Shown here: positions 1 through 64,000 of the stretch, piece by piece
Position numbering within the stretch: the stretch's first letter is position 1
Layout of the letters: every line of letters begins with the position of its first letter
Assembly (NCBI GenBank): GCA_963841735.1
Contig: CAWJDT010000001.1
Span: 1,024,001-1,088,000, forward strand
Direction: 5' to 3'
Length of the DNA: 64,000 bases
From: an uncultured Actinomycetes bacterium
GTDB lineage: Bacteria > Actinomycetota > Thermoleophilia > RBG-16-64-13
Notes under the pieces: model-generated
Databases searched by the model: none
Told to the model about the DNA's origin: nothing
What the model saw: the letters and a program-made list of their open reading frames with translations, nothing else
Made by a program: the position numbers and the translations under genes

Positions 1-687
1 GGACGCTTTGCGTGCAGCATTTAGGCGCTGCAGAGCCCGGCGCTTGTCGTCGACCTCCTTGGTGGCGGCGGCCAAGTTCTCTGCAGTGAGCCTACGCCCG
101 CTTACTTCTTCCAGTTTGGCGACCAGCCGCTCGATCTCGCTCCGCCAAAGAACCCGGTCTTGGGGTCTCTTCATCTGCGGCAGCTCCATCACGTGCACCG
201 GGGCGATCTCGCCCAGCAGCTCATAGGCCTTCTTCTTGCCGTCGCACGTGGTCTCTCCCACAACTAGGTCGGACGCTTCGGCGTAGGGGCACACCTTGCC
301 CAGCTTGAAGCCCATGAACGACTTGACCAGCGCGCAGGTGTTCTGAGGCAGGATGCGCTCCACCTCTCCATAGGCCCACTCCGCTCCCGCACAGAGTCCC
401 ACGCACTGGCCGCCGAGCGCGCGGATGAGTTCTTCGGGCACGTAGAGGCAGAACGTCCCGATGACGGTGCCGCCGGCCGCCTTGTGGTCCACCAGCTCCT
501 TGATCCGTAGGCCGTGGATCTCGCTCATTACGAAATCGAAGTAGCCCATGCCTTCAGGGCGGCTGGTCTGGGCCATGAAGGCATCGTTATATAGGATGGG
601 TATCGCGGCGAGCAGGGCGTCATGCGCGGGCAGGTCGAGTCCCAGGGACTCCCACATGGGGCGGTAGTCGGTAGCAGGCTGATTCAC
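1..687 (-). CDS. 2-hydroxyacyl-CoA dehydratase subunit D family / double-cubane cluster-containing anaerobic reductase (3' end outside window)
   Basis: Not in the ORF track. Manual translation from GTG 687 (AAGGAG upstream): MNQPATDYRPMWESLGLDL...YFDFVMSEIHGLRIKEL...GTFCLYVPEE...GLCAG...NTCALVKS...CPY...GETTCDGKKK. Confidence 0.85.
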   Translation of the reverse strand, partial: MNQPATDYRPMWESLGLDLPAHDALLAAIPILYNDAFMAQTSRPEGMGYFDFVMSEIHGLRIKELVDHKAAGGTVIGTFCLYVPEELIRALGGQCVGLCAGAEWAYGEVERILPQNTCALVKSFMGFKLGKVCPYAEASDLVVGETTCDGKKKAYELLGEIAPVHVMELPQMKRPQDRVLWRSEIERLVAKLEEVSGRRLTAENLAAATKEVDDKRRALQRLNAARKAS

Positions 688-904
688 GGTCTCTCCTTCT
701 GGTCGGTCGGCTGCCGGCGGACATTTCACCCTGCCGGGCCTCGAGGGAGAAGAAGGCGCAGTACCTATCCACTCACCGGGAAGGCCGCGGCATGGTCGCC
801 GGCGACATGCCTGATGTGACATCGATGCTCAACGGTCAAAGGCTTCGTGCAGCCCGTGCACGCGGGAGCCTTCGGTCAGGTCTTGGTCTTGGCGATCATG
901 CTGC

Positions 905-1507
905 TCACCTCCCTTCGGTCGGGAAGCAGGAGTCCACCAGTTTGCGCACCTCGGTCAGCCAGGTCGCGCGCTGCTGCGGCGTGCTAGTCACCACCACCGT
1001 GAAGGTCAGCCGGCGCACATCATCCACTCCGCATAGCCCAAACACACATCGTTTCCAAATGGACTCAAGCGGATCCCCCAAAGCCGTGGCCTCTCGCTCT
1101 GCGGAAGTGTTGGCGGTGTTGAGCACGATGGCGGTCTTCGCTACGAGCAGGCCTACCGGCACGCCCTCGCCGCCGTCGCCCTCGAGGAAGTTGTAGGCCA
1201 CGCCCGGTCGCAGTACGCGGTCCACCCAGCCTGTGAGAATGGCGGGGGGTTGGCCCCACCAGTTGGGGTGCACGATGACGATGCCGTCGGCCGCGGCGAT
1301 CTCCCGACAGTGTTGAGCAATCTGCGGCGGCAGTTCGGCGCTGGCCGAGATCTCCCCGCTCGGCAGAAGGGGACCAAAGCCCTCCCCATACAGGTCGTGG
1401 AAGGTCACTTGGTGGCTGTTCACTCGTAGCTGGTCCGCGGCCGCCTCGGCAATCGCGTGGTTGAGGCTCCCCGGGGCAGGGTGAGCGAGGATGACCGAGA
1501 TCTTCAT
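905..1507 (-). CDS. Flavodoxin-fold NAD(P)H dehydrogenase (quinone), MdaB/KefF-like
   Basis: VILAHP..GSLN, HDLY, PNWWGQPPAILTGWVDRV motifs. Confidence 0.9.
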   Translation of the reverse strand: MKISVILAHPAPGSLNHAIAEAAADQLRVNSHQVTFHDLYGEGFGPLLPSGEISASAELPPQIAQHCREIAAADGIVIVHPNWWGQPPAILTGWVDRVLRPGVAYNFLEGDGGEGVPVGLLVAKTAIVLNTANTSAEREATALGDPLESIWKRCVFGLCGVDDVRRLTFTVVVTSTPQQRATWLTEVRKLVDSCFPTEGR

Positions 1508-1640
1508 GACACCAAGCATGCCACATTCCTGTACAGAGCGCGGAGTGTTGAAGCAGAGGCGCACGGAGTCGACACGACTGCGCCTATGCTTCTATGATGG
1601 ATGCAGAGGTCCGCGGGACCGGAATCCGAGGAGGGGCGCA

Positions 1641-2195
1641 GTGGGTGAAGCAGTAGTTCAGATAGTGGTGGGACTCATAGAGGTGCTCTTCGGCAGGCGG
1701 CTCTTCTGGGTGTTCGTGGCCGCTGGGGGCTTCTTGTTTGGCTGGTTTGTGGTGCCCGCCATCTACGCGGACATGCCGACGTGGGCCCGCGTGGTGATCG
1801 GAGTGGGGCTGGGTCTCGTTCTCGCGGGGTTGGCCAAGCTCTTCACCAGGGCGATAGTGGCGTTGGGGGGCTTCTTGATCGTGGGACCCGCGGCGGTGAT
1901 CGCCGTTGACCGGCTAGGTTGGTCGGTGGTGCAGGGGAGCAGGGGCTACTGGATCATTTTCGCCATCGGTGGGGTGATCGGGGCGGCGCTCCTTGGCATG
2001 TTCTTCAACTGGGCGCTGATAGTGCTGAGCGCCCTTTTTGGGGCGGGAGCTACGGTGGCCGGCATTGAGTACTTTACGGACACGCTGCCCAAGTGGGCAG
2101 AGATCGTCGGGGGCGTAGTGCTTCTGGTCATCGGCTTGATGGTCCAGTCCAGGAGCTTACTCAAGCACAAGAGCAAGCTCATCGGCCTGCACTGA
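1641..2195 (+). CDS. DUF4203-like multi-pass membrane protein
   Basis: GTG after GAGGAG; LFGRRLFW..AAGGFLFG; about 6 hydrophobic segments. Confidence 0.75.
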   Translation: MGEAVVQIVVGLIEVLFGRRLFWVFVAAGGFLFGWFVVPAIYADMPTWARVVIGVGLGLVLAGLAKLFTRAIVALGGFLIVGPAAVIAVDRLGWSVVQGSRGYWIIFAIGGVIGAALLGMFFNWALIVLSALFGAGATVAGIEYFTDTLPKWAEIVGGVVLLVIGLMVQSRSLLKHKSKLIGLH

Positions 2196-2354
2196 TCCGC
2201 GAGCCGGCACCCAGGGCCAGCGCCCTGTCGACGGGCCGCTGGCCCGCGGCGCACCGATCGGCGGGTGACTGCTTAGCCCGGAGATGGGGAACCATGCATT
2301 TGGCCGCACTGTCGGAAGCCTGCATAAACACCGAGATCCGTCGGGAGGGGCAAC

Positions 2355-3842
2355 GTGCCCAGTAATGACTCGTACGTTCGTCGCTTCGCCCGCGCCATCT
2401 CCTCGGCGGTCATTCCCGGCACGGGCCAGTTGGTCGGCGGCGCGCGCAGGCGAGGCTTCGTCATGCTGGCGGTGGTGCTGGCCTTGGCGATCTGTGCGGG
2501 GGTGTTTGCTCTGCAGGGAGTGGACCAGATCGTTGTGTGGACGCTTGAGCCCTCGGTGCTGCTGGCTCTACTCGCGGTGGATGCCGTCGTGCTTGCCTTC
2601 CGGATTTACGCTGTGGTCGATGCTTTCCGGGAGCGCCCCGCCCACCGGCAGGCTGATGCTGGCCGTTCGCCGGCTCTGCGGGCCTTCTTCGCGGGCGCTG
2701 GTCTGGGGCTCCTCCTGCTATTTACCGTCGCGCCCCACGCCGTGGGCGGCTATTACGCCTACGTGGATTACGACCTCCTGACCACCGTATTCGTGAGCAA
2801 CAGCGACTCCCAAGCCACGACCACGTCGCTTCCTCTTACCACCACCAGCTCGTCGGCCGCCGGCACCTCGACTTCGTCCGGTTCGACCACGAGCATCGCG
2901 GCGACCACTACGACCACCAGCGCCCCCGTCGACGCCGGCGATGACGAGCGCCTGACCATCATGTTCATCGGCACCGACGCCGGATACGGGCGCAGCGGGG
3001 CGCGGGCCGACGTCATCATGGTGGCCAGCTTCGACCTCAACACAGGCCGCGTGGCCCTGTTCGGCATTCCCCGCAACACAGGCAGCATAGAGCTGAGCGA
3101 GCCTGCCGCGCAGGCGCTTGGCATGGACGTCTATCTCAATCTCATCAGCTCGCTCTACTTCGATGCGAACCAGCACCCCGAACTGGATGTCACAGGAGGT
3201 GACGCCGGGGCCATCGTGTTGCGCGACGCCATCGGCAAGATCCTCGGTATCCCAGTGGACCACTACGCTGTGGTCAACATGGGTGGGCTCGTGGATCTCA
3301 TTGAGGCTTTCGACGGGGTCACGGTCAACGTGGAAGAAAGACTGTGGGTGCGGTTGTCGCCCCCGACGGGCGAATACGAGTGGCAGGTGTATGACATTCA
3401 GCCAGGCGTTCAGCATCTCAACGGCTTGGAGGCTCTGGCCTTTGCCCGTTCGCGCACTGGGAGCGACGACTACGTGCGCATGGGCAGGCAACGCTGTGTC
3501 ATCGCGGCCTTGCTCGACCAGAACGGCATGGGCGAGATAGCCTGGAAATTCCCGACGATCGCTCAGGTGATCAAGGACAGTGTCAAGACCGACATCCCCA
3601 TCGACGCGCTCCAGAGCCTGGTCGCGATCCGGTCGAAGCTCAAGACCGACGAGATGATCACGGTGGGATTCACCCCGCCCCACTACATCACGGGCCGCAA
3701 CTCCATGGGCTACAACATCCTCGATCTCGAACTGGTGCAGTCGATGGTCAAACAGATCATCGAGGACCCCGAGGGAGTGCTGGCCACCATGGAGCCCGAC
3801 TCCAGCCTGGACACCACCGACTGTTGGAAGATCCCCGACTAG
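2355..3842 (+). CDS. LytR-CpsA-Psr (LCP) family cell-wall glycopolymer ligase
   Basis: N-terminal TMs, Thr/Ser linker, GTD..RADVIMV, IPRN, ALAFARSR..DDY.RMGRQ. Confidence 0.9.
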   Translation: MPSNDSYVRRFARAISSAVIPGTGQLVGGARRRGFVMLAVVLALAICAGVFALQGVDQIVVWTLEPSVLLALLAVDAVVLAFRIYAVVDAFRERPAHRQADAGRSPALRAFFAGAGLGLLLLFTVAPHAVGGYYAYVDYDLLTTVFVSNSDSQATTTSLPLTTTSSSAAGTSTSSGSTTSIAATTTTTSAPVDAGDDERLTIMFIGTDAGYGRSGARADVIMVASFDLNTGRVALFGIPRNTGSIELSEPAAQALGMDVYLNLISSLYFDANQHPELDVTGGDAGAIVLRDAIGKILGIPVDHYAVVNMGGLVDLIEAFDGVTVNVEERLWVRLSPPTGEYEWQVYDIQPGVQHLNGLEALAFARSRTGSDDYVRMGRQRCVIAALLDQNGMGEIAWKFPTIAQVIKDSVKTDIPIDALQSLVAIRSKLKTDEMITVGFTPPHYITGRNSMGYNILDLELVQSMVKQIIEDPEGVLATMEPDSSLDTTDCWKIPD

Positions 3843-4076
3843 TCTGACCCGCCGCCGCCGCCGCCGCGGTTGCTGCGCTGCTCGTCGTCGACTCAGCACT
3901 TGTGCTGGCGGTTGCGCCTGTGAGAAAGTCATATCGCGTTCTTTCCAAGACGCGTCGTTGCCTGCGAATGCCATTGGTCAGACCTGCGGCGTCCTGGGAC
4001 CGCGCATCACTGAGATGAAGAAGTAGACTTGCGCCGGGGCGACAGATTCTAGCGACAGATTCCAGGGAGAGCACCT

Positions 4077-5210
4077 ATGAGCACACAGGATGATCCAAAA
4101 CCCGCGGGTTCCGACAAGCAGGCCCATTTTCAGGACGAGAAGTATCGCCCAGAAGTGCACCCGGACGGGAGGGTCACATTTCGGCTTGTAGCGCCTCTGG
4201 CGCAGAAAGTGCAGATCGAGCCGATCAATGGCATGCCCTCAGACAACGGCTACAACGGTCTGGGCAGAGCTGCCTTTGACATGAGCAAAGACGAGAACGG
4301 TGCGTGGAGCGTGACGACGCCACCGGCTGTTCCGGGATTGCATGGCTTCTGGACGGTAGTAGATGGCGTCCGTCTCAACGACACCACCTCGAAGACCTGC
4401 GGCAGCGCCAAGATGCAGACCTGCGCAGTCGAGATCCCGGAGGCAGGGGTCGATTTCTACGACATCAAGGACGTGCCCCACGGCTGCGTGCGCATGCAGT
4501 GGTACTACTCCAAGGTAGGCAACGCATGGCGCCGGGCCTACATCTATCTGCCGCCGGACTACGACACTAGCCCCGAGAAGCGCTACCCGGTGTTCATCCT
4601 TCGGCACGGCGGCGGCGAAGACGAGACCAGCTGGGTCGAGCAGGGTCGGGCCAATGTCATCATGGACAACCTGATTGCCGAAGGCAAAGCTCTGCCGATG
4701 ATCGTTGTCATGGACTGGGGCCAAGTCCCGTTGCCCGATGCGCCCGTTCACATGCCTTCCACACCGCCTCCGCCGGAAATCGGTGAAGTGACCATCAAAG
4801 AGCTGATTCCCATGGTCGATGCCACCTTCCGCACCATCCCCGAACGCGAGTACCGCGCGATGGCCGGACTCTCCATGGGCAGCGTGCAGACGCTGTATAT
4901 CGGCCTAGCCAACCTGGACAAGTTCGCCTACCTGGGCGTCTTTAGCCGGCGGACCATGTCACCTGAGGAGTTTGGCAATTTCAGCGGGGTGTTCGCCGAT
5001 GCGGAGGCCTTCAACAAGAAGGTCAAGCTCTTCTGGTGGGGCGCGGGCACCGCCGAAGAAGGCATCTACAACTCAACAAAGCGGAACCTCGCCGAATTGG
5101 CCGCGGCCGGCATAAAGACGGTCTTTGCCGAGTTTCCCGGCACGTCTCACGAATGGCAGACCTGGCGCAAATGCCTGTATAGCTTTGCACCCAGGCTCTT
5201 CCAGGACTGA
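4077..5210 (+). CDS. Esterase (Fes/CE1-like alpha/beta hydrolase) with N-terminal E-set domain
   Basis: YLPPDY, HGGGEDE, RAMAGLSMG nucleophile, GTSHEWQTWR; no signal peptide. Confidence 0.88.
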   Translation: MSTQDDPKPAGSDKQAHFQDEKYRPEVHPDGRVTFRLVAPLAQKVQIEPINGMPSDNGYNGLGRAAFDMSKDENGAWSVTTPPAVPGLHGFWTVVDGVRLNDTTSKTCGSAKMQTCAVEIPEAGVDFYDIKDVPHGCVRMQWYYSKVGNAWRRAYIYLPPDYDTSPEKRYPVFILRHGGGEDETSWVEQGRANVIMDNLIAEGKALPMIVVMDWGQVPLPDAPVHMPSTPPPPEIGEVTIKELIPMVDATFRTIPEREYRAMAGLSMGSVQTLYIGLANLDKFAYLGVFSRRTMSPEEFGNFSGVFADAEAFNKKVKLFWWGAGTAEEGIYNSTKRNLAELAAAGIKTVFAEFPGTSHEWQTWRKCLYSFAPRLFQD

Positions 5211-5299
5211 CGCCCGGACGGACGTGGCGCGGCTCCGGACCGCATAGGCGAAGGGTGCCGGCAGATGCGCAAAGGCTTAAGTCAACCGGGCGGGGAGTA

Positions 5300-6409
5300 G
5301 TGCACGAAGCCGCACAATCTGAGCGCGTTGAGTACCTTGATGTACTTAGAGCGCTTTCGATGCTGTCGGTGGTCTTTCTGCACAACGCTTCAGGCAATCT
5401 CAGGACCAACACCGGGTCTACCGTGTGGCATCTGTCCAACATCCTCACTTCGTTTATGGGGGCAAGCGTTCCGCTCTTCTTCATGATATCTGGCGCGTTG
5501 TTGCTGGGCAGCCCCAAGACGCTTGACCTTGGCTACACGCTGAAGAAGAGAGTGCCCAGAGTCTTGGTGCCCTTTGTTGTCTGGTCGCTGATATATGTCG
5601 CTTACTACCTGGCCGTGAGCTGGACGAGCGATGGCGCCGCCGATCTATCTGACGCCGTTGTCAGGGTCAAGAACTTTGCGTCCCGGCCTACCGCGGTGCA
5701 CCTGTGGTTCATGTATGCGCTGATCCCCCTGTATTTCTTGTCTCCCCTGATAAAGAGGATGACGGATGCTCTTGACCGCCGGCTGGTTGTCTACCTGGCC
5801 GTCATCTGGGTGTTCTTCTCCTCTTTGTTGCCCACGCTGGCGGTGTTCCTGCCCGGGGCCTACCGTCCCGCGGTCGTGCTTGGCAGCTCGTACAACCTGA
5901 TCTTCCTGGGGGGCTTTGCGGGGTACTTCATCTTCGGCCACTACTTGGCGAAGGCCACCTGGCGAGTTCCCAAGAAGGTGTTGGCCGGGGTGATACTCGC
6001 GGATGCGGCCGTCATCACCCTGGGCACTTGGTGGACGACCTACTCGACAGGCTACTACACAGAAGCGTACAAGGATTACATGGGGGTGTTCGTGCTTGTG
6101 CTGACAGTAGCCGTCTTCCTCTTGTGCAAGGATCTGATGGCCGGTCGCATGTTGGGAAGAAAGGCCGGAGCGGTGCTCCGATTCATGGCGCCGTTGTTGT
6201 TCGGCGTATACCTGATGCACATCCTGGTCATCGAAAGGCTGTCAAGGAGCCTCCGTTGGTGGCCGGCAGAATCGGTGTGGATGGTGTTCGCCAGTTTCAC
6301 CATCGTTCTTGGCATATGCCTGCTGTGCGTATCTGTGATCCGCTTCATCAAGCCGCTCTGCTATGCGCTCACAGGGCAGAGATATGAGGGCCGGGGCAGG
6401 GGGCGATGA
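5300..6409 (+). CDS. Acyltransferase-3 family O-acyltransferase (WecH/YiaH-like), copy 1
   Basis: YLDVLR...VVFLH, VPLFFMISGALLL, HLWFMY, FGVYLMH. Confidence 0.9.
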   Translation: MHEAAQSERVEYLDVLRALSMLSVVFLHNASGNLRTNTGSTVWHLSNILTSFMGASVPLFFMISGALLLGSPKTLDLGYTLKKRVPRVLVPFVVWSLIYVAYYLAVSWTSDGAADLSDAVVRVKNFASRPTAVHLWFMYALIPLYFLSPLIKRMTDALDRRLVVYLAVIWVFFSSLLPTLAVFLPGAYRPAVVLGSSYNLIFLGGFAGYFIFGHYLAKATWRVPKKVLAGVILADAAVITLGTWWTTYSTGYYTEAYKDYMGVFVLVLTVAVFLLCKDLMAGRMLGRKAGAVLRFMAPLLFGVYLMHILVIERLSRSLRWWPAESVWMVFASFTIVLGICLLCVSVIRFIKPLCYALTGQRYEGRGRGR

Positions 6410-6469
6410 GGCAAATCCGGCACGCGTGCGGGGACCTTGGACAAGAAGGTGAGACTCTTCTGCCGGGGC

Positions 6470-8362
6470 TCAGGCCCCCTGGCTCGGGCGGAACTGGGTC
6501 TCGTAGAGTTCCGAATACAGACCCCCTGTATCGATCAACTCCTGGTGCCGGCCACGTTCCACGATGCGGCCCTCGGCGATGACCAGTATCTGGTCGGCGT
6601 CCATGACCGTCGAAAGCCGGTGGGCGATTACGAGAGACGTGCGCCCAGCCAGGGCGGTCTTAAGGGCCCCCTGCAGGGCGGCCTCCGATTCTGAGTCCAG
6701 ATGCGCGGTGGCCTCGTCCAGCACGACCACGTCCGGCGCCTTGAGTAGCAGGCGGGCGATGGCCATGCGCTGTTTCTCCCCGCCGGAAAGCCGGTAGCCG
6801 CGATCTCCCACGATGGTGCTCAGGCCGTCGGACAGGGTTTCGACGAAGGGCAGTATCTGGGCGGCGGCCAGGGCCTCCCACAGTTCCTCGTCGGTGGCGC
6901 CTGGTTTGGCATAGAGGAGGTTGGCGCGGATGCTGTCGTGGAACATGTGGGCATCCTGGGTCACCACGCCGACCACGGCGTGCAGCGATTCAGAGGTCGC
7001 GTCGCGGACATCCACGCCGGAGATACGCACGGTGCCCTCACGCACGTCGTATAGACGGGGCACGAGCTGGCTGATGGTGGTCTTGCCGGCGCCCGATGGG
7101 CCCACCAGGGCGATCAACTGCCCGGGCTCGGCCCTGAAAGAGACATCGGAGAGCACACCCTTGCCGGCATTCACATGGCTGCGCACGGCCACCGATTCCA
7201 GTGAGGCCAGGGAGACCTCCTCAGCGGTCGGGTAGCTGAAGGACACATGTTCGAACTCGATGGCGGCAGGCCCGCGAGGAATGGCCACAGCAGAGGATTT
7301 TTCGGCCACCGAGGGTTTGAGGTCCAACACCTCGAAGACACGCTCGAAAGAGACAAGAGCGGTCATGATGGTCGCATGCACGTTCGAGAGACCTGTAAGC
7401 GGCCCATACAGCCGGCCAAGGTAGGCGGTGAGGGCGACGAGCGTTCCCACGTCCAGTGCTCCGTTGATGGTGAGCACTCCGCCCCATCCGTAGACCAGGG
7501 CCGTGGCCAGAGACGCGGTGAGCATTAAAGAGATGAAGAAGATCCGCGAGTACATCATCTGAGTCACGCCTATGTCGCGCACTCGGCTGGCTTTGGCGGA
7601 GAAGTCGTCAGCCTCTTCGGACGGTCTGCCGAAGAGTTTCACCAGCAACGCCCCCGCTACGTTGAAGCGCTCGACCATGATGGTGTTCATGTCTGCGCTC
7701 AGGTTGTATTTCTCGCGCACGATGCGCTGAAGGCGACGCCCCAGCCGGCGCGCGGGCAGAACGAACAAGGGGAGGAGAACGAGCGCGAGCAGCGTGAGTT
7801 TCCAAGAGAGCACGAACATGGCCGACAAGACCAGGGTGACGCTGATGAGATTGCCTACCACCGTTGAAAGGACGTCGGTGAACGCCTGCTGAGCCCCGGT
7901 AACGTCGTTGTTCAGGCGACTCACCAGTGATCCTGTTTGCGCGCGGGTGAAGAAGGCAATGGGCATGCGCTGTACGTGGGCGAAGATCTTCGTCCGGAGG
8001 TCGCAGACCAGGCCCTCTCCCACCTTGGCCCCCACGTAGCGCTCAGCGAGAGTACAGATGGCGTCTAGGATGGCGAGGCCGGCCACCAGCACCGCGAGCG
8101 AGATGACCAGGCCCGCTCGGTTCCCGATGATACCGCGGTTGATGATCTCCTTGTATATGAGGGGGTTGGCTGCACCGATGACCCCGGTCACTGTCACCAG
8201 GCCGAGAAAGAGCAGAAGCAGTCGCTTGTAGGGCGCGGCAAAACGGAAGATGCGCCTGGTCGTCCCGCGGGCTACCTTCAGGCCCCGGACGTCCTCGCCT
8301 CCACGTATCACACGCCCGAGCGGTCCTCCCCCCCCGCCATCGCCCCCGCCCCCGCCCCGCAT
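6470..8362 (-). CDS. ABC exporter, fused permease + ATP-binding protein
   Basis: TM domain, GPSGAGKT, LSGGEKQR, LDEATAHLD. Confidence 0.95.
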   Translation of the reverse strand: MRGGGGGDGGGGGPLGRVIRGGEDVRGLKVARGTTRRIFRFAAPYKRLLLLFLGLVTVTGVIGAANPLIYKEIINRGIIGNRAGLVISLAVLVAGLAILDAICTLAERYVGAKVGEGLVCDLRTKIFAHVQRMPIAFFTRAQTGSLVSRLNNDVTGAQQAFTDVLSTVVGNLISVTLVLSAMFVLSWKLTLLALVLLPLFVLPARRLGRRLQRIVREKYNLSADMNTIMVERFNVAGALLVKLFGRPSEEADDFSAKASRVRDIGVTQMMYSRIFFISLMLTASLATALVYGWGGVLTINGALDVGTLVALTAYLGRLYGPLTGLSNVHATIMTALVSFERVFEVLDLKPSVAEKSSAVAIPRGPAAIEFEHVSFSYPTAEEVSLASLESVAVRSHVNAGKGVLSDVSFRAEPGQLIALVGPSGAGKTTISQLVPRLYDVREGTVRISGVDVRDATSESLHAVVGVVTQDAHMFHDSIRANLLYAKPGATDEELWEALAAAQILPFVETLSDGLSTIVGDRGYRLSGGEKQRMAIARLLLKAPDVVVLDEATAHLDSESEAALQGALKTALAGRTSLVIAHRLSTVMDADQILVIAEGRIVERGRHQELIDTGGLYSELYETQFRPSQGA

Positions 8363-8802
8363 CAGGCCTCCTCGGTGATGGAGCGAAGCAGCCGAACGAG
8401 TTCGGCCCTGTCTGCGGCCGAGAGCGGGGCGAACAGCGCCTCAGCGGCGGCGCTCCGCTCGGCTTTGAAACGCGTGATAAGATCCCGGCCCTTCTGGGTG
8501 GGCGTTACAAGGATGGAACGGCGATCGGTGGGGTCCATGGTCCGGGCGACCAAGCCGTTGTCCTCGAGGCCGTCAACCTTGGTGGTGGCCGAGCGGGGGA
8601 CTATCTCCAGAAGTTCGGCCAGATCGCCGATGCGCATCGTGCCGGCGTCCACCAGAATGCGTAGTGCCCTCGCCTGGGCGTGTGTAAGCCCAAAAGGCTC
8701 CATCTCCCGGCGCCCGTTCTTCTTGAGGCGATGTGAGGCCCGAGCCAGGAGCTCGGCGAGCTCGGCGCGGATGTCTTGCGGGGAATGATGCGTTTCTTTC
8801 AT
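8362..8802 (-). CDS. MarR family transcriptional regulator
   Basis: LTHAQARAL, DPTDRRSILV; stop overlaps the ABC start codon. Confidence 0.92.
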   Translation of the reverse strand: MKETHHSPQDIRAELAELLARASHRLKKNGRREMEPFGLTHAQARALRILVDAGTMRIGDLAELLEIVPRSATTKVDGLEDNGLVARTMDPTDRRSILVTPTQKGRDLITRFKAERSAAAEALFAPLSAADRAELVRLLRSITEEA

Positions 8803-8872
8803 ATGTCTGGGTCCTCTTCGTTTGCGCGCATGTCGAGCGGCTCGTAGATCGAGCGAGTAATGTTCAGCAGTT

Positions 8873-8907
8873 TACGGAGCATAACACATTATGAGGCTAC
8901 CTCCGTA
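8873..8907. promoter_or_regulatory. Nested inverted repeat, candidate MarR operator
   Basis: TACGGAG-CATAA-caca-TTATG-aggctac-CTCCGTA, also GAGG-cta-CCTC, in the AT-rich gap upstream of marR. Confidence 0.4.
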
Positions 8908-9053
8908 TGTGTGTGGGTTCTCCCTATGCGAAGGTCGCGGGTCCTGACCAGTGGATGGGAGCAGTTGGTTAGGGTAAACCCTGCCGACGAGCGGTAACCA
9001 ACAGAGGAGCGTTCTGTCATAGTATCGGGATGGGTCAAGGAAACTGGGGAGCT

Positions 9054-10184
9054 ATGAACGAAGCCACACAATCTGAACGCGTGGAGTACCTAGACATATT
9101 GAGAGCGCTTTCGATGCTCTCAGTGGTCTTTCTGCACACGGAGGCGGGCAATCTCTGGGCCAATTATGGGTCTGCCGTGTGGCATGTATCCAATGTGCTT
9201 GTTGCGGTCATGAATACCAGCGTGCCGATCTTCTTCATGATATCCGGCGCGATGTTGCTGGACAGTCCTAAGACGCTTGAGCTTGGCTACACCTTGAAGC
9301 GGAGAGTGCCCAGAGTGCTCGTGCCCTTTGTTCTCTGGTCGTTGATCTACGTTGCCTACTACCTCGCGGTGAGTTGGAAGATGAATGGCAGCCCCGACAT
9401 TTCCGCCGCCATCGACAGACTCAAGTACTTCCCGTCTCGGCCGACCTCGGGGCACCTGTGGTTCATGTATGCGCTAATCCCCTTGTATATCCTGTCGCCC
9501 CTGATAAAGAAGATGACGGATTCTCTTGACCGCAGGCTGATCATTTACCTGGCTGCCATCTGGGTGTTCTTTTCCTCCCTGTTGCCCACGTTGGCGGCTC
9601 TACTCCCCGAGGCCTACCGTCCCTTCGTCGTTCTGAACCGTTCATACGACCTGTTCTTCCTGGCAGGCTATGCGGGGTACTTCATCATCGGTCACTACAT
9701 GGTGAAGGCTACCTGGCGAGTGCCCAGGAAGCTGTTGGTCGCGGTGATCGTGGTGGATACGGCCGTCATATCCCTGGGTACTTGGTGGAAGGCCGAATCG
9801 ACAGGAGCCTACTCAGAGGCGTTCACGATCTACGAGGGGGTCTTCACCCTCATACTTACCATGGCCATCTTCTTGTTGTTCAAGGATATGAGGGCCGACC
9901 GCACACTGGGCAGGGTCGCCGGGCCTGTGCTGAGGTTCATAGTGCCGCTGACCTTCGGCGTCTATCTGATGCACCGCTTGGTTGTCGACACGCTCTCAAA
10001 GGTCTTTCACTGGTGGCCCATGGAATCGGTGTGGATGGTGTTCGGCAATTACTTCTTCGTTCTTGGCATATGCGTGCCGTTCATATTCGTGCTCCGAGTC
10101 ATCAAGCCGCTCTGTTGGGCGTTCACAGGGCAGAGATACCAGAGCCTGCGCGGTGGGCGGCGCAATGGCGCGGACCAGCCGTAG
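9054..10184 (+). CDS. Acyltransferase-3 family O-acyltransferase, copy 2 (paralog of 5300-6409)
   Basis: Colinear with copy 1, with long identical stretches (RVPRVLVPFV, HLWFMYALIPLY, WVFFSSLLPTLA). Confidence 0.9.
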   Translation: MNEATQSERVEYLDILRALSMLSVVFLHTEAGNLWANYGSAVWHVSNVLVAVMNTSVPIFFMISGAMLLDSPKTLELGYTLKRRVPRVLVPFVLWSLIYVAYYLAVSWKMNGSPDISAAIDRLKYFPSRPTSGHLWFMYALIPLYILSPLIKKMTDSLDRRLIIYLAAIWVFFSSLLPTLAALLPEAYRPFVVLNRSYDLFFLAGYAGYFIIGHYMVKATWRVPRKLLVAVIVVDTAVISLGTWWKAESTGAYSEAFTIYEGVFTLILTMAIFLLFKDMRADRTLGRVAGPVLRFIVPLTFGVYLMHRLVVDTLSKVFHWWPMESVWMVFGNYFFVLGICVPFIFVLRVIKPLCWAFTGQRYQSLRGGRRNGADQP

Positions 10185-10287
10185 GGACGGGCTAGACATC
10201 TTGAAAGACGAGCGAAGCAGGTCTCCCGGCTCCGGGTGACACCAGGAGCTGAGGCTCAATGGTGCCGCCCGGTTTCCCCGCGGACTT

Positions 10288-10617
10288 CTACTTGCGCGTG
10301 AGGGTCTGTTTGTCGCCTTCTGGGCTGGTGAAGGTGAGCTTGTCACCGGCGACTTCGTAGCCCATGCTCTCGGGGAAGCCCCCTCCTGGGACTCCAGTGA
10401 TAAAGACCTTGCCGTCTCTTGTGGAGTAGGTGGCCTCCGCCTTATCGCCCGCAAAGTCGATGACGAAGGCGCCGTCGGAGGTGAACGTGAACTCCGTCCC
10501 GGAGCTGTCGCTCCAACTGCCGACGATGTCGCCCCCTCCGCCGCACGCTGCCAACAACAGCGCCAGGGCCGAGACCAGGCAGGCAGTCACCACCAGGGGC
10601 ATCCAAGATCTTTTCAT
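10288..10617 (-). CDS. Small lipoprotein (lipocalin/DUF5640-like)
   Basis: Lipobox LAAC; IVGSW...FTFTSDG. Confidence 0.75.
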   Translation of the reverse strand: MKRSWMPLVVTACLVSALALLLAACGGGGDIVGSWSDSSGTEFTFTSDGAFVIDFAGDKAEATYSTRDGKVFITGVPGGGFPESMGYEVAGDKLTFTSPEGDKQTLTRK

Positions 10618-10699
10618 GCCAAACTTTCCCCTTGTTCTGTTTAAGTGGAGCACGCGAAGCTTACCAGGCCGGACGCGACGCACAGGCAAGGAGGAACGG

Positions 10700-11305
10700 G
10701 TGGCTGCGAAGCAAGAGATTGGAAGGGGCTACGGTCGACTCGACCGTGAGGAAGTGCGCCGCCGGCTGCGCGAAACCTGCTCGGCGGTAGATCTTAGCCT
10801 GCCCTCGCCCGAGCCCGGCACGCCTGCGGGGGTGCTCATAGGGCTACTCGGGCATCCTGGTGACCCACACGTCATCCTAACCCGCCGCACCGCGCATCTG
10901 AAGAATCACGCCGCTGAGATCAGCCTTCCTGGGGGGCGGATAGAGGCTGGCGACGCCGGACCGGAGGCGGCCGCCCTGCGGGAGGCCTTTGAGGAGATCG
11001 GGCTGCCCTCCGATAGGGTGGACGTACTCGGCTGCCTTCCTCCGTCTCTGACGGTGTCTCAGTTTCGGGTATATCCGTTTGTGGGCTGGATCGAGCCGCC
11101 GCTGGACTACGTCATCGACGCATATGAGGTTGAGGAGGTCTTCGAGATCCCGCTCAGCTTCGTCCTCGAGCAGGCCAACCACCACTGGGACGAGGCCGTG
11201 TTTGCCGGCCGGCGACATGGGTTCTACGTGCTTGACTATGCGGACCACCGCATCTGGGGAGCCACCGCCGGCATCTTGGTCAACCTAGCCGAGGCCCTAC
11301 GCTAG
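10700..11305 (+). CDS. Nudix CoA pyrophosphatase (NudL/PCD1-like)
   Basis: ILTRRTAHLKNHAAEISLPGG, ALREAFEEIG Nudix box, IWGATA. Confidence 0.92.
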   Translation: MAAKQEIGRGYGRLDREEVRRRLRETCSAVDLSLPSPEPGTPAGVLIGLLGHPGDPHVILTRRTAHLKNHAAEISLPGGRIEAGDAGPEAAALREAFEEIGLPSDRVDVLGCLPPSLTVSQFRVYPFVGWIEPPLDYVIDAYEVEEVFEIPLSFVLEQANHHWDEAVFAGRRHGFYVLDYADHRIWGATAGILVNLAEALR

Positions 11306-11309
11306 ATGA

Positions 11310-11366
11310 GCGCGCGGCCCAGGCCGCGCGCGGGGCGGTAGCGGGGGCCAGGCTTGCCGCCCCGCT
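11310..11366. terminator. GC-rich hairpins between convergent genes
   Basis: GCGCGCGGCC-ca-GGCCGCGCGC followed by GCGGGGCGG...CCGCCCCGC. Confidence 0.5.
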
Positions 11367-11391
11367 GGCCAGTGGCTCCGTACTGCGGGGT

Positions 11392-12984
11392 CTACGGGGA
11401 GGCCACGCCGAGATAGGTCCGGACATCGCTCACTTCGAACCCATATTGGGTGGCCAGGTCGCTCAGCGTCGAACCGAGGGACGTGTCGGCGGGGATCCCG
11501 AACTCCTCTAGGAAGGCGGCGAAGTCGTCCACCACAGCCTGGATCTCTCCCAGGGTGGTCTTGCCTTTGATCTCCGCGGTCGCTCCCGAAGAGGACCCTT
11601 CGTCCCCAGCGGGCACGGTGCTGGTTGTTGTGGCAGGCTGGCCGCCGTCGGTCGTGACGGTGGGCTCCTCCCCGAGGCCGACTCCTGTGAGCAGATACAG
11701 TCCGGCACCAGGGGGGCCGTCGCGTAGTAGGTCTCTGAGTGTCGCCGTACCGGGGAGTCCGGTGGAAGCCATGACTTCAGCCAACCGGTCCGCAGGCACA
11801 CCTGCCAGGCCCAATGTGTCCAGGGGTTCGTCGATATAGCGGGCGATATCGCGCAAGACCTCCGGTTCGATGTTGTTCTCCAGGCTTTTGAGTTGGGTGG
11901 ATGCGGCCAGGTCGGGAGCGAGACCCAGACCGTTGTAGAGCTCCTGTTTGGTGATGCCGTAGTTCTTGATGACCTCTTCGAGGGTCGTGGAACCCTTGAT
12001 GTCATCGGGGGTGCGGAAGTCACTCTTCTTGGTGGTCTGGAAGTCTCCCGTTATGTTCGTGATGAGGATAGGCAGCACGAAGGCGGCGATGGCGATAGCG
12101 GCAAAAACTGCCATGGGTACAGAGCGCCGGCGGCTTCCGCCAGTGGCGCTCGTTGCCCACCGCCGCCGCGTCCATACGTACAACCAGGTGTGTAGCTTAA
12201 GGGTGTCGCGGTCTCTCGTGTTCTGTGGGCAGGCGTCGACGCACTTGAGGCATCGGGTGCACTCGATGCTGCGTACCGCCGGGCTTGTCGCCACTTCGAT
12301 GTTGACCGGGCAGACCTTTGAGCAGCGGCCGCAGTCGGTACAGGTCTCGGCGTCTCGTTTGATGCCCATGATAGAGAACGAGTTGAAGAGCCCGTTGAAG
12401 GCGCCCAGGGGGCAGGCATAGCGGCTAAAGGGGCGGGGGATGAACAGCGCCGCGAGCAGGGTGACGCCGGTGACCACATAACCCGAGATGGCGATCTCAT
12501 CGGTCCAGATGCGATAGAGGTTCCAGTAGGGGTCCCAGTCTTGAAAGACGAGGGTGACGCTGCGCGCGGTCTGTACCAGCACCCAGGCAAGCACGGCCCA
12601 CTTGAGGTACTGGAGAAACCGCTCGACCCGGCGCGGTACTCTGTTGTACAAACGCGGCCAGAGCCTGCGGCCGATGCCGCCGAGTCCCTCCTGCACCGAC
12701 CCAAGCGGGCAGATCCATCCGCAGAACGATTTCCCTGTGATCACCAACCCTATGAGCAAGGCCAGCAGCATGATGAACACTGCTGAGTGCAACTTGGCGA
12801 CATATCCGCCGGTCGAGAAATAAGTGTACAAATTGACCACGCCACCGAACGGGCAGATGGTGTGGAGATTGGTAGACCATGCTGTGCCCACGGTGGTCGC
12901 GATGGCCACAACCAGCACATAAGCGGCGATCGCCGCCTGCACGCTGTGACGGAGGATCTGTATGGGTGGCGGTTTTCTGGCCAT
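11392..12984 (-). CDS. Membrane 4Fe-4S binding protein (NapH/MauN/YccM-like) with extended C-terminal domain
   Basis: TICPFGG, FCGWICPLG, FSRYACPLG, CTDCGRCSKVCP, CTRCLKCVDACP; GAGGAG upstream. Confidence 0.88.
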   Translation of the reverse strand: MARKPPPIQILRHSVQAAIAAYVLVVAIATTVGTAWSTNLHTICPFGGVVNLYTYFSTGGYVAKLHSAVFIMLLALLIGLVITGKSFCGWICPLGSVQEGLGGIGRRLWPRLYNRVPRRVERFLQYLKWAVLAWVLVQTARSVTLVFQDWDPYWNLYRIWTDEIAISGYVVTGVTLLAALFIPRPFSRYACPLGAFNGLFNSFSIMGIKRDAETCTDCGRCSKVCPVNIEVATSPAVRSIECTRCLKCVDACPQNTRDRDTLKLHTWLYVWTRRRWATSATGGSRRRSVPMAVFAAIAIAAFVLPILITNITGDFQTTKKSDFRTPDDIKGSTTLEEVIKNYGITKQELYNGLGLAPDLAASTQLKSLENNIEPEVLRDIARYIDEPLDTLGLAGVPADRLAEVMASTGLPGTATLRDLLRDGPPGAGLYLLTGVGLGEEPTVTTDGGQPATTTSTVPAGDEGSSSGATAEIKGKTTLGEIQAVVDDFAAFLEEFGIPADTSLGSTLSDLATQYGFEVSDVRTYLGVASP

Positions 12985-13008
12985 TCTCACTCCTCGATGC
13001 GGTTTAGC

Positions 13009-13815
13009 CTACCCGGCCAGCGTGGCCGCGAATACCTGCCAGGCTAGGAGCGCCTTGGCGGTGAGGCTCAGGATGATGTAGATCTTCTCGCCAAAGAGAT
13101 AATCGCGCCAACGGCCCACCTGTTTGTACTGCAGCACCATGTTGACGGCGAAGATGTTGAAGAACACAAAGAGCGACGCGATGATGCCGTACACGAACCC
13201 GGGCGGATTTGCTCCGCTGAGCCCCGGGCTGACGACATAGACCACCACGGCGATCCACGGGATGATGCCGGCGAAGCAGCCGAACAAGAAGGGCAGCCAA
13301 TTCGGGTTGCCCGGCCTCTCGTACTTCTCCATGAGGAGCCCGAACAAGATCATGCTGGCGTTCACGCCGAAGATCGCCAGCAAGGCCGCGATGTCGCTAA
13401 CGCCGCAGATCATGACGATGAGCACGATCATGAGTGAAGACGTTATGGAGTACTCGATCCACCGTCCGTAGTTGCGCTTCTGCAGCAGGTTGCGCTTGTA
13501 CCAGCCGAACACGCCGGGAGAGGCCATGATGAGCAGGGCCAGACCCGACAGGGCCAGGAAGGCGAACACACCCCAGGCCAGCGGGAAGTCGCCCAACTTG
13601 GTCGGCGCGCCGACCGGCGTTCCCGGAGGGCCGGTCATGAAGTTGCCCACCACCGGCAGGCTGAAGTCGGTGGAGAGGACCGCGATCACCGCAGCCTGGG
13701 CCAGCAAGACCGCGCCCACCACGGTGTTCCACCAGCGCAGTTTGCGCAGGCGCCTCTCCATATCCCCGTTGCTCGTGAGCTCTTTCAGCTCTACGGTGCT
13801 CTCTGTCGCTGACAT
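13009..13815 (-). CDS. heR: Heliorhodopsin (HeR), 268 aa
   Basis: GPPG, RWIEYS, GVNASMILFG, PGFVYGI, LQYK, GEKIYIILSLTAK (retinal Lys); AGGAGG RBS before ATG 13815. Confidence 0.95.
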   Translation of the reverse strand: MSATESTVELKELTSNGDMERRLRKLRWWNTVVGAVLLAQAAVIAVLSTDFSLPVVGNFMTGPPGTPVGAPTKLGDFPLAWGVFAFLALSGLALLIMASPGVFGWYKRNLLQKRNYGRWIEYSITSSLMIVLIVMICGVSDIAALLAIFGVNASMILFGLLMEKYERPGNPNWLPFLFGCFAGIIPWIAVVVYVVSPGLSGANPPGFVYGIIASLFVFFNIFAVNMVLQYKQVGRWRDYLFGEKIYIILSLTAKALLAWQVFAATLAG

Positions 13816-13840
13816 GGCCCTCCTCCTGTGTTGTGTTTTC

Positions 13841-15826
<1,986 letters not shown>

Positions 15827-15959
15827 AGTGGTGCGCTCGCTTGCTCGATTGGGGTGCTCGTCGGTGGAGATGGCAGAATCGTACTCTCGACATGTTTACC
15901 TTGCCACCGGTCGAGCTAAACAGAGCCGATGGGTCTTCGTAGGGGAAGAACGGGGAAAG

Positions 15960-16691
15960 ATGAACCCGCAAGACAGAGATGGCAGAGGTCAAGTGGGCGG
16001 GATGCAGGCGGAAGCACTACCACGACAGGCGGCCTGGCTGGACCTCGGTACCGAGGAGTACGGTCGGGCCTATGCTATCCAAACGAAGCTGCACACTCTA
16101 CGACTGGCCAGGGCGATCCCCGATAGCGCGGTGGTGCTCGAGCACGCTCCCTGCATCACCCTTGGCCGGGCTGCGCATCGCGAGCACATCCTCGCCGGCC
16201 GGGAGCAATTTGAGGCCGCGGGGGTTGCCGTGTACAACACCGATCGGGGAGGCGATGTCACCTACCATGGCCCGGGGCAGCTCGTCGTGTATGCCTTTGT
16301 CGATCTCACCGGCTACGGCAAGGACGTGCACGCTCACGCTCGCCGCCTAGAACAGCTGCTCATCGACGTGCTGGGATCCTACGGAGTCGAGGCGGGTAGG
16401 AAGAGCGAGTATCCCGGGGTCTGGACCGATGAGGGCAAGATCGGGGCCATCGGCATCAAGGTGAAGCGCTGGGTCACGTTGCACGGCGTGTCACTCAACG
16501 TTTCACCCGATATGAGTCACTTCGGGCTGATCGTGCCCTGTGGCATCGATGACCACCCGGTTACCTCGCTTGCCCGGCTATTGGGGCATCCTGTGGAGAT
16601 CGCCGAGGTCAAGCGGGGTCTGAGGAAAGCGTTCGAGCGCGTCTTCGGCGTCAGACTGGTCGATGTCGAAAGGGCTGCGCTGGGGCTGTAG
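15960..16691 (+). CDS. lipB: Lipoyl(octanoyl) transferase LipB
   Basis: LEH..CITLGR, DRGGDVTYHGPGQLV, KIGAIG, HGVSLN, IVPCG; start could instead be 16002. Confidence 0.92.
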   Translation: MNPQDRDGRGQVGGMQAEALPRQAAWLDLGTEEYGRAYAIQTKLHTLRLARAIPDSAVVLEHAPCITLGRAAHREHILAGREQFEAAGVAVYNTDRGGDVTYHGPGQLVVYAFVDLTGYGKDVHAHARRLEQLLIDVLGSYGVEAGRKSEYPGVWTDEGKIGAIGIKVKRWVTLHGVSLNVSPDMSHFGLIVPCGIDDHPVTSLARLLGHPVEIAEVKRGLRKAFERVFGVRLVDVERAALGL

Positions 16692-16703
16692 GGCGCGTGC
16701 CGG

Positions 16704-17177
16704 CTAGAGAGCCAGCTCGGAGGTCTCGGCCACGTCCGCGGCCACGTCCGCGGCCACTCCCGTGGCTACGCCCCCGGCCACTCCCGCGAGGTCGCCGATG
16801 GTGGCGCTACGGAACAGATCTTCGAGAAGGTCGGTGGCTCTCTGCCACAGAGGCCGCGTTGGGCAGGTGGCCGCTCGATCACAACCGTCTATGGTCTTAC
16901 AGGGTGCGGGCATCAGTTCGCCTTCTACGGCCTGCAGGACTTCTAGCACGCTGATTGCCTCCGCCTGACGGGCCAAGCTGAAACCGCCGCCCCTTCCGCG
17001 GTGGCTTCTCACCAGTCCCGCTAGTCGGAGGGCCATCAAGAGTTGCTGGGCGTAGGCGGGGGATATGCTCTCGGTCTCTCCGATCTGGTACTTCGTCAAG
17101 GAACCCTGGCCGGCCTGCGCAGCCAGAAGGACCATGATCCTGGTGGCGTACCTTCCCTTGGTCGAGATAGCCATCAT
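16704..17177 (-). CDS. Rrf2 family regulator (IscR/CymR-like, three Cys)
   Basis: ISTKGRYA, SHRGRGGGFSLAR, PCKTIDGCDRAATCP. Confidence 0.92.
   Translation of the reverse strand: MMAISTKGRYATRIMVLLAAQAGQGSLTKYQIGETESISPAYAQQLLMALRLAGLVRSHRGRGGGFSLARQAEAISVLEVLQAVEGELMPAPCKTIDGCDRAATCPTRPLWQRATDLLEDLFRSATIGDLAGVAGGVATGVAADVAADVAETSELAL
16728..16787. repeat. Five degenerate 12-bp tandem units in the Rrf2 tail
   Basis: GGCCACGTCCGC x2, GGCCACTCCCGT, GGCTACGCCCCC, GGCCACTCCCGC (VAxx peptide repeats). Confidence 0.7.
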
Positions 17178-17205
17178 GAAGGTCGTCCCCCCCGGTCAAA
17201 CACTA

Positions 17206-17234
17206 TTGACATACTCATCTTAGTCATGTATACA
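17206..17234 (+). promoter_or_regulatory. Sigma70-type promoter candidate overlapping a possible Rrf2 site
   Basis: TTGACA-N17-TATACA in an AT-rich divergent gap. Confidence 0.5.
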
Positions 17235-17319
17235 TCCTATCACACACATATCCACAAGGTTAGCAATGTCAAGCGGAGCCCAGTGACACAATCCGACTCG
17301 AGCAGTCAGGAGGTCGATC

Positions 17320-17817
17320 ATGAAGAAGTGGAGCAGACTGATCGCGGTGGCGGTGCTGATTCTTGGCCTGGTCAACGTGGGGGTGGGTGGCACCTTCATC
17401 GGCATCGGGTTCAGCAAACAGCACTATCTCAAGACCGCGATGGCCGAGGAGATGATCACAACCGAACTCACCGACGAACAGATCGCGGCCGGCGAGGTGG
17501 TGGACACCATGAGTGAGGCCCAGCGGGCCGGAGACCTCGTCCGCGAGCACCGCCACGGCATCGCTGCCAGCTACGAAGAACTCCTTGCCGGCGGGAGATA
17601 CGACCCGACGAACCTACAGCAACTTACGTACGCGCAGGCAATGAACATCGAGAACTACCTGTATCTGGCGTCGGCTTCGTGGGGCATAACCTACATGGCC
17701 CTGGGCGTTGGAGCAGCCCTAGTCCTGGCCGGCATCGCCCTGATGGCTATCGCTTTCGTAATCTATCGGTGGGCCAGGCGCGTCTACGCGGATAGCACGC
17801 CTGCCGCTGCTCTCTGA
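17320..17817 (+). CDS. Hypothetical membrane protein (2 TM)
   Basis: AGGAGG RBS; N- and C-terminal hydrophobic helices. Confidence 0.75.
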   Translation: MKKWSRLIAVAVLILGLVNVGVGGTFIGIGFSKQHYLKTAMAEEMITTELTDEQIAAGEVVDTMSEAQRAGDLVREHRHGIAASYEELLAGGRYDPTNLQQLTYAQAMNIENYLYLASASWGITYMALGVGAALVLAGIALMAIAFVIYRWARRVYADSTPAAAL

Positions 17818-17852
17818 TCAAGAACCCCGACTGTGACTCGCCCTCACCCGGG

Positions 17853-17894
17853 CTACGGGGCCCCTCTCCGAACGACTGGAGAGGGGCCCCGTAG
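17853..17894. terminator. Perfect 17-bp stem hairpin
   Basis: CTACGGGGCCCCTCTCC-gaacgact-GGAGAGGGGCCCCGTAG; no U-tract. Confidence 0.55.
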
Positions 17895-17941
17895 TATGCT
17901 GGCGGAGTGGGGGCGGGTGCGCACAGGGAGGAAGGTGAGAA

Positions 17942-18742
17942 ATGGCCGGCTCGATCGGAGCAGCGCAACGCTTGGATGGAAAGGTGGCCATGGTCACGGG
18001 GGGTGGCGGTGCCAACAGCATAGGCCGGGCGATATGTCTTCGCTACGCCCGGGAGGGTGCGCGGGTTGCGGTGCTGGACATCAACGACGCCGGCGCGGCG
18101 CGGGTGGCGAAGGAGATCCAGGAAGCCGGGGGCACGGCGCTGCCGGTCACATGTGACGTAACCGACCTCGACCAGTGTAGGGCCGCGGCCAAGCAGGTCG
18201 CCGAGGCCTGGAACGGACGCATTGACATCTTGGTCAACAACGCGGCCTTCTTCGGAGGCATGGGAGCTTGGCGCCCGTTCGACGAATGGTCGGCACAAGA
18301 TTGGGACAAGATGCAGAACGTCAACGTGCGGGGCATGTGGTTCTGCGCCCAGGCGGTGTTCACCTACATGAAGGCCCAGGGCTATGGCAAGATCATCAAT
18401 CTCACCTCGTCCTCCTTCTTCGAGGGAGTGCCGGGTTTCATCCACTACACCACCAGCAAGGGCGGAGTCATCGGTTTCACCCGCTCTCTCGGCAAAGAAC
18501 TGGGTCAGTTCGGCATCCGCGTCAACGCCATCGCGCCGGGCTTCACGGTGTCCGACGCCCAGCTCGAGCTCACCAAGGATTCCCCCGAGTGGTACCAGCA
18601 CAACAAGGAACGGCAGGCCTTGCACGAGCGCAATGAGGTCCCCGAAGACCTGGCCGGCCCCGCCTTCTTCCTCGCTTCGCCCGACAGTGACTTCATGACC
18701 TGCCAGACGTTGCTGGTCGACGGGGGGGCGACGCCCAACTAG
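17942..18742 (+). CDS. SDR family oxidoreductase
   Basis: TGGG..SIG, NNAA, YTTSK, VNAIAPG. Confidence 0.93.
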   Translation: MAGSIGAAQRLDGKVAMVTGGGGANSIGRAICLRYAREGARVAVLDINDAGAARVAKEIQEAGGTALPVTCDVTDLDQCRAAAKQVAEAWNGRIDILVNNAAFFGGMGAWRPFDEWSAQDWDKMQNVNVRGMWFCAQAVFTYMKAQGYGKIINLTSSSFFEGVPGFIHYTTSKGGVIGFTRSLGKELGQFGIRVNAIAPGFTVSDAQLELTKDSPEWYQHNKERQALHERNEVPEDLAGPAFFLASPDSDFMTCQTLLVDGGATPN

Positions 18743-18920
18743 AGCGGCTGGTTCGGCAGCGGCTGCTATCATTAACGGGCCGTCTGTTGCATCGTTGAGG
18801 GGCAGTTTCAGTGGTCGACGAGTGCTTTTGCCTGCCTGCGACCCAGGATGTTGGATCCTGGGAATCGGGTGCCCCCTTTTTCTCTCGGTGGGCGTTCTTC
18901 TCGGGCGAGTGCGGATCTTC

Positions 18921-19865
18921 ATGACGACGAGAGACGCACGGGCCACATTTCTTCCCTTCGCGGCCCTGGGCTTGTTGTCCCTGTTGTGGGGCTACAACTG
19001 GGTAGTCATGAAGGTCGGTCTGCAGAACGCCGAGCCCTTTACCTACTCCGCCCTGCGGAACCTCGTCGGGGCGGTATTCATTCTCTCGGTGGCGGCCGTG
19101 TTGCGCCGACCACTGCGACCCCAGGCCGTCGTGTCGACGGCGTTGTTCGGTCTCTTCCAAACTGCCGGGTCCGCTGGTCTGGCCATGTGGGCGGTCCAGA
19201 TGGGCGGCGTCGGCAAGGTATCGTTTCTCACCTACACCATGCCCTTCTGGCTGTTGCTGATCGCGTGGCCGGTTTTGCGCGAGCCCGTGCGGGGTTTTCA
19301 ATGGGTCTCGGTGGGGCTGGCTCTTCCCGGGTTGATACTTGTGCTCGAACCCTGGAACTTGAGAGGGCTTGCCAGCAGTTTCCTGGCGATCGGCGCGGGG
19401 ATCTCTTGGGCTATTGCATCGCTGATCGTAAAGCACTTGCGGGCCCGTCGCGACATTGAGCCCCTGTCGTTCATCGCCTGGCAGGGCATCTTCGGCTCGA
19501 TACCGCTGATAGCGGTCGCCTTGTTGACGGCAGAGAGCATCCCGACGTGGAACGCAAGCTTCATCTCAGCCCTCGTTTATAGCGCGGTGCCCGCCAATGC
19601 CGTTGCCTGGGTCCTTTGGTTGTATGCGCTTAGAAGGCTGCCTATTAACACCGCCGGTTTCGGCAGCTTGGCTGTCCCGGTGGTGGGGGTGCTCGCGGCC
19701 TGGATTCAGCTTGGCGAGCGCCCGGGAGCGCTGGAAGGCTTGGGCATGGCGTTCATCGTGGTGTCGCTGGCGGTTCTAACTTCAAGGCAGTTGCTCGAGG
19801 GCCGGCAGCCCGGTGCGTTTCGACCTCTCGCGAGGCCCGCGGCCTCGGGCGCCGGCGCTTCCTAG
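18921..19865 (+). CDS. EamA/DMT family transporter
   Basis: LLWGYNWVVMK; two EamA repeats; LGERPG. Confidence 0.9.
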   Translation: MTTRDARATFLPFAALGLLSLLWGYNWVVMKVGLQNAEPFTYSALRNLVGAVFILSVAAVLRRPLRPQAVVSTALFGLFQTAGSAGLAMWAVQMGGVGKVSFLTYTMPFWLLLIAWPVLREPVRGFQWVSVGLALPGLILVLEPWNLRGLASSFLAIGAGISWAIASLIVKHLRARRDIEPLSFIAWQGIFGSIPLIAVALLTAESIPTWNASFISALVYSAVPANAVAWVLWLYALRRLPINTAGFGSLAVPVVGVLAAWIQLGERPGALEGLGMAFIVVSLAVLTSRQLLEGRQPGAFRPLARPAASGAGAS

Positions 19866-19989
19866 GCTTCTGCCTGCCGGGACTTGTCCCAAAGACTTCC
19901 CTAATGCCCGCTAGGTGGTATAAAGGTTTCAGCCGCTCGGGTTGTTCTGTGGTGGAGCGGAGGGTGTCGCGGAGAAGGGGTGCACGGCC

Positions 19990-21861
19990 ATGGCGCACGG
20001 TTTCGCTGGGAGGCTTCTCTTTGTTGACCTGACCACCGGTGAGATATCTGAGGAGGCGCCGGAGGAGAGCTTCTACCGAAGCTGCATCGGAGGGACGGGT
20101 CTTGGGGCAGCGATCCTGATGGACCGCATGAAACCCGGGGCGGACCCGTTGGGACCAGACAACATGCTGGCTTTTTGCACTGGGCCTCTGACGGCCACCG
20201 GGGTGTATGGCGGGGGCCGGTTCATGGTGACCACCAAGTCCCCGCTCACCGGAGGCTGGGCCGACTCGAACTCCGGCGGTACCTGGGGGCCGCAGCTCAA
20301 GTACGCTGGGTACGACGCCGTATTCTTCACCGGCGCGGCGGAGAAGCCCGTCTGCCTGGTGATCGATAAAGGCCAAGTGCATCTTGTCTCCGCCGACCGT
20401 CTGTGGGGCAGAGATACCTACGAGACCGACGACATGCTGCAGGTGGAGCTGGGCGATCCAGGCAGCTGGACCGTGTCTTGCATCGGTCCCGGCGGCGAGC
20501 AGTGCTCGCGCCTGGCCGGCATCGTCAACGAGAAGGGCAGGATTGCAGCCCGCTCGGGGGTGGGGGCTGTCATGGGCTCCAAGAAGCTCAAGGCTATTGC
20601 AGTACGGGGATCAAAGGGCGCCCGTATCGCCGTGGCGGACAAGGAGGGCCTGAAGGCCGTCCAAAAAGGCTACAGCGCGATGATCAAGGGGAGCGGCTTT
20701 ATGAGCGGGCTCTCGGCCGGCGGCACGGGCGGGGGGACGAGCTTCCTGGTGTCCATCGGAGACTGTCCCACCAACAACTGGGCGACTACGGGTACCGATT
20801 CGTTTCCGACGGCGAACAACCTGGACACCGCGAACATGGACGTCTACAAACTGCGGTCCTATGGCTGCGCCTCGTGCCCGGTACGTTGCGGCGCACTCGT
20901 GCGCATCGATGACGGCCCCTACAAGAGCCAGGACGAGACTCACAGGCCCGAGTACGAGACCCTGGGCGCATTGGGCGCCATATGCCGCAACGACAGCGCC
21001 GAGGCCATCATCCGGGCCAACGAGATCTGCAATCGCTACGGAATAGACACCATCTCGGTGGGGGGTACCATCGCCTTCGCCATCGAGTGCTACGAGAACG
21101 GCATCATCGACAAGAATGAGACCGACGGTTTGGAGCTCACTTGGGGAAACTCGGCGGCTGTTGTGGCCCTTGTCGAGAAGATGGCCAAGCGCGAGGGCTT
21201 CGGCGCCGTACTCGCCGACGGTTCGAAGGTGGCGGCGGAGCGCATCGGCCGGGGAAGCGAGCGGTACGCCATGCACATCGGCGGGCGGGAACTGCCGCTG
21301 CACGACCCGCGGATGACGCCGTCGCTGGGCTCTTTCTACATCTCCGATGCAACACCGTCGCAGCACTGCGGACCGGCCTCGATGGCTCTGCTTGACCAGG
21401 GCGTGCCCCTGGGCCCCGATCCTTCGCTGCAGTCTGACTCCAAAGAGGTCTACGGCTCGTACGATCAGAAGGGCGACATCTACGCGCGTGGGGCGGCCTA
21501 TTACCAACTGCTAAGTTCGGCGGGCTTGTGCGCGCTCTACGCGCAGTTCGACGCCCCACCTGTAGTGGAGTTGTTGCGCCCGGTCACCGGTTGGGATATG
21601 GACTGGTCCGAGGGCATCAAAGCAGGTAAGCGCATCCTGACTCTGCGCCAGGCTTTCAACTTCAGAGAAGGGCTGAGACCCGAAGACTTCCGGTTCCCGA
21701 AGCGGTTCGACGAACCCGTGGGCGCCGGGCCGGCCGCGGGACAGCGGCCCCCGCTTGAGGATCTGCGTGGTGAGTACTTCAAAGCGCTGGGCTGGGATGC
21801 GAAGACAGGCAGACCCCTGCCCGAGACCCTGGCCGGTCTTGGGCTGGATATCAAGATCTGA
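19990..21861 (+). CDS. Aldehyde:ferredoxin oxidoreductase (W/Mo-bis-pterin AOR family)
   Basis: KSPLTGG, GAVMGSKKLKA, CASCPVRC, PEYET, YGIDTIS, HDPR. Confidence 0.95.
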   Translation: MAHGFAGRLLFVDLTTGEISEEAPEESFYRSCIGGTGLGAAILMDRMKPGADPLGPDNMLAFCTGPLTATGVYGGGRFMVTTKSPLTGGWADSNSGGTWGPQLKYAGYDAVFFTGAAEKPVCLVIDKGQVHLVSADRLWGRDTYETDDMLQVELGDPGSWTVSCIGPGGEQCSRLAGIVNEKGRIAARSGVGAVMGSKKLKAIAVRGSKGARIAVADKEGLKAVQKGYSAMIKGSGFMSGLSAGGTGGGTSFLVSIGDCPTNNWATTGTDSFPTANNLDTANMDVYKLRSYGCASCPVRCGALVRIDDGPYKSQDETHRPEYETLGALGAICRNDSAEAIIRANEICNRYGIDTISVGGTIAFAIECYENGIIDKNETDGLELTWGNSAAVVALVEKMAKREGFGAVLADGSKVAAERIGRGSERYAMHIGGRELPLHDPRMTPSLGSFYISDATPSQHCGPASMALLDQGVPLGPDPSLQSDSKEVYGSYDQKGDIYARGAAYYQLLSSAGLCALYAQFDAPPVVELLRPVTGWDMDWSEGIKAGKRILTLRQAFNFREGLRPEDFRFPKRFDEPVGAGPAAGQRPPLEDLRGEYFKALGWDAKTGRPLPETLAGLGLDIKI

Positions 21862-21924
21862 GCGGCAGGCCCGGCGCTCCTCGGCTGCGGCTGCCCCAGC
21901 TTGGGACGGCGCGGCTCAGTCCGT

Positions 21925-22908
21925 CTAGGCCCCCGGCGCCGTGAACCCGGCGGAGATGTTCAGGGCGCCTCTGATGGCCTCCACGATCTTGATCTTATCG
22001 GGGATGGCGAACTTCTCCATGGGCGGGCTGAACGGGATGGGGACATCCAGCGCGCAGACCCGGACAGGCGCGGTCTTCATGGCGGCGAAAGTGGCGGTGT
22101 CGGAGGTCGCCAGGGCGATGATCTCGGCGGCGGCGCCGCAGGTCTGGCAGGCCTCGTCTACAACCACGAGCCGTCCGGTCTTCTTGACCGAAGCGCGCAC
22201 GGCTTCGGCGTCGAACGGCACGAGCGTCCGCGGGTCGATCACCTCCACCGACACACCCTCACCGGCCAGTTCTTCCGCGGCCGCCAAGGCCTCGTGGACC
22301 ATCGCGGACAGGGCGACCACTGTGACGTCGAAACCCTCGCGCTTGAGGTCTGCCTGGCCGAACGGTATGAAGTACTCCTCCTCGGGTACTTCGCCCTTCA
22401 TGCCTCCCAGAAGGACGTGCTCGAACGACACCACAGGGTTGTTGTCCCGCAGGGCTGTCTTGAAGAGTCCCTTGGCGTCGTATGGCGTGGCAGGCAGGAT
22501 GATCTTCAGCCCAGGCGCGTTCATGTACATGGGGTAGGGGCTGACCGAATGCTCCGCGGCGGACGAAACACCAGCGCCGATGGTCATGCGGTATAGGATG
22601 GGAAAGCTGGCCTGCCCGCCAAACATGTAGGTGATTTTGGCGGCATGATTGATGAGCTGGTCCATGGCCACGAAGCCGAAGGTGGCCATGCGGATGTTGG
22701 CGATGGTCCTGAATCCCGACCCTGCCAAGCCTATGGCCGCCCCCACGAACGAATTCTCTGCGATGGGTGTGACCCGAACGCGCTCTGCACCGAACTCGTC
22801 CTGCAGTTCGGCGACCAGGTCGGTGGCCATGTAGACGGTCCGGGGGTCTCTGCGGAACTCCTCCTGGGTCGCCTCGAGGATCGCCTGGTTGTAGGTGATC
22901 TCTCTCAC
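21925..22908 (-). CDS. 2-oxoacid/acetoin dehydrogenase E1 beta subunit
   Basis: TPIAE, EHS, PATPYDAKGL, EVIDPRTLVP, KKTGRLVVVDE. Confidence 0.92.
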   Translation of the reverse strand: MREITYNQAILEATQEEFRRDPRTVYMATDLVAELQDEFGAERVRVTPIAENSFVGAAIGLAGSGFRTIANIRMATFGFVAMDQLINHAAKITYMFGGQASFPILYRMTIGAGVSSAAEHSVSPYPMYMNAPGLKIILPATPYDAKGLFKTALRDNNPVVSFEHVLLGGMKGEVPEEEYFIPFGQADLKREGFDVTVVALSAMVHEALAAAEELAGEGVSVEVIDPRTLVPFDAEAVRASVKKTGRLVVVDEACQTCGAAAEIIALATSDTATFAAMKTAPVRVCALDVPIPFSPPMEKFAIPDKIKIVEAIRGALNISAGFTAPGA

Positions 22909-23873
22909 CTGGAGTACACGTCCTCTAGCGCGTCCTCAGGGGCCGGGTAGGGACTCTCGACTGCGAAGGTGTGGGCCGCTTCCACCTGGCTCATGATCTG
23001 CGAGTCGATGCGCTCGAGGTCTTCGCGGTCGAGCACGGTGGCGGTCAGCAAGCTAGACCCATAGGTCGCGATGGGGTCCTTGTTGGTCCAGGCCTCGATC
23101 TCGTCCCGGGGCCGCCGGTCTTCGTGCGTGTCGGAGAGGAAATGCTTGTGCCACCGATAGGTATCGCATTCCAAGAAGTAGGGGCCCTCACCGCGTCTAA
23201 GCACCCCCATGGCTTCCTCGGTGGCGAGGTAGACGGCTTCGACGTCGTTGCCGTGGATAGCCTTGCTGGGGATGTGGTAGGCCTCCGGCAACCGGACTAT
23301 TTCGTCGGGAGCCAAGGCATAGGAGCGCGGGGTGTGTACGCCGTAGTGGTTGTTCTCGCAGACGAAGAGAAGCGGTAGCCGCCAGACGGCCGCCAGATTG
23401 AGCACTTCGTGGAGCTCCCCCTCTTGGCAGGCCCCGTCGCCGAAGAAGACGGCGGCCATGTTGCCTTTGCCTTCCAGCTGGGCGGACATGGCGGCTCCCG
23501 CTGCGATGGGCAGGCCCGCTCCGACGATGCCGTCGGCCCCCAGCATGCCGATGCTGAAGTCGGCGATATGCATGGACCCTCCCTTGCCCTTGCAGCAGCC
23601 GGTCTTCTTGCCGTAGACCTCGGCCATCATCCGGTTTATGTCGGCGCCCTTGGCGATGCAGTGCCCGTGGCCCCGATGGTTGCTGACGATTCGGTCGGCG
23701 TTGTTCAGATGCCGGCACACCCCGGTGGCGATGGCTTCCTGGCCGATGTAGGAGTGGACGAAGCCGACTATATTGCCGGCGTAGAACTCCGAAGCCACCC
23801 GCTCCTCGAAGCGGCGGATGGTGAGCATCATGGTGTACAGGTCTATCTGTTTCTGCCTGTCCAAGACGAACAT
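22905..23873 (-). CDS. 2-oxoacid/acetoin dehydrogenase E1 alpha subunit (ThDP)
   Basis: GQEA, HRGHGH, GKGGSMH, GDGA...ENN; 4-bp overlap with beta. Confidence 0.93.
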   Translation of the reverse strand: MFVLDRQKQIDLYTMMLTIRRFEERVASEFYAGNIVGFVHSYIGQEAIATGVCRHLNNADRIVSNHRGHGHCIAKGADINRMMAEVYGKKTGCCKGKGGSMHIADFSIGMLGADGIVGAGLPIAAGAAMSAQLEGKGNMAAVFFGDGACQEGELHEVLNLAAVWRLPLLFVCENNHYGVHTPRSYALAPDEIVRLPEAYHIPSKAIHGNDVEAVYLATEEAMGVLRRGEGPYFLECDTYRWHKHFLSDTHEDRRPRDEIEAWTNKDPIATYGSSLLTATVLDREDLERIDSQIMSQVEAAHTFAVESPYPAPEDALEDVYSR

Positions 23874-23947
23874 GGACCTCCAGCGTGGCGGCCGGGCGGC
23901 ACCAGTCTATCAGGCGGGGGCCGGTCTGGCGGCGAGCGCCGCGCCGC

Positions 23948-24982
23948 TCAACGCAACATTCTCGCCAAGCCGGCGATGGTGGTAAAGGGCTGCATCCGGA
24001 GGCGTTTTAACTTGAAGAGACCGGCGAGTTCAAAACCGCCGCCTTTGTCCGTGGCCACCGCCATGACGTAGCCTGCCGCCCGAACTGCCTCGATAACCTT
24101 AGTGTTGTAGGCTCCCGCGGGGTAGCAGAGTACGTAGCTGGGCTCACCGATGGCCACGGCGATGGCTTGGCGGGATTCGACCATTTCTGTCTCCAGCCGT
24201 GCTCTTGACACCCCGCGAAGGTCTGGGTGTGAGACCGTGTGCGACTGGACGGACATTCCCGCCGCGGCCATCTCGCGCAGCTGGTCCCAGGTCATCTGGC
24301 CTTCCTTGCCTCGGTCGGCGGGCCCCGTGATGACAAAGAAGGTGGCGGTGAACCCGAACTTCTTGAGCATGGGGAATGCCACCTTGTAGTTGTCCTCGCC
24401 CCCGTCGTCGAACGTCAACACCACCGGTTTGGGGGGGAGCTCCTTGAGCCCGGCCATGGCGAGATAGACGTCGGCGAAGCTGATTGTGCAGTAGTCGTTT
24501 GTGAAGAGATATTCCATCTGGGCTTCGAAGTCCTCGGTCTTCACTGTGAGGTCGGCGGCATATGGGCCGGCCGGCGGAGGCTCTTCGTCCACGTAGTGGT
24601 ACATCAGGATGGGCACGTCTACAGCTATCGCGCCGGCGGGCAGTGTGCTGGGGAGTGTCGCGCTCACTGGGGGCGCCTGGGTAGTCGTCGTCTGCACACT
24701 GGTGGTGGACGGGAGTGAGGCCGAGGACGTAGTGGCCGCGGAGGTAGAGGTGGGGGCGACTGTGCTCTGTACGCTAGATGCGACGCCGCTGGCTCCAGCT
24801 TCGCTGCAGGCCGCGAGGTTGGCTCCGGCAAGAGCGGTTCCTATCAACACCACGACGACAAAGATCGTCGTCGGCGCCCATGAACGGTCTGCCGGTCCGT
24901 GTTTCAACGCGGATCGGCCGGGCCTCCGCCCTGTTTGGCGGCGATTGCCCGCGCTGCCCATGGGGGCGAGATGATTGCGCAT
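23948..24982 (-). CDS. Membrane-anchored polysaccharide deacetylase (CE4/NodB)
   Basis: PILMYH, LTFDDG, SHTVSHPDL, YPAG; Ser/Thr linker; start uncertain. Confidence 0.88.
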   Translation of the reverse strand: MRNHLAPMGSAGNRRQTGRRPGRSALKHGPADRSWAPTTIFVVVVLIGTALAGANLAACSEAGASGVASSVQSTVAPTSTSAATTSSASLPSTTSVQTTTTQAPPVSATLPSTLPAGAIAVDVPILMYHYVDEEPPPAGPYAADLTVKTEDFEAQMEYLFTNDYCTISFADVYLAMAGLKELPPKPVVLTFDDGGEDNYKVAFPMLKKFGFTATFFVITGPADRGKEGQMTWDQLREMAAAGMSVQSHTVSHPDLRGVSRARLETEMVESRQAIAVAIGEPSYVLCYPAGAYNTKVIEAVRAAGYVMAVATDKGGGFELAGLFKLKRLRMQPFTTIAGLARMLR

Positions 24983-25076
24983 TGCGCCATTGTAGCTTCG
25001 GTCGCTTCGGACGTAGGCAGCCTGCGCTGCGACCGGGTGAGAAGAGGGCGCGGCGCATGCGCTAGAGTGTGGTCCC

Positions 25077-25631
25077 ATGAGCTTCTGGTATCTGATAGGG
25101 CTGGCCCTCGGCCTGGCAATGGACGCCTTTGCCGTTTCTGTGGCCGCGGGCATCCAGGTGACGAAGCTCGACTACGGACATGTCGCCCGGCTGGCCCTGA
25201 GCTTCGGATTCTTCCAGTTCATGATGCCGGTGCTCGGGTGGCTCGCCGGTCGCGGGCTCTCCCGATGGCTGTCGGCTGTCGATCACTGGATCGCCTTTGG
25301 CCTTCTGGTGGTCATCGGTAGCAGGATGCTGTGGGAGTCGTTTCGAACCCCCGGATGTGGCGTCAAGGACCCCACGCGGGGCTGGAAGCTCCTCACCCTG
25401 TCGATCGCGACCAGCATCGACGCTCTGGCGGTTGGACTCAGCCTCGCTCTGCTCGATGTGTCCATATGGGTCCCCAGCATTGTGATCGGCGTGGTAGCCG
25501 CTGTTCTCAGCGCGCTTGGAGCCTTCTTTGGATCTCGTTTGGGATGCTGGTTTGGGGTCTGGGCCGAGCGGTTTGGTGGACTGGTGCTCATCGGCATCGG
25601 CGTGAAGATCTTGGTGGATCACCTAGCCTGA
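25077..25631 (+). CDS. mntP: Manganese efflux pump MntP family
   Basis: LAMDAFAVS, DHWIAF, IATSIDALAVG. Confidence 0.92.
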   Translation: MSFWYLIGLALGLAMDAFAVSVAAGIQVTKLDYGHVARLALSFGFFQFMMPVLGWLAGRGLSRWLSAVDHWIAFGLLVVIGSRMLWESFRTPGCGVKDPTRGWKLLTLSIATSIDALAVGLSLALLDVSIWVPSIVIGVVAAVLSALGAFFGSRLGCWFGVWAERFGGLVLIGIGVKILVDHLA

Positions 25632-28408
25632 CGAGTCTCGGCCGTCTGCCTCGCGGCGATCGACCTGGCCTGTGCCTCCGACAGGAAGGCCAAGGTCCGC
25701 TCGGCATCCATGGGCTCAGAGAAGTGAAAACCCTGTCCAAACCGGCAGCCCAGATCTGCCAGCTTGTCGCGCTGGCCCTCGTGTTCTATGCCTTCGGCGA
25801 CCGTGTACAAGTCGAGGCTATCGGCCAAGCCGATGATGGCCCGAGCCATGGCGGACCGGTGCCGGCTCTTGAGCAGGTCGTCGATGAATGGCTTGGCGAT
25901 CTTCACACAATCGAAGGGGAAAGCGTGCAGTCGGCCCAATGATGAGTAGCCGGTGCCGAAATCGTCGATCGATAGTAGGACTCCCAACTGCTTGATGGCC
26001 CACAGCTTGGTGGAGGTGAGCTGCTCGTCCTCGATCAACGCGAACTCCGTCACCTCGAGGGTCAGTTGTGACGGTTCCAGGCGGCTCGACTCAATGGCCT
26101 CCGCTATCAGGGAGACGATGGTAGGCTCTCGGAGCTGGCGGGGCGAAAGGTTGACCGCGATAGTCAGAGGTTGGCCGCGCGGGGCAAGATGATCCCAGGC
26201 CTTAGTTTGTCGGCAAGCCTCCATGAGGATCTGGCGACCCAGGGTAGTGATCTGCCCGGTCTTCTCGGCCACAGCGATGAATTCGGAGGGCAGGAGCAGG
26301 CCTCGGGTGGGATGTTGCCAACGCGCCAAGGCTTCCAAACCTATGGGCCGGCCTGAAGCAATCTCAACAATCGGCTGGTAGTAGACCACGAACTCGCGGT
26401 TGGCTATGGCCCGGCGCAGATCGGCCTGTACCTCAAGGCGGGCGCGGATGGCCACCTGCATGCCGGGCTGGAAGACCTCAAACGCGTTCTTGCCCTTGGC
26501 CTTGGCCGAATACATGGCGATATCGGCGTTGCGGAGCAACTCCTCGGCGGTGCAGTCGCCTCCCGAGCTGGCGATGCCGATGCTTGCGGAGAGCGGCACT
26601 CTGTGTTCGTCAATAATGAACGGCTCTCTTAGACACGCAAGAGCCTTTTCGGCGACGCTGACGGCGTGGAAGACGTCCGCCGTGTCTTCGATGAGCACGG
26701 CGAACTCGTCACCCCCCAGCCGAGCGGCCGTGTCGCTGGATCTGATGACCGAGTGGAGTCTTCTGGCGACCTCGACCAAAAGAGCGTCACCCATGAGGTG
26801 CCCAAAGTGATCGTTGACCAGTTTGAAATCATCGAGGTCCAAGAATAGAACCGCGAGTTGGCCGCCCGTGCGAGACGCTCGAGTGAGCGCATGCTCCAGG
26901 CGGTCTCTCAGAAGAACGCGGTTGGCCAACTTCGTCAGGGGGTCGTAGAAGATCTGCCGCTCCAACTGCCTCTCGAAGCGCACTCGTTCCTCCACGTCGC
27001 GTATGGTGAGGACGAGACCCTGCACCACGGGTTCGTCGATCAGGTTGGCGATGGTCACGGCGAAGTGACGCCAGGCGCCCTGCGCATCCTTGACGAGCCA
27101 CTCGCTTTCCACCTGGCCGCGCGGTTCGTCAAGGCATTCAGCGATGGTGGCGAGTGCCGAGGCCCGGATGTCTGGATGTAGAAGGTCGATCATCTTGACT
27201 GTTCCGGCCACCGCGTTCTTGACGTCGAGTAGGCGCTCAGCCGAGGGAGTGCCATACGAGATGGTGGTATCCGCACCGGTTACGAGTATGACGTCGGACG
27301 AGTTGGTCACCAGCGCGCGGAACCTCTGCTCACTTTGGTTTACGGCTCGGACGGCTTGGAGGCGCCCGTTCTCGACAGCCGTAACCATCTGGCGGCACAC
27401 GACTACCAGCGACAGCGCCATGGCGCAGAAGAGCAGCGCGTCCAGGGTAGGGGTCAAGAGTCCGCGGGTCTGTTGCACGGCCAAGATGAGGGCGGACAGG
27501 ACCGCGGCGAAGGGCAGCAGCTTTGCGAAAGCACTCGGCCTTTCCCACCACTCGGCCGAGCGCCGGCTGGATCGGGGGGAGGCACAGTAGGCCGCCCAGG
27601 CAAGCGAGCCTATTGAAACCATGTAGATGGCGTCTGACGCGCCTCCAGATGTGTAGACTCCGCGGGCAGTCTCCCCACCCATGAGCACGTCGCTCGCCAG
27701 CGCCGCGCAACATCCGAACACGATCATGAGTGTGGCGGTCTGTGGCAACGTGCGCTGCTTCAGCAGCGCATACCGGGCGACAGCGGCCAGCATGAGTATG
27801 TCTCCGAGGGCGTTGGCAGTGGTGAAGACCGACGTGAGGGCATCCGTGTGGCCCATCTCAAATGCTGGGACGACCCAGAGGAAGGTGACCGCCATACCGC
27901 CGGCCAGTAGGACGATGACGAAATCAAGCCAACCGCCGGCGGCCTCCAGCCCGGAAGGCTTCAGGCGCTGGGCCCCGTCGCGCGGCAGGAGTAGCAGACC
28001 GGCGTAGATGAGCGGATACGCCACAAGATATGCTACGAACGTGAGCCAAGGAGTGGAATGGTCGCTGCCAACGAGCGAGCCGATCAAGTGTCCCAAGCTC
28101 GTCACTTGGATGATCAGCAGGCCGGCCGACAGGAGCAGCCAGGCTCGAGACCAACCCGCGAGCTTCGCCTGCCTCAGGGCGAGCCCCCCAGCGCCGAGAG
28201 TTATGAGCAACTGTCCGACGTTGGCAAGGACAAAGTGCCCGCTGAGTCGCCCGGTGAAGCTGCCGATCACGTAGAGGCACACCAGTATGGTGATCATCCC
28301 CAGGGTCAGCCCGGCGATGCGTGGCCGTGCGGAGTGCGCACACGAAGGCGCGGCCTTCTTGCGCGAAATTCCCCGACTAGTTTTGTGATCGGAAGCTGAG
28401 AGCTTCAC
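25619..28408 (-). CDS. Membrane PAS-GGDEF-EAL diguanylate cyclase/phosphodiesterase
   Basis: Multi-TM N-terminus, PAS, ARLGGDEF, EALARW, DDFGTGYSS; start uncertain. Confidence 0.92.
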   Translation of the reverse strand: MKLSASDHKTSRGISRKKAAPSCAHSARPRIAGLTLGMITILVCLYVIGSFTGRLSGHFVLANVGQLLITLGAGGLALRQAKLAGWSRAWLLLSAGLLIIQVTSLGHLIGSLVGSDHSTPWLTFVAYLVAYPLIYAGLLLLPRDGAQRLKPSGLEAAGGWLDFVIVLLAGGMAVTFLWVVPAFEMGHTDALTSVFTTANALGDILMLAAVARYALLKQRTLPQTATLMIVFGCCAALASDVLMGGETARGVYTSGGASDAIYMVSIGSLAWAAYCASPRSSRRSAEWWERPSAFAKLLPFAAVLSALILAVQQTRGLLTPTLDALLFCAMALSLVVVCRQMVTAVENGRLQAVRAVNQSEQRFRALVTNSSDVILVTGADTTISYGTPSAERLLDVKNAVAGTVKMIDLLHPDIRASALATIAECLDEPRGQVESEWLVKDAQGAWRHFAVTIANLIDEPVVQGLVLTIRDVEERVRFERQLERQIFYDPLTKLANRVLLRDRLEHALTRASRTGGQLAVLFLDLDDFKLVNDHFGHLMGDALLVEVARRLHSVIRSSDTAARLGGDEFAVLIEDTADVFHAVSVAEKALACLREPFIIDEHRVPLSASIGIASSGGDCTAEELLRNADIAMYSAKAKGKNAFEVFQPGMQVAIRARLEVQADLRRAIANREFVVYYQPIVEIASGRPIGLEALARWQHPTRGLLLPSEFIAVAEKTGQITTLGRQILMEACRQTKAWDHLAPRGQPLTIAVNLSPRQLREPTIVSLIAEAIESSRLEPSQLTLEVTEFALIEDEQLTSTKLWAIKQLGVLLSIDDFGTGYSSLGRLHAFPFDCVKIAKPFIDDLLKSRHRSAMARAIIGLADSLDLYTVAEGIEHEGQRDKLADLGCRFGQGFHFSEPMDAERTLAFLSEAQARSIAARQTAETRQAR

Positions 28409-28540
28409 GCGTCCGTAGTGGCCAAGTGGTTCCTGTCGGCTGCTTTCTTTCGGAGGGTTGCTCCAGCAGAGCGATTATCGGCTCAGCCTAGCGAACGCTT
28501 TACCTGAAGAGCGCGAGGGGGTTTCTCGGCCCAGGGCTTG

Positions 28541-29410
28541 TCATGCTTCTGAAGCCGGCCGATGCCTGACGAAGTTCCCGGCCTGGAGCTCCCGCCAGGC
28601 CAGATCGAGCTCCGCGACGGTGTTCATGACGATCGGGCCGCCCCAGGCTATCGGCTCCCGCAGCGGCCGGCCGCTGACAAACAGAAAGCGAGCGCCGCCG
28701 TCGCCGGAAGTCACCAACACGCGGTCGCCATCGTCGAGCAAGACGGTGGTCCCAGCCCCCGCCTGGACCTCCTCTCCCCCTTCGCCGTACCGCGCCGCGC
28801 CAGCGAACAAGTAGGCGAAAACGGTATGTCCAGGCTGCGTGTCGTGGCCCCAGTTGGTGCGTGGCTCCAGCGTGACCTCGAAGTACTCCGGTTCGATGGC
28901 GATGTTGCTAACCGGGCCGGTGGAGCCGTCGATGGTCCCGCAGATGACCGCCACGGTAGCGCCTTCCGACTTGACCGTCGGAATATCGGCTGCTTGGACT
29001 CCCAGGTAGCGCGGATCGACCATTTTGCGCGCGGCCGGCAAGTTTGCCCACAGCTGGAATCCGCCCATCCGGCCCGTCGGATCGCCCCGGGGCATCTCCT
29101 GATGAATGATGCCGCTGCCGGCCGTCATCCACTGGATGTCGCCGCTACCGATGGTGCCCTTGTTGCCCAGTGAGTCGGCGTGATCGACCTCACCCTCGAT
29201 GACGTAGGTGATGGTCTCGATCCCCCTGTGAGGGTGCCAAGGGAAGCCCGCCCGGTATTGGGAGGGCTTGTCGCCGCGAAAGTCGTCGAGCATGAGGAAA
29301 GGGTCGAAAACAGTTTCATGCCCGAAACCGAAGGCGCGGCGGAGATGTACACCTGCTCCCTCAATGGTGGGTCGGCTCGGAGAAGTCAGCGCGACTTTGC
29401 GCACAGGCAT
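28541..29410 (-). CDS. Pirin family protein
   Basis: DPFLMLD, HPHRGIET, WMTAGSGIIHQE, GPIVMN. Confidence 0.95.
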   Translation of the reverse strand: MPVRKVALTSPSRPTIEGAGVHLRRAFGFGHETVFDPFLMLDDFRGDKPSQYRAGFPWHPHRGIETITYVIEGEVDHADSLGNKGTIGSGDIQWMTAGSGIIHQEMPRGDPTGRMGGFQLWANLPAARKMVDPRYLGVQAADIPTVKSEGATVAVICGTIDGSTGPVSNIAIEPEYFEVTLEPRTNWGHDTQPGHTVFAYLFAGAARYGEGGEEVQAGAGTTVLLDDGDRVLVTSGDGGARFLFVSGRPLREPIAWGGPIVMNTVAELDLAWRELQAGNFVRHRPASEA

Positions 29411-29513
29411 GATGTGCTCCCTTCATTGAATCGCCGCGCGATGGCGTTGCCACGGTGTCACGGTGGCTGGTGGGCTGCCGTGGTCACATTGTTCCCACTA
29501 GGCTCACATTGAA

Positions 29514-29597
29514 GGCCGACGGTCCGGCCAGGCCGACGGTCCGGCCAGGCCGACGGTCCGGCCAGGCCGACGGTCCGGCCAGGCCGACGGTCCGGCC
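29514..29597. repeat. Tandem repeat, about 5 x 17 bp
   Basis: GGCCGACGGTCCGGCCA x4 plus a 16/17 fifth copy; no spacers. Confidence 0.95.
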
Positions 29598-29703
29598 GCA
29601 CGTGCCGTCGCCAAGAGCCGGTCGTAGCGCTCCGAAAGGCGCGGCCGGGGCTGATAGCATAGACGACCGGCACAGTCTCCCTGGCCTCGACGGAGGAATC
29701 ATC

Positions 29704-30550
29704 ATGGCGGAAGGTCGAGCGGGCGCGGTTCGTAGCGGGCGCGCCGGTTTCGTCGAACGGTACGGCGCTTGGGCGCTCGTCGCCGGCGCATCTGAAGGTC
29801 TTGGCGCGGCCTACGCCCGGGCGTTGGCCGCGCGCGGCATGGACCTGGTGCTTGTGGCGCGGCGGAAGGAGCCTCTCGAGGTCTTCGCCGGCGAGATACG
29901 AGCAGAATACGGTGTTGAAGCCCGCTGCCACGACGGCGATGTGGCCGACCCGAGGTTTCTGGAGACTCTGCTCGCGATCCTGCTCTGACCTCGATCTGGG
30001 CCTTGTCATCTGCAACGCCGCCCAGTCTCCTATCGGCGATTTCGCGGGCAGAGACAGCCAAGACCTCATGCGCGTGGTCGATGTCAACGTACGTGCTCCC
30101 GTGGTTCTGTTGCGGGCGTTGCTGCCGGGAATGATCGCCCGGGGCCGCGGCGCCGCCATACTCATGACTTCACTCACCGGCAACCAGGGCACGGCCGGCA
30201 TCGCAGCCTATGCGGCTAGCAAGGCGTTTCTGCGGGTGCTGGCCGAAAGCCTCTGGTACGAGCTGAAAGACCAGGGCGTCGACGTGATGGCCTGCATCTG
30301 CGGAGTGGTCCGCACTCCCGGCTACCTGAGCGCGGCCGGAAGGGAGGCCCCCGGTGCTCTCGACCCGGAGCAGGTGGTGGAGCGCGCGCTGCGCGCTCTC
30401 GGGCGGAAGCCGGTGGTCATTCCCGGCCTCATCAACAAGGTGGCCGCCGTGGTCATGACCCGGTTGCTTCCCCGGCGCACGGCCATCGCCCTTCTGGCGA
30501 AGTCCACCGGCAAGTACGCCCAACTCAAAGACACCAAGGGGGCGTCATGA
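29704..30550 (+). pseudogene. SDR oxidoreductase (17beta-HSD/ketoacyl-reductase-like) with an apparent +1 frameshift near 29977
   Basis: [12 protein letters not shown] in one frame; NAA, YAASK in the next; removing one base gives 281 aa. Confidence 0.8.
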
Positions 30551-31637
30551 CCGGCTTCGTCGCGGGCTTCTTCGCGCCCTGGATCATCTACGCGCTCATC
30601 CTGGCGCTTCATCTGGTGATACCGGCCCGCAAGGTGGCGGGCTACGTCGCCGATGCGGCCACCGGCAAGCCCGCTGGAGTACCGGCTGAACGGCCCGCTG
30701 GTACTCGTGGCGCTGGCTCTGCTCTGGGTGCTGTTCGCCCGCACGGGCGTGTCTGGCCTGGGACTGGCTGTACGTGCACCGCTGGTCGGGCCTGATCGGG
30801 TCGGGTGTGCTCGGAGTTCTGTTCAGCCTCGCCGTGGTGCTGAGCGCTCCCAAGACGGGCCGCTCTCTCTTGGCCGACCTCTACTTCGGCCGCGCTCGCG
30901 AACCCGCAGTTCTTCGGGCGCAGGGTCGACGCCAAGATGTTCCTCTATCTTGTCGGCGCCTCCATGCTGGTGTTGAACCTGCTCTCCTTCACGCGCATAC
31001 CACATGCTCAAGTACGGAGATGACTTCTCGCCGGGCGTGCTCCTGTACTGCCTCCTGTTCGGGTGGTTTGCGCTGGAGTACCTGGTGTTCGAGCGGGTGC
31101 ATCTCTACACCTACGACATCTTCGCCGAGAGGGTGGGGTTCAAGCTCGGCTGGGGGTGTTTCACCTTCTACCCGTACTTCTACGCGGTTGGTCTGTGGGC
31201 GGTGGCGCACCGGCCCGATCCGGGTACTCCGTGGTGGCTGCTGGCCATCTACGCCCTCGTCTTCTTCACCGGCTGGGCCATATCGCGGGGTGCCAACATG
31301 CAGAAGTACTACTTCAAGACCCGGCCGGAGCGAGTCTTCCTGGGTTTCATCAAGCCGCGGGCCCTGACCGACGGGGAGAGCAAGCTGCTTTGCAGCGGGT
31401 TCTGGGGGGTGTCCAGGCACGTCAACTACCTTGGGCGAGATTCTGGAAGCGGTGGGCCTGACTCTGGTGTTGGGCTATCCCGGAGCCTGGATAGCGTGGC
31501 TCTATCCGCTGTACTACGTGGCCTTGTTCCTTGCGCGGGAACGGGCCGACGAGCGGCGCTGCGCGGCCAAGTACGGCGAGCTCTGGACAGAGTACACGCG
31601 CTGCGTGCCGCGGCGGATCATCCCTTGGCTCTACTGA
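30547..31637 (+). pseudogene. ERG4/ERG24 (sterol reductase-like) membrane protein with five apparent +1 frameshifts
   Basis: Segments YRLNG / LYFGR.NP / TYDIFAERVGFKLGWG / RGANMQKYYFK / LLCSGFWGVSRHVNYLGE / RERADERRCAAKYG..W.EY...VP..IIPWLY; repaired length 361 aa. Confidence 0.82.
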
Positions 31638-31721
31638 ACTTTCGCCCACTCTTCCTGAACGTGAGGGGTGCTGATAGCATCGTTAGTCGATGAGCGTCGG
31701 CGACATGCGGAGATGCCCTCT

Positions 31722-32630
31722 ATGAACCTGCTGCAGGCCATCGGCAACACGCCCTTGGTGGAGCTTGTCAATCTGAGCCCGAACCCGGACGCGAGCATCC
31801 TCTGCAAGCTCGAGGGCTGCAACCCCGGCGGATCGGTCAAAGACCGCCCGGCTCTCTATATGATCACCAAGGCCGAGGAGAGTGGCGAGCTCACCAAGGA
31901 CAAGGTCATCCTCGAGCCCACATCGGGTAACACGGGCATCGCCATAGCCATGATCGGGGCGGCCAAGGGCTACAAGGTCGAGCTGTGCATGCCCGAGTGC
32001 GTCAGCACCGAGCGGCGGCTGATCCTGGAGGGACTTGGCTCACAGGTGATCCTCACACCGGCCAAGGACAATATCGACGGGGCCATCCGGCAGGCCCATG
32101 CGCTCATGGAGGCCTCCCCGGGCAAGTACTACCTGCCCAACCAGTACGACAACGAAGCCAACGTGCTGGCTCACTTCGAGACCACCGGTCCGGAGATCTA
32201 CCGGCAGACCGATGGGCAGGTGGACTACTTCGTGGCCGGCATGGGCACCAGCGGCACGTTGATGGGGGTGGGCAAGTACCTGAAGTCGGTGAAGCCCTCG
32301 GTCAAGATCGTGGGTGCAGAGCCGGTGACGGGTCACACCATACAGGGTCTCAAGAACATGACCGAGTCCATGATGCCCGGCATCTATCACCCGGGGCAAC
32401 TGGATCAGAAAGAGATGGTCGAAGACGGCGAGGCCTTCGAGACCACCAGGCTGCTGGCTACCAGGGAAGGTCTCTTCGTGGGCACGTCGGCCGGGGCGGC
32501 GGTAGCGGTGGCGCTGCGTCTCGCCAGGACGATCGGCCGCGGGACCTTCGTAGTCATTCTCCCCGACAGGGGCGACCGCTACTTGAGCACCATGCAGTTC
32601 CGTTCGGTCTGCGCAAAGTGTCCGCCGTGA
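31722..32630 (+). CDS. PLP-dependent cysteine synthase family protein (CysM-like)
   Basis: IGNTPLV, KLEGCNPGGSVKDR, PTSGNTG, GMGTSGT, PDRGDRYLS. Confidence 0.93.
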   Translation: MNLLQAIGNTPLVELVNLSPNPDASILCKLEGCNPGGSVKDRPALYMITKAEESGELTKDKVILEPTSGNTGIAIAMIGAAKGYKVELCMPECVSTERRLILEGLGSQVILTPAKDNIDGAIRQAHALMEASPGKYYLPNQYDNEANVLAHFETTGPEIYRQTDGQVDYFVAGMGTSGTLMGVGKYLKSVKPSVKIVGAEPVTGHTIQGLKNMTESMMPGIYHPGQLDQKEMVEDGEAFETTRLLATREGLFVGTSAGAAVAVALRLARTIGRGTFVVILPDRGDRYLSTMQFRSVCAKCPP

Positions 32631-32685
32631 GCGTGGACTGCCTGCGCACCTGCTGGCGCACTTGGCGACCGGGTTGGTTCTGCCG

Positions 32686-33120
32686 CTAGAAGGCCCCTAT
32701 CTGGCAGTTGCGGACCTTCAGCTCCAGAAACTCGCAGGCATCAGCAACGGCCATCTTCGCCATCCCAAGAGATCGAGCGATCTCCCAGCATGAGAGGCAG
32801 TCGATTCTTCCCTCCACGGCTGCGGATGCCAGGAGGGCTCGTAGGCTTTCGGGCACCTCAGCAGCGGGCTTGACCAACCTCTTCTCCGGGGAATAGCCGA
32901 ACAGCCCCATCTGGCAATGGTAGATGCGGAGTTCGAGCAGGTCGGCCGTTGTGCCGACCTCGGCAGGTGTGACGGCGGCCTCCCCGGCGACCTCGTGCGC
33001 AACCGCACAGGGTATCTTGCCATCTTCGGCTCGCGTCTTGAGGGCCGCGGCGACGGCCTGATCGTAGGCGGCGCCGGCGGGGTGCTTGGCCCGGTACTTT
33101 CCTGCGTCTTCATGGGTCAT
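32686..33120 (-). CDS. Hypothetical protein with two Cys-containing repeats (CQxGxF)
   Basis: Own RBS (GAGGAG) and ATG 33120; G.I.C...CQMGLF and G.I.C...CQIGAF. Confidence 0.75.
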
Positions 33121-33146
33121 GATTCGCTCCTCAGGTGAAAGGCCGG

Positions 33147-34038
33147 CTAGGAGACCAGGCGGTGCACGGCTTCCCAGTACTTCTCGCTGGTCTTGGCGAC
33201 AACCTCCGGGGGCAGGATGCGGGGCCGGAGGCTCCTTGTTCCACTTGATGGCCTCGAGATAGTCGCGCACATACTGCTTGTCAAAGCTCGCCTGCGGGCC
33301 GCCCGGCTCGTACGATTCGGCAGGCCAGAAGCGTGAGGAGTCGGGGGTGAGGATCTCGTCGATGAGTATCAGCTCGCCGTTCTCCAAGAGGCCGAACTCG
33401 AACTTAGTGTCGGCGATGATGATGCCCCGCTCCAGGGCGTAATCGGCGCAGAAGCGGTAGATCTCCAGACTCAGGTCGCGCACCTTCGTGGCGGTCTCCG
33501 CACCGACTAAAGAGGAGGCCTCTTCGAACGAGATGTTCTCGTCGTGACCGGACTGAGCCTTCGTCGACGGAGTGAAGATGGTTTCAGGCAGCTTGTCCGA
33601 TTCAGTCAGGCCGCCGGGCAGGGGGAGGGCGCAGATGGTGCCCTGCTTTTGGTACTCCTTCCAGCCTGAGCCGGACAGGTAGCCGCGGACGATGGCCTCG
33701 ATCACCAAGGGCTGGGTGCTGCGTACCAGTACGGTGCGCCCATCGAGTTCAGGGCAATACCAGTCGAGTTCCGGGTACCACTTGGGACCAGGATTGGCAT
33801 CGACGATGTGGTTGGCGACGATGTGCTCCGTCTTTTTGAACCAGAAGTTGGATATCTGGGTGAGGATCTTGCCCTTGTCGGTGATGGGCGTCGGCAAGAC
33901 GTGGTCAAAGGCCGAAATGCGGTCGCAGGCGACGATGATGAGGTGTTCGTCACTGGGCTGGTACACGTCGCGCACTTTGCCTCTCCGCAAGAGGGCCAGG
34001 CCCCGCTGCTGAGATTCGAACATGGCGGAATGCGTCAC
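33147..34038 (-). CDS. purC: SAICAR synthetase, with an apparent +1 frameshift near 33219
   Basis: [45 protein letters not shown]; normal tail [13 protein letters not shown] in the shifted frame; repaired length 296 aa. Confidence 0.93.
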
Positions 34039-34195
34039 GGCTGCTTCCTCTCTCTCGGCTGCGCTCTTCTGCGGCCCCGGTGGGTCCGTCGACAGGGATA
34101 GTATCACCCGTTCGCTGGAACGCTCGGCGAGCGCATGTCGACGTAGCTTCGTCTAACATAAGGCAAAGGTGCAATCCGACGTAAGGAGGCAGGCG

Positions 34196-34501
34196 GTGGG
34201 TTACTTCAGGATGCTGGCGGCGATTCCAGGCTTCTTCTTGAGCTCGCTTTTCTTCATGCTGTTGTGGGGACCGATTTCGAGCAGGCTTGAACTCCCTGAT
34301 ATCGGCTACGTGACCTCTATGTTGATCATGGTCACGCTATGGATCGCGGTGGCCCCGCTGACCGCTGTCGGTCGGGGCAAGAAAGGGCTAGGCTATCTCG
34401 CCATCCACCTGCGAAGACCGAACCCCTGCCACTGGGAGGACATGGCGCACCTCGCGGATGAATATCGTGCAGACCAAGGCCACCGCCGCCAACCCGGCTG
34501 A
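34196..34501 (+). CDS. Small hypothetical membrane protein
   Basis: AAGGAGG RBS then GTG; two TM helices; true stop may be near 34391 if one G is extra. Confidence 0.6.
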   Translation: MGYFRMLAAIPGFFLSSLFFMLLWGPISSRLELPDIGYVTSMLIMVTLWIAVAPLTAVGRGKKGLGYLAIHLRRPNPCHWEDMAHLADEYRADQGHRRQPG

Positions 34502-35704
34502 GATGATGAAGCCGAGGTCGTAGTTGCCTGTCTTGTCGAAGATGACGCCGCCTAGGTAGATCCACAATCCCCCTCCCAGCATGTGGAGGGTGTTGATGAA
34601 CGCCGAGATGAAGCCGATGTGAGTCGAGCCGTACAGGTCGCCGACAAGCGTGGGAGTGAGCGGTGCCGTAACGAGCAGGGTGAGGCCGAAGCCCAGTGAG
34701 AATATCCAGAAGGGCGCCGCTCCTTTGACCAGCACCAGCATCACGAACAGGATGATCCTGAGGGCGAACGTGATGACGATGGGTGTCTTGTTACCGATGG
34801 CGTCGGAAGCGGGGCCGGCCAGAAGGATCCCCACCAGGCTTAGGAGGCCCAACCAGGCCAGCATGTTGGCGGCGACGGCGTCGGAAAGGCCGTAGTCGGT
34901 GACCATAGGTACGAGATGCGCGGCTACTAGGAAGTCGGCGCCCCCGCACGCGAACATGGCTGCCGCAAACAGCCAAAGAGAGCGGCTGCGCATGGCCTCC
35001 GCCAGAGTGAGGTCCCGCCGAGCGCCCGCCTTCGGGGGCGCCCCCGTCAGTGCAGGCGTGTCCCGCACCGGCCGTTGCCGGTCGTGTCTTCCATAGGGTT
35101 GCAGCCCCATTCTCTCGGGGGTGCCCCGGATGACTCCGAACGTGAGGACGAGGTTGACCACCAGAGAGAGGCCGGCTATCCAAAGGCACGCGCGTTGCCA
35201 GCTGGAGACGACGATCATGTCTGAGAAGACAGGCACGAGGAAGAACTGGCCGAAGCAGGTACCCGCGAACGCGAGGCTCACCGCCAAGCCCCTGCGCTTC
35301 TCGAACCAGCTGCCCATGAGCGAGCCGAAGAGGGCGACGGTGGTCCCGGCGAGTCCGACCGCATTCAGTACTCCGTAGTACAGAAGGAACCCACCCAGCG
35401 AGCCCATCTGGGCCATGAGCGCGTACCCGGCCGACCAGAACAAAGTCGACGCAGCGATGATCCACTTGGGGCCGTAGCGGTCGTACAGGCGGCCGGTGAT
35501 TATGGTGGCCAACGCATACACGGCCATGTTGAGGAATAGGGCGGAAGATATCGCGCCGCGGCTCCAGCCGAACTCGGCCGCGATGGGCTTCATCATCACG
35601 CCGATAGTGAAGCGTCCGCCTGAGTTCAAAAAGAGGATGACGAACGAAGCTACGAGGACGTACCACCCGTAGAACAGGCGGGGTTTGCGGCTTGGTTCGC
35701 TCAT
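34388..35704 (-). CDS. MFS transporter (OFA/monocarboxylate-like)
   Basis: FYGWYV, GRLYDRYGPK, WFEKRRGLA; 12 TM. Confidence 0.9.
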   Translation of the reverse strand: MSEPSRKPRLFYGWYVLVASFVILFLNSGGRFTIGVMMKPIAAEFGWSRGAISSALFLNMAVYALATIITGRLYDRYGPKWIIAASTLFWSAGYALMAQMGSLGGFLLYYGVLNAVGLAGTTVALFGSLMGSWFEKRRGLAVSLAFAGTCFGQFFLVPVFSDMIVVSSWQRACLWIAGLSLVVNLVLTFGVIRGTPERMGLQPYGRHDRQRPVRDTPALTGAPPKAGARRDLTLAEAMRSRSLWLFAAAMFACGGADFLVAAHLVPMVTDYGLSDAVAANMLAWLGLLSLVGILLAGPASDAIGNKTPIVITFALRIILFVMLVLVKGAAPFWIFSLGFGLTLLVTAPLTPTLVGDLYGSTHIGFISAFINTLHMLGGGLWIYLGGVIFDKTGNYDLGFIISAGLAAVALVCTIFIREVRHVLPVAGVRSSQVDGEIA

Positions 35705-35826
35705 GAGGGCATCCACTGGATTCTAGCGCACCGACGCGGGGCCGGACCGTCGCCGGCGGATCGTCTCTGTTGAACCGTCGTCGTACGGTCAAGAGGCCCG
35801 CGTTGCCTGCCGATGCTACTTCTGTG

Positions 35827-36417
35827 ATGAACGGGCAGACGCTCACCGGTACCACCCTCACCTGGAAGCTCACCTTCCAGTGGGTCGTGGGCATCTTGGT
35901 CACTGGTCTGCTGGCTGCTCTAACCTACACGCGCGCCGGCTGGACCCCTTGGCTGTCGAATGTCGATCTTGGCATCCATGAGTTGGGTCATATGCTCACC
36001 CAATGGGCCCCTGAGCTGCTGTGTCAGCTGGCCGGGTCGATCCTGCAGGTGGCTGCCCCACTCGGCCTTGGAGCGTATTTCTGGTGGCGGCACGACCGTC
36101 TTGCCGTCGTTGTGATGGCCGCCTGGGCCGCCGAGTCGCTGAACAACGTCTCGGTATACATCTACGACGCCACCCGCATGGCGCTTCCTCTGCTGGGCGA
36201 TGTCGACGGTTCCGGCGCGGGTCATGACTGGCGCAACATCCTGAGCCGGCTGGGCGCCATGGAGCATACGGATTCCATCGCCTACACCGTGCGCGGTCTC
36301 TCCGGTCTGCTCTTCGCGGTTGCGTTCGGCTTGACCGTCTGGTGGTGGGCCAAGGCCCGGCGCGAGTCTCTCAGAGAGCGAAATCCGAGGCCCGCTTTTC
36401 CACCGTTCGGTTTTTGA
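35827..36417 (+). CDS. Membrane protein with HExxH motif (M50-like)
   Basis: GIHELGH, YIYDA..MALPL, HDW..IL. Confidence 0.7.
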   Translation: MNGQTLTGTTLTWKLTFQWVVGILVTGLLAALTYTRAGWTPWLSNVDLGIHELGHMLTQWAPELLCQLAGSILQVAAPLGLGAYFWWRHDRLAVVVMAAWAAESLNNVSVYIYDATRMALPLLGDVDGSGAGHDWRNILSRLGAMEHTDSIAYTVRGLSGLLFAVAFGLTVWWWAKARRESLRERNPRPAFPPFGF

Positions 36418-37630
36418 GTGTGACGTAGTCGGGCAATCCGTCCGCATAGGGGGGATATTCCTCGCCCTGGATGAGGGGTAGCAGGTATTCCCTGCAATCC
36501 TCGGTGATCCCGAATCCGTCTTCGGAGATGTAGGCTCGGGGCATCTTCTTCTCGACATTGGCCACTTCGGAGAGCGCCGCCTCGCCCACTTCCCAAGCGT
36601 ATGGACGCGAAGACCTGCGCACGATGGTGGGCATCACCGAGTTCTTGCCTGCCAGAGCGAGCTCCACAGCGGCTTTGCCCACGGCGTAGGCCTGTTCGAC
36701 ATCCGTCTTCGAGGCGATGTGCCGGGCGGCGCGCTGTAGGTAGTCGGCGACCGCCCAGTGGTACTTGAGGCCTAGGCCGTCGCGCACGATTCCAGCCACC
36801 ACTGGAGCCACGCCTCCGAGCTGCGCGTGCCCGAAGGCGTCTTTGAGTCCCTGATCGGCCAGGAACTTGCCGTCCGGGCCCTTCACGCCTTCCGAGACTA
36901 CCACGGTGCAATAGCCCGTCTTCTTCACCAGGGAGTCGACCTTGGCCAGGAAACGCTCCTGGTCGAAGGTGTTCTCAGGGAAGAGGATCACGATGGGGAT
37001 CTCGGTCTTCTCGTCGGAGGCCAGGCCGCCTGCCGCCGCGATCCAGCCCGCGTGCCGGCCCATGACCTCGAGCACGAAGACCTTGGTGGAAGTGGCGGCC
37101 ATAGAGCGGACGTCGAAGCTGGCCTCCCGGGTGGAGACTGCGATGTACTTTGCCACCGAGCCGAAGCCCGGGCAGGTGTCGGTGATAGGTAGGTCGTTGT
37201 CCACGGTCTTGGGCACATGGATGGCCTGGAGGGACACTCCACTGGTCTCGGCGAGATGCGACACCTTAAGGCAGGTGTCGGCCGAATCTCCGCCGCCGTT
37301 GTAGAAGAAGTAGCCGATGTCATGGGCCTTGAAGACCTCGATCAGCCGCTCGTATTCGCGGCGGCTCTCCTCGAGGCTTTTCAGCTTGTAGCGGCAAGAG
37401 CCGAAGGCGCCGGAGGGCGTGTGACGAAGCGCGGCGATAGCCGCGTCGGATTCTTGCGAAGTGTCGATGAGGTCCTCGGTCAACGCGCCGATGATGCCGT
37501 TCCGGCCGGCGAAGACCTTGCCGATGGCGTCGGCATTCTTGCGGGCGGTCTCGATGACCCCGCACGCAGATGCGTTTATGACGGCGCTGACCCCGCCCGA
37601 TTGCGCATAGAACGCGTTCTTCTTGCCCAT
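36371..37630 (-). CDS. pfp: 6-phosphofructokinase, probably PPi-dependent
   Basis: AQSGG.SAVIN, NGGGDSADT, PKTVDND, EVMGRHAGW. Confidence 0.9.
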   Translation of the reverse strand: MGKKNAFYAQSGGVSAVINASACGVIETARKNADAIGKVFAGRNGIIGALTEDLIDTSQESDAAIAALRHTPSGAFGSCRYKLKSLEESRREYERLIEVFKAHDIGYFFYNGGGDSADTCLKVSHLAETSGVSLQAIHVPKTVDNDLPITDTCPGFGSVAKYIAVSTREASFDVRSMAATSTKVFVLEVMGRHAGWIAAAGGLASDEKTEIPIVILFPENTFDQERFLAKVDSLVKKTGYCTVVVSEGVKGPDGKFLADQGLKDAFGHAQLGGVAPVVAGIVRDGLGLKYHWAVADYLQRAARHIASKTDVEQAYAVGKAAVELALAGKNSVMPTIVRRSSRPYAWEVGEAALSEVANVEKKMPRAYISEDGFGITEDCREYLLPLIQGEEYPPYADGLPDYVTLKNRTVEKRASDFAL

Positions 37631-37715
37631 GGCCGTGTTCAACTCCTTGTTAGCCGTCGTTCACGTCCAATGATAACAACGCTGCGTGAGCTGAGGACCG
37701 ACTGTGAACGCGCGG

Positions 37716-38261
37716 CTACTGCTTGACCGCCACCTCTAGGAGTTCAACAGGTTTCTCCGACAGCATACTCACGATTTCTTGGTCGCCCAGTTCGAAGTTG
37801 TAGTAGCTCACGGCTTCGGCCAGGGCGTTGTCCTTGTCGGCCACGTGTTTTCCTCTGTAGTTCCCCAGATAGATGTTGCACTCCCCAAACTCAGACATGT
37901 GCGAGTCGCGGAGGGCTAGATACTCGGCGTTGAGCTCGGTCATTTTTGTCACATACGACCCGTAGAGCTCCTCCAACTGCGGCTTCAGAACGGCGGCAGC
38001 GGGCTTGTCTTTGGCCAAGTCGACCACCTTCGCCACCAATTCGTCGAAGGTGCCCAGCATCTTCTCTGCCACTTGTACGCCTTCGCTGTTCCCGGAGGGT
38101 TCCGAAGTTCCCGCGGAGACGGAGGATACGGATGTGGTCGCCGAAGCGACGGCTGCGGAGTCGGTGCCCCCGCATCCACCGGCAATCGCCATGACCAAGG
38201 CCGCCATCAGAAGCGTCATTATGAGCAGCGTGCCTCGTCTTTCGCGGCCGCCTCTGTACAT
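37716..38261 (-). CDS. Hypothetical lipoprotein
   Basis: GGAGG RBS; signal peptide ending IAGGC; Ser/Thr linker. Confidence 0.7.
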   Translation of the reverse strand: MYRGGRERRGTLLIMTLLMAALVMAIAGGCGGTDSAAVASATTSVSSVSAGTSEPSGNSEGVQVAEKMLGTFDELVAKVVDLAKDKPAAAVLKPQLEELYGSYVTKMTELNAEYLALRDSHMSEFGECNIYLGNYRGKHVADKDNALAEAVSYYNFELGDQEIVSMLSEKPVELLEVAVKQ

Positions 38262-38467
38262 CTGCTTTCCTCCCCGATTGGTGTGGGCTTGTGTGGCCAA
38301 GGCTCAGCCTGGCGCAAGCCACTATACAGGCTGCCTCCAGCGGCATGAAAGCTTCCGGCGTGTCGTCTTGGTGAGTCGGTCGGAACCGCGCTAGATAGTC
38401 AGCTGGCAGTGGGTGGGATACCGCCTGGTCGAGGAGTAGCCCCTTAGGGGTAGAATTGTCCTCATCC

Positions 38468-39853
38468 ATGGGACCATCGAAACAGAGAACGGTGCTGATC
38501 GTCGTGGCGACGGCCGAGTTCCTGACCACCTTCATGGTCTCGTCGATCAACATCGCCTTGCGCGCCATCGACGACGAATGGCACGTCTCGGCCGTCACTC
38601 TGAGCTGGATATCGATGGCCTATATCCTGACGGTGGCCGCGTTCATCATGCCGGCCGGCCGGCTGGCGGACCTCACCGGGCGCAGGCGGTTCTTCGGCCT
38701 CGGGATGGTCGGCTTCACCGTGCTTACCTTCGTGTCCGCCTTCGCGCCCTCCTCCTCGGTGCTTATCGCTCTTCGCCTGCTCACCGGGGCCGCCACGGCG
38801 ATGCTGTACGCCTGTACCGCGGCCCTGATAACGGTGGCCTATCCGCCGGAGAAGCGGGGTAGGGGCCTGGGAGTGCAGGTCGCTGGAGTCTACCTGGGGT
38901 TCACGCTAGGCCCGCTCCTTGGAGGCATCATCATCGACAGCCTGGGGTGGCGCTGGGTGTTCATTTTTGTCGGCGCTCTGGGAGCCATCAACTCCCTGCT
39001 CTCCTGGTGGGGCCTGCGCGGGGTCGAATGGCGCGAGCCGAAGCGCGCGCGTTTCGATGTCACCGGCTCGTTTGCGTGGGCGTTGGCGCTGATAGCGCTT
39101 CTCATCGGCCTCTCGCTTTTGCCTGAGACCCTGGGCTGGGTGCTTGTGGCCGCCGGGGCTTGCGGCATTGCCGGTTTTCTGCGGTGGGAGACGCGTGCCC
39201 AGGACCCCATCCTGAACCTCGGCCTCTTCCGTGAAAGTCGCGTGTTCGCCTACTCGAACGCTGCCACCTTCATCGGCTATGCGGGCACCACCGCGATGAC
39301 TTTCCTGCTCAGCCTATACCTCCAGTACAACATGGGGCTGACGGCGCGGCAGGCGGGAGTCATGTTTGTCGCTGGGAGCATCGTGCAGACCGTCTTCTCC
39401 CCCATCGCCGGCCGTCTGGCCGACCGTGCTCAGGCGCGCTTTGTCGCCGCGGCCGGTCTCGTGTTCTGTGTGCTGGGTCTAGGCGGGCTCGCGTTTCTAG
39501 GCAGTGCCACGGCCTATTGGTATGTAGTCCTGATGATGTGCGTCCAAGGCCTGGGTTTCGCTTTCTTCTCCAGTCCCATCATGCACGCGATCATGGGAAG
39601 CGTTGACCGGCGCTACGCCGGAGCCGCATCGGCGACGGTCGCGACCATGCGGATGACAGGGCAGAACATCAGCATGGGGCTGGCCACGGTTCTCCTTTCC
39701 GTCTTTGTCGGCCGCCACGCTATCGACAGGGTGGCCGACCTGCCGAACCTGCTCACCAGCATCCGGGTCACTTTTGTCATCTTGGCGGTGCTATGTGTCT
39801 TCGGCGCTGGCGCCGCGCTTGTCGGCCCTCGCAGGGAGCAAGGTGGGGCGTGA
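38468..39853 (+). CDS. MFS transporter, DHA2 (EmrB/QacA-like)
   Basis: INIAL, GRLADLTGRRR, GPLLGG; 14 TM. Confidence 0.92.
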   Translation: MGPSKQRTVLIVVATAEFLTTFMVSSINIALRAIDDEWHVSAVTLSWISMAYILTVAAFIMPAGRLADLTGRRRFFGLGMVGFTVLTFVSAFAPSSSVLIALRLLTGAATAMLYACTAALITVAYPPEKRGRGLGVQVAGVYLGFTLGPLLGGIIIDSLGWRWVFIFVGALGAINSLLSWWGLRGVEWREPKRARFDVTGSFAWALALIALLIGLSLLPETLGWVLVAAGACGIAGFLRWETRAQDPILNLGLFRESRVFAYSNAATFIGYAGTTAMTFLLSLYLQYNMGLTARQAGVMFVAGSIVQTVFSPIAGRLADRAQARFVAAAGLVFCVLGLGGLAFLGSATAYWYVVLMMCVQGLGFAFFSSPIMHAIMGSVDRRYAGAASATVATMRMTGQNISMGLATVLLSVFVGRHAIDRVADLPNLLTSIRVTFVILAVLCVFGAGAALVGPRREQGGA

Positions 39854-40060
39854 GGCAGTCTGAGACGCGCTGACGCTGCTCACCACCGAGCTGTTGACTT
39901 TCGCATCGGTGCGCGGTATGTAGATTAAGGGCTTCGCGTAGAAGTCTGATGTGTCGTGGGAGGAGTCATGGTAGTCGGCCGTTGGCACCGCTTTTCGGCC
40001 GGTCCCATGACGGGGGAGCTTTGGTACCTAGGGTATTAGCCAACGACGAAGGGGCCAGAA

Positions 40061-41437
40061 ATGCCAGAAGAGAAAGCTGTAAGCCGCAGGGAATTCCTCA
40101 AGATCGCCGGGGTAGCCGGTGCGACCATCGGCGTTGCCGGCGGTCTGGGCGGGCTCGTAGCCGCATGCGGTGGAACCGAGAAGTCCACCACCACTGTTTC
40201 GGCCTCCGTGGAGACCGGCCGGGAGATCAAGGTTGGCTGCGTGATCCCCAAGACCGGTGCGTTGGCTCCGTTTGCCGGTCCGTTCGATTACGTGAAGGGG
40301 AGATGGGAAGAGGCTGTTGCCGGGGGCGTTGTGTGCGGCGACGGCAAGAATCACCCCATCAAGATCTTGGTCGAAGACACCCAGTCGGAGACCGGCAGAT
40401 GCGCCCAGGTGACCGGGGACCTGATCATGAACAACCAGGTGGACGTCGTATTCGCCGGCGGAGCTCCGGACACCATGAATCCGGCGGGCGACCAGTGCGA
40501 GGCGCTGGGATGCCCCGGCTTGATGATCCAGGGGCCGTGGCAGGCATTCTACTTCGGCAGAGGCGGTACTCCCGACAACAACCCCTTTAAGTGGAGCTAT
40601 GCCCTCTGCGTAGGCATCGAGGCCATGGCGGCCTGTTTCGTGGACATGTGGGATCAGATCTCGACCAACAAAGTAGCGGGGCTGCTCTACAGCAACGGCC
40701 CTGACGGTCAGTCATGGGCCGACGAGGAGAACGGGGGCCCGTTCACCTTCAAGCAGGCGGGATACGCCTACGAAATGCCCTCGCTGTATCAGGCGGGCTC
40801 GGACGACTATACCGCGCAGATCACCGCGTTTAAGAAAGCTGGGGCAGAGATCTGCTCGGGCGCTGCCAGCTCGCCCGATTTCACCAACTTCTGGAGCCAG
40901 GCGCTTCAGCAGAACTTCAGGCCGAAGATATGCACCATGGGCCAGGCTTTGAACTTCATCGAGACGGTGGAGGCCATCGGTCCTACCGCCATAGGGCTTA
41001 CCACCGAGATCAGCTGGCACCCGGACTACCCTTACAAGAGCGCGCTGAGCGGCGAGACCTGCAGAGAACTCGCCGACGACTACCAGACCAAGACCGGCAC
41101 GTACTGGTCGGCAGAGTTGATCGTGTATGCGCTCATGGAGTGGTACATCGATGCACTGAAGCGCGCCACCAATGTAGACGACAAGCAAGTCGTGATGGAC
41201 GCGATTTCTACTGCGAAGGTGGAGACGATCTACGGGCCGGTGGACTTCACCATGCCGGTGGACCCGGCCGCGCAGCTAGAGGTCATACGTCCGGTGCCGA
41301 ACTGCCTGCGCATGCCCACAGGCGCGGCGCAGTGGGTCAAGGGCGATAAGTGGTCGTACGAGAAGCTGCTCGTTTCGAACAAGTTCGTTCCCGGCGCCAA
41401 GATCACCAAGAAGGTCGAGGAGATCAAATACTCGTAG
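40061..41437 (+). CDS. Tat-exported ABC substrate-binding protein (branched-chain amino acid/LivJ-like fold)
   Basis: SRREFLK Tat motif, VAAC lipobox, IKVGCVIPKTG.LA.F, EDTQS. Confidence 0.88.
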   Translation: MPEEKAVSRREFLKIAGVAGATIGVAGGLGGLVAACGGTEKSTTTVSASVETGREIKVGCVIPKTGALAPFAGPFDYVKGRWEEAVAGGVVCGDGKNHPIKILVEDTQSETGRCAQVTGDLIMNNQVDVVFAGGAPDTMNPAGDQCEALGCPGLMIQGPWQAFYFGRGGTPDNNPFKWSYALCVGIEAMAACFVDMWDQISTNKVAGLLYSNGPDGQSWADEENGGPFTFKQAGYAYEMPSLYQAGSDDYTAQITAFKKAGAEICSGAASSPDFTNFWSQALQQNFRPKICTMGQALNFIETVEAIGPTAIGLTTEISWHPDYPYKSALSGETCRELADDYQTKTGTYWSAELIVYALMEWYIDALKRATNVDDKQVVMDAISTAKVETIYGPVDFTMPVDPAAQLEVIRPVPNCLRMPTGAAQWVKGDKWSYEKLLVSNKFVPGAKITKKVEEIKYS

Positions 41438-41483
41438 CTGCTTCTGCTTGAACGCCTGCCGGCAGTAGCAGGCGCAAAGAAAC

Positions 41484-41537
41484 AAGGGCCGCGTGGAGAT
41501 GCCTAGCGGTGGGCACCTCCCGCGGTCCTTCAGCTTT
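41484..41537 (+). terminator. Hairpin downstream of the substrate-binding gene
   Basis: AAGGGCCGCG.GGAG...CTCC-CGCGGTCCTT-cagcTTT. Confidence 0.5.
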
Positions 41538-41636
41538 GATTCGGGAGTTTCATCCTTGCAGTGTGTCGGGATACCGGCTTAAGATGGCTCTCGACATGCG
41601 TATTTGCCCTAACAGCGAGTCGGATCCGGGCGCCCC

Positions 41637-42911
41637 ATGAAAGGTCGCCTCCGTTTGTCCGTGATGACTCCGGCCGGTCGCGGCTTCGCCATGCTCGCGG
41701 CGATGCAGATCTGCTACGGATTCTCCTACAGCGCCCACAACGGCGTTATGACCAACTTCTTTGAGGACGTCCTCCATTTCAGCGGACCCCAATTCGGTTA
41801 TATAACGGCCATCCGTGAAGTCGCCGGGCTTTTTCTTATCCTGCTGATGATGCTTCTCTACAGGGTTTCGATACCACGGCTGTCGTCCGGCGCCATGCTT
41901 CTCATGGGCGTCGGTTTTGGTCTGTACGGGATAGCCGGCGGGTTCGCAACGGTGGTTCCATGGATCCTTATCGGTAGCTTTGGGATGCACACCATACTGC
42001 AGACCCAGTACTCGTTAGGCATGAGCCTGACGACGCAGGAGAAGAGCGGCCGCGTGCTCGGACGCTTGGCGGCCTTTAACCAGGTGGGCACATTCGCCGG
42101 TTTGGTGGCCGTCTTTCTGATCTTCCATTTCGGCCTGCTCTCATACGAGTGGACCTTCATCATCATAGGGATAGTCGCCTTTTTCGGTGCCATCGCCATC
42201 TTGCGATTTCCGCATCTGCACGATGGCGAAGAGCGCAAGGTGGCGCCCAAGCGGGACCCGATCGTTTGGCGCAGAGACTATCGCTACTACTACTGGCTCA
42301 ACCTGCTGGACGGGGTGCGTCAGCAGATATTCTTCTCCTTCGGGGTCTGGGTCTTGGTGCATCGCTTCAAGCTCACCGTCTCGGATATCGCGCTTCTCCT
42401 GATGGCGGTCACGCTTGTGGCCATCCTGTCTTCGTCGTACCTGGGAGGGCTGATCGATCGTCTGGGTGAGCGGCGGGTACTTCAGGCCATAAACATCGGC
42501 TACATCGTTGCTCTGGGAGGTTACGCTCTGGCGAACGACGTCTACCTGGCCAGCGTCTTCTACGTCATCTACTCCTTCATTGTGCCGTTCTCCACCATCG
42601 CGGCATCCACTTATCTGCGCAAAATCGCGGTACCTGAGGAGATCGCCCCCAGTTTGGCTATGGGCGTGACCATCCTGCACGCGACGGCTGTGGTGGTGCC
42701 AGTGGCGGCGGGGATAGTGCTCAAGTATGTGGGCTACCAGACCCCGTTCTTCATCGCCTGCGGCGCGGCGTTGGTCACCGTCGTGGTCACGCACCGTCTG
42801 AACCCGGAGAAACAGCGGACCGCGGCTCGTGTAGCGCTGGACGAGGCCAAACTTGCTGAGAGCGCGGCGGCAGGACCGGCGGCGGTCGATACGGGGGTCA
42901 CGACTCCCTGA
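41637..42911 (+). CDS. MFS transporter
   Basis: About 12 TM; IREVAG, LGGLIDRLGERR; start may be 41664. Confidence 0.85.
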   Translation: MKGRLRLSVMTPAGRGFAMLAAMQICYGFSYSAHNGVMTNFFEDVLHFSGPQFGYITAIREVAGLFLILLMMLLYRVSIPRLSSGAMLLMGVGFGLYGIAGGFATVVPWILIGSFGMHTILQTQYSLGMSLTTQEKSGRVLGRLAAFNQVGTFAGLVAVFLIFHFGLLSYEWTFIIIGIVAFFGAIAILRFPHLHDGEERKVAPKRDPIVWRRDYRYYYWLNLLDGVRQQIFFSFGVWVLVHRFKLTVSDIALLLMAVTLVAILSSSYLGGLIDRLGERRVLQAINIGYIVALGGYALANDVYLASVFYVIYSFIVPFSTIAASTYLRKIAVPEEIAPSLAMGVTILHATAVVVPVAAGIVLKYVGYQTPFFIACGAALVTVVVTHRLNPEKQRTAARVALDEAKLAESAAAGPAAVDTGVTTP

Positions 42912-43010
42912 CGGTCAAAGACACGGGTCGTGTTAAGGTTGCCGGCCTGGGTCATATCTTCTCGATTCAGTGGGTACAAGGATACCGGCAGTCTTCTCAA
43001 GGAGATGGTC

Positions 43011-45158
43011 GTGGCCCGACTCGCCCGCTGGTGCTACCGGCATCGCATCATCGTGGTCGTCGCTTGGTTGGTGGCGCTGGTCTTGGTGTTCAGCCTGGAG
43101 CGCGCCTTCGGCGACTCCTTCTCCGACTCGCTTCGTTTGCCTGGGACCGAGTCCGCTCGTGCCTTCGAGCTGTTGAACTCGGCTCTTCCCCAGCAGGCCG
43201 GTGAGTCGGGGACGATCGTCTGGCACACGCCCACTGGTTCCGTGAACGACCCGGCGGCAAAAGCGCGCATGCAGTCCCTACTGGGAGAAGTCACGGCGCT
43301 GCAGGCGGTGGAGTCGGTGAGCAGCCCCTATGAGCCTGCCGGTGCCGGGCAGATCAGCGCCGACAGCAAGACTGCCTATGCCACGATCACGTACTCCGGA
43401 GATGCTGCGCCCTCTTCCGGCGAAGGCATTCGTGGCGTGATGGATCTCGTCGCCGGGGCGCGCACCCAGGGCCTGCAGGTAGAGCTTGGCGGCGATTCAG
43501 CTTCAAACGACACGTCGCTTTCGAGCAGCATCGCCATAGGCGTGATCGCCGCCGGGGCGATCATCTTGCTCGCCTTTGGCTCGCTCTTTGGCATGGCGCT
43601 GCCGCTGATCACCGCGGGCGTGGCGCTGGGTCTGACGTTCTTCTCAATCGGGCTTCTCTCTCACGCCGTCGCCATCAACTCGGTCGCTCCGACCATGGCC
43701 ATGATCGTCGGCCTGGGGGTGGGTATCGACTACGCGCTTTTCATCGTCACCAGATATCGTCAGGGACTCAAGAGCGGTAATCCCCCGGAAGAGGCGGCCG
43801 TGCGGGCGCTCAACACGTCTGGTCGCGCGGTGCTTTTCGCCGGCATGACGGTCTGCATCGCGCTGCTCGGCCTTCTGGTGCTCCGCGTGGATCTGCTCTC
43901 CGGTCTGGCCTATGCCTCAGTTCTCAACGTCGCGCTGACTGTGGCCACGGCGGTCACTCTCCTGCCAGCGCTGCTGGGCTTCATGGGCCCGCGCCTACTC
44001 AGCCGTCGCGAGCGTCGTCGTCTGGCCGAGAACGGGTCCCGAGAGGTGAGAGGCGGCGGTTTCTGGGAGCGCCTAGGGGGGTTCGTATCCCGCCGGCCCG
44101 CCATTCTCGCGGCGGCCGCAATGGTCGTCATGCTCGTGCTGGCCGGTCCCTTCCTGGCCTTGCGGCTCGGTCTGTCGGATGCCGGCAACGATCCCGCGTC
44201 CTCGACCACCCGCAGAGCCTACGACCTGTTGACGCAGGGATTCGGACCGGGCTTCAATGGACCCTTGCTCCTCGTGGCCCAGGTGGATTCTCCGGAAGCC
44301 GCCGCGGCACTCGAGAGGCTGACGGAGGAGTTGCGGGACTTGAGCGGCGTAGCCGCGGTCGCACCTGTGCCTTCGCAACCTGGGGCGGAGGTGGCGGTCG
44401 TCCAGGTTGTCCCCACCACCTCGCCTCAGGACGAGCGGACCAGCGATTTGATCGTGCATTTGCGCAACGAGGTGATCCCGGCGGCCGAGGGGAGCAGCGG
44501 CCTGCAGGTGTTCGTAGGCGGGGGCACGGCTTTCTTCGACGACTTTGCCGCCATCATCATGTCGAAGCTGCCGCTGTTCCTAGGTGTCATCGTCGGACTT
44601 GGGTTCGTGCTGCTGTTCGTCGCTTTCCGCAGCCTAGTGATTCCCGCCACGGCTGCCATCATGAACCTGCTGGCGGCCGCCGCAAGCATCGGAGTGGTGG
44701 TTGCGTTCTTCCAATGGGGCTGGGGGTCGGAGTTGCTGGGGTTGGGCCGGGCCGGGCCGGTAGAGGTCTTTCTGCCGGTGCTCATGTTGGCGGTCCTATT
44801 CGGCCTATCCATGGACTACCAGGTCTTCCTAGTCAGTCGTATGCACGAGGAGTGGGTCCATACCCGCGCCAACCGCCGCGCGGTGATTGCGGGTCAGGTG
44901 GCCACGGGGCGAGTCATCACTGCTGCCGCGGCCATCATGATCTGCGTCTTTGCGGCGTTCATCTTGGGAGGCCAGCGGGTCATCGCGGAGTTCGGGGTCG
45001 GGCTGGCCTCCGCGGTCTTCCTGGACGCCTTCGTACTGCGCACGTTCCTAGTGCCGGCCTTGATGCATCTCTTTGGCAAGGCCAACTGGTGGCTGCCCGG
45101 TCCGCTCGATCGTCATCTGCCTCACCTTGCCGTGGAACCACCGGAGGATGCGAAATAG
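43011..45158 (+). CDS. MMPL/RND family transporter
   Basis: GVGIDYALFIVTRYR, GFGPGFNGPL, FGLSMDYQVFLVSR, NWWLP. Confidence 0.93.
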   Translation: MARLARWCYRHRIIVVVAWLVALVLVFSLERAFGDSFSDSLRLPGTESARAFELLNSALPQQAGESGTIVWHTPTGSVNDPAAKARMQSLLGEVTALQAVESVSSPYEPAGAGQISADSKTAYATITYSGDAAPSSGEGIRGVMDLVAGARTQGLQVELGGDSASNDTSLSSSIAIGVIAAGAIILLAFGSLFGMALPLITAGVALGLTFFSIGLLSHAVAINSVAPTMAMIVGLGVGIDYALFIVTRYRQGLKSGNPPEEAAVRALNTSGRAVLFAGMTVCIALLGLLVLRVDLLSGLAYASVLNVALTVATAVTLLPALLGFMGPRLLSRRERRRLAENGSREVRGGGFWERLGGFVSRRPAILAAAAMVVMLVLAGPFLALRLGLSDAGNDPASSTTRRAYDLLTQGFGPGFNGPLLLVAQVDSPEAAAALERLTEELRDLSGVAAVAPVPSQPGAEVAVVQVVPTTSPQDERTSDLIVHLRNEVIPAAEGSSGLQVFVGGGTAFFDDFAAIIMSKLPLFLGVIVGLGFVLLFVAFRSLVIPATAAIMNLLAAAASIGVVVAFFQWGWGSELLGLGRAGPVEVFLPVLMLAVLFGLSMDYQVFLVSRMHEEWVHTRANRRAVIAGQVATGRVITAAAAIMICVFAAFILGGQRVIAEFGVGLASAVFLDAFVLRTFLVPALMHLFGKANWWLPGPLDRHLPHLAVEPPEDAK

Positions 45159-45169
45159 GCTCAGGCGCC

Positions 45170-45634
45170 CTATTCCGCGCTCTCCGCCACTGTCGTCACC
45201 AGGCGTGTGAGCGACTCGATGAACCGTTGCCGGTCTTCGTCCAGAAAAGGCGAGGGTCCTGTTGTCCGCCCTCCCGCGCGCCGGTGTCGCTGCTCGGCGT
45301 GACGGATGGCCAACTCGGCGTCTATGGTGGCCAACAGGTATTGACGGCCTCGGGGGCTCAGAGGGCGGCACCCTCGGCCCAGGGCCATGGCTGCGAGTCC
45401 GGTGTCGTTTGTTACCACGATGTCCCCCGGTGTCAGCCGGGGCACCATGGCGAAGTCGGCGGAGTCTCGTCCCGAAGCTACCTGCAGGATCTCCACCCCG
45501 GCTCGGCCTGCATGGCGGCTGAGGTTCTGCGACTGGTTGGCGACCAAGACGACCTGCAGTGAGTGCGATCTCGCCACCGCTATGGCATCGCGTGTCACCG
45601 GGCAGGCATCCGCGTCGATGAAGACCGTGGTCAT
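45170..45634 (-). CDS. YaiI/YqxD (DUF188) family protein
   Basis: FIDADACPV, DSAD, GDIVVTND.GLA, GGRTTGP. Confidence 0.92.
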   Translation of the reverse strand: MTTVFIDADACPVTRDAIAVARSHSLQVVLVANQSQNLSRHAGRAGVEILQVASGRDSADFAMVPRLTPGDIVVTNDTGLAAMALGRGCRPLSPRGRQYLLATIDAELAIRHAEQRHRRAGGRTTGPSPFLDEDRQRFIESLTRLVTTVAESAE

Positions 45635-45911
45635 GCCATGTCGACGAATAGGGGGAGCGCCTCGGGTCCTTTCAGGCTGTAGCCGAGCGCTCGCACCTTT
45701 CCGGCCTCGGTGGGCAGAAGGAGCTCTTTGCCAAAGGGCATCGGGATGCGATAGAGATCGTTGTTCACGGGAGTCACCTCGGTGGAGCTTGATAGCCAAC
45801 ACAATGGGCCAATCGGGGGACAATGTCCAGAGCGTCCCCGCGTAACTGTCACGTTACACTTAGATTCGAGGAGTCACGGCAATGCAACCTGGTGGAAAGG
45901 GGACTCGAGCG

Positions 45912-46196
45912 ATGACGTACGTGATCGTGCAGCACAAGATCGGCAAGTGGGCGGAGTTCGAGGCTATCTTCAAGAGCGATGAGGAACGGCGCAGGACGTT
46001 GGGTTCAAAGGGCGGAAAACTCTTTCGCGATAACGAAGATCCCCAGATGCTCTTCGTGGTCTTTGAATGGAGCGGCGCCGAAGGGGCGCAGAAGTTCGTC
46101 GACAGTCTGGAGACTCACGAGGCCATGAAGTGGGCCACCTCAGGGATCTGGTCTCGCGTGTACGTGGTGGATGAGGTGCTCGAAGTAGACGCTTGA
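45912..46196 (+). CDS. Small dimeric alpha-beta barrel (ABM/cyclase-like) protein
   Basis: IVQHKI..WAEF...F...RR..GSKGG.LFR..EDP..LFVVFEW. Confidence 0.75.
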   Translation: MTYVIVQHKIGKWAEFEAIFKSDEERRRTLGSKGGKLFRDNEDPQMLFVVFEWSGAEGAQKFVDSLETHEAMKWATSGIWSRVYVVDEVLEVDA

Positions 46197-46239
46197 CCGC
46201 TTAGCCAGGGCGATCGCGGGCTTGGAAACGCGACGTCTG

Positions 46240-48915
46240 TTAGGCCACCGACTCAGACAGAGTGTCTGGTTTAGAGCAGTCGACGGCGGGCCTGTCGAGC
46301 AGGGCAAGGAACGTCTCAACGACCTCTGGGTCCAGCTGCGTGCCCGATACCCGGTTCAGTTCATCCCGGGCCTCGGCGGGGGTGAGGGCTTTGCGGTAAG
46401 ACCGGCCGGAGGTCATGGCCGAATAGGCGTCGGCCACAGCAAGGATGCGGCCCAATAGAGGGATGTCCTTGCCACTCAGACCGCGGGGGTATCCGTGCCC
46501 GTCGTAGCGTTCGTGGTGGCTGCCGATAGCGGCGAGCACGTCGAGCAGGTTGGGTATCTCTTTGATTATCAACTCTCCCAGGCCCACGTGCTGTTTGACG
46601 ATGTCGTATTCGTCGTCGCTTAGGCTGCCTGGCTTCCGCAGGATACGATCGGGTATGCCAATCTTGCCTACGTCATGGAGCAGGCCCGCGATGCGTAGAC
46701 ACCGCACTGTATCAGTAGGCAGGCCGAGCTCCGCCGCCAAAGCTACGGCCCGGTCGCTCACATCATCCGAATGTCTGCGGGTGTAGTGGTCCTTGCCGTC
46801 CACCGCCGTAACCAGCCCATCCAGAATGGTGAAGATGCCTGCCGAATCTCCGAGGCGCCCCTCCGTAGTGTCTCCAGAGGTGACGCAATTGCCGCCCTGT
46901 CCCTTTGAGAGGTACATGTTGGCGTCGGCAGCGGCCAGCAACTCACCCGCATGCCGGCCGTCGAAGGGGTAGGTGGCGACTCCATAGCTCATGCGCAAGG
47001 GGACCGCGGTCTGGTCATCCGGATGCCAGGCGAACTCGTCGAGTTTCTGCTTGACCCGCTCGATGGTCTTGAGCGCGTTGTGCGCATCCGTATCGGGCAA
47101 CAGGGCCAAGAACTCATCTCCGCCATATCGTCCCACGAAGTCGCCCCTACGTATGGCTCTCTCGAGAATCTTCGCCGTCTCCTGAAGCACCTGGTCTCCG
47201 CTCGTGTGACCATATGTGTCGTTGAATAGCTTGAAGTTGTCGAGGTCCATCATCACCGCAGCGAAGTGCCCGCCCGAACGCTCGCTTCTGGCCAGTTCCT
47301 TCTCGAGAAGGGCGTTGATGCCCCGGTGATTGAGGAGTTTCGTCACGGGATCGCGTTGGCTCAAGAACTTGGCCTCGTCATACAGACGGGCATTCTCCAG
47401 AGCCACGCCTATGAGAGCGGCGAGGCTATTGGCCAGCGCGAACTCCGCGTCGGTGAGCGGAGCGCGGCCCTTCTTCGTGCCAAGGCAGAGCACGGCCAGC
47501 GCTTCCCCCCTCAGGAGGACCGGCACGACTAGAACGTCGGAAAAGACGTCCTCGCCCGAATCGGCCTGCGCGAATACGCTCTGTGTCAGTTGCGCTGAAG
47601 TCCTACCGATCACAGCTCGCTCCACGTCGGGACATGTCGTTACGAGCCTCTTCAGCTGAGCGCGGTTTCTGCGGGTGAGGCCTTCGCTGCCCGTGACGTT
47701 ATAGGGCGGGGTCAAAGGAAGCGACACGATTATCCCGCCGTCGCGTCCGGTGGTCTGGCAGGCCATACGGATGCCGATCCTTCGGACTTCGGACGCTGTT
47801 AGGCAATGGCTGATGGCCACGGCCGCCTCGTTGAGCCTGGCCAAGTGCTCCTTCTCTGTAGCAAGGGCGCGTTCCCATAGCTTGCGATCGGTGATGTCGA
47901 GGGCGACGAAGATCGCGCCAAGATATCGCGCCGCCCGATCTTGCAGCAGCGAAACGGAGACGCTGACATCGATGGGGCTCCGAGCCAGTGGCTTCCACAG
48001 CGCCTCGTGTTGTCGAACGCCTTCCCCCTCGAGGCATCCATGTACAAGGTTTCGCCATTCCACGGGCGATGTGAAGATGTCATCCAGGGAGAGGTCCAGC
48101 AGTCTGGCCCTCGTGTATCCGAGGAGTTGGCTTGCCGCGTGATTGCTCATCTCCACCCCGCCGTCCATGCGGGTGACGAGCACCGCTCCCTGCATGGTGG
48201 CGAGTATCTGTTCGGCCGCGAAAGAGGGTGTCATGTACACGATACGGTGGCGTCTTTCGAGCAGGAAGATCACGCCGAGGAAAGCGAAGATGGCAACATA
48301 GCCGCACGGATAAACGGACATCCCGTATTTCGCGGGGAAGTCTACCGCGACCACCGAGATAGTCAGTAGGGCCAGAAGGGACATGCCGATGCGCCGATGG
48401 GAAGAGCTGCCCCTGGGCGCTTGGCGGAGCTTGGCCGAGAGCAGAACTACACCCGAGATTATCGTAGCGGCGCAGTAGCCTATGAACCAGAAGCCGGCGG
48501 CGCCATAGGTGGGGTAGTAGCCCCACCATTGCTGCTCGACGCCGGATATCAGTAGGTCTGTCTTGTTGGCCAGGCCCACGAAGGCAACAGCTACTGCCAG
48601 CGCGGCCCATACCAGGACCCTCAGGCGCTGGTATTGGCGGAGGGCCACCAAGACGTACAGGGAAAGTGTCGCCGGGAGCAGAGGCGCCCCCATGTAGGCC
48701 ACCTCAGTCCAAAACAGCGCGGTATGCGGGTTGGCGGAGCAGTAGCATAATGCCGAGGCACCTAGCCACACACAGATAGTGGCTGTGACGAGAACCAGCG
48801 CCCCGCCCACTGGCGACATCCGTTCGCGCCGCAGTACCAAGGCGCCGACCGCCAGGCTGCTCAGGGCCGTGAGTATGAGCGGCAGTGCGAACCAGTTAAG
48901 GGCGTAATTGCTCAT
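46240..48915 (-). CDS. 7TM-PAS-GAF-GGDEF-HD-GYP c-di-GMP turnover protein
   Basis: 7TM N-terminus, RYGGDEF, LLHDVGKIG, HHERYDGHGYP. Confidence 0.93.
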   Translation of the reverse strand: MSNYALNWFALPLILTALSSLAVGALVLRRERMSPVGGALVLVTATICVWLGASALCYCSANPHTALFWTEVAYMGAPLLPATLSLYVLVALRQYQRLRVLVWAALAVAVAFVGLANKTDLLISGVEQQWWGYYPTYGAAGFWFIGYCAATIISGVVLLSAKLRQAPRGSSSHRRIGMSLLALLTISVVAVDFPAKYGMSVYPCGYVAIFAFLGVIFLLERRHRIVYMTPSFAAEQILATMQGAVLVTRMDGGVEMSNHAASQLLGYTRARLLDLSLDDIFTSPVEWRNLVHGCLEGEGVRQHEALWKPLARSPIDVSVSVSLLQDRAARYLGAIFVALDITDRKLWERALATEKEHLARLNEAAVAISHCLTASEVRRIGIRMACQTTGRDGGIIVSLPLTPPYNVTGSEGLTRRNRAQLKRLVTTCPDVERAVIGRTSAQLTQSVFAQADSGEDVFSDVLVVPVLLRGEALAVLCLGTKKGRAPLTDAEFALANSLAALIGVALENARLYDEAKFLSQRDPVTKLLNHRGINALLEKELARSERSGGHFAAVMMDLDNFKLFNDTYGHTSGDQVLQETAKILERAIRRGDFVGRYGGDEFLALLPDTDAHNALKTIERVKQKLDEFAWHPDDQTAVPLRMSYGVATYPFDGRHAGELLAAADANMYLSKGQGGNCVTSGDTTEGRLGDSAGIFTILDGLVTAVDGKDHYTRRHSDDVSDRAVALAAELGLPTDTVRCLRIAGLLHDVGKIGIPDRILRKPGSLSDDEYDIVKQHVGLGELIIKEIPNLLDVLAAIGSHHERYDGHGYPRGLSGKDIPLLGRILAVADAYSAMTSGRSYRKALTPAEARDELNRVSGTQLDPEVVETFLALLDRPAVDCSKPDTLSESVA

Positions 48916-49012
48916 AACGCCGAGTTTATCGACGTATTTCCCGCTAAGCTTTAGACATGGAAACCGAGGCCACTTGACGCCGCGGCGCTTCTAGGCCTGG
49001 CTGGGCGCTCTC

Positions 49013-49657
49013 CTACCGCAGAGCTTCCTTTAGATTGGTGAGTATTCTGGTCCCGAGCAGGACGTTGAGCGGCGCATTCTTGGAAGAATCGTACGGATCG
49101 GCGTCGAAAGCGACGACTATGTAGTAGCCCTGGTAATACAAGTGCAGTTGCCCGGTGTCGGTGAACGAGAAGGCTTGCTCACCGAGGGCCACCGGGGTGA
49201 TCTCGCCTCTACTCAGCTCCTGCTCGAATTCGAAAGAGCTGAGTACGGTATTGCCTGATTGGATGGCCGCGCTGGACTTTAGGCTGTCCTGGCGGATCTC
49301 CACCAGGGCATGTATACCGGTGCCGTCAAGGTCGTACGCATATCTCTCGGATATCATGCCGCTCGCCGGATCCTCGTAGAGAGTACCAGGGTCGAGGGTC
49401 GTGGGATGTCCGCTGAGATCCGAAGCCTCATCGGCGGACAGAAGGTCGTGAGGGGCGAATACGGGCGAGTTCGCAGGTAGTGTCGTGGAGTCGGAGCCAG
49501 GCGGAAGAGATTCCGAAGTCTGGGGTGCGCCGATAGTCGGGGCAGTCGTGGTCGGCTCCGACAAGGACGTCGTGCCTCCCGACTGACATGCCACGGCGAG
49601 CGTCAGCACTGCGATCGACAGCAGCGCAGCAGTGGCAAGCGATACCACTCTCTTCAT
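49013..49657 (-). CDS. Hypothetical lipoprotein
   Basis: GGAGG RBS; MKR..LAVAC lipobox; Thr/Pro linker. Confidence 0.72.
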   Translation of the reverse strand: MKRVVSLATAALLSIAVLTLAVACQSGGTTSLSEPTTTAPTIGAPQTSESLPPGSDSTTLPANSPVFAPHDLLSADEASDLSGHPTTLDPGTLYEDPASGMISERYAYDLDGTGIHALVEIRQDSLKSSAAIQSGNTVLSSFEFEQELSRGEITPVALGEQAFSFTDTGQLHLYYQGYYIVVAFDADPYDSSKNAPLNVLLGTRILTNLKEALR

Positions 49658-49692
49658 CCTCCACCAACCTCCTTCGGTGCGTTTGCTGGGCG

Positions 49693-52600
49693 TCATCGTG
49701 GCAGAGGCTCGCTCAAGTCTGCTGCCTCGAGGTGCGCGGTAGCCGGGCCCTGTGCCTCGTTTTCTTCACCGGCCAGCGACAGCCGCACCTGGGTCGTCAG
49801 CTCTTGCGCAGTGAAAGGCTTCTGAATGAAGTGTACCCCTTCCTCAAGTACGCCTTCGTGGGCGATGACGTCGCTCGTATAGCCCGACATGAACAGCCGC
49901 CCGATGCGTGGATACAGCGACAGCAGGTTCTTGGCTAGGTCCCGGCCGTTCATCTCGGGCATGACCACATCGGTGACAAGCAGATGCAGTTCGCCGCGGT
50001 GCTCCCGGGCCAAGCGGATGGCTTGGCCCGGACCGCTTGCCGCGACTACTGTGTAGCCCTGGCCCTCAAGCATCCTCGTAGCGAGTCTCAGGACCGCTGG
50101 CTCGTCTTCCACCAGCAGGACGGTCTCTCGGCCTCTGGCCATCGGCGCGGAGGCGCTCCTCTGCTCAAGCGGCTCGGCCGCGGCTACGTGCCGCGGCAGG
50201 TAAACAGTGAACGTCGATCCTTCACCCGGAGGGCTGTCGACCGTGATGAAGCCATTGTTCTGTTTGACGATGCCGTAGACGGTGGCCAGTCCCAGACCAG
50301 TGCCCTCGCCGACGGCCTTGGTGGTGAAGAACGGTTCGAACAGCCGGCCTATCGTTGTCTCGTCCATGCCACCGCCGTCGTCGTTCACGGCCAACTGCAC
50401 GTAGTCTCCTGGCACAGCGCCCAAGTGAGCAGTGCAATGGGCTGGATCCAACGCGCAGTTGAGCGTTGCGATGGTCACCATGCCCACGCCGGCTATGGCG
50501 TCCCGGGCGTTGACGCACAGATTGGTCAATATCTGTCCGACCTGGGAGGGGTCTACCTTCACGGCCCACAGGTCGGCTGCGGGTCGCCAGTCCAGGTGGA
50601 TGTTCTCGCCAATGAGGCGCTCCAGCATGTTGAGCATGCCGTCCACCGCCTCGTTCAGGTCGAGGACTTTGGGCGCGACCGTCTGCTTGCGTGCAAAGGC
50701 CAACAGCTGGCGGGTGAGATCGGCGGAACGCTCGGCTGCTTTGTGGATCTCGATGAGGTCGGCATAGAGCGGCTGGGCCGGGTCTGCTTGTCCGAGAGCC
50801 ATCTCGGCGTGTCCGAGGATGACCCCCAGCATGTTGTTGAAGTCATGGGCTACGCCGCCCGCCAGCCGGCCCACCGATTCCATCTTCTGGGCCTGCTGTA
50901 ACTGGGACTCCAAGGCCAGTTTCTCGGTAACGTCCTCGATCATCTCGACCGCTCCCGTGATCTTGCCCGTCTCATCGTGGATGGGCCAAGAAACGATGCG
51001 GCGATCGCGTGCGCCGGTCGACACATTCCCTGAGAAAGTCCTTTCGTGGACCAGGCCGTCCTGCAGCGTCTGGAGAGTCGGACAGCCGTCGCACGGCCCC
51101 TCGCGCGGCGGCACACTGAACACGCGGTAGCACAGCGGGTGTTGGCTCGTGTCGATCGTGGGAAACGACTCGTGCATCAGGGGGTTCAGCTCGAGGACCT
51201 CCAATTCGGGACTGAGTAGCGTAACGCCCACCCTTATGCTGTCCAGGATGGCGCGTACCTTCGCCTCGCTCTCCCGCAGCGCCTTCTCAGTCCGCTTGCG
51301 TTCGGTGATGTCGGCGATGATGGCGGCAAACTGGTTGGGCGCAGGTTGGAAGAGAGCCACATGAAAGTGGCTCTCTTCCGAATGAAGGTAGTCCTCGATC
51401 ACATGGGGCGTCCCGTTGAGAGCCACGTCGCCGCAGATGTTGATCCACTGCGGGTCGAGGTCGGGTTGCGTCTCCAGACCCGTGCGACCCACGATCTTCT
51501 CGGCCCTGGCGCCGTACAAGCGCTCGAACGCCGCATTGACAAGCAGATAGCGGTAGTCGATCGGGTTTCCTTGCTCGTCGCAGATGATTTCGTGCAAAGC
51601 GAACCCGTCCAACATCTCCCGGAACAGCATGCTGTACTTCGCCTCGACCTGCCGGCGTTCGGTGATGTCCTGATGAGTCCCTTTCAGAACCAGTACCTTC
51701 CCGGCGGCGTCGGTCTCGGACTTACCGGTGATGACAATGGTGCGCTCGGCCCCGTCGGGACGGCGGATGCGAAACTCCAGCTCGTAGGGAGTCCCGTGCT
51801 TCATGGCCTCTGTCGCCGCCCGCGAAACTCGCTCGTAGTCCTCCGGGTGGGTCCACTCGCTGACATTCGCCCGGGGGGCGCCCTGTTCCGGGTCCAGACC
51901 CCAAATGCGGAACATCTCCTCTGACCAGGTGAGTTGCTGCGTCACCAGGTCCAACGTGTAGTTGCCAATGTGAGCGAGTCCCTGAGCCTCCAGCAGATCG
52001 CGCTCACTTTGCCGCAGTGCCTCCTCGGTGCGTTTGAACTCGCTGATGTCGGTGGCGTAGATATGGACGCCGACGACGTTACCTTCGGAATCCAGCGAAC
52101 GGCTAGAGACGGCCGAAAACCAGCGCCGACCCTCGGGAACGTCCAAGCAGTATTCGTGAACTATGGAAGTCGGGGAAGCCGCCGTCTCGCGGATCCAGCT
52201 CAGATGCGCGCGGCCGGCTTCATCGCCAGAGATCTGGGAAATCAGCCTGCCCACGAAGTCCTCTGGAGAGCCGCCCCCAGCGTCGTTGAGCGCCCTTTCG
52301 TTCAAGAAGAGAAGACGACCGTCCAGATCCCAATACGTGACGCTCACGCCACCGTGCTCCAGGACCTCTCTCAGGCTTTTCTCGCTCTCCCGCAAAGACT
52401 CCTCAGTGCGTCTCCGCTCGGTGATATCCCGGAACGCCAGCAGCGAGCGGCGCGACCCGTCGGCGCTGACCAAGAATGAGGCACTGAATTCCACCGGGAA
52501 AGGTGTGCCGTCTTTGCGGACGAAGGCTACCTCTCCAATCGCTCTGCCGGTCCGGTCGCGTTCCGCAAGGCGGACGGCGGAGGAGCGGTCCAGCAAGACC

Positions 52601-53388
52601 AGGTCTTCGCGTCTCGACCCGCGGAGCTCGTCTTCGGTCATTGCGAACATGGTACAGGCAGCCGGATTTGCCTCGAGGATCGTTCCCTCCGGCGTGGAGA
52701 TGACAATGCCGTCGAGGCTCTGCTCAAAGAGCGCACGGTGCTTCTCTTCCCCCACGCAGAGAGCTTCTCTTGCCTGTCTCTCGGCCAAGACGAGCGCGAT
52801 GCCTGCCGCCACCTTCTCGACCCGGACAATCGTCTGCAGGGAGAAACGGTCGCGCCGCTTGTCGTTCAGTTGAAGCAGCCCGATGTTCTCCCCTCCCGCA
52901 CTCAGGGGAACGAGGGCCATTGACTCGTAGCCCTCGCTGTTGCAGCGGTTGCGGTTGCGCGCCATCTGCTCGGCCTCGGTTGTGGAGGCAAGAAGATCGG
53001 TGGTGCTGTTTGTCCAGAAGCTGCCACCGGGCGTGAAGAAGGGCTTCTCCGGATCGAAACGGCCCAGGATCACATTGCCGCACATGCATTCGAGCACCGG
53101 GCTGCCTTTGAGATCGTGCAAGGGAGCGCCATCGGGCCCTGTCGCGCAAAGGCTGTTCTCGAGTCTCACGAACTCGGCGGGGAAGCCCTGCACCTCGAAG
53201 TAGGGGTAGTCCTCGCCGTCGCTCAGCCGCATGCCGGTCGCCTGGCATCCCAGCCAGTTTCTTACGTGTTCGAGGATGGACCTGATCAGGTCGTGACTGT
53301 CTACTCCCGTGGTGGCCAGCCCGATGACTTCGAGCAATGCATCGGTCGCTTCTTCTTCGCGCGTTCTCTTCGATACGCTGGGTGACAT
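49693..53388 (-). CDS. Cytoplasmic hybrid sensor kinase GAF-(PAS)n-HisKA-HATPase-REC
   Basis: GGVAHDFNN, NLCVNARDA, FFTTK..GEGTGLGL, VEDE...TDVVMP...KPF. Confidence 0.95.
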   Translation of the reverse strand: MSPSVSKRTREEEATDALLEVIGLATTGVDSHDLIRSILEHVRNWLGCQATGMRLSDGEDYPYFEVQGFPAEFVRLENSLCATGPDGAPLHDLKGSPVLECMCGNVILGRFDPEKPFFTPGGSFWTNSTTDLLASTTEAEQMARNRNRCNSEGYESMALVPLSAGGENIGLLQLNDKRRDRFSLQTIVRVEKVAAGIALVLAERQAREALCVGEEKHRALFEQSLDGIVISTPEGTILEANPAACTMFAMTEDELRGSRREDLVLLDRSSAVRLAERDRTGRAIGEVAFVRKDGTPFPVEFSASFLVSADGSRRSLLAFRDITERRRTEESLRESEKSLREVLEHGGVSVTYWDLDGRLLFLNERALNDAGGGSPEDFVGRLISQISGDEAGRAHLSWIRETAASPTSIVHEYCLDVPEGRRWFSAVSSRSLDSEGNVVGVHIYATDISEFKRTEEALRQSERDLLEAQGLAHIGNYTLDLVTQQLTWSEEMFRIWGLDPEQGAPRANVSEWTHPEDYERVSRAATEAMKHGTPYELEFRIRRPDGAERTIVITGKSETDAAGKVLVLKGTHQDITERRQVEAKYSMLFREMLDGFALHEIICDEQGNPIDYRYLLVNAAFERLYGARAEKIVGRTGLETQPDLDPQWINICGDVALNGTPHVIEDYLHSEESHFHVALFQPAPNQFAAIIADITERKRTEKALRESEAKVRAILDSIRVGVTLLSPELEVLELNPLMHESFPTIDTSQHPLCYRVFSVPPREGPCDGCPTLQTLQDGLVHERTFSGNVSTGARDRRIVSWPIHDETGKITGAVEMIEDVTEKLALESQLQQAQKMESVGRLAGGVAHDFNNMLGVILGHAEMALGQADPAQPLYADLIEIHKAAERSADLTRQLLAFARKQTVAPKVLDLNEAVDGMLNMLERLIGENIHLDWRPAADLWAVKVDPSQVGQILTNLCVNARDAIAGVGMVTIATLNCALDPAHCTAHLGAVPGDYVQLAVNDDGGGMDETTIGRLFEPFFTTKAVGEGTGLGLATVYGIVKQNNGFITVDSPPGEGSTFTVYLPRHVAAAEPLEQRSASAPMARGRETVLLVEDEPAVLRLATRMLEGQGYTVVAASGPGQAIRLAREHRGELHLLVTDVVMPEMNGRDLAKNLLSLYPRIGRLFMSGYTSDVIAHEGVLEEGVHFIQKPFTAQELTTQVRLSLAGEENEAQGPATAHLEAADLSEPLPR

Positions 53389-53482
53389 CGCGCCGACCTC
53401 CGATTTACCCGCAGAGTCGATGCCACAAGTAGAATACGACTTCTGGCAGGCGCCCGCACGCTGTAGTCGATATCATGGGTAC

Positions 53483-54463
53483 ATGAGATACAGGACATTG
53501 GGACAGTCGGGCATAGAAGCGTCGGTGGTAGCCTTCGGCGCATGGGCCGTGGGAGGCTGGTTCTGGGGAGGCGCCGACGAGCAGGACTCTGTGGACGCCA
53601 TCCGCGCGGCCCTCGACGCCGGCATCACCTTGATAGACACCGCTCCCGCCTACGGACTGGGCCATTCCGAGGAGATCGTGGGCAGGGCCATCCAGGGACG
53701 GCGCGACCAAGTTGTTCTGGCTACCAAGTGCGGATTGGTGTGGCATACCCATAAGGGCACGCACTTCTTCGATGAGTTCGGCAAACCCATGCACAGGTAT
53801 CTCGGGCCCGAATCGGTGCGGTATGAGGTGGAGCAGAGCCTTCGGCGTCTACAGACGGACGTGATCGATCTCTACCAGACTCACTGGCAGGATCCCACCA
53901 CGCCCATCGAAGAGACCATGGGCACGCTGTTGGACCTCAAGCGGGAGGGCAAGATCCGCGCCATCGGGGTGAGCAACGCCACAGTCCAGCAGATGGACGA
54001 GTACCGCATGAGCGGCCCGCTGGACAGCGACCAAGAGAAGTACAGCATGCTGGCGCGGGGTATGGAATCGGCTCAACTTCCCTACTGCGAGCGCAACAAC
54101 ATTGCGATGCTCGCCTACTCGCCCCTGGCGCAGGGTCTGTTGACCGGCAAGGTGCCCGTGGACCGGGTGCTCGCCGAGGGCGACATGCGGGCGGAGAGCC
54201 AGAAGTTCAGCGTGGCCAATCGCAAGAAGATCCTGACGTTCTTGGAGGAGATCCGGCCCGTCGCGGACGCCCACAACGCCACTCTGGCCCAACTCGTCAT
54301 CGCGTGGACGCTTGCGCAGCCGGGGCTGACGCATGCGCTGGTGGGGGCGCGCAACCCGCGGCAGGCCCTAGAGAACGCGGCCGCGGGCGACATCGTGCTG
54401 GCCGAAACGGAGTTGGCAACCGTTGCCGAGGCCCTGACAAGGCTTGACATGGGCGCGGCGTAG
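53483..54463 (+). CDS. Aldo/keto reductase
   Basis: IDTAPAYG, LATKCG, IDLYQTHW, IGVSN, YSPLAQGLLTG. Confidence 0.95.
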   Translation: MRYRTLGQSGIEASVVAFGAWAVGGWFWGGADEQDSVDAIRAALDAGITLIDTAPAYGLGHSEEIVGRAIQGRRDQVVLATKCGLVWHTHKGTHFFDEFGKPMHRYLGPESVRYEVEQSLRRLQTDVIDLYQTHWQDPTTPIEETMGTLLDLKREGKIRAIGVSNATVQQMDEYRMSGPLDSDQEKYSMLARGMESAQLPYCERNNIAMLAYSPLAQGLLTGKVPVDRVLAEGDMRAESQKFSVANRKKILTFLEEIRPVADAHNATLAQLVIAWTLAQPGLTHALVGARNPRQALENAAAGDIVLAETELATVAEALTRLDMGAA

Positions 54464-54485
54464 AAGAGCATTCAGCGTTGGCTAG

Positions 54486-54558
54486 TGGCCCGTACCGGAT
54501 TTGAACCGGTGATCTCCGCCTTGAGAGGGCGATGTCCTAACCGCTAGACGAACGGGCC
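54486..54558 (-). tRNA. tRNA-Glu (anticodon CTC); CCA not encoded (followed by CTA)
   Basis: GGCCCGT acceptor stem; TCGCC-CT-CTC-AA-GGCGG anticodon arm; ACCGG-TTCAAAT-CCGGT T arm. Confidence 0.97.
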
Positions 54559-54602
54559 AATCTGCACCCCAGCCGCCAGGCGCTGCCTGGGCGCGAACGC
54601 GT

Positions 54603-54631
54603 ACTCTACCCGCGGGCGCGCGGGCTGTCAA
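54603..54631 (-). promoter_or_regulatory. Housekeeping sigma promoter of tRNA-Glu
   Basis: TTGACA-N17-TAGAGT on the minus strand, 44 nt before the tRNA. Confidence 0.75.
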
Positions 54632-54641
54632 CCTTGAGCGG

Positions 54642-56111
54642 TCAGAACGAGGCTGCGGACTGCGCCGCTTTCAGGCGCGCAAGCGTGCGCTCTCGTCCCA
54701 GAAGGGCAAGCGATTCGAACAAGGGAAGAGACACCATCGACCCCGATACAGCCACGCGGAGCACCTGGAACACCTGTTTGGGCTTCACGCCCAGCGTCTC
54801 GGGCAGGGCCCGCAGAGAGTTCTCGATCGTTGCAGGAGCCCACTCAGAGAGCGAGGCTAGCGTGTCGTAGGTTGTCGCCAGCGCGAGCCCGGCGCCCTCC
54901 TTGGCAAGTATCTTCTCCACGGCCGCCGGATCGATGACAACGTCCTGAGTGAAGAGGTAGCGGGCCAGCGGCACGATGTCGGTGGTGCGCTTGAGGCGCT
55001 CAGAGACGAGAGGAGCGAGCGCCGAGTACCAGTCATGGCGGGCCTCCAGATCGCCCGCGGGGGCAAGGCCTGCCTCTTCGATCCAGGGAAACACCCGGGC
55101 TGCCAAGTCCTCGGGTGGCATATTGCGGATATAGACGCCGTTCATCCATTCGAGCTTCTCGAAGTCGAAGATAGCCGGGCTCATCGAGATCCGCTCGAGC
55201 GAGAACTGCGTCTTCAGGACCTCAGGCGGCACGATGGTGGTCTCGCCGTCGAGCGACCAGCCAAGCAGGGCAAGGTAGTTGAGCAGCGCCTCGGGTAGGT
55301 AGCCCTCGTCTCGAAACGCCTCGACCGACGTTGCGCCATGACGTTTGGAGAGCTTTTTGCCATCGGCTCCCCAGATCATGGAGAGATGGGCGAACATGGG
55401 CACGGCGTGTCCGAGGGCTTCGTATACCAAGATCTGGCGCGGTGTGTTGGAGAGATGATCGTCGCCTCGGATGACGTGGGTTATCTGCATGTCGGCGTCG
55501 TCGACCACGGTGGCGAAGTTGTAGGTTGGAGTGCCGTCGCCCCGTACGAGCACGTAGTCGTCCATGGCACTCGCCGGGAAGATGGTCTCGCCGCGAACCG
55601 CGTCGACCACAACGATGTCGCCACGATCCTCGGGTACCGCCAACCGCCAGACATGAGGCTCGCCGGCAGCAAGGCGCGCGCCTACGGCGGCGGGGTCGAG
55701 CCTTCGGCAGGTCCTGTCGTAGCCGCCCACGCCCTCACTGGAGCGCGCTGATGCTCTCTTGGTCTCCAGCTCCTCGGTGGAGCAGAAGCAGGGGTAGGCG
55801 CTGCCGTTGGTCTTCATGCGCTCGAGGGCGGATGTGTAGTTCTCCGCGCGCTCCGTTTGGGAGTAGGGACCGAACGGGCCGCCGATGGCGGGTCCTTCGT
55901 CCCAGTCGAGCCCCAGCCACTCAAGAGAGCGGAGGATCTGCGCGGTGTTCTCCGCTGTTGAGCGTTCCGGGTCGGTGTCGTCGATGCGCAGGACGAACGA
56001 GCCGCCGGTGCGCCGGGCAAACGCCCAGTTGTAGATGGCCGTGCGCGCCCCGCCGACATGGAGAGCGCCGGTAGGACTGGGGGCGAAGCGAACGCGAACG
56101 GAGTCGGGCAT
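54642..56111 (-). CDS. gltX: Glutamate--tRNA ligase
   Basis: RFAPSPTG.LHVGG, RIDDTD, KLSKRHG, anticodon-binding domain; adjacent to tRNA-Glu. Confidence 0.97.
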   Translation of the reverse strand: MPDSVRVRFAPSPTGALHVGGARTAIYNWAFARRTGGSFVLRIDDTDPERSTAENTAQILRSLEWLGLDWDEGPAIGGPFGPYSQTERAENYTSALERMKTNGSAYPCFCSTEELETKRASARSSEGVGGYDRTCRRLDPAAVGARLAAGEPHVWRLAVPEDRGDIVVVDAVRGETIFPASAMDDYVLVRGDGTPTYNFATVVDDADMQITHVIRGDDHLSNTPRQILVYEALGHAVPMFAHLSMIWGADGKKLSKRHGATSVEAFRDEGYLPEALLNYLALLGWSLDGETTIVPPEVLKTQFSLERISMSPAIFDFEKLEWMNGVYIRNMPPEDLAARVFPWIEEAGLAPAGDLEARHDWYSALAPLVSERLKRTTDIVPLARYLFTQDVVIDPAAVEKILAKEGAGLALATTYDTLASLSEWAPATIENSLRALPETLGVKPKQVFQVLRVAVSGSMVSLPLFESLALLGRERTLARLKAAQSAASF

Positions 56112-56258
56112 GGGATCCTTCTCTAGAAGGCCGCTGAGCTTTGTCGCAGCCAACTATACCGTCATCGCCGCGGCCCGGCGGTCGACTTCGCGTAGTAGGA
56201 TAGGGACTACCGGCCGGTAGCGCCCGCCGCGGCGCATCCCGAGGAGAGGATAGAGCCC

Positions 56259-56591
56259 ATGGTAAGAGCAAGATACGTGCCTGAGGAGTTCGGCAATGAG
56301 GTGGAGGCGCCGTCTGGGTACTACCAGCCCCTGGAAGAGGCATTCCTGGATCACGACGGGAAGCGACTGCTGTACATAGTGGGGAGCGCCTGCATCGATG
56401 CGTCATGCTGCGGGATAAGCAGCTGGAAGTACCTGCGCGTCGAGGGATACGTGGTCGGTAACGACGCTCCCCCAAGCGAAAACGCCGGGACCTATCTTGA
56501 AGTAGATACGATCGACAGCGAGAGCGAGAAGACAGCGATACGCAGGCTTCTGCTGGATAAGCACCCTGGAGTGAGGATAGAGTTTCGCTAG
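56259..56591 (+). CDS. Hypothetical protein with CxDxSCCG motif
   Basis: GAGGAG upstream; SGYY, LYIVG.ACIDASCCG. Confidence 0.7.
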   Translation: MVRARYVPEEFGNEVEAPSGYYQPLEEAFLDHDGKRLLYIVGSACIDASCCGISSWKYLRVEGYVVGNDAPPSENAGTYLEVDTIDSESEKTAIRRLLLDKHPGVRIEFR

Positions 56592-56643
56592 CTAGCCCGC
56601 CGCGGAGTCAGCCACCGGATTGTCGCTGGGGTCGTCCGAAAAG

Positions 56644-57417
56644 TTATACTGTCTGATAGCCGTACGCCAGCCACCCGCCATCCACGGGCAAGGTGATGCC
56701 GGTGATGAAATCCGCTTCGTTGGAAGCCAGGAAGAGTACTGCCTGCGCGACTTCCTGAGGCTCCGCCGCGCGCCCCATGGGGCATCTCTTCTGGATCTCT
56801 TCCAAAGACACGAATCCTGCCTTGATGGCGTTATCCAAACGAGGGGTCGCCGTCCAACACGGCGCCACGCAGTTCACGTTGATCTTGTACTTGGCCCATT
56901 CCACGGCCTGAGAGCGGGTCATATTGATCACGGCAGCCTTGGACGGACCGTAGGCGTTGACATAGGGGACACCGGCTATGCCGGTTTGAGAGCCGATGTT
57001 GACTATCTTGCCGCCGCCGTTGGTCGACATCCAACGCGCCACGCGCTGGCTGCAAAGGAAAGTGCCCCTCACATTTATGTCCCAGACTTTGTCCCAAGCA
57101 TCCATGTCGGTCAATTCGAACGTGGGGGAAGGCACCTTGCCCACGCCGGCGTTGTTGACCAGTATGTCGATGCCACCAAATGCGTCGATGGCCTTGTCGA
57201 CCATGGCATACACCTGGTCCGGGTCGGCGATATCCGCGGCGATAGCCAGAGCCTTTCGCCCGAGCCCTCTAACGGCCGCGGCCGTCGCTTCGGCTTCGGA
57301 GAGATCGAGATCGGCGACGACCACGTCCGCACCCTCTTGTGCGAACAGCATGGCTGTCGCCAGACCGATCCCTCTGCCCGCGCCGGTGACTAGTGCGATC
57401 TTGCCCTGCAATCTCAT
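56644..57417 (-). CDS. SDR family oxidoreductase
   Basis: TGAGRGIG, NNAG, YGPSK, ITGITLPVDGG. Confidence 0.95.
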   Translation of the reverse strand: MRLQGKIALVTGAGRGIGLATAMLFAQEGADVVVADLDLSEAEATAAAVRGLGRKALAIAADIADPDQVYAMVDKAIDAFGGIDILVNNAGVGKVPSPTFELTDMDAWDKVWDINVRGTFLCSQRVARWMSTNGGGKIVNIGSQTGIAGVPYVNAYGPSKAAVINMTRSQAVEWAKYKINVNCVAPCWTATPRLDNAIKAGFVSLEEIQKRCPMGRAAEPQEVAQAVLFLASNEADFITGITLPVDGGWLAYGYQTV

Positions 57418-57484
57418 CTTGAACTCCTCAAGAGGCGGCCTGTAGCCCTACGGGGTTGAAGTCTGCCAAGGCGACGATGCCGTG

Positions 57485-59770
57485 TCAACCGGCCGCGCCA
57501 CGGTCGAGCCGGCGAACGAGTGCCGGCACAACAGTCACCGTCGCGATGAGGGCGAAGAGCACGTCCACGACCACCACGATACCGAAGTCGCGCAGGACGG
57601 GGAACGACGAAGCTATGAGCGCGCCAAAGCCGGCTGCCACGGTCAGCGCCGAGGCCGCTATGGCCCGGCCGACCCTGGCCATGGCTTCTTCCATGGCGAG
57701 GTCGTGCGAGATGCCCCTTGCCCGTTCTTCCCAGTAACGGCTGAGGAGCAGGACGGTGAACTCGGTGCCTATGGCTATGACGAGCGCGCCGAGTACGGCT
57801 GTGAGGGGGTTGAGTTCCACGCCTGCTATCCACATCAAGCCCGAAGACCAGCCGGTCACCAGCGCAATGGGGATCACGGCTATTAGCGCCCGTCGCCAGT
57901 TGCGGTAGATGACCAACAGACCGAGTAGCACCACCGCAATACCGATGCCCATGACCAATCCTCGGTTCTCGGTCATCGTACCTACCGCGCGGGCGGTGAG
58001 ACTCATGGTGCCACCCGGAATGAGAGTTACGCCAGGGGGCGGGTCTGCTTCAGCCATCAGGTCGTCTATGAGCCGATTCAGACCGGAGATGGGCATCGCG
58101 TTCACGGTGAAGACGATGGAGGCCCGCGTCCTGTCGGCGGTGACCAAGCCCTCGCGGATGGTGGGCGGCAGTTGGTCTATCGCCGCTGCGATTGCTTGGG
58201 AGGAGGGGGCTGGAGTGCCTGGCTGGATGCCAAGCGTAGCGGTCAGACCGGCTACGTCGGCAAGTTCGGCATGAGCCGTCATGGCCTGGGCCTGGAACTC
58301 GGCGATCCACTGCGTGACGGAGGGCGCGGTGACATCCGGGGCCTGCACGAGGAGAGGGAGCTCGGTGCTTGCTCCGACCACGCTCCGGGCCTGATTCAGA
58401 GCCACGACGCCGGGTGTGCTCGAGGGGATGAGTTTCTCGATGTCGGTCTGCACAGTGAGATCTCGGTCGGCGGCGAAGCCTAGTGCCGCCAAGAGCACGG
58501 CCGTCGAAACCACCCAGATGGCGTGTCGCCGGGACCAGCGGGCCACCGCGGGCAGAGCCACTCCAAGGTTCAGCCAGTCTTTGCTCAGAAGGCCGCGGAC
58601 ACGGCCGCCGGCGGGTATGACGGTGGCGTTGGCGCCGGCATTGGCACCGGCCCTGGCGTTGGCGCCCGCCTCAGCAGAAACGGTCTGAGGTTGGCGGTCG
58701 AAGCGATAGAGGACGGCATTGAGGACGAACAGCGCCGCCGTGTAAAGCACCGCCGCTCCGATGGCCAGCAAGACCCCGAAGTCTCTTACGGCGGGCACGG
58801 CGGAGATGAGAAGGGTGACAAAACCCAAGATCATGACGGCGGCAGCCACGCCCACCGCCGGCGCGATATGCGAGATGGCGGCGATGATGGCTTCGGAGCG
58901 GGGTTCGCCCCGGCGCCTCTCCTCTCCGTAGCGGTTGTGAAACTGGATAGCAAAGTCGACACCAAGGCCGATGAGTATCGGAAGGCCGGCGAGGGTCACC
59001 AACGTGAGGGGTATGTTGACGGCGGCGGCCAGGCCAAACGTCCACAACACGCCGATAAGGACCACTGGGAGTGACAGTAGGCGCCACCGGGCGGGAAAGG
59101 CAACAAACAGGATCAGCACCATGAGCGCTACGGCGATGGCGCCGGTCCGAGCAAGATCGGTGACGATGGCCGACTTGATGTCGCCGAAGACTCGGGACAT
59201 GCCGGCTACAATCGCGCTGGAGGTAAAGGGGCTGGCTGCGGCAGTTCTCTGGATCATGGCGGCCGCTTCGGACTGTTCGTCGGTGGTGAGACCGCCGGCG
59301 AGACGGACCACCACGAGCGCGTGACCATTGGGGAAGAACCGGGTGAGCTGGGCGATCAGCTCGTCGTCGGCGTAGGAGGCCAACAGGGCAGGATCGAACG
59401 AGGCAAGGTCTACTCCGGCTTGGGCGGCCAGCGGCCGCAGCAGCGTGAGCGGACTCACCACCGAGCGGATACTTGGGTCGGCGCCGAGCTGCTTCTCCAG
59501 CTGTGCGTAGCCGCTGAGTGCCTCGCTGCTCGTGAGGTCGGCGAGCGTACCTGGGATGAGCATCATCACGGCATCGCCGCCAAACGCTTCGTCATACGCC
59601 TTGTAGCCGCGGAACGCCTCGCTCTCGGACGAGACAAAGGCCTCCTGTGTGGTGACAAGGGAGATATTGCTCACACCCCACCCGGCGAGGGCGACGAGGA
59701 CCAGCACGACCACCAGTATTGCCAGGGCGCGGCGTTCGACGATGCTTCCCACGAATCTGGCAATCTTCAC
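57485..59770 (-). CDS. RND/MMPL (HAE3-like) transporter
   Basis: Two RND halves; IGLGVDFAIQFHNRY, IAIGTEFTVLLLSRY. Confidence 0.9.
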   Translation of the reverse strand: MKIARFVGSIVERRALAILVVVLVLVALAGWGVSNISLVTTQEAFVSSESEAFRGYKAYDEAFGGDAVMMLIPGTLADLTSSEALSGYAQLEKQLGADPSIRSVVSPLTLLRPLAAQAGVDLASFDPALLASYADDELIAQLTRFFPNGHALVVVRLAGGLTTDEQSEAAAMIQRTAAASPFTSSAIVAGMSRVFGDIKSAIVTDLARTGAIAVALMVLILFVAFPARWRLLSLPVVLIGVLWTFGLAAAVNIPLTLVTLAGLPILIGLGVDFAIQFHNRYGEERRRGEPRSEAIIAAISHIAPAVGVAAAVMILGFVTLLISAVPAVRDFGVLLAIGAAVLYTAALFVLNAVLYRFDRQPQTVSAEAGANARAGANAGANATVIPAGGRVRGLLSKDWLNLGVALPAVARWSRRHAIWVVSTAVLLAALGFAADRDLTVQTDIEKLIPSSTPGVVALNQARSVVGASTELPLLVQAPDVTAPSVTQWIAEFQAQAMTAHAELADVAGLTATLGIQPGTPAPSSQAIAAAIDQLPPTIREGLVTADRTRASIVFTVNAMPISGLNRLIDDLMAEADPPPGVTLIPGGTMSLTARAVGTMTENRGLVMGIGIAVVLLGLLVIYRNWRRALIAVIPIALVTGWSSGLMWIAGVELNPLTAVLGALVIAIGTEFTVLLLSRYWEERARGISHDLAMEEAMARVGRAIAASALTVAAGFGALIASSFPVLRDFGIVVVVDVLFALIATVTVVPALVRRLDRGAAG

Positions 59771-59935
59771 CTGCACCGCTCCTTTCGATAGAGTAGACCG
59801 CAACAGAAACCGGGTCCCTATTCGCGTGGCCCGGTGCTCGTAAGCAACACGTATATCATAGCGCGTGTACTATTCACTAAGGATGACGTAATACCCCGGA
59901 GGTGTCGTGGCGATGCTGCAGAGAGGCCTCAGGCG

Positions 59936-60376
59936 ATGAGCGAGCGGACCCGCTTGCTCGACGAGATCGGCACCCTCGAGATCCGGCTGCTTGCCTCGGG
60001 GCTGCCGGAGGAGACCTCGTCGCTGCTCGACTACGAGATCACGCTCCAGCAGCTCCGCGCCTTCGCGCTCATCTACGCCCGCGGACAGGTGGCCATCAAC
60101 AAGGTTGCGGACGCGTTGGGCATCCGACCGAACGTCGCCACCGGCATCGTTCAACGGCTTGTCGATCGAGGATTGATCAAACGCCGCGAAGACCCGGCCG
60201 ATCGACGCGTGCGTCTTCTGACTGTCACAGAGCAGGGGCTCGCGCTTATCGATCAACTGGCTGCGATCGTCATGGCTAAAGCACGTGAGCGCCTCGAGCG
60301 GCTGAGCGATGCGCGGCTAGGTCAACTGCGAGACATTCTCACCGAGATGGGCGGTACGCAGGAAGGACACGTGTAA
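59936..60376 (+). CDS. MarR family regulator, divergent from the RND gene
   Basis: ITLQQLRA, TGIVQRLVDRGLI.R.EDPADRRVR. Confidence 0.92.
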   Translation: MSERTRLLDEIGTLEIRLLASGLPEETSSLLDYEITLQQLRAFALIYARGQVAINKVADALGIRPNVATGIVQRLVDRGLIKRREDPADRRVRLLTVTEQGLALIDQLAAIVMAKARERLERLSDARLGQLRDILTEMGGTQEGHV

Positions 60377-60400
60377 CGCCGGCGGCCACCCTTGTTCGTC
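60370..60400 (+). promoter_or_regulatory. Candidate ECF-type promoter
   Basis: CGTGTAACGCCG-N15-CGTC; same layout as 62551-62581. Confidence 0.55.
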
Positions 60401-60478
60401 TGAATAAATGGAGGGTCAGACAGACGCAAGAGGGGAGGAGCCACGAGGCTGGCCGAAGCAATAGGGGGGTGCGCGGGA

Positions 60479-61408
60479 ATGACTGATGACTTGCTCACGG
60501 GCGCCAGGCAACGTCGCGGGAGTTTTGAGTCGTTCATGCAGTCTCACTGCGGACGTCTTGTTCGGGCGCTCACCATGATCTCGTTAGACGGCGAGGCCGC
60601 GGCCTTGGCAACCACCGGGCGCACGGCCGAGGTGGTCTTCACCGCGAAGGAACCGGATATCACCACGGCGGAAGCCGAGGCTATGGGTATCAAGGACAAA
60701 CTGGCGAGCTTCTTCACAGAGTACACCGGCACCCCAGATCGGCGGCAGAATGTCGCTCTGACCACCCGGTACGCGAGCGACGTGATCTTGGCGCCCGGGG
60801 AGGAGTACGACTTCGACGAGCAGGTTGGCCCGCGCACTCGTGAGCGCGGATACCAGCAGGCCATGGGCTTGATAATCGCCCCTGGAGCCGCAGCCCTGAT
60901 AGACCCATTCCGCGGCGCTCTCTCTCAGGTCTCCACGACTCTTTTCAACGCGGCCTTCTACGCGGGGCTGGATATCGTGGAGCGCCACAATAGCTCCATC
61001 TACATCGACCATTACCCCACGGGCATGGATGCAGCCATCACTGAGGACGGCGACAACTTGCGTTTCAAGAACAACACGGATCACTACCTCTGGATAGTCG
61101 GGGAGTCCGACGGTATCACGACCACGTTCACCATCTACGGCACCGACGACGGCCGCAAGGTGAGCTATGAGGTCAGCGACCTCTACGATCTAGTGCTCCG
61201 CACGGAAGTCACTATTCCCTCTCCCCAAATGCCCGAAGGGACAAGCATCGTTAGCATGGGGGGGCAATCAGGAAAGCGATGCGAGGTCGTGCGCGCCATC
61301 ACTTGGGCCGACGGGTCTACGACAACAGACAGTTTCGCCAGCGTCTGGCCGATGATGCCGAAGGAAATCCAGGTGGGCACCGGAACGACCACGACGACCG
61401 CCCCGTAG
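60479..61408 (+). CDS. VanW-domain protein with an N-terminal ECF-sigma region-2-like fragment
   Basis: RRQNVAL, LAPGEEYDF..QVGPRTRERGY, SQVSTTLFNAAF, ERHNSS..YP.G.DA, LRFKN; first ~42 aa are sigma-like. Confidence 0.8.
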   Translation: MTDDLLTGARQRRGSFESFMQSHCGRLVRALTMISLDGEAAALATTGRTAEVVFTAKEPDITTAEAEAMGIKDKLASFFTEYTGTPDRRQNVALTTRYASDVILAPGEEYDFDEQVGPRTRERGYQQAMGLIIAPGAAALIDPFRGALSQVSTTLFNAAFYAGLDIVERHNSSIYIDHYPTGMDAAITEDGDNLRFKNNTDHYLWIVGESDGITTTFTIYGTDDGRKVSYEVSDLYDLVLRTEVTIPSPQMPEGTSIVSMGGQSGKRCEVVRAITWADGSTTTDSFASVWPMMPKEIQVGTGTTTTTAP

Positions 61409-61555
61409 CCAAGCGGCGCGGTGTGGAGCGGAGCTTTGGCACTAGGCTCCTAGCAGCGCCCGTACCGCGTTCGCCTGCTCGTGTCTGAACTCTGACGCGA
61501 CCACGTCTTCCAGCAGCTCGATGAGGCGCGGGACGCAGTCGCTCTGGTACGGCAA

Positions 61556-62500
61556 CTACTCGTCTCCGCGCGCGTTGGGCGCGGAGAGCCACGCCTTGAG
61601 CGCCGGTAGGCGCTCGAGCGTCTCGTCGTAGCCTTGGCGGTAGAGCGCGTCGAGTTTCGCCGGGTCTCGTTCCATGCGTTCGACGACTATCGGCCGGAGG
61701 GGTCGCAGGACGAAGGCTTCGCCGGTCAGTTCCCGCGACGCCAGCCGCTCGAGACAGGCGTCGTATTTCGCGCCGCGCTCGACTATCGCGCGGCGTATCG
61801 CGGGGTAGCGGGCCAGCGCAAGACGCAACCAGAGCCCCAGGCTTTGGGAGCCCATCCTGTAGCTCCCATTTCGTGTGAGCACGACGACATTGCGAGGGTT
61901 GCCGTCGCTGATGGAGCGTTCGATGGGGATGGGGTCGCTCACGCCTCCGTCGAGGTAGCGTCGCCCCTCGATTTTGACCGGCGGCGAAAGCACCGGTATG
62001 CTGCACGAGGCCCGATGTACGGTGTGCACAAACCAGCGCGCATCGTAGTCGCGCTGGCAGAAGTAGCGGGGCTGTCCGGTGGCGCAGTCGGTGGCGGCGA
62101 CCATGAGCGTCTGCTCGGCATTTCTGAGGGCGTCGTAGTCGAAGGGCGCCAACTCGTTGGGCAGCGTATCGAAGAGAAATCGCATGCCGAACCAACTGCG
62201 TTCGCGTAGGAGGTTGCCGTACCCCGCGTAGCGCCGGTCGGCGGCGAACTCCACGAAGACCTTGTAGTTGCGTTCGCGTTGGCGAACGACATAGTCTGCT
62301 CCGGCGTTCGCCCCAGCCGAGACACCGACGACGTAAGGGAAGGCGATGCCCTCGTCCAGAAACACGTCGAGCACCCCCGCGGTGTAGGCTGCCCGCATGC
62401 CGCCGCCCTCGAGCACGAGGCCGACGCCCGCCGTTGGGGCAGGCTCATGATTGGAAAGGGATTGACTGGGAGCGTTGTGGGCCGCGTGCATGTTCGTCAT
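61556..62500 (-). CDS. Patatin-like phospholipase (with DUF6363-type C-terminus)
   Basis: LEGGGMR..YTAGVLD, GVSAG, LDGGVSDPIP, VVLTR. Confidence 0.92.
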   Translation of the reverse strand: MTNMHAAHNAPSQSLSNHEPAPTAGVGLVLEGGGMRAAYTAGVLDVFLDEGIAFPYVVGVSAGANAGADYVVRQRERNYKVFVEFAADRRYAGYGNLLRERSWFGMRFLFDTLPNELAPFDYDALRNAEQTLMVAATDCATGQPRYFCQRDYDARWFVHTVHRASCSIPVLSPPVKIEGRRYLDGGVSDPIPIERSISDGNPRNVVVLTRNGSYRMGSQSLGLWLRLALARYPAIRRAIVERGAKYDACLERLASRELTGEAFVLRPLRPIVVERMERDPAKLDALYRQGYDETLERLPALKAWLSAPNARGDE

Positions 62501-62550
62501 GATAGCAGTGTGCTCGTGCGGCCCCGGGCACACCTTGACGCGGCGGTGGC

Positions 62551-62581
62551 CGTGTAATGCCGAAAGGCTGTCGCCAGCGTT
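62551..62581 (+). promoter_or_regulatory. Candidate autoregulatory ECF promoter
   Basis: CGTGTAATGCCG-N15-CGTT upstream of the ECF sigma gene. Confidence 0.55.
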
Positions 62582-62639
62582 GATAGGGCGAGTCGAGGAG
62601 TGAACGAGACGGTTTTGACGTCCATAGAAGGGCAGGGTG

Positions 62640-63197
62640 ATGAGGACGGCGACCAGCGCTTTGACAAGTGGACTCGGGCGACCAGCGGGGAGGCCGACCA
62701 CCTTTGGCCCGGCACAGTCGGCTCGGTTCGAGACGATCGTCCAGCGAAGCTCCGAGCGTCTTGTGCAGATGCTCGATCTCGTCTTCTTGGACCGAGAGCT
62801 TGCGGCCGACGCTGCCCAAGACGCGTTTGTGCAGCTCTATCTCCATTGGGACGAGGTAGGGGGTTCTGCCGAGCCGGAGGCCTGGGTGTACCGGGTAGCG
62901 GTCAATCGCTGCAAGGACCACCGGCGACGATTGGCGCGGGCGGGCCGACTGTTTAGCCGGCTGGCAGCCACGTCCCGTGCCGAGGAACATGGGGATGGGT
63001 GGGAGCCCGACGATGAGTTGGCCACCATTCTTCGCAGACTACCGGCGCGGCAACGCGTGGCAGTCGCTCTTTACTACCAGCTCGACATGTCTGTTGCTGA
63101 GGTCGCCCACACCATGGGCATCTCCGAAGGCGCCGTGAGCAGCCACCTCGACCGAGCGCGCCGAACTCTCAAGGAAGTGTTGGAGGTACAGCGATGA
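62640..63197 (+). CDS. ECF RNA polymerase sigma factor (SigE-like)
   Basis: DRELAADAAQDAF, AWVYRVAVN, LPARQRVAVAL, EVAHTMGISEGAVSSHLDRAR; start uncertain. Confidence 0.92.
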   Translation: MRTATSALTSGLGRPAGRPTTFGPAQSARFETIVQRSSERLVQMLDLVFLDRELAADAAQDAFVQLYLHWDEVGGSAEPEAWVYRVAVNRCKDHRRRLARAGRLFSRLAATSRAEEHGDGWEPDDELATILRRLPARQRVAVALYYQLDMSVAEVAHTMGISEGAVSSHLDRARRTLKEVLEVQR

Positions 63198-64000
63198 CTA
63201 CCCCCCAGATAGGCTACACGCAAGAATCTGACGCCGCCCTCAAGGAGCTTTGCGGGAAGCACGCGAGACCGCTTGACGTCGACCGTTTTGAAAGAGGACT
63301 GCAGGCTCGACTGGCCTCCGCGAAGAAGCGAGAGCGCCGTCGCCCCGTGGTGCGCAGGCTGAGCCTTGCAGCCGTCGGGCTGGTGCTGGCGGCCGGCGTC
63401 GGCGTAGGCGCCTGGCAGGCGGTGGAGCACCTGCGTCAGCCTAACGACACGCTGGTGCTGAGTGATGCCGTCGAGTCTATGGACAGCCAAGGCTCAGGTC
63501 TTGGCTGGCTGAGTCTGCAGGTGCCCCGCTCCGTCTCGGAGTTCAGGCTGGCTGATCTCTGGGAGGAAGTGGCCACCCGTCTGGGCGTGGATCCCTCCAC
63601 GGCCTCGCTCCGTTTCATCCAAATCGACTGGGACAAGGATGGCCTGCTCTCCATTCTGCAGGTTCAGGCGGGCACACCCGATGGGCGGGACATCACGATG
63701 TCCGCCTTTGCCGAGCCGGGTACCGACGCGCAGCAGATCGAGGTCCGCGGCTCGACAAGTCCAAGCCTTCTGGGGACAGCAAGCGAACGAGCGTTGCGTC
63801 CCGGCAGTCCGAGTTTTAAAGAGACCGTCTTTGTCGGCGTCGACGCCTTCCTCTCGGCACTGGACGGCCCCGGCCTGATGGAGATAGCCGCGCAGTCGGG
63901 GCTCGACATCTACAGCGACCCGGCCGAATCCTTTCAGACCAAGCCGACTGACGGCTACTCTCTCCCCGGGGCTGAATTGCCGGCGGGACAGACCATCAAT
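63194..64000 (+). CDS. Single-TM protein, putative anti-sigma factor (3' end outside window)
   Basis: ATGA overlap with sigma. Manual translation MTTPQIGY...RRLSLAAVGLVLAAGVGVGAW..., apparently open to the window end. Confidence 0.7.
   Translation, partial: MTTPQIGYTQESDAALKELCGKHARPLDVDRFERGLQARLASAKKRERRRPVVRRLSLAAVGLVLAAGVGVGAWQAVEHLRQPNDTLVLSDAVESMDSQGSGLGWLSLQVPRSVSEFRLADLWEEVATRLGVDPSTASLRFIQIDWDKDGLLSILQVQAGTPDGRDITMSAFAEPGTDAQQIEVRGSTSPSLLGTASERALRPGSPSFKETVFVGVDAFLSALDGPGLMEIAAQSGLDIYSDPAESFQTKPTDGYSLPGAELPAGQTIN

Follow-up and report, generated by a model that had tools for sequence, protein, structure and literature searches.

A group A heliorhodopsin with leucine at both conserved histidine sites, and the distribution of the paired replacement across the family

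Heliorhodopsins line the cytoplasmic Schiff-base cavity with two histidines, numbered His23 and His80 in 48C12, which are described as highly conserved and as important for the transfer of protons (Kovalev 2020); the sole exception to the pair named by Kovalev et al. is an Asn/Asn protein of subfamily 2. We noted that a gene in the window, by which we mean the whole 64,000-nt stretch of DNA analysed here, encodes a heliorhodopsin (P0001) in which leucine takes the place of both histidines. The locus raises the question of whether such a protein is still a working photoreceptor, and of whether the replacement is peculiar to this protein, to its clade or to some wider part of the family.

The gene and its retinal cavity

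The P0001 reading frame runs on the minus strand from an ATG at 13815 to a stop codon at 13011–13009 (Table 1), and the start at 13815 agrees with close homologues of 264–268 residues that span 100% of the protein. The family model PF18761 aligned with residues 26–266 over its full length (model positions 1–242 of 242; E 4.4e-96, 321.3 bits against a cut-off of 26.7), and the NCBIfam equivalog NF038020, ‘heliorhodopsin HeR’, gave 318.7 bits against a cut-off of 100. Searching the PDB sequences with phmmer returned six distinct sequences, every one labelled heliorhodopsin. The best of these were the 48C12 chains (6su3, 6uh3 and 9ljj; E ∼2e-77, 263 bits), followed by the TaHeR chains (6is6 and 7clj; E ∼5e-54) and by chain 9vfc, which is labelled just ‘heliorhodopsin’ (3e-37, 131.6 bits).

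The predicted structure agrees with this assignment at the level of the fold, which is the only level at which the model was used. An AlphaFold2 model of P0001, computed from an alignment of 35 clade members, was of moderate confidence (mean pLDDT 69.9, pTM 0.67) and has seven long helices together with a beta hairpin in the AB loop (strands 56–58 and 71–73). When the model was submitted to Foldseek, the top ten matches were all 48C12 or TaHeR (TM 0.69–0.71), with type-1 rhodopsins ranking below the heliorhodopsins (E ≥ 0.027). Five Arg/Lys residues lie within residues 21–27, immediately N-terminal to helix 1; this cluster would fit the positive-inside rule as described for 48C12, i.e. an inverted topology with a cytoplasmic N-terminus. 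P0001 is an intact, full-length heliorhodopsin of group A (subfamily 1 of Kovalev).

Table 1. Features of the heliorhodopsin locus, in coordinates of the window
Feature	Position	Strand	Evidence or remark
Heliorhodopsin gene, Leu/Leu type, P0001, 268 aa	13009..13815	(-)	ORF and translation, PF18761, NF038020, 48C12 match
Shine-Dalgarno-like purine run AGGAGGAGGG	13818..13827	(-)	Before ATG 13815, read from sequence
Codon 33, Val (48C12 position 19), side change recurring with Leu/Leu	13717..13719	(-)	Residue tally across lineages
Codon 37, TTG = Leu, at 48C12 His23 place	13705..13707	(-)	Sequence reading and alignment
Codon 94, CTG = Leu, at 48C12 His80 place	13534..13536	(-)	Sequence reading and alignment
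Codon 121, GAG = Glu, Schiff-base counterion (48C12 Glu107)	13453..13455	(-)	Alignment; invariant in best 120 listed relatives
Codon 125, Thr (48C12 Ser111, counterion-holding residue), side change recurring with Leu/Leu	13441..13443	(-)	Residue tally
Codon 254, AAG = Lys, retinal attachment site (48C12 Lys241)	13054..13056	(-)	Alignment; invariant in best 120 listed relatives
ftsH (Peptidase_M41, AAA, FtsH_ext; TIGR01241, 758.6 bits)	13841..15826	(-)	Ends 25 nt upstream of heliorhodopsin start
NapH/MauN-like membrane ferredoxin with long C-terminal extension (Fer4_5, Fer4_7; 94.9 bits, below cut-off 213)	11392..12990	(-)	Starts 18-24 nt past heliorhodopsin stop

The HMMER alignment of P0001 to 48C12 is gap-free before residue 199, with residue 21 of the query opposite residue 7 of 48C12. 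It places Leu37 in the column of His23 and Leu94 in the column of His80, and His23 and His82 of TaHeR (6is6) share the same two columns. A sequence-only reading of this DNA had claimed leucine at both histidine sites, and the gap-free alignment to 48C12 and TaHeR bears this out; the two codons that it gave, TTG at 13707–13705 and CTG at 13536–13534, read exactly as stated. Its further claim that the arginine, counterion, tyrosine, TM7 glutamate, serine and retinal lysine are retained is confirmed by the alignment to the PDB sequences, in which R118, E121, Y122, E243, S250 and K254 of P0001 correspond to R104, E107, Y108, E230, S237 and K241 of 48C12.

A second set of residues, N30, S90, Y106, N115, W119 and E163, likewise corresponds to N16, S76, Y92, N101, W105 and E149 of 48C12. 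The two proteins are ∼51% identical over 243–247 columns with one single-residue gap (6su3, 6su4 and 6uh3), and have in common the counterion, the lysine, the serines, the Arg/Glu network and the long AB loop. Where 48C12 has His23, His80, Ala19, Ser111 and Gln213, however, P0001 has Leu37, Leu94, Val33, Thr125 and Met226; methionine is a frequent variant at position 213 of heliorhodopsins (Kovalev et al. 2020). P0001 thus keeps the hallmark lysine of helix 7, the single glutamate counterion of helix 3 and Ser90/Ser250, and is without the His23/His80 pair, which is a family hallmark outside any formal definition.

Relatives, hosts and gene neighbourhood

A protein search over 5.8 billion proteins scored 8000 candidates, 7621 of them at E ≤ 1e-10. 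The best 120 listed of these 7621 relatives are 68–100% identical to P0001; every one (120/120) has leucine at both sites, with R118, E121, Y122, S250 and K254 unchanged. Among species-level genomes (one per species), 561 stretches encode a heliorhodopsin relative, and the best 80 of these were examined: 76 have Leu/Leu with the glutamate and lysine, and four have His/His with the glutamate and lysine. The 20 loci from the source genome and its relatives divide into 15 Leu/Leu and five His/His.

Over 100 loci, Leu37 is encoded by CTG (38), CTC (32), CTT (9), TTG (8), CTA (3) or TTA (1), and Leu94 by CTG (51), CTC (13), CTT (12), TTG (8), CTA (5) or TTA (2). The leucine is kept while its codon drifts, a pattern that argues for purifying selection for leucine at both sites. 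The sequence-only reading had placed each codon at least two changes from histidine. This is correct for the codons of P0001 (two to three changes) and fails for CTC and CTT, two codons common at these sites in the relatives, since one substitution separates them from CAC and CAT. A switch from histidine to leucine would thus originally have needed no more than one change per site. A sequencing error or a pseudogene was ruled out by the open frame, the complete coverage of the family model, the presence of Leu/Leu in all of the best 120 listed relatives and the use of all six leucine codons.

In a FastTree tree of 114 rows (235–320 aa), the Leu/Leu group of P0001 forms one clade with 27/27 rows and a support of 99, and with both histidine columns removed the clade has 26 rows and again a support of 99. 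The earlier suggestion of a distinct subfamily is upheld by both results. The clade is nested among His/His proteins 57–62% identical to P0001, some of which come from the same bacterial family. Compared with these sisters, its signature in 48C12 numbering is V19, L23, A31, F70, A74, L80, K93 and G103 (211 clade rows, seven sisters and 80 others, filtered to 235–320 aa). Within the clade, Lys254, Glu121, Ser90, Ser250, Trp119, Tyr122, Met129 and the remaining pocket are invariant.

Going by their record titles, the best 80 loci are from Thermoleophilia, Gaiellales, Actinomycetota/Actinomycetes and Dehalococcoidia/Dehalococcoidales, with a few bins under other labels; the loci nearest to P0001 are Gaiellales/Thermoleophilia, and a complete Dehalogenimonas genome is among the records. 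The isolate names suggest wetland and subsurface sources (bog, fen, permafrost, groundwater and the sediment of lakes) as well as soil surveys in Denmark. The Dehalococcoidia members are 65–71% identical to P0001 and their rows form a subclade adjoining the Thermoleophilia rows within the clade, a position that would imply gene transfer between the phyla of Actinomycetota and Dehalococcoidia. A cluster of sediment Coriobacteriia and Thermoleophilia sequences, ‘C5’ of Bulzu et al., includes nine from Dehalococcoidia; by description this cluster and the clade of P0001 are alike, and they look like one group. The source genome (2.82 Mb in eight contigs, 89.7% complete) has one heliorhodopsin. The occurrence of the gene is patchy, with a match in 11/15 genomes of the same genus and 19/24 of the same family.

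The heliorhodopsin gene lies between ftsH and a gene for a NapH-like ferredoxin. The three are on the same strand with short gaps (Table 1), and a consensus scan of 11000–16200 found neither a sigma-70-like promoter nor a minus-strand terminator, so that they probably form one transcript. This arrangement would suit a heliorhodopsin that regulates the neighbouring FtsH protease or NapH-like ferredoxin, giving a link to redox or to anaerobic life, and two related loci recall it: that of the closest relative (L083, protein 89% identical) also has ftsH upstream, and a locus of the same genus (L093) has a 63%-identical NapH-like ferredoxin fragment ∼1.1 kb downstream. However, L083 lacks the genes for the NapH-like protein and for the DUF5640 lipoprotein and has a NUDIX gene immediately downstream of the heliorhodopsin, and it is the only one of the 19 relatives' loci in which ftsH adjoins the heliorhodopsin. 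Among the best 80 of the 561 genome loci, FtsH was found in none (0/80) and a NapH-like protein in one (1/80), a weak match of 27% identity. A conserved operon with either gene was rejected on these counts and on the differing loci of the relatives, and the tie between Leu/Leu and this operon that had been raised earlier as something to test is not supported. The ftsH/NapH-like arrangement, judged from these layouts, is local and recent, and we consider regulation of either neighbour very unlikely.

The commonest neighbours over 100 loci were an unnamed membrane protein (16), NUDIX (15), MarR (10) and DegV (5), counted from open reading frames picked by GC3, which is a crude method. The small NUDIX gene lies just downstream on the same strand and the MarR regulator just upstream. 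DegV is the family most associated with heliorhodopsins in the study of Chazan et al. (bioRxiv 10.1101/2021.02.16.431466). None of the neighbours is universal among the 100 loci, and we therefore name no partner for the Leu/Leu heliorhodopsins.

The measured Leu/Leu protein and the expected photocycle

A heliorhodopsin with the same two replacements is described by Chazan et al. (bioRxiv 10.1101/2021.02.16.431466). HULAa30F3 comes from a Dehalococcoidia fosmid from Lake Ha'Hula (fosmid set GenBank MW122873–MW122884), obtained in a functional screen of a peat-lake library, and is a group A (i.e. subfamily 1) protein in which both conserved histidines are replaced by leucine. By that account it absorbs at 562 nm, which at publication made it the most red-shifted natural heliorhodopsin; the bleached protein gives retinal oxime, and proton pumping is absent. 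Its O intermediate is long-lived, and M accumulates to a lower level than in 48C12 and TaHeR, resembling the TaHeR H23F/H82F mutant. The low M is attributed there to the absent histidines, a point restated in a 2024 preprint on Geodermatophilaceae rhodopsins.

In TaHeR H23F/H82F, M forms yet accumulates less (Shihoya et al. 2019, as cited in Chazan et al. and PMC9726877). The mutant is like P0001 in that hydrophobic residues replace both histidines; it differs in that Phe/Phe was engineered into an archaeal protein of group B and the side changes found naturally in Leu/Leu lineages are missing. HULAa30F3 shares with P0001 the membership of group A and the Leu/Leu pair; its Dehalococcoidia host belongs to one of the two carrier groups of the clade, and its habitat is likewise peaty, although the host phylum differs from that of P0001. 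Its published traits (a group A protein with Leu/Leu, from Dehalococcoidia), taken with the Dehalococcoidia subclade noted above, lead us to infer that HULAa30F3 falls within the clade of P0001.

P0001 is hence an added member of a published and measured Leu/Leu variant, for which a distinct clade and an altered photochemistry are already in print. The altered photochemistry that the sequence-only reading had anticipated is documented for HULAa30F3 (562 nm, low M), a protein of the same group, from Dehalococcoidia. That reading had also weighed the possibility of a common, described variant with a normal photocycle: Leu/Leu is indeed described and common, but the photocycle of HULAa30F3 is not normal. 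Our literature search for Leu/Leu heliorhodopsins returned only Chazan et al. and the 2024 Geodermatophilaceae preprint; supplementary alignments (Chazan Fig. S5; Kovalev Figs S8, S10 and S19) may show more.

It is probable, in our judgement, that P0001 is a functional, retinal-binding group A heliorhodopsin that serves as a retinal-scavenging photosensor with a low-M photocycle, like HULAa30F3. Light would isomerise the Lys254-bound retinal, and the proton of the Schiff base would pass to Glu121. In ordinary heliorhodopsins the proton is proposed to continue to His80 and then His23; a Glu107 to His80 to His23 path is put forward in a QM/MM study (PMC9726877), according to which protonation of the histidines would move Trp246 and the Asn16/Tyr92/Glu230 gate. 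P0001 would be without such a relay, and for that reason its deprotonated M state would be poorly stabilised, either accumulating little or being short-lived. A long-lived O state would then dominate the cycle and would be the probable signalling state, directed towards a soluble or membrane partner. If P0001 behaves like HULAa30F3, its absorption is probably red-shifted, near 560 nm. Loss of the histidine pair should leave a smaller, less polar cavity in which the rest of the polar network is kept.

Other heliorhodopsins are described as binding and regulating glutamine synthetase, photolyase or an ABC transporter, and one from a virus as transporting protons. Loss of the histidines might be taken to yield a light-driven or light-gated ion transporter, as in viral V2HeR3: a proton-transporting heliorhodopsin exists (eLife 2022, PMC9448325), and the remodelling of the cavity is coordinated. 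We regard this as extremely unlikely for P0001. Chazan et al. report ten heliorhodopsins, HULAa30F3 among them, none of which gave a light-induced pH change; two leucines lower the polarity of the cavity rather than raise it; and P0001 scores 131.6 bits to 9vfc versus 263 bits to 48C12.

The supply of retinal was considered from the gene content of the host. Squalene/phytoene synthase (SQS_PSY) was found neither in the source genome, at its 89.7% completeness, nor in the genomes of the family (0/24), with a positive control of 8/14 known genomes; an RPE65-type oxygenase was not found in the source genome, with a positive control of 2/14 genomes. Searches for Blh (BCD) and for a type-1 rhodopsin gave no match, and as they had no positive control this is a weak absence. 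Since no carotenoid pathway was found in the host, the retinal is probably scavenged from outside. Hosts that have a heliorhodopsin only are usually without retinal synthesis, according to Bulzu et al.

The missing carotenoid pathway could also be set beside the importance given to the histidine pair (Kovalev 2020) and the sediment, peat and groundwater origin of many hosts, as stated in record titles, and read as the mark of a retinal-free membrane protein that has lost its light function and does, for example, structural or transport work. A non-light function had been among the earlier suggestions. That Lys254, the counterion and the other pocket residues do not vary across the clade argues against such a loss, as does HULAa30F3, a Leu/Leu heliorhodopsin that binds retinal and cycles in the account of Chazan et al.; the absence of retinal synthesis is, moreover, the rule for heliorhodopsin-only hosts as Bulzu et al. 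describe them. We find a loss of light function highly improbable, and retain the scavenging photosensor as the preferred reading of P0001.

Distribution of Leu/Leu across the heliorhodopsins

The wider distribution of the two residues was surveyed in 90 representatives of 50%-identity clusters, all of at least 230 aa. Histidine is present at position 94 in 80 of them and at position 37 in 61; 58 are His/His and three are Leu/Leu. Where His94 is accompanied by a residue other than histidine at 37, that residue is tyrosine (5), phenylalanine (4), leucine (3), or asparagine, aspartate, glutamate or glycine (one each). All three Leu/Leu representatives (P0123, P0209 and P0218) are frameshifted gene calls, two of which resemble TaHeR relatives; they were left out of later trees and intact relatives were sought instead. 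The first 186 residues of P0209, which are intact, served as a query that listed 119 additional proteins, comprising 63 with Leu/Leu and the glutamate and lysine, two partial Leu rows, 52 His/His and two Phe/His, with no instance of either Leu/His or His/Leu.

With columns 37 and 94 removed, a FastTree tree of 224 rows (240–300 aa) required five state changes to account for its 112 His/His and 87 Leu/Leu rows, at least four of which changes are forced by well-supported branches. The 87 rows divide into five groups, with 26 (that of P0001), 17, 1, 2 and 41 members. A quick IQ-TREE search with 67 chosen rows, a site-heterogeneous model and six trait columns removed gave six changes, with the starred branches forcing at least five. 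In this second tree the long His/His row P0122 (branch 1.67) lies inside the group A Leu/Leu clade with a support of 88; it is outside the clade in the 114-row FastTree tree, and we read its placement as a long-branch artefact.

Single origins were rejected by AU tests. Constraining 24 Leu/Leu rows to one clade lowered the log-likelihood by 205 (p 8e-46), and a single origin for the 14 group B Leu/Leu rows lowered it by 77.9 (p 0.002); the groups tested were named after inspection of the tree and their rows are a chosen subset.

The Leu/Leu rows also differ from the His/His rows at other positions (48C12 numbering). At position 19, the 87 Leu/Leu rows have valine in 75, threonine in 11 and alanine in one, whereas the 112 His/His rows have methionine in 64, alanine in 20, leucine in 14, valine in nine and isoleucine in three. 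Valine is the majority residue here in all five Leu/Leu lineages, and methionine in their His/His sister groups. Counted over independent pairs, the change has the same direction in ∼4.7 of five, for which a sign test gives p 0.0625; five pairs cannot reach p 0.05. Threonine at position 111 occurs in 63/87 Leu/Leu versus 5/112 His/His rows, and glycine at position 77 in 52/87 versus 3/112. Phenylalanine at position 74 shows the reverse bias, being present in 10/87 Leu/Leu and 74/112 His/His rows.

The single replacements are asymmetric. His94 with another residue at 37 (F, Y, L, N, D, A or G) occurs in 18/224 rows, whereas His37 with another residue at 94 occurs in 2/224 (HQ and HP), and no sample had a His37/Leu94 row. 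This suggests an order of loss in which His23 would be dispensable alone and His80 would not, both sites becoming leucine once His80 is lost. The order fits the QM/MM proposal (PMC9726877) that from Glu107 the proton goes first to His80.

Together, these results could describe a second, recurrent design of the cavity, in which His/His gave way to Leu/Leu in at least five lineages of the samples examined, as a pair and with the side changes M19V, S111T, A77G and loss of Phe74, with His80 as the essential histidine and with a photocycle maintained by selection. We give this reading an even chance of being correct. On this reading one of the lineages would be that of P0001 in group A, and four would belong to group B, being proteins of Actinomycetota that resemble TaHeR. 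The recurrence of the paired switch was stated nowhere in the literature that our search found, supplements lying outside that search, and the recurrent switch with its convergent side changes may possibly go beyond what has been published.

P0001 alone adds little, being one further member of a measured variant; the recurrent paired switch is the more useful part. The role of His23 and His80 is debated between proton acceptor, relay and structural element. If the recurrent switch is true, the histidines would work as an ordered pair of which His80 is the essential one, and Leu/Leu would be a selected alternative photocycle, common in bacteria of soil, peat and sediment. The repeated natural removals of the pair, always of both residues at once and with recurring compensatory changes, would provide ready-made mutants, and comparing Leu/Leu proteins with their His/His sisters, at 57–62% identity, could reveal what the histidines do. 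The same comparison could tell whether a red-shifted, low-M photocycle is adaptive where light is dim and organic matter plentiful.

Heliorhodopsin types and copies among related hosts

We noted that two close relatives of the host, one from the same genus (locus L100, genome G009) and one from the same family (locus L101, genome G023), encode a heliorhodopsin with only 49–51% identity to that of the window. Both are TaHeR-like proteins of group B, with His/His at the positions equivalent to His23 and His80 of 48C12, in place of the Leu/Leu proteins of group A to which the window protein belongs. Thus, heliorhodopsin types have been swapped among closely related hosts. Chazan et al. (bioRxiv 10.1101/2021.02.16.431466) likewise note such swapping in Planktophila.

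In a FastTree of 114 rows, the Dehalococcoidia sequences (L013, L029, L054, L070, L075 and others), compared with the Thermoleophilia loci L016, L052 and L072, form a subclade within the otherwise actinobacterial Leu/Leu clade. This nesting points to transfer of the heliorhodopsin gene between their phylum and Actinomycetota.

Some relatives from the same genus (G010, G014 and G003) have more than one heliorhodopsin match per genome. In G014 there are two full-length proteins, with 76% and 71% identity to the window protein. The second copy in G010, which looks frameshifted or broken, consists of two adjoining matching pieces (213041–213457 and 213456–213812). All three Leu/Leu proteins among the 50%-identity cluster representatives (P0123, P0209 and P0218) are frameshifted gene calls, with the C-terminal third in the wrong frame and the lysine absent. 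Therefore, a census restricted to representatives would misjudge the Leu/Leu proteins.

Genes downstream of the window heliorhodopsin

Two genes present in the window are missing from the corresponding place in the closest relative (L083), whose heliorhodopsin is 89% identical, and this difference is a recent insertion or deletion.

Genes present in the window and absent from L083
Gene	Position	Strand	Location
NapH-like ferredoxin	11392..12990	-	between heliorhodopsin and NUDIX/acyltransferase genes
DUF5640 lipoprotein	10288..10689		between heliorhodopsin and NUDIX/acyltransferase genes

The NapH/MauN-like product of the first gene has a membrane and 4Fe-4S part at about residues 30–260, and a further ∼270 residues that gave no Pfam or NCBIfam match. 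As it scored 94.9 bits, below the NapH family cut-offs (213 bits), the protein is not a standard NapH.

Retinal supply in the host family

Searches for squalene/phytoene synthase (PF00494) gave no matches in the window's own genome (89.7% complete) or in 24 genomes of the same family; heliorhodopsin is present in the own genome and in 19 of these 24. Two genomes from another family of the same class (G035 and G040) have both PF00494 and heliorhodopsin. In the family of the window's genome, retinal is presumably acquired from external sources.
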